A stretch of 17,415 nucleotides of DNA. Source: Thermoproteaceae archaeon (GTDB lineage Archaea; Thermoproteota; Thermoprotei; Thermoproteales; Thermoproteaceae). How positions within the stretch are numbered: the first letter of the stretch is position 1; every line of letters begins with the position of its first letter. The DNA lies in contig JAJHRB010000031.1 in the NCBI GenBank assembly GCA_020833025.1, positions 1 through 17,415 on the forward strand, written 5' to 3'. A model generated the notes under the pieces. The model was not told where the DNA came from. It did no database searches and was given only the letters and a program-made list of their open reading frames with translations. A program made the translations under genes and the position numbers. Below, in pieces: positions 1 to 17,415 of this stretch.

Positions 1-1
1 C

Positions 2-776
2 CTAACAAGCGTAATCGTGCCTAACAAATATGGGGAGGCCTGTGTCAGGGTTAAGGAGGACTGCGTAATAGCCGGTATGGAGGAGGTGACCGAGTTCCTT
101 AGGTTACTCGGGCTAGAATTCACGGTACTAAGGGGCGATGGCGATGTGGCTAAGGCAGGTGATTGCGTGTTGATAATTTAGGGGTCAAAAACCCGATTTA
201 CTCAAGGTCGAGAGGGTTGTTTTGAACGTGCTCATGAGGGCCTCGGGCATAGCCACGATGACGAGGAGGATACTCGAGAGGGCCAGGAGTGTGAACCCAA
301 GGGTCAGGGTGGCCGCCACGAGGAAAACGACGCCATTCCTTAGATACCTAGAGAAGAAGGCCGTGGCCATTGGCGGCGGCGACCCTCACAGGTTCAGCCT
401 CAGCGATGCCGTGTTGATAAAGGACAACCACATAAGGGCCGTTGGAGGTCTCGAGAAGGCGATAATGCTGGCTAGAGAGAGGTCTCCCTTCACGGTGAAG
501 ATTGAGGTTGAGGTAGAAACAGTGGAGGATGCCATTAAGGCTGCGGAGTTGGGTGTCGACATAATAATGCTGGACAACATGAAACCTAGCGATGTGGCTA
601 AGGTGCATGAGGAATTGGTGAGGAGGGGCTTGAGGGATAGGGTTGTCCTCGAGGCGTCCGGAGGCATCAATGAGGATAATGTGGTTGAGTACGCTAGGTA
701 CGTCGATGTCGTGTCGATGGGGGCCCTGACGCATAGTTACAAGTCAATCGACATGAGCATGGACCTCATAAAGTAG
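2..776 (+). CDS. nadC: Nicotinate-nucleotide pyrophosphorylase (quinolinate phosphoribosyltransferase), 5'-truncated by the window, with a +1 frameshift at 177-179
   Basis: ORF 222-776 has QAPRTase motifs (ERVVLN..ASGIAT, ATRKTTP, LIKDNH, EVEVE, IMLDN, EASGGI). Frame 2 from base 2 reads LTSVIVPNKYGEACVRVKEDCVIAGMEEV...DGDVAKAGDCVLII, then TAG at 179-181. Removing one T from TTT (177-179) joins it to RGQKPDLLKVERVVLN. Confidence 0.92.
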
Positions 777-817
777 GCAAACCAATACTCACTACCGGAC
801 CTGCAATACGTAGGTAA

Positions 818-1171
818 TCAATAAAGAAGTAGCCTTCCCTCCCTGAGCCTCCCAGTCACCGGGTCTACCTCAAGCTCGAGTATCTCCAGTGTTGTTACGC
901 CGATGAGGACCTTATCGATTACGTCTGAAATCACCACAGGGACTATTTCCGACCTGCCCTCGAGCTCGATGAATGCCCTGGACCTATCAACCTCAATAAC
1001 GCCTGCGCCAGTCATTACCCCTGATTTAGCGGTGACCCTAAGCCCTAATTCATTGGCTATACTCCTCGGCACGACGGTCAACGCTGCCCCAGTATCTACG
1101 AGCGCCCTCGTTTCAATCATTCTCGATCTATCCTCATTACCTATCCTTACATTTACCCATACATGTCCCAC
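818..1171 (-). CDS. Clan AA (retropepsin-like) aspartic protease, archaeal single-domain type
   Basis: ALVDTGA catalytic motif and C-terminal LIGVTTLEILELEVDP. Start placed at GTG 1171 (MGHVWVNVRIGN), 25 nt downstream of a TATA-like CCTTAAAA (1203-1196). The track's ATG at 1195 abuts that TATA. Confidence 0.88.
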   Translation of the reverse strand: MGHVWVNVRIGNEDRSRMIETRALVDTGAALTVVPRSIANELGLRVTAKSGVMTGAGVIEVDRSRAFIELEGRSEIVPVVISDVIDKVLIGVTTLEILELEVDPVTGRLREGRLLLY

Positions 1172-1195
1172 AATACTGCTTCGTATCACAATCAT

Positions 1196-1203
1196 TTTTA
1201 AGG
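1196..1203 (-). promoter_or_regulatory. TATA box of the protease gene (leaderless transcript)
   Basis: CCTTAAAA on the minus strand, 25 nt upstream of GTG 1171. Confidence 0.55.
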
Positions 1204-1428
1204 CTTTCGATAAATCAATTTTTGAATTCGTCCTAAAGATGCTTTCTATCAGTTTTAACTTTAACCAAATACGCCAACACTCAGATTGCTACTTAACTGA
1301 ACATTCATGAACCAGCGGCTTACTCATTGGTGAAAAGAAAAGCAACTACGGATAGGGACTCGGCGGTAATGATGGGCGCCATTGACGAAGAAGCGATAAT
1401 AATTACTTGCTTATTGTAATACCCCGGG

Positions 1429-1446
1429 CACGCAAGGGCTTGCGTG
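1429..1446. promoter_or_regulatory. Perfect dyad CACGCAAG-GG-CTTGCGTG overlapping the permease start codon; candidate operator
   Basis: 8-bp perfect inverted repeat with a 2-nt spacer, read directly. It lies between an AT-rich TATA-like stretch (about 1411-1419) and GTG 1444. Confidence 0.45.
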
Positions 1447-2452
1447 ACTCGGGTCGTTAGTAGGGAGCTTAGGAGGAATGCCGCTGGGTTCCTTGGTTCG
1501 CTGTATAACTCATTGGCTGGGCAGGCGCCGGCTTATAGCGTTGCTAGTGGGGCTGCCCTTATAATGGGTTCTGCGTTTGCCGCCGCGCCCCTGGCAATGC
1601 TGTTGACGCTGCTTGGTGTGTTGGCTATTGTTTACTCAATCTTCGTAATGACGCGTAGGTACCCGCATGCGGCGAGTTTCTACGCTTACGTTACCAACAC
1701 CCTGAACTCCAGGGTTGGGTTCTTCAACGGCATTATTTATACGGTGTTCTACAGTAATAATCGGTGTTGGCTCTGTGGCCATAGCTTTCGCATACCTCGG
1801 TGCGGAGGGTATATACGCAGTCACCGGGTACCTCATAAACCCATTATACCTACTCCCTTATACCTACTCTCAATACCCATAGTCCTCGCCCTAGTACCAG
1901 CCGTGCTCGGAATCAGGCCAAGCATTAGAACGGAGGCTTCGTTGACGAGTATCGAGATAGCGATATTGCTGTTATTCATTGCTCTGTCCTTCGCGGCGAA
2001 CATGAGCAAGCTCTCGCCGTTGCCATTCACGCTACAGGGAACCTACCAAACGAGCCCTGGCGGGGTCCTGATGGCCCTATCGGGCGGTTTGGTTTTTGCA
2101 ATTTCGAGGTTAGTACACAGATTTCCGAGGAGGTTAGGAATCCCAGGAAGAATGTACCCACGAGCACGCTGTGGGCCACGGTATTCATGGGGATACTATA
2201 CATATTCGTAACCTACGCCATAATACTCAACATAGGCTACTCACAAAGTGCCATTCAGAATTTCGTTAATGAGGACGATGGCATGGGCCCGAATCTGTAT
2301 GCATTGATTGGGCATTATCTTGGCGAGGCGGGCCTCATACTCTTTGCAATAAGCGTTACACCCAGGTAGTAATCCATCCCTAGCCATGCCATAGAGCATC
2401 CTGGCCGTAGCATTCAGCGTGGCTAGGTAGCACCCAAACACACTCAGCACGC
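1444..2452 (+). pseudogene. APC-family amino acid permease, disrupted (+1 at ~1756, 14-bp duplication 1844-1869, frameshifting deletion at ~2103, inversion 2357-2448, 3' part missing)
   Basis: Reconstructed pieces: ...SLAGQAPAYS...YPHAASFYAYV...VFYS / IIGVGSVAIAFAYLG...INPLYLL / SIPIVLALVPAVLGIRPSIR...GLVFAI / FEVSTQISEEVRNPRKNVPTSTLWATVFMGILY...LILFAISV / (minus strand) LSVFGCYLATLNATARMLYGMARDGLLP. All are typical APC segments in the expected order. Confidence 0.88.
2353..2452. other. Local inversion of permease coding sequence bounded by 4-bp inverted microhomology (GCGT 2353-2356 / ACGC 2449-2452)
   Basis: Re-inverting 2357-2448 gives in-frame ATA AGC GTG CTG AGT GTG TTT GGG (ISVLSVFG...), continuing the permease. 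Confidence 0.85.
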
Positions 2453-2505
2453 CGGGATGCGGGGAGGCAGGGCACGCCTGGAGAGCCGCGCCGCGGCCTT
2501 CCGTG

Positions 2506-3198
2506 TTACTTGAGCCCGAGCTCTATCTGAAGCCTCGGCGAGAAGCGAAATCCGTACTTAAGGCACAGCGCCGCCACGGCGGGAGCCGCTCTCGCGTACT
2601 CCTCTCTCGTCGCGGCGAGGGGCATGAGCATCACGCGCTCCCTCGACGCCGTGACCGTCCTGCGCAGAGCGGGGTGCGTTAGTATCTCTAGCACGTCGCG
2701 CTCGTCAGCAACGGCGAACTTGAAGTACGCCTTGCTGCTGCGCGCAAAGAACTCAAGCACGCCCTCCCTGATCCTGAGACTCTCGGGCACGTCCGAGTTG
2801 CTGAGCTTCGGGGACACGTTATACTGGTCCACTACCTCGTCCAGCTCGGCGCGGGGCATCAGCGTTGCGTTTGTCTCAACTTCAACGCACAGCCCGGGCA
2901 CGTGCGACTTGAGCGCGCGGAGGAGCTTCGCGAGCCCCTCCTGCTGCAGCAGCGGCTCCCCACCGGTCACCACTAGGTGCGCCCCCCTCTCAAGCGCCTT
3001 CCTGTGTTCCAGAACCCCTCCTAGCAGACGCTCTATCGGGACCTCCTCTCCCCGTTCCCAGGCGTGCTTCGTGTCGCAGTACCTGCAGCGCAGGTTGCAC
3101 CCCCGCAGTCTGATAAAAACTGCCGGCGTGCCTGCCGTGATGCCCTCTCCCTGCAGCGAGTAGAACACCTCGGTTACTGCCAGCGCCAGCCCCGTCAC
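2506..3198 (-). CDS. queE: 7-carboxy-7-deazaguanine synthase QueE (radical SAM)
   Basis: EVFYSLQGEG...PAVFIRLRGCNLRCRYCDT (CX3CX2C), VVTGGEPLLQ, EVETN, SPKL, RFSPRLQ. Similarity starts at about 3180. Start set at GTG 3198, with TATA-like CTTAAAAG at 3250-3243. The track's extension to 3366 looks non-homologous. Confidence 0.88.
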   Translation of the reverse strand: MTGLALAVTEVFYSLQGEGITAGTPAVFIRLRGCNLRCRYCDTKHAWERGEEVPIERLLGGVLEHRKALERGAHLVVTGGEPLLQQEGLAKLLRALKSHVPGLCVEVETNATLMPRAELDEVVDQYNVSPKLSNSDVPESLRIREGVLEFFARSSKAYFKFAVADERDVLEILTHPALRRTVTASRERVMLMPLAATREEYARAAPAVAALCLKYGFRFSPRLQIELGLK

Positions 3199-3481
3199 GG
3201 CTCTCGCCGCTCTCCCCCCATGAGCCCTCCTGGAGCCAGCCGCTTTTAAGCCGCGCGCCGCGGGGCGCGCCCCGGCGCAGAGTTCCCGATTCAGAGGGGG
3301 AGAGAAAGGGAGCGGGCTAGGCCAAAAGCCGCAGCGCGCGGTTTGCAAAAGCGTGACCAGCGCCATTAGAGCCCCTGCATCAGGACCCCCGGCACAGACC
3401 TCTGTAAACAGGAAACAGGCCCCTGGAGCAGCGCAAGGCCTCTGGCTTCCATTCCTGCAAATTCGCGCTGTTTCGTGAAGA

Positions 3482-3760
3482 ATGTCGCCCTAGGCGCGGC
3501 AGAAAGTCGCTGCGCTTTTGAGGGTGCAGGAGGAGTTCCGCACGTGGACCGCCGAGCGGGCGAGAAGCGGCGTGGAGTCTGCTTTGCGAAAAATGCGGCG
3601 AGGTTTATCGTCAAGCCGGCGCGAAAATGCAGGAGCCGCCAGAGAGGCGCGTTAGCTGCCCGAGGTGCGGCCTAGAGGCGAGCAGGGATGAAGCGTCCAT
3701 CATGCGGGCAGTGAAGCGCTTTGACGAGCTGCTCCAGGCCGCAAAGTTCCAATCCCGCTC
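3482..3760 (+). mobile_element. Probable decayed, internally deleted IS200/IS605 TnpB-like (zinc-ribbon) remnant
   Basis: Frame 3 gives CEKCG...GAKMQEPPERRVSCPRCGLEASRDEASIMRAVKRF, resembling the TnpB C-terminal CxxCG..RD zinc ribbon, with no in-frame start upstream of CEKC. Frame 2 gives MSP*ARQKVAALLRVQEEFRTWTAERARSG, a helical fragment interrupted by a stop. Family assignment is from recall, not a search. Confidence 0.4.
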
Positions 3761-3932
3761 TTTTTCCTCCCTGAAATCCTTATTAATTCTGCCGGCACTC
3801 TGGCGCACGGATAGGCTGCCGCGTTACAGCATTGCCGCCCTCAAACCGCCTAGGTACAACCTGCCTAGCCGCGCCACTCCGCCGCCGAGCCCCCGGGACG
3901 CGCCAGGCCTCCCGGGACCTCCGGCTCCCGGA

Positions 3933-4343
3933 GTGCGGAGGGGAGTTGAAGGGGGGCGCCCGCGCGCTCCCAGCTACGTCTTGTTTCTTGAGTGCCCGGA
4001 CCACGTGGCAGTCACGGCCAGCACGGCGTTTAAGATACGCGCCGGCATCTACGCGTATGTCGGCTCTTGTGGCCTCTCCTGTCTTAAGAGGCTGGCGAGA
4101 CACCTAGCGCGGCCTGCATCAAGGCGCTGGCACGTCGACTACCTCAACTGCAAGTCGCTTTACGCCATCATAACGCCGCTCGCTGAGAGCGAGCTCGCAG
4201 GACTTCTCGCTGGCAGCTGCGAGTACGTGCCGGGCTTCGGCTCGACGGACGACAGGCACGCGCCGAGCCACCTATTCCGCTGCGACCTCCCCGGCATTTT
4301 GCGCGCGCTGCGGTCTTTTTATCCGGCCCACGCGTCTCCATGA
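3933..4343 (+). CDS. GIY-YIG (Uri superfamily, DUF123-like) endonuclease
   Basis: SYVLFLEC...GIYAYVGSC...RLARH...RRWHVDYL...GFGSTDD..SHLF matches the archaeal DUF123 pattern. Start (GTG 3933) is uncertain; upstream parts of ORF 3627-4343 look unrelated. Confidence 0.8.
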   Translation: MRRGVEGGRPRAPSYVLFLECPDHVAVTASTAFKIRAGIYAYVGSCGLSCLKRLARHLARPASRRWHVDYLNCKSLYAIITPLAESELAGLLAGSCEYVPGFGSTDDRHAPSHLFRCDLPGILRALRSFYPAHASP

Positions 4344-4786
4344 GCTGGATTGAGAGGTTCGTAACAGACGCCGAGAGAGTGCTCAGAATACCCCGCGAGA
4401 GGCTCGAGGAATTTATAAAGTGCATGCTGGAGGGACCGGACAGAATAGAACAGTGGGTCGATGAGGCACAACTCTCAAGTCTCGACTTCCTGACTCTCAC
4501 AGCAATGTATGCTATTTACAAAGCCGAGGACAGAGTAGTAGGCATGCTTTCAAGCGCGGAACTCAGAGTGGACGAGGCAGTCGGCCTCGCGTCAGTGGTT
4601 TTCGCAAGCGCACTCAACGCACTCCCGCCAGAGGATAGAAAGCTCGTGCTTGCGCAGTTTGTTATCGCCACGGCGCTCCAGCTGGATGACCAGGCCCTCA
4701 AGGACTCTCTCACGCAGTACGCTGCGCTGCTAGTAGACGAGGCTCTGTCCTCGGAGGGCGGAGAGGGGCAGCGCGGCGGGGCCTAG
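4340..4786 (+). CDS. Hypothetical all-helical protein, 148 aa
   Basis: ATGA overlap with the nuclease stop, host-like codon usage and protein-like composition. No family recognised. Confidence 0.8.
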   Translation: MSWIERFVTDAERVLRIPRERLEEFIKCMLEGPDRIEQWVDEAQLSSLDFLTLTAMYAIYKAEDRVVGMLSSAELRVDEAVGLASVVFASALNALPPEDRKLVLAQFVIATALQLDDQALKDSLTQYAALLVDEALSSEGGEGQRGGA

Positions 4787-4951
4787 GCGAGCTCCGGCAC
4801 GCACGCCGGGAGCCGGTGCCGCCGCGAGGGGCGTTGAGACTGGCGAACACCAAGCGCACGCCTTTGGCCGGCTCTGCGCCCCCGCTAGCGGCGCTCTCCG
4901 CCAGCAGGCCTGGGCCCGGGCGCGCGCCGCGACAGAGCTCTCGATCGCGGC

Positions 4952-4966
4952 AGAAATGCTTAAAAG
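4952..4966 (+). promoter_or_regulatory. BRE/TATA-like motif (AGAAA-TG-CTTAAAAG) upstream of the solitary CRISPR repeat
   Basis: The only AT-rich patch in a GC-rich intergenic region. It predicts a start at about 4988-4992, just before the repeat at 4996. It could instead be the T-tract terminator of the phosphorylase on the minus strand. Confidence 0.55.
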
Positions 4967-4995
4967 GGCGCGGGGAGGCGCGGCCAGAGGGCCCT

Positions 4996-5019
4996 GAATC
5001 TCAAAAGAAGGATTGAAAG
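4996..5019 (+). CRISPR. Solitary 24-bp CRISPR-type repeat GAATCTCAAAAGAAGGATTGAAAG (no array)
   Basis: It ends in the canonical ATTGAAAG 8-nt handle. It differs at 2 of 24 positions from the Pyrobaculum/Thermoproteus repeat as I recall it (GAATCTCAAAAAGAGGATTGAAAG). No second copy found in the window. Confidence 0.7.
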
Positions 5020-6482
5020 TACCGCTCCAGGTAGCCGTACTCGCGGAACGCTCTGTCCATCGAGAAGTACTCCCGGAACGTGGCGTACGCGTTATACGCA
5101 ACCTCCCAATACCTGCTGCTGCTGTATGCGTCGAGCGCCTCCTCGACCTTGCGCTTGAAGTCATCGTACTCCCTCAGCTCCACCTCGGGGCTATCCAGCG
5201 GCAGCAGCACGTCCCTGTTGTCGCCGAAGAGCCAGCCGTTGAAGCCGTCCCTGATAGCCTCGACCGCGGCCCCGTCTCTCGAGGCTACTGACGGCACGCC
5301 GTTAATGCCGGCCTTCATGAAGGACGTGCCGGAGGCCTCCCAGCCGCTGAACGGCGTGAAGAGCCAGATGTCCGACGCCCATATTACCCTCCTGGCCGTG
5401 TCTACTGTGAGGTCAGGAAAGTAGTACACGTTGCTCCTAGATCTCGCGAGCTCCTTGAACTTCTTCATCATGTGGAGGCCGAACTTGTCGTGCGGGTGCG
5501 CGCGCCCGCCGAGTATGAACACGGCGTCGCTCTTAAGCTCCTCGATGAGCTGCGCCACAAAGTGAGGCCTCTTGTACTGGGTCACTCGGCGGGCCCACGA
5601 GATGACAACCTTGCCCTCGGCGCCCGCTCCGAGTGCCCTCAGCGCCTCCCTCTTGACCTCTTTTCTCGCTGCTCTCAGCTCGTCCGCGCTCTTGACTCCC
5701 GAGACCCTCGGGTGCTCCCACCGCGGTATCTCCACGGCGTTTGTCACGGCTCTGAACTTGAAACAGTGGTGGGGGAATATCCTGCAGACAACTCTCATCA
5801 TCTTCTTCGACACGGTGACCCCCTCGGAGCTCATTGCAAGCCCAAGCTCTGCCGCGACGACCGGATCCATCGCCGTGTCAAAGCCGAACTCGTCGCTGAA
5901 CAGCTTCTTGTGGAACGCGGGAAAGCACCAGGGAGCCGGGGTGTGTATGACTAGCCTGGCGCGCGGGTGGCGCCTGAAGAGCAGCACGAACGCCGCGTAT
6001 GACTCCTGCAGGTCGAGGTACTTGACGCTGTCCCAGCCGACAAATTGCTCGATGTAATTAACGGCCCCCCTCGCGAGTATTAAATACTTGTAGAACCTAT
6101 CGCGCTCAGACCCCTCCAGATACAGCCGGCCTGCCGCCCTGACGGCCCATTCAGGCCCCTCGACTTTTATGAAGACTGCCGTCGCGCTGCCCTGCCTGTA
6201 GGCGTAGTAAGATGCGAGCACTCTACCTCCCCCGAGCTGAAGCTCCGAGCCGCCGGCGTATACAAGCCTCTCATCCAGCGGGTTCTCCTCGGGCGCCGGG
6301 ACGAGCTCCCCGCCCTCCTCTCTGTACGTCACGTAGCCCTGCGGGTAGTACAGCGTTATCACCGTGTAGGGGATATTGAGCCTCGCAGCGGCGTAAAACT
6401 TGTCGCCCTCGAGCACGCCCAGACCGCCGGCGTAGCCCCTCATGAAGTCGAGCGCCAGCTCCGGCGTCACGGACACGATCAC
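5001..6482 (-). CDS. glgP: Alpha-glucan (glycogen/maltodextrin) phosphorylase, compact archaeal GT35 form
   Basis: YAGGLGVLEGD (N-terminal motif), IHTP, VTNAV, WARRVTQYKR, GGRAHPHD, WEASGTSFMKAGING (PLP-lysine motif). Confidence 0.9.
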   Translation of the reverse strand: MIVSVTPELALDFMRGYAGGLGVLEGDKFYAAARLNIPYTVITLYYPQGYVTYREEGGELVPAPEENPLDERLVYAGGSELQLGGGRVLASYYAYRQGSATAVFIKVEGPEWAVRAAGRLYLEGSERDRFYKYLILARGAVNYIEQFVGWDSVKYLDLQESYAAFVLLFRRHPRARLVIHTPAPWCFPAFHKKLFSDEFGFDTAMDPVVAAELGLAMSSEGVTVSKKMMRVVCRIFPHHCFKFRAVTNAVEIPRWEHPRVSGVKSADELRAARKEVKREALRALGAGAEGKVVISWARRVTQYKRPHFVAQLIEELKSDAVFILGGRAHPHDKFGLHMMKKFKELARSRSNVYYFPDLTVDTARRVIWASDIWLFTPFSGWEASGTSFMKAGINGVPSVASRDGAAVEAIRDGFNGWLFGDNRDVLLPLDSPEVELREYDDFKRKVEEALDAYSSSRYWEVAYNAYATFREYFSMDRAFREYGYLERYFQSFF

Positions 6483-6502
6483 GGCCCCGCGCCGGGCGGG
6501 CG

Positions 6503-6636
6503 GGCATAAAACTATTGCTCACATCAGCACGCAAGTCCCCGGCCGGTGAGCCGCGCCCTCTCTGCCAGCGGCGGCTCCCGCATCTGCTCCAGCCCTCTTG
6601 CAGGCTTGCCGCCGGGCGCCAGAAAATGATTTATGC
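6503..6636. promoter_or_regulatory. Divergent leaderless promoters for glgP and the GH57 gene
   Basis: Minus strand TTTTATGC about 25 nt before GTG 6482. Plus strand AGAAAA-TGA-TTTATGC about 22 nt before GTG 6657. Confidence 0.6.
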
Positions 6637-6656
6637 GCGTGACAGCCCGCCGCGCC

Positions 6657-8027
6657 GTGGACGTAGTACTATTCTTTGAGGTACACCAGCCGCGCCGCAT
6701 AAGGCCGGATCTCCACCGCGTCATGCCGAGAGTGCCAGAGGAGCGCGAGATCTTCTACGGCGAGCTAGACCACGCCATTTTCGAGAGAGTCGCAAACAAG
6801 GCTTACAGGAGGGCGACGAGAATCCTAGTTAACGCGGCCCGCGAGATCCCGGGATTTAGGGTGACGTTCAGCATCAGCGGGATGGCGCTCGAGCAGTTCC
6901 GCAGGCAGGCACCCGACGTGCTCGAGATGCTCCGCGAGCTCGCCTCCCGCGAGGCTGCCGAGTTTGTCGCCCAGACGTACTACCACAGCCTCGCGTGGTT
7001 CGTGGACAGGGAGGAGTTCGAGGGGCAGGTGAAAATGCAAGCAGAGACCGTCGAGGAGCTCCTCGGCTACAAGCCCCGCGCGGCCGAGAACACCGAGTTT
7101 ATATACAACAATGACGTAGCGCGCGCGCTTTACTCTCTCGGCTTTAAGACCGTGCTGGCAGAAGGCGTAGAGAGAGTGCTGGGGTGGAGATCGCCGAATT
7201 ACGTGTACAGGGCCTGGGGCTGCGACGCGAGAGTCCTCCTGAGGAACTACCGGCTCAGCGATGACGTGGGCTTTAGGTTCGGCGCGCGGTGGTGGGACCA
7301 GTGGCCGCTGACTGCCGACAAGTACGCGGCGTGGCTAGAGGCGACCCCCGGCGATGTCGTCCTGATAGCCGTGGACTACGAGACGTTCGGGGAGCACCAC
7401 TGGCCGGAGTCTGGAATTCACGAGTTCCTGGCGTGGCTCCCGCGGGAGATCGCAAGGAGGCCCAGGCTGACGCTCGCGACAGTGTCCGAGGCCGCGTGGC
7501 GCAACCCGCCGAGGGACGTGCTCGACGTGCCTCCATGGGGCACGATTAGCTGGGCCGACGAAAGGGACCTCTCGGCGTGGCTTGGCAACGAGCTGCAGCA
7601 GAATGCCTTCAAGCTCCTGAAGTGGCTGTACCCGTATGCCAGAGCCCTCGGCGGCGACGTGCTTAGAATGTGGAGAGAGCTCTCGTGCAGCGACCACTTC
7701 TACTACCAGGCGACGAAGACTGGGCCGGCCGGCGAGGTTCACGCCTACTTCAACCCCTACGGCTCGGCGTACAGGGCGCACGACGCGTACATGATGGCCG
7801 TGACGGCGCTCGCGGCCGTGATACGCGAGAGGTGGAGCGCAGAGGCGGCGGAGAGGCTGGCCCTCGCGGACGAGAGGTGCTTTTTCGGCGGGAGCGTCAA
7901 GATATGCTCGCTGAAGGAGCTGAAGGCCGCTGACGCGGCGTTCCGGGCGCGCCACAGGGAGGACCTGCTGAAGTGGCTGGTCGACGTGTTCATGCTGACG
8001 CGAGAGGAGGCGGAGAGACTAGTTTAG
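6657..8027 (+). CDS. Glycoside hydrolase family 57 (alpha-amylase-like)
   Basis: GH57 conserved regions FEVHQP, QTYYHS, ENTEF (nucleophile Glu), DYETFGEH (acid/base Asp), SCSDHFYY. Start moved to GTG 6657 on the basis of TATA spacing. Confidence 0.92.
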   Translation: MDVVLFFEVHQPRRIRPDLHRVMPRVPEEREIFYGELDHAIFERVANKAYRRATRILVNAAREIPGFRVTFSISGMALEQFRRQAPDVLEMLRELASREAAEFVAQTYYHSLAWFVDREEFEGQVKMQAETVEELLGYKPRAAENTEFIYNNDVARALYSLGFKTVLAEGVERVLGWRSPNYVYRAWGCDARVLLRNYRLSDDVGFRFGARWWDQWPLTADKYAAWLEATPGDVVLIAVDYETFGEHHWPESGIHEFLAWLPREIARRPRLTLATVSEAAWRNPPRDVLDVPPWGTISWADERDLSAWLGNELQQNAFKLLKWLYPYARALGGDVLRMWRELSCSDHFYYQATKTGPAGEVHAYFNPYGSAYRAHDAYMMAVTALAAVIRERWSAEAAERLALADERCFFGGSVKICSLKELKAADAAFRARHREDLLKWLVDVFMLTREEAERLV

Positions 8028-8056
8028 CTCTTTAACGCGCGCGGGCTGCCAGTGCG

Positions 8057-9265
8057 ATGATATTGCTCGCCAGGCTGTTCGAGGGGCCGAACAACGGCAT
8101 GGCGTACGCAGTGGCGCCCGTAGAGGACAGACACAAGGTCCTCCCCGCGCGCGACCCGCTGAGAGACGCGGCGGAGCTCGCCCGGAGGGGAGAGAGGTTC
8201 CTCGTGCTGTACAGCCTCTCGACGCTGACGTTTGCCGAGTACTGGCGGGAGGTGGCGGAGGTGGCGAGGAGGTATCCCGTGGTCGCCGGGGGGCCCCACG
8301 CAATCAGCGACCCCGCGTCCCTCCTGAGGCTCGGGGTCAAGTACGTGGTCGTCGGCGACGGCGAGGTCGCGCTCCCGGCAATTATAGAGAGGGAGCTCGG
8401 GCGGACTGACGAGGTGCCGCCGAACACGCTAGTGATGGAGGGAGGGCGCGTCAGGGCAGGCAGGCGCGTGTACGCCGAGCTCACCCAGAGGACCTACAGC
8501 GCGTCCCTCGGCATATACCCGCCCATAGAGATCATGAGGTCGTGCAGCTTCAGGTGCGCGTTCTGCAGCACGTGGGCCCGCGGCCCCGTCAGGTACAGGC
8601 CTGTCGAGAGCGCGGCCGAGATGGTGCGGGCCTACGTGGCCGCGGGGCGCCGGGAGATCAGGTTCATAGCGCCTGTGGGCTTCCTCTACGGCTCCGAGGA
8701 CGGCAGGACGCCAAATATCGACGCGCTCGTGAGGCTGCTGAGAGCAGTCAGAGATGCGGGCGGGGCTCCCTACCTGGGCACGTTTCCCTCGGAGACAAGG
8801 CCGGAGACCGTCACGAGGGACGTGCTGGGCGCGATTAAGCCGTATGTCGCGAACAGGCGCATTGCCTTCGGCCTCCAGACAGCGTCAGAGAGGCTCCTCA
8901 AGGCGATCAGGAGAGATCACGACGCCGCCTCCGTTGAGGAGGCCGTGAGGGTCTCTACTGCAGCCGGCTTCAAGCCCGTCGTCGACGTTATAGGGGGCCT
9001 TCCAGGCGAGACCGAGGAGGACGTGCTCGAGAACATTAGAGAGATGGAGAGGCTGATAGCAATGGGCGCGCGCGTGCGCATTCATTACTACATCCCGCTC
9101 CCGGGCACGCCGCTCTGGGGTCTCGAGCCGGCGCCCCCGCACCGGCTCTACAGCGAGTTCCTCAGGCGCTACAGGACAAAGGTAGAGGGATACTGGGAGG
9201 AGCAGATAGCGCTAAGCCGCAAGATTCTGGACACGTACAGGGAGCTCTATCAATCCCTCTCTTGA
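8057..9265 (+). CDS. B12-binding domain / radical SAM protein (TIGR04013-like)
   Basis: VVAGGPHA and VVVGDGE (B12-binding-like), EIMRSCSFRCAFC (CX3CX2C), LGTFPSETRPE, IGGLPGET, YYIPLPGTPL. TATA-like CTTTAAC at about 8030-8036. Confidence 0.85.
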   Translation: MILLARLFEGPNNGMAYAVAPVEDRHKVLPARDPLRDAAELARRGERFLVLYSLSTLTFAEYWREVAEVARRYPVVAGGPHAISDPASLLRLGVKYVVVGDGEVALPAIIERELGRTDEVPPNTLVMEGGRVRAGRRVYAELTQRTYSASLGIYPPIEIMRSCSFRCAFCSTWARGPVRYRPVESAAEMVRAYVAAGRREIRFIAPVGFLYGSEDGRTPNIDALVRLLRAVRDAGGAPYLGTFPSETRPETVTRDVLGAIKPYVANRRIAFGLQTASERLLKAIRRDHDAASVEEAVRVSTAAGFKPVVDVIGGLPGETEEDVLENIREMERLIAMGARVRIHYYIPLPGTPLWGLEPAPPHRLYSEFLRRYRTKVEGYWEEQIALSRKILDTYRELYQSLS

Positions 9266-9281
9266 GATCCCGGCGCGAGCC

Positions 9282-10292
9282 TCACGGCCGGAAGCGAAGA
9301 CATACATCGTGGAACCACGGCGCGTCAACCTCGTCCAGCCTCCACCTCTGTCTCACAAAGCTCTCCTCGGGAGGCGCGTGAATTCCGCGCGCGTAGGCGT
9401 AGTACCCCGTCAGCGCGATCATCGCCCCGTTGTCGCCGGCGTACTCGTCCGGCACTATCTTCACGTCAACCCCGTGCTCCCTGCCTATCGCGTCGAGTAT
9501 TTCTCTGAGCCTCCTGCTCCTGGCAACGCCGCCGGCCACTACAAGCTCGCGCTTTCTCGTGAACGCTATCGCGCGCTCGGTCACCTCGGCTAGCATGTAG
9601 TACGCGGTCTCGATGAGAGACCTGCAGACAACAGGCAGCGGGACCCCGCGCTTCACGGCCTGTAGCGCGTAGGTGACGAGACCCGCGTAAGACACGTCTT
9701 GCCCGACGATCGGCATGGGGAACGGGACGATCTCGCTCGCGCGCTCGGCACACCTTTCTACTGCGGGCACGCCCGGGAAGCCGAGGCTCGCCTCGCGCGC
9801 GAATGTGTCAATGGCGTTGCCTATTGCAACGTCCAGAGTCTCGCCGAATACTCTGTAGCGCCCGCCCGAGTACCCGACGATTGCCGTGTGACCCCCCGAT
9901 ATCAGCAGGACTAGCGGGTCGCACGCCGACGTCGCGTACCTCGCAATTTCTATGTGGGCAACGCCGTGATGAACCGGCACGAGCGGCACGCCGAGCTTTA
10001 TTGCCAGCGCGCGCGCCAGCACGGCGCCGACTCTCAGCGCAGGCCCCAGCCCGGGCCCCGCGGCGTAGGCCACCGCACTAATCTCAGACAGCCTGACGCC
10101 GTGCCTCCCCAGGAGCTCTCTGAGCACGGCCGGCGCGTGCCTCGCGTGGTGCTCGGCTGCCTCTCTCGGGTGTATTCCAGACCCGGCCGGCGGCGCGTAA
10201 ATCCTGCCTGCCTGGCCTACAATCTCGCCGTCCCTAACCACGCCGATGCTTAAAGTGTGGGCGGTGGACTCAATGCCAATTACAAGGACCAT
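9282..10292 (-). CDS. kae1: tRNA N6-threonylcarbamoyltransferase Kae1 (KEOPS)
   Basis: IGIESTAHT, HPREAAEHH, GPGLGPALRVG, VHHGVAHIE, LLISGGHT, GETLDVAIGN, GGVA, DNGAMIA. Confidence 0.96.
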   Translation of the reverse strand: MVLVIGIESTAHTLSIGVVRDGEIVGQAGRIYAPPAGSGIHPREAAEHHARHAPAVLRELLGRHGVRLSEISAVAYAAGPGLGPALRVGAVLARALAIKLGVPLVPVHHGVAHIEIARYATSACDPLVLLISGGHTAIVGYSGGRYRVFGETLDVAIGNAIDTFAREASLGFPGVPAVERCAERASEIVPFPMPIVGQDVSYAGLVTYALQAVKRGVPLPVVCRSLIETAYYMLAEVTERAIAFTRKRELVVAGGVARSRRLREILDAIGREHGVDVKIVPDEYAGDNGAMIALTGYYAYARGIHAPPEESFVRQRWRLDEVDAPWFHDVCLRFRP

Positions 10293-10308
10293 GCAGTGGC
10301 CGCGCCAA

Positions 10309-10515
10309 TTAGGCGCCTCCCTTCACGAAGTGCGTGAAGTCACACTTGCCGCAGTGCCACCGCGGCGCGGGCTCCCTGTGGAACGCCATGACGGAGCCGC
10401 ACCTGGAGCAGAGCTTGTTCTTGAATCTTATAGTGCCCCTCTGGTAGTCGTACTCGTACCAGGTCGCCGCGCGCGGCAGTCTCTTGCCTTTCTCCTGCGC
10501 CGGGGCCTTGCTCAC
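10309..10515 (-). CDS. rps27ae: 30S ribosomal protein S27ae
   Basis: KNKLCSRCGSVMAFH...RWHCGKC zinc ribbon; conserved position between rps24e and kae1. Confidence 0.95.
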   Translation of the reverse strand: MSKAPAQEKGKRLPRAATWYEYDYQRGTIRFKNKLCSRCGSVMAFHREPAPRWHCGKCDFTHFVKGGA

Positions 10516-10521
10516 GGCGGC

Positions 10522-10926
10522 TCACTTCTGCTTCCCTTTTTTCTTTTTGCGCCTCCCCTCGCGGCGCGCCTCCCGCATCTTCCTCGCCTCCTCAAGCAGC
10601 TTCCTGCCCTCCTCGCCTAAGTTCCTGGCAATTACATACAGCGGCTCCACCCTCTTGGCGATATCGGGATTGTCGTAAACGTGTATCTCGGCGGTGGACC
10701 TGCCGATCCCGTACTCCGTTTTAACCCTCCTGATAAACACCGCGGACGGACTAACGCCGAGCTGTCTCGCCACGCACTCCCTCACCGTCTGCCTCGCCGG
10801 AGTCGGCGCTCCCGCGTGAAGCAGCTCCACGACGAGCTCCCTCCTGCCCAGCAGCTTGTTGTCCCTTATTGACGCTATGTTGAGCCTAAGCTGCGGTTCT
10901 TGCGGCTGTGCCTGCCCGGACGCCAC
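10522..10926 (-). CDS. rps24e: 30S ribosomal protein S24e
   Basis: DNKLLGRREL...HAGAPTP.R...KTEYGIGRS...VYD and a basic tail. TATA-like TTAATAAA about 25 nt upstream. Confidence 0.95.
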   Translation of the reverse strand: MASGQAQPQEPQLRLNIASIRDNKLLGRRELVVELLHAGAPTPARQTVRECVARQLGVSPSAVFIRRVKTEYGIGRSTAEIHVYDNPDIAKRVEPLYVIARNLGEEGRKLLEEARKMREARREGRRKKKKGKQK

Positions 10927-11090
10927 GCGCCCCGCCGCGCGGCGGGCTTTATTAATCTTGTTCGCGGCAGCGGCCGCGCCGTTAAAAACCGTCCCGCCTC
11001 AATAGAGAGTCTGCCAACCAGTGCTCCCACCACGGCCAGCGTAACAAAAAGCCGGAGGGCTAATAGCAGCCTCGTGCCGGCCAGGAGGGA

Positions 11091-11822
11091 CTAGCCTTTC
11101 CAGCGCTTTGCCAATATTCCTTTTAACGCATCAAGCATTATATACGCAGCGTCCTCAGGGCTTTTCCCTATCCTCTTTGCAATTTCATTTATTGAATCTT
11201 TGACTAGTTTATAGACATTTCCCCGCTCCGCCACAGCATGCTGGGCGCCTGCGCCGTACTCAAGCTCTTTCGCAGCGCCAATACTTGAGAACCTGAGCGT
11301 AATCCGCTGTCCCGACACTCCTATGCCCAGGTAGAGAACCGGCTTATACCTCTCGTAGGCCCATCCACCCTCTCTGAAGTCGTCAGAGGCGAATGCAGCC
11401 TCAACGCGTCCTATGACTATGTCGTGATCTCCCCCCACGTCTATAACCCCCTTAAGCGAGCACTCAATAACGGCGGCGGCGTCTGCCAGCGCTACCGTGG
11501 GCACCTTCCTGGCCTCGACCAGCCTAAGCCCTGCCCTCTCTAGCTTGTCCGGTAAGAACCTCGAGGACGCCGCGCCTAACAACGCCAGCGTATCCACCTT
11601 TGAGTAGTCGATATAGTTCACGGTGAAGTAGCCGCTCTCTCTCAGTAACCTGTAGGTCTTGCGCTCAGGCGAGATAAACATGGCAAGCATGGGCGGATCG
11701 AAAGATGCCGGAAGTGCCTCGACGGGCATTGCGCTTGTCTCGCCGCCAGCTCTGGCCGCCACTACTGGAATTACTGCCGGAAGCATCGCAAGATAGAAGT
11801 ACTGTGTTATCTCTCTTGACAT
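11091..11822 (-). CDS. Flavin reductase-like (DIM6/NTAB) protein with a C-terminal extension
   Basis: PASFDPPMLAMFISPERKTY..LRESGYFTVN, VPTVALADAAAVIEC, GGDHDIVIGRV. Confidence 0.88.
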   Translation of the reverse strand: MSREITQYFYLAMLPAVIPVVAARAGGETSAMPVEALPASFDPPMLAMFISPERKTYRLLRESGYFTVNYIDYSKVDTLALLGAASSRFLPDKLERAGLRLVEARKVPTVALADAAAVIECSLKGVIDVGGDHDIVIGRVEAAFASDDFREGGWAYERYKPVLYLGIGVSGQRITLRFSSIGAAKELEYGAGAQHAVAERGNVYKLVKDSINEIAKRIGKSPEDAAYIMLDALKGILAKRWKG

Positions 11823-11908
11823 GTCAAAGCCAGAAACTGATTTTTTAAGTTTATATTACAATTAAATGCATAACGTGGCTGCCTGCTACCAGGTTTAAAA
11901 CTTTAAAC
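11816..11908. promoter_or_regulatory. AT-rich divergent promoter region with two perfect dyads
   Basis: TTGACATGTCAA (11816-11827) covers the flavin reductase start codon. GTTTAAA-AC-TTTAAAC lies at 11893-11908. TATA-like tracts occur on both strands. Confidence 0.55.
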
Positions 11909-11926
11909 TTTGAACCACAAGACAGT

Positions 11927-12250
11927 GTGGCCCTCGCAGTAATCGTCACGTCGGCAGCACCCCGGGCAGTGACAGCTGGGAGTAGCACTGCCGGTCCCGT
12001 CGTGTTGGCGACAAACAGCGGTGCTGTCGGGAGCTTCGCAGTCCACCGCGTGGAGATAATATACGACACGAGGGCGGACGTGCTGTCAATAAGGTTGAGA
12101 GACGGCGAGCCGAAGTACGTGCTGGTCGGGCGCGGCACTTTCGTTGTGTTCGCCGACGACCGCGGGGTGTGGGCGGTTGACCTTGAGGCGGAGTCGTGGG
12201 ACGCCGATCCCGAGACCGCGCTCCGCCAGGCAGGCGCCGAGATATGGTAG
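11927..12250 (+). CDS. DUF2283-like small protein (putative antitoxin-type)
   Basis: VEIIYDTRADVLSIRLRDGEP...VVFADDRGVWAVDL fits the I-YD--AD-L-I pattern. Similarity begins at GTG 12050, an alternative start; GTG 11927 fits the TATA spacing. Confidence 0.6.
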   Translation: MALAVIVTSAAPRAVTAGSSTAGPVVLATNSGAVGSFAVHRVEIIYDTRADVLSIRLRDGEPKYVLVGRGTFVVFADDRGVWAVDLEAESWDADPETALRQAGAEIW

Positions 12251-12636
12251 AGCCCGTTGACGTGACAATCGAGCGCAGCGAGCCCGGCGAAATAGATGTA
12301 GAGGAGAGAGTTCTCGTGAAGTACTTCATATCCGACGTGCGCGTTGCGAGAATTGAAAGGGGCTATAACATTGCTGTCGGCATAAGCATCGTCACAAGGT
12401 TCGCGAGACCCCCGCATGGAGTGCGCGGCATCTGCGGTCCAAACACACCGTACCGCCCCGCGCGCTTTAACGTCAGGCGCATTGCAAGCGCGACTCTCAG
12501 GACTGACAGCGGCGAGACAATTGAAATTTTCGTGGAGCCCGTGGCTGTCGGCATCGCAGACGACCTCATAACGGCATTGGGAGAGCCGTGCGTCGTGCTG
12601 CAGGCAGTCACTGCGTGGCGCACGGCGGGGGGCTGA
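12244..12636 (+). CDS. Hypothetical protein, 130 aa, beta-rich
   Basis: ATG 12244 overlaps the upstream stop (ATGGTAG), and its TGA overlaps the next ORF. No family recognised. Confidence 0.7.
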   Translation: MVEPVDVTIERSEPGEIDVEERVLVKYFISDVRVARIERGYNIAVGISIVTRFARPPHGVRGICGPNTPYRPARFNVRRIASATLRTDSGETIEIFVEPVAVGIADDLITALGEPCVVLQAVTAWRTAGG

Positions 12637-12938
12637 GCCACTGTGGCGTTCAGCTGTCAAGGCACACGGTGGCTAAACACGAGCGGGACATTGTGAGGTA
12701 CGTGGGCCGCGAATTCATCGGCGCGGTTATCTCGCGCATCGAAGAGATATACAGTAGGGGGAGACCGCAACCGGTTCCGGAGAGGTGGAGAGGCGTGGAG
12801 AAAGAGCGAAGAAGCGCTATCGTGAAGTTCCGCGGCAAAACGCTACGCATAGTAGTGGCAAAGACCGGCAAGTGCTACTTCATAGTGACGGCGCATCCGT
12901 ACGGCGGCGTGCAGCACGACATAGACCTGGGCCCGTGA
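12588..12938 (+). CDS. DUF4258-like / RelE-BrnT-fold small basic protein (putative toxin)
   Basis: LSRHTVAKHER...KFRGKTLRIVVAKTGKCYFIVTAHP resembles the DUF4258 pattern (N-terminal His, LRIVV, terminal IVT). Start uncertain (GTG 12588 or CTG 12633). Confidence 0.45.
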   Translation: MRRAAGSHCVAHGGGLSHCGVQLSRHTVAKHERDIVRYVGREFIGAVISRIEEIYSRGRPQPVPERWRGVEKERRSAIVKFRGKTLRIVVAKTGKCYFIVTAHPYGGVQHDIDLGP

Positions 12939-12947
12939 GGGCAACGC

Positions 12948-15900
12948 TCACTCCAGCTCCCTCTCGAGCTCTACGATGAGCCCCTCGAGGAACTCGAGCT
13001 CCTCTCTCGTCGGCCTCCAGTAGCCGCGCCTGTAGGCCTCGTGCAGCACGCTCGCTATCCTGTGCAGAGCCCACGGGTTGTATTTCTTAATCCTCTCCCT
13101 GACCTCGGCGTTCATAAGGTAAGTCCTCTCCACCTCGCTCCATATCCACTCGGCGACTGCCTTCGTGAGCGCCGCGTGGCCCAGCAGGTACTCCACCCGC
13201 TTCATCACCTCCCTGGCGCCGTCGTATCCGTGTTCAAGCATGGCGTTTATCCACCTCGGGTTGAGCAGTCTCGCCCTCGCCCAAAGCTCGACGGACTCCT
13301 CTGCGCTCCTCACGACGTCTCTCGCGCCTGTGGTGTCAATCCACAGCGCCTCAACCCTCCTGCCGGAGACCAGCTCGACCGCCCTCCTAAGCCCGCCGAG
13401 GAACTCGTAGTAGTGGTCGAGGTCGCCTATGTCATATTCTGTTGTGCTCCTGACTTGCGCGACGAGGTCGACTGTCTTCAGCACCTCCGCGAGCGCGCCG
13501 CCTGCCTCAGTAGCGTGTAGGCTGTCCGTGTAGGCGTACCCCACGTCCTCGAGGTAAGCCCTGGCGAGCTCCTCCTCGGCAGACCAGCTTGACGACTCTA
13601 CGAGCTCCGGCAGCCTCGTGCCGTAAGTGCCTGGCTTGGGGCCGAACACCCTCGCCGCGGCCACCTCCTCGCCGAATTTCTCTCTCAGCGCGAGGCAGTG
13701 CTTTCTCACGTAGTTCGCCTCCGGCGGCTCGTCGAGCCGCGCGACGAGCTTAACCGCCTGTCCTATCAGGCTGACTAGATTAGGGAACATGTCTCTGAAG
13801 AAGCCGCATATCGTCACCGCGACGTCGACTCTCGGCCTGCCGAGCTGTTCCAGCGGTATGACCTCGAGCCTGGGCGCCCATGGCCCTCTGTCTCTAATCA
13901 GTCTCACGCCCAGCAGCTGCAGTATCGCGCCGACGGTCTCGCCCCTGGTTTGCGCCGTCTCGAAGCCCCACAGGACGAGGCCTATGGACTCGGGATATCT
14001 GCCGTGTCTCTCTCTGTACCTTTTGATGAGCTCCTCCGCAATCTTCACGCCCTTTAGGTACGCCGCTCTGCTCGGTATGAGCCTAGGGTCGAAGGCGTAG
14101 CCATGAGAGCCGGTGGGAAAGACCTCCGGCGTTCTCACGGGATCCCCGGCAACTCTCGGCTCGACGTAAAGCCCGTCGAGCACCTTAATGACGGCCCCCA
14201 GCTCGTCGCTCCTCCTTATCCTGCCGTAAAGGTCCCTCGCGTATTCGAGGGCCTCGAGCGCGTCCTTTCTCAGCTCCTTCCTCTTCACGAACCTCCTGGC
14301 GACTCTCTCCGGGTCCCCGCCGCGCACGACAAGCTCTATCATCTCCCTCGCCGCTTTCTCCGCGCGCTCGAGGATCTCGGAACCCATTGCGCCGCCGGAA
14401 AGCCCGCCAGGGTTCGAGAGCAGAGCGTCATAGTCATAGCCCCAATCCTCGACGAGCGTTCTTGCCAGCGACTTGACGTCTCCGTCTCTCTTCAGCACGA
14501 AGAGGAGGTAGTCGATGATCTCCTCGTCGCTCCACGTCCTGCCCAGCACGTGGAGGCCCCTGGGAATTGCGCTCTTCTTCATCTCGTAGAGGTAGGCATG
14601 GAGCGTCTCCACGCTGTCGCACTTTAGGTGCATCTTCTCGCACTTCTCCCGTATCAGCGCGGCCAAGGCGTCTTTCTTCTCTGCGTCTCTCTCCTCCTCG
14701 TACTCGCGCACCAGCTCTTCGAGCTCGGCGTACTCGCCGTAGAGCTCGGCGTTTGCAAACGGCGGGGTGCCGTGAGTTATCACATAGGCGTACCCCCTCC
14801 TCTTGGCTATCGTCATCTCCGAGGGGTTCGTGACGTGATAGACGTACACGTGGGGCACGTCGCCTATGAGCGCGTCGGGCCAGCACGTCTCGGAGAGTGC
14901 GACCTCCTTGCCCGGGAGTAGCTCGAGAGTCCCGTGCGTGCCTAGGTGGACTATCACGTCTGCCCTGAACACCTCCCTGACCCAGTAGTAAAATGCTATG
15001 TACTGGTGGTGAGGCGGGACGTCCTTGGAGTGGTACAGCTTGCTCGGGTCCTCGTGGAAGCCCCTTGCGGGCTGGACCCCGATGAAGACGTTCCCCAGGA
15101 CGACGCCGGGAATCACGAAGTTCATGCTCTCGTCGACGTTTATCTCGCCCGGCGGCGGGCCCCACAGTCTCTCAACGGCGTCTCTGAGCTCGCCAGGTAA
15201 CGCGCTGTAATACTTTGTGTACTCGCCGAGCGGGAGCCTCGGGGCCGTTGCGCCGTGCAGATGCCATCTCGGCGAGTTGACGAGATATCCCCTGACGAGC
15301 GCCACGAGCTCGTCCTTAGATTTCTGCTCAACGCGGTACCCGGCGCGCGCGAGGGCCCCTAGGAGCGCCTCCAGGCTGGCGAAGACGTCGAGGTAGGCGG
15401 CGCTACCTACATTTTCCTCGCCGGGCGGGTAGTTGTAGATTATCACGGCCACCCTCCTCTCCGCCCTCGGCCTGTACCGCAGCCCGACCCACCTGGCAAT
15501 CCTCGCGGCCTTCCTCCTCGTCCTCTCCTCGAGCACGACAATGTCGGTATACTCCGTGTCGTCGAGCGTCGCCGAGATGATCGGCTCGATAGCGCCGTCA
15601 ATTTCTGGCAGTGCGACGCCGGCCACGACCTCAATCGGCGACAGGCCCCTCGGGTCCGCCCTCCAGTCGGAGTACCTCCTCATGTAGGCGATTAGGCCGT
15701 TAAAGAGCAGGCAGCCGGCCTCCGTGAGTAGCTTGCGCGTCGGCTCCACATCGCCCCCATAGGGCCCCCCGTTTATGACGAACCACTGTAAGTTCACAAC
15801 GGCATCGACGAGCGTCCTGCCCCCGGCTACTGTGTACCTCCGGAGCGTCTCCAGCTGCCTCAGCAAGCCCTCGGCGACGCCGCCGACCACGAGGACTGTG

Positions 15901-16640
15901 TCAATGCCCAGCCTGCCGAGCTCCTCCCTTAGCGCCCTGGCCACGGGCAGGCACTGCTCGAAGTGCATGCCGCCGTAGAGGAAGAGCGCAACGGCAGGTC
16001 TCCTCGGCGTAACGGCGCCCTCAGCGCAGATCCCGTCTGGCAACAGCACACAATGCTCGTATTCCCTCCTGGGCTCGTCGTAGTGCGCCCTCACGCCGAG
16101 GTACTCCGAGAGTATCAGCTTGAGCATGTTCTCAAGATTCTTCCTGCCCCAGTACGTCCAGTACCTCGTGAGCCATATGTAGTTCCTCCAGTCCCTCAGC
16201 GCGCCGACCGGCAGCGCGCTCGTGACCCTCTCAGCGACATTCAGCATCCTGAACACCCTGCCCGCGTCGAACCTATCGGCGTCAAAGTCGAGGGGCCTCA
16301 TCCTCCTCACAATGGCCTCGCCCGACAGGCCCCCCAGCTTGAGATAGGCAAGCGCGACCGTCCCGCCGACCAGCGGCACCACGATCCTGGCGCGGGAGCT
16401 GAGAATTGCCTCCTCGACGTGTCTGGGCACGTCGCTTCTTATGTCCACGAGCAACACGTCGGCGCCGGCGACTCTGGACTTCACATCGTGGGGGTCTAGC
16501 TTGCCCAGGTCGTGCACGTAAATGACGTCGAGGTGTATTGCAACGCCGGCCTCCCTTTCAACTGCCTTGGCGGCCTCAAACAGCGTTCTGAGGGAGGTCT
16601 TGGTGGAGATAAGCGCGATCTTTACACTACCTCTAGCCAT
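12948..16640 (-). CDS. CobN/magnesium chelatase H-family large subunit, copy 1
   Basis: IIYNYPPGEENVGSAAYLDVF, GNVFIGVQP.RG, PPHHQY.AFY, HLGTHGTLELLPGK, KRRGYA, PTGSH..AFDPR.IP, GRPRVDV, GFFRDMFP, DHYYEFLGG, RARLLNPRWI. ATG 16640 follows a strong SD (GGTGAGGTG). Confidence 0.92.
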   Translation of the reverse strand: MARGSVKIALISTKTSLRTLFEAAKAVEREAGVAIHLDVIYVHDLGKLDPHDVKSRVAGADVLLVDIRSDVPRHVEEAILSSRARIVVPLVGGTVALAYLKLGGLSGEAIVRRMRPLDFDADRFDAGRVFRMLNVAERVTSALPVGALRDWRNYIWLTRYWTYWGRKNLENMLKLILSEYLGVRAHYDEPRREYEHCVLLPDGICAEGAVTPRRPAVALFLYGGMHFEQCLPVARALREELGRLGIDTVLVVGGVAEGLLRQLETLRRYTVAGGRTLVDAVVNLQWFVINGGPYGGDVEPTRKLLTEAGCLLFNGLIAYMRRYSDWRADPRGLSPIEVVAGVALPEIDGAIEPIISATLDDTEYTDIVVLEERTRRKAARIARWVGLRYRPRAERRVAVIIYNYPPGEENVGSAAYLDVFASLEALLGALARAGYRVEQKSKDELVALVRGYLVNSPRWHLHGATAPRLPLGEYTKYYSALPGELRDAVERLWGPPPGEINVDESMNFVIPGVVLGNVFIGVQPARGFHEDPSKLYHSKDVPPHHQYIAFYYWVREVFRADVIVHLGTHGTLELLPGKEVALSETCWPDALIGDVPHVYVYHVTNPSEMTIAKRRGYAYVITHGTPPFANAELYGEYAELEELVREYEEERDAEKKDALAALIREKCEKMHLKCDSVETLHAYLYEMKKSAIPRGLHVLGRTWSDEEIIDYLLFVLKRDGDVKSLARTLVEDWGYDYDALLSNPGGLSGGAMGSEILERAEKAAREMIELVVRGGDPERVARRFVKRKELRKDALEALEYARDLYGRIRRSDELGAVIKVLDGLYVEPRVAGDPVRTPEVFPTGSHGYAFDPRLIPSRAAYLKGVKIAEELIKRYRERHGRYPESIGLVLWGFETAQTRGETVGAILQLLGVRLIRDRGPWAPRLEVIPLEQLGRPRVDVAVTICGFFRDMFPNLVSLIGQAVKLVARLDEPPEANYVRKHCLALREKFGEEVAAARVFGPKPGTYGTRLPELVESSSWSAEEELARAYLEDVGYAYTDSLHATEAGGALAEVLKTVDLVAQVRSTTEYDIGDLDHYYEFLGGLRRAVELVSGRRVEALWIDTTGARDVVRSAEESVELWARARLLNPRWINAMLEHGYDGAREVMKRVEYLLGHAALTKAVAEWIWSEVERTYLMNAEVRERIKKYNPWALHRIASVLHEAYRRGYWRPTREELEFLEGLIVELERELE

Positions 16641-16741
16641 ATACTGCACCTCACCTTTGTAATGTGACGGAGGGTGTGCGCCGTTGCTGGAAAGGGGAGA
16701 CAAGCCGCATCTGTCTTTGTACTACCGATATAGGATCACCA

Positions 16742-17415
16742 CTATTCAAGCTCCCTCTCTAGCGACGTGATGACCTCCTCTAGAAGCTTCAGCTCTTCGT
16801 CTGTCGGCTTCCAGTAGCCGCGTCTATAAGCCTCGTGGATCCGCGACGCGATAGAGTGCAGGGCGTAGGGGTTTACGCGCCTCAGCCATTCTCTGTATTT
16901 CTCCTCCGCGACGTAGCGGTGGAACACCCTCCTCCACATCCACTCCTCCACCTTTCCCGTCGTTGCCGATAAGCCCATGAGGTTGTCTACCCTCTCGGCG
17001 ATGTGTTGAGCGCCGTGGTACCCCGCCTTGAGCATCTCCTCAATCCATTTGGGGTTTAGAAGACGCGTAATAAGTCCCCTCTTTATAGAGGCGGATACGT
17101 CCTCCACCTCGATGTACTCCCCAGTGGTGTCTGCCACTAAGATCTCCGGCTTCCTCCCCCTAACAACCTCTACAGACTTGGCGAGGCCGCCTAAAAACTC
17201 GTAGTAGTGGTCGAGGTCTACGATGTCGTGTAGGTGGGAGTCGCGCACCTGCGAAACTACCTCCACCTCTTTCAGCAAAGCCTTGAACTGCTCCCTCGTC
17301 TCTACGCCGTGTGCGCCTCTCCCGTATGCGTGAGACATGTGGAAGATGTAGGCCTTGGCGAGGTCGGCTTCTTCGTTCCAGGCGGAGCTTTCTATCAGCT
17401 GGGGCAGATGGGGGG
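16742..17415 (-). CDS. CobN/magnesium chelatase H-family large subunit, copy 2 (C-terminal part; continues beyond the window)
   Basis: The frame is open to the edge: HLPQLIESSAWNEEADLAKAY...DLDHYYEFLGGL...TRLLNPKWI...YRRGYWKP, colinear with the C-terminus of copy 1. Confidence 0.9.
   Translation of the reverse strand, partial: PHLPQLIESSAWNEEADLAKAYIFHMSHAYGRGAHGVETREQFKALLKEVEVVSQVRDSHLHDIVDLDHYYEFLGGLAKSVEVVRGRKPEILVADTTGEYIEVEDVSASIKRGLITRLLNPKWIEEMLKAGYHGAQHIAERVDNLMGLSATTGKVEEWMWRRVFHRYVAEEKYREWLRRVNPYALHSIASRIHEAYRRGYWKPTDEELKLLEEVITSLERELE

Follow-up and report, generated by a model that had tools for sequence, protein, structure and literature searches.

A solitary CRISPR leader-repeat unit at the 3' end of a glgP-like gene in a Thermoproteaceae archaeon: a candidate scar of self-targeting

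The glgP locus and its leader-repeat unit

We analyzed a 17,415-nt stretch of DNA (the window) from the metagenome-assembled genome (MAG) of a Thermoproteaceae archaeon. In this window, a glgP-like gene on the minus strand ends inside a CRISPR repeat, and the repeat is preceded by a piece of CRISPR leader. The features discussed below were located as follows.

4914-5019, plus strand: leader-repeat unit, consisting of a leader piece with a promoter and one intact repeat
4914..4995, plus strand: CRISPR leader fragment of ~82 nt, identified by alignment to array leaders and missing from the sister alleles that lack the module
4953..4966, plus strand: BRE/TATA-like promoter gaaatgcttaaaag, with a motif and spacing common to the leader-repeats of this genome
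4996..5019, plus strand: complete 24-nt CRISPR repeat GAATCTCAAAAGAAGGATTGAAAG, identified from the genome copies, the C47 array and Rfam CRISPR-DR45
5012..5019, plus strand: predicted 8-nt 5' handle ATTGAAAG, from the Cas6 processing of this repeat class
5020..5059, plus strand: putative former self-protospacer, now a predicted guide, antisense to approximately the last 13 glgP codons preceding the repeat
5001..6482, minus strand: glgP-like alpha-glucan phosphorylase gene (Pfam Phosphorylase, PF00343), with the C-terminus ...GYLER|YFQSFF*
9247..9270, minus strand: second solitary repeat GGATCTCAAGAGAGGGATTGATAG, leaderless, with 2 mismatches to the repeat of the cas1-adjacent C118 array

The 493-aa product of ORF 5001-6482 matched PF00343 with an E value of 1.3e-10, and its relatives are named starch or glycogen phosphorylase in public sources. 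An exact protein look-up with this product returned no match, and its 90% cluster yielded the sister alleles described below. The gene order around the unit (glgP, GH57, DUF123, radical SAM) was kept in five sister contigs, indicating conserved chromosomal synteny and not a virus, plasmid or integrated-element context. The TGA stop codon of glgP (5001-5003) and its last five codons (FQSFF) were found within the repeat. Sister-strain proteins end in ...GYLER*, and other Pyrobaculum/Thermoproteus proteins end in ...GY(L/I)*. At 5019-5021, the ancestral TAG has become TAC, and the reading frame continues to the repeat-internal TGA. Because the stop codon lies inside the repeat, the glgP mRNA must include the repeat complement and hence a full anti-tag. 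The first-pass annotation of this DNA had described the sequence following the repeat as the exact antisense of the last glgP codons. This description holds from position 5020 onward, where the plus strand is the reverse complement of the 3' end of ORF 5001-6482, but it is to be corrected at the ORF edge, since the stop and five codons belong to the repeat.

The BRE/TATA-like motif that had been noted upstream of the repeat proved to be part of the arrays' own leader and promoter. gaaatgcttaaaag is the counterpart of AAAAACTTAAAAA, a CRISPR promoter that hardly varies in Pyrobaculum (PMC3396285). A TTAAAA motif, 29 nt and then the repeat were found in constant spacing before every leader-repeat of this genome and of the genus, and from this spacing a transcription start is predicted near 4987-4991. 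The leader fragment was 94-95% identical to the leader on contig C44 and 79% identical to that of the genuine array of contig C47. A scan for sigma-70 promoters and hairpin terminators, which does not model archaeal signals, gave no matches in either class.

The earlier assignment of the repeat to its family was borne out. GAATCTCAAAAGAAGGATTGAAAG matched the repeat of the 63-repeat array at C47:26217-30318 at 23/24 positions (1 mismatch), and Rfam CRISPR-DR45 scored 33.6 bits against it (E 2.4e-4; 22/24 to the consensus), which is below the gathering score of 37. This near miss is due to two central substitutions that are also present in the genome's own arrays. In 200 shuffles of the window, GAATCTCAAAAGAAGGATTGAAAG was matched 0 times at up to 3 mismatches. 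Eight exact copies were found in the genome, all of them solitary, and the exact variant was also found inside mini-arrays of 2-3 repeats from the same metagenome. Consistent with the earlier description of a lone repeat, no second repeat with up to 3 mismatches was detected within 130 nt of 4996-5019, and a search for the pattern leader-repeat-gap-repeat returned no match. The unit is thus not a CRISPR array in the sense of at least two repeats with spacers, but a leader with a promoter does stand directly upstream of its repeat. Repeats of the class ending in ATTGAAAG are processed by Cas6, and the predicted handle is based on this processing. The guide length of 40 nt is an assumption taken from the spacer lengths of the C47 array.

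A comparison with the arrays and cas genes of the genome, as proposed in the first-pass annotation, was positive on each point. In addition to the matching repeats, cas6 was identified at C46:28985-29620 with the TIGR01877 profile, whereas a genome search with Pfam Cas6 (PF01881) gave no match. A type III-B locus contained Cmr2/Cas10 (C46:22370-24235) and three RAMP genes (C46:18576-21737), and the type I genes comprised Cas7/Csa2, Cas3, Cas4 and Cas1. Both cas6 and a type III effector, the genomic components for a type III (Cmr) crRNA, are thus encoded. The cas genes sit on contigs C46, C85, C106 and C118, away from the glgP unit.

Sister alleles and other solitary units

The leader-repeat-glgP junction was identical in the JGI assembly, the ENA MEGAHIT assembly, a Logan k=31 contig and a second JGI sample; three assemblers thus agreed on it, one of them with a k-mer exceeding the 24-nt repeat. 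A metagenome scan with a repeat/glgP junction query gave no match. One might suspect, in a MAG of 126 contigs whose solitary units are missing from closed relatives, that metagenome assembly had reduced a genuine multi-spacer array to a single repeat by collapse. The agreement across assemblers (including k=31) and across samples, the same solitary repeat in a sister allele with its junction 16 nt off, and the normal assembly of the 63-repeat C47 array led us to reject such a collapse, which we consider hardly credible.

Two sister contigs lacked the unit. The flanks of L119 were 99.3-99.6% identical to those of the window, and both L119 and L121 hold unrelated DNA at the position of the leader. 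Conservation of the arrangement in related genomes, which had been named as a check on function, was therefore not observed: strains more than 99% identical do without the unit. The left junction of the glgP unit falls in the shared hexamer gggcgc. A third sister contig (L120, allele B) contained the same solitary repeat as the window (allele C) with the junction shifted by 16 nt. Between these two alleles, the leader differed at 8/82 positions, the repeat was conserved at 24/24, and the flanks differed by 1-2%. Allele C was found in at least two JGI samples. These sequences show that the unit was gained recently.

Solitary repeats were not confined to glgP. About 25 of them, belonging to two families, are scattered over the 1.56-Mb MAG, many abutting gene ends. 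The glgP unit was aligned with the leader of the C47 array and with nine further units, and leader-repeat units were surveyed with nhmmer. A convergent gene was faced by 18/27 solitary repeats, and 10 of these 18 lay within -38 to +22 nt of the stop codon of that gene; at some co-directional units, the start codon abuts the repeat. The orientation bias (18/26; two-sided p = 0.076) is weak by itself, and no weight was put on it as evidence of function. The units neighbor unrelated genes, including those for S17, GMP synthase, a sugar nucleotidyltransferase and a radical SAM protein. In the window, GGATCTCAAGAGAGGGATTGATAG forms a fusion with the end of the B12-radical SAM gene (8057-9265) at its 3' side; the gene product ends in ...TYREL|YQSLS* and stops at the same repeat-internal TGA, while its relatives end in a 13-14 aa tail instead of the repeat-derived residues.

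Among the 8 intact units, the repeats were identical and the leaders were 65-98% identical, as expected if they were copied recently from active arrays. Degenerate, older units were shared with a divergent strain, and several units were decaying or had no TATA box. In five closed relatives, 15/15 leader-repeats head normal arrays, compared with 1/10 in this genome, and leaders of this family numbered 10 here versus 1-5 per closed relative. Nine metagenome contigs carry the 24-mer, and the flanks of their mini-arrays are absent from the MAG.

Junction signature and origin of the unit

Two perfect protospacers were found for spacers of the C47 array, preceded by CCC and CCA, and the assignment of CCN as the PAM rests on these two. 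Four ancestral junctions could be reconstructed, at three loci (C10, C9 and C66). The ancestral triplet directly before the repeat/genome junction was CCG in allele B and CCC in allele C at C10, the glgP locus, and CCG at both C9 and C66. The stretch 5020-5059 is thus preceded by CCC, a CCN PAM, in the sister alleles. With a CC frequency of 0.083 in the genome, 4/4 would arise by chance at ~5e-5. In 3/4 cases, the N of CCN is G and equals the final base of the repeat, which makes the junction ambiguous by 1 nt. The left junctions were variable and lay in leader microhomology (gggcgc at C10 and ccgcggcg at C66). Tracts copied were as short as 22 nt at C64, where the cut falls within the repeat, and 67 nt at C66, and reached ~1.8 kb at C9; loss of ancestral DNA was confined to the PAM side.

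We consider it probable (roughly 0.6) that the glgP unit is a scar of self-targeting, in which leader and repeat were copied from an array into a self-protospacer and the PAM was erased. The cell would first have taken up a spacer from the 3' region of its own glgP, beside a CCN PAM. The targeted or recombining site would then have been repaired on the array as template, with the spacer providing homology on one side, and copying would have proceeded through the repeat into the leader before rejoining at a microhomology, with deletion of the PAM-side DNA. The insertion point would be the exact PAM-proximal edge of the self-protospacer at the glgP end. The rewritten target would resemble a CRISPR locus and so be immune, having no type I PAM and an mRNA with a perfect type III anti-tag. 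The make-up of the unit, the existence of similar units, the recent gain, the junctions next to a PAM and the set of cas genes were observed directly, whereas the order of these events and the repair mechanism are inferred. Under this scheme, the donor spacers would equal 5020-5059 or cgcacctctaacaccctaccg.... Some array spacers of the bin match other contigs of the bin, but no match to the glgP site was found among the 78 assembled spacers; the absence of a donor spacer from this set counts against the scar. So do the 8/82 leader differences between alleles B and C, since they require a second copying event or gene conversion.

The leader promoter would now drive an RNA that Cas6 would cut to AUUGAAAG followed by glgP antisense. 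Cmr might use this predicted guide to cut glgP mRNA without Cas10 activation. As a predicted by-product, the scar would thus yield an antisense guide to glgP mRNA that Cas6 could process. The broader proposition, in which array-copied repair is a hitherto undescribed outcome of autoimmunity that disguises the self-target and installs a promoter making crRNA-like RNAs at approximately two dozen genes, is more tentative, and we put its chances slightly below even.

The first-pass annotation had instead proposed a candidate cis-acting crRNA-like regulator that could link CRISPR machinery to glucan metabolism. As a dedicated regulator, the unit would be kept by selection for a Cas6-processed RNA that guides Cmr to cleave or repress glgP mRNA. 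The structural prerequisites of this idea are all in place: promoter, repeat, cas6 and Cmr genes are present, the predicted guide would pair along its full length with the final glgP codons, and the mRNA would bear the anti-tag. The intact repeat in alleles B and C, kept while the leader changed, and the occurrence of allele C in more than one sample also speak for it. However, a unit missing from nearly identical strains is not a conserved regulator, some 25 similar units with the PAM-adjacent junction signature stand beside unrelated genes, and some of these units show decay or loss of the TATA box. A PAM-dependent self-spacer signature in a family of this size points to a by-product of autoimmunity and not to a purpose-built glgP regulator, and we regard a dedicated regulatory role as unlikely. 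The decoy role suggested as an alternative (a solitary-repeat or CreA-like RNA) found no specific support.

An ordinary array could also have been stripped of its spacers by repeat-repeat recombination, or the unit could be a naive, acquisition-ready leader and repeat, its position at glgP being incidental. Spacer integration needs no more than a leader and one repeat as its substrate, and mini-arrays of 1-2 spacers with the same leader and repeat variant are found in the same metagenome (L105-L107). We nevertheless hold this origin to be quite improbable, as it leaves unexplained the CCN at 4/4 ancestral junctions, the leaders cut at differing microhomologies, the fusion of repeats into coding ends, and the ten leaders seen here when closed relatives have one to five, all heading arrays. 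A mobile cassette, meaning either a MITE/IS-associated element or a terminator retained through the T-rich repeat/TATA complement at a convergent gene, is very improbable. At C9 and C11, TnpB genes (PF07282) immediately precede the leader, and metagenome contig L107 has inverted repeats flanking the leader; however, 8/10 TnpB copies have no nearby leader or repeat, and the insertions at C10 and C66 span only 67-105 nt, with no transposase, target duplication or fixed left end. Only 2/10 tnpB copies adjoin a leader, and the TnpB/IS link was judged incidental or donor-derived. No convincing tnpB was detected beside the glgP unit, the nearest candidate being a weak sub-threshold match at 3579-3692, and a MITE was unsupported at C10, where no inverted repeat was found at the distal leader end. 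The adjacent tnpB, fixed ends and left-end target motif of IS200/IS605-type elements were lacking, and the left ends of the units vary. The terminator variant draws on TTCTTTT in the repeat complement and on the reverse-strand poly-T terminator of Pyrobaculum repeats described by Bernick et al. (PMC3396285), but it does not explain the PAM-adjacent junctions.

If the self-targeting scar is the correct explanation, it would represent a new route of survival from CRISPR self-targeting, with the target rewritten to look like a CRISPR locus. It would explain the spread of leaders and repeats through the chromosome, the donation of strong promoters, and the remodeling of gene ends, here those of glgP, ribosomal protein S17 and the radical SAM enzyme. 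It would also provide a natural path from immune guides to host-gene guides. Such a path bears on an old question, namely whether endogenous genes are regulated by type III systems; the resulting cis-antisense or 5'-UTR crRNA-like RNAs would be raw material for type III-based gene regulation. The model can be tested with metagenome junction PAMs and in genetically tractable Sulfolobales. If only its conservative part holds, the MAG still offers an exceptionally clear example, at high density, of leader-repeat units that lack spacers in a cellular genome.

Relation to known systems

In engineered type III-B knock-down with mini-CRISPR constructs in Sulfolobus/Saccharolobus, a complementary crRNA reportedly lowers a host mRNA, and the DNA is spared where it is complementary to the 5' handle. 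These constructs are artificial and plasmid-borne, with a spacer between two repeats, whereas the glgP unit is natural, single-repeat and cis-encoded, with a predicted activity. The closest counterparts of the unit are the leader and first repeat of the arrays of Pyrobaculum/Thermoproteus (Bernick et al. 2012, PMC3396285; CRISPR-DR45), which share the 24-nt repeat class ending in ATTGAAAG and the same promoter at the same distance; the leader of the unit also matches that of the genome's own 63-repeat array. Compared with these arrays, the glgP unit has no spacer and no second repeat, its leader is truncated to ~82 nt, and it lies far from cas genes among housekeeping genes, fused into a coding end.

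The outcome resembles CRISPR self-targeting escape (Wimmer and Beisel 2020, PMC6990116) in that the PAM is lost, target-adjacent DNA is deleted and the cell survives. In the escape routes given there, the target or PAM is mutated, large deletions occur, or the spacer or cas genes are lost (PMC6990116); array-templated copying of repeat and leader into the target is absent from them, which counts against the scar. CreA of CreTA, crlRNA, scaRNA and regulatory mini-arrays (Shmakov et al. 2023, 10.1101/2023.03.03.530964) are likewise repeat-derived RNAs from outside arrays that could direct a Cas effector. Known crRNA-like regulators, most of them from type I, II or V systems, lie in or beside cas loci and show partial pairing with promoters; type III elements of this kind were judged to be degraded repeats, and repeat-like sequences are depleted genome-wide outside cas loci (10.1101/2023.03.03.530964). 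In contrast, the glgP unit shows perfect cis pairing at the mRNA 3' end and belongs to a set of ~25 copies; it has neither a conserved cas-locus position nor the partial pairing with the promoter or 5' region of a regulated gene.

Viral and plasmid stand-alone repeats, solitary repeat units and mini-arrays (Medvedeva et al. 2019, PMC6858448), RNA anti-CRISPRs (Racr, PMC10651486) among them, likewise present one repeat of host type away from an array, and they lie on mobile elements. A leader with BRE/TATA resembling that of the host is present in some viral mini-arrays, and the stand-alone repeats of archaea are leaderless (PMC6858448). Unlike the stand-alone viral repeats, the glgP unit is chromosomal, has a leader, and lies in the conserved synteny of glgP, GH57 and radical SAM.

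Leader, repeat and gene end at the glgP locus

The MAG that includes the window as contig C10 comprises 1.56 Mb in 126 contigs (62.6% G+C, completeness 93.9%), and its nearest relatives are Pyrobaculum and Thermoproteus. Four features define the locus, the first three read from the sequence and the last assigned by protein similarity.

4953-4966, + strand: BRE/TATA-like promoter, gaaatgcttaaaag
4996-5019, + strand: single CRISPR repeat, GAATCTCAAAAGAAGGATTGAAAG
from 5020, + strand: reverse complement of the 3' end of the glgP ORF
5001-6482, - strand: alpha-glucan phosphorylase-like ORF (glgP)

The first-pass annotation described a promoter and a solitary repeat followed from 5020 by glgP antisense. 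This order was retained, yet the repeat itself was found to contain the stop codon (5001-5003) and final five codons of the ORF. The 24-mer gave zero chance matches in shuffled sequences. The proposed repeat-family match was borne out: the 63 repeats of the true array on contig C47 are one base apart from it, and it matched Rfam CRISPR-DR45 with 33.6 bits, slightly under the gathering score. Approximately 80-150 nt upstream of the repeat could be aligned with the C47 array leader, and the promoter is intact and canonically spaced from the repeat. Such a leader fragment with one repeat and no second repeat is called a unit here.

Assembly collapse of an array was rejected on the evidence of the identical leader-repeat-glgP junction in the ENA MEGAHIT assembly (L117), in a second JGI sample (L122), and in Logan contig L118, which was built with k=31 (longer than the 24-nt repeat) and covers 31 nt of the leader, a multi-copy sequence, before it stops. 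The 90% cluster of the phosphorylase protein has seven members, and comparison of their contigs at the locus revealed four allelic states among the sister contigs. In allele A (L121, ~96% identical), ~160 nt of unique spacer DNA occupy the site and CRISPR sequence is absent; in allele A' (L119, flanks 99.3-99.6% identical), this stretch is internally deleted. Allele B (L120) carries the leader and repeat, then 16 nt (cgcacctctaacaccc) and a TAG stop. In allele C (window, L117, and L122), the repeat is fused directly to ta/ccgctcc, TAG has become TAC, and the frame extends via YFQSFF to a TGA within the repeat. The proteins end in ...GYLER in alleles A and B and in ...GY(L/I) in more distant relatives. 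The C10 unit was therefore gained recently, and its arrival reshaped the end of the gene. Of 82 leader positions, 8 distinguish allele B from allele C, against a divergence of 1-2% in the flanks; this suggests either gene conversion or a second event at the adjacent PAM, such as one that follows primed acquisition.

Solitary units in the MAG and its relatives

The exact 24-mer was present in eight solitary copies, each preceded by the same leader and followed by unique DNA. An nhmmer census added degenerate copies and a second leader/repeat family (family 2, repeats like GTCGAATCTCAAGAAGGGTTGAAAC), which occurs both in arrays and as solitary copies. Over both families, 27 of 110 repeats were more than 130 nt away from the next one, and two of these 27 are array ends. 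A second repeat followed the leader-repeat in 15 of 15 cases in five closed genomes of the genus versus 1 of 10 in this MAG. The solitary units lie at gene boundaries. Intact units have identical repeats and leaders that are merely 65-98% identical, and old units, common to a divergent strain too, have decayed. The units on C11 and external contig L108 have 361 nt upstream of the repeat in common and different downstream DNA, as would be expected for one donor copied into two targets.

At C1:1280-1303 (-) lies a solitary leader-repeat that ends in GAAAT, with gaagg after it. A further MAG of this genus has it too (L087, G009:C37), so it may be a conserved solitary unit. Two metagenome contigs (Ga0326760; L107:1-243 and L106:1-120) carry a 123-nt leader between inverted copies of the repeat; a divergent mini-array of 2-3 repeats abuts the leader's distal end and differs by one spacer-repeat unit between the contigs.

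PAM-adjacent junctions and their proposed origin

Two spacers of the C47 array perfectly match other contigs of the bin, and the PAM was derived from these two protospacers, which are preceded by CCC and CCA. CCN is the known PAM of crenarchaeal type I-A systems. The three bases before the repeat joining point were then read in module-less or longer alleles. The triplet was CCG for C10 allele B, CCC for C10 allele C, CCG for the C9 unit (here the repeat stands in place of the final 33 codons of the ribosomal protein S17 gene), and CCG for the C66 unit, in JGI and Logan contigs alike. The frequency of CC in the MAG is 0.083, and the chance of CC at all four junctions is ~5e-5, with three of the four ambiguous by 1 nt. 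On the leader side, the cut point varies among units, always within a short match to local DNA (gggcgc at C10, ccgcggcg at C66). The tract measures 22 nt at C64 (cut within the repeat), 67 nt at C66, ~105 nt at C10, and ~1.8 kb at C9, where a TnpB gene was brought along. Between 75 and ~220 nt of ancestral DNA were lost on the PAM side.

The DNA after each reconstructed solitary repeat starts precisely at the expected start of a protospacer. The simplest account is a scar of CRISPR self-targeting. A spacer would be acquired from self DNA, and the chromosomal protospacer would then recombine with the array copy (leader-repeat-spacer) or be repaired on it as a template. Cas3 of type I systems is known to degrade DNA in the upstream direction, and the PAM-side loss would fit the same behaviour in this subtype. 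The product site has no PAM, and convergent mRNA through the repeat complement would carry an anti-tag, by which Cas10 stays inactive; the site would thus be protected from both systems, even with a persisting donor spacer. Units would lie at gene boundaries because the lost DNA is dispensable there, or because a lost promoter can be replaced by that of the leader. A scar would also explain the pairing of identical repeats with variable leaders and the decay of shared old units. Its weak points are the small number of junctions (four), the two-protospacer PAM, the 1-nt ambiguity at three junctions, and the donor spacer for the C10 unit, which was not found among assembled spacers.

The first-pass annotation instead proposed a dedicated crRNA-like antisense regulator of glgP. 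The genes that it would use, cas6, Cmr2/Cas10, and three RAMP genes, are carried by C46. The MAG also encodes a Csa2-type Cas7 (C106), a Cas3 helicase (C85), and cas1 and cas4 (both C118). A predicted transcript from ~4989 would include the full Cas6 substrate, and cleavage would leave AUUGAAAG followed by the antisense of the final glgP codons. Given established type III properties (summarised in PMC6990116), Cmr loaded with this guide could cut glgP mRNA while Cas10 is not activated. The + strand lacks a T-tract after the unit, which also allows for a long antisense transcript and for transcriptional collision. Nevertheless, a regulatory role kept by selection is unlikely, because similar units flank unrelated genes and strains >99% identical lack the unit, so that the arrangement is not conserved even among close relatives.

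Archaeal viruses and plasmids carry mini-arrays with a leader and stand-alone repeats without one (PMC6858448), and phage solitary repeats function as RNA anti-CRISPRs (PMC10651486). Repeat-like regulators are located in cas loci, mostly of type I; elsewhere in genomes repeat-like sequences are depleted, and type III cases are viewed as degraded (bioRxiv 10.1101/2023.03.03.530964). Reviewed escape routes from self-targeting comprise target or PAM mutation, deletions, spacer loss, and cas loss (PMC6990116). No description of a dense chromosomal set of leader-plus-single-repeat units with PAM-adjacent junctions was found in the literature searched.

Repeats beside other genes

A second, leaderless solitary repeat (GGATCTCAAGAGAGGGATTGATAG) lies at 9247-9270 (-) of the window and forms the last five codons and TGA of a B12-radical SAM gene (8057-9265, +; ...TYREL/YQSLS), whose relatives have a tail of 13-14 aa (..YLxxxTTPSSTAS) in place of the repeat-encoded end. 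The Cmr gene cluster is bracketed by two identical family-2 repeats, both solitary and in the same orientation (C46:16584-16608 and 28623-28647), with cas6 (28985-29620) outside. A family-2 array spacer (C103:897-950) matches 50 nt at 100% (C106:1280-1329) within the MAG's own Csa2-type cas7 (C106:1099-1968), with TTC immediately before the protospacer; the match could mean that the MAG targets itself or that its type I effector is regulated. A family-2 array at C103:1042-1236 contains three tandem copies of one 42-nt spacer, and either a spacer-repeat unit was duplicated in tandem or the assembly has looped.

TnpB/Cas12f-like genes (PF07282) at C9:24334-25449 (-) and C11:1684-2553 (-) lie directly upstream of a leader-repeat in the same orientation, and the C11 frame enters the leader and terminates in its TATA box. 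CRISPR sequence was not found near the other eight tnpB copies of the MAG. At co-directional units (C11:1058-1627 (-) and C50:27765 onward), the start codon of the downstream ORF touches the last base of the repeat, and a Cas6 cut would reduce the mRNA 5' UTR to the 8-nt handle alone. Partial repeat duplications adjoin solitary repeats at C44:2153-2192 (-), L105:786-820, and L091 (G013:C82), in forms such as repeat + AAAGAAGGATTGAAAG, GAATCTCACCG + repeat, and repeat + ct + GAGGATTGAGAG, and suggest slippage or aberrant repeat duplication.
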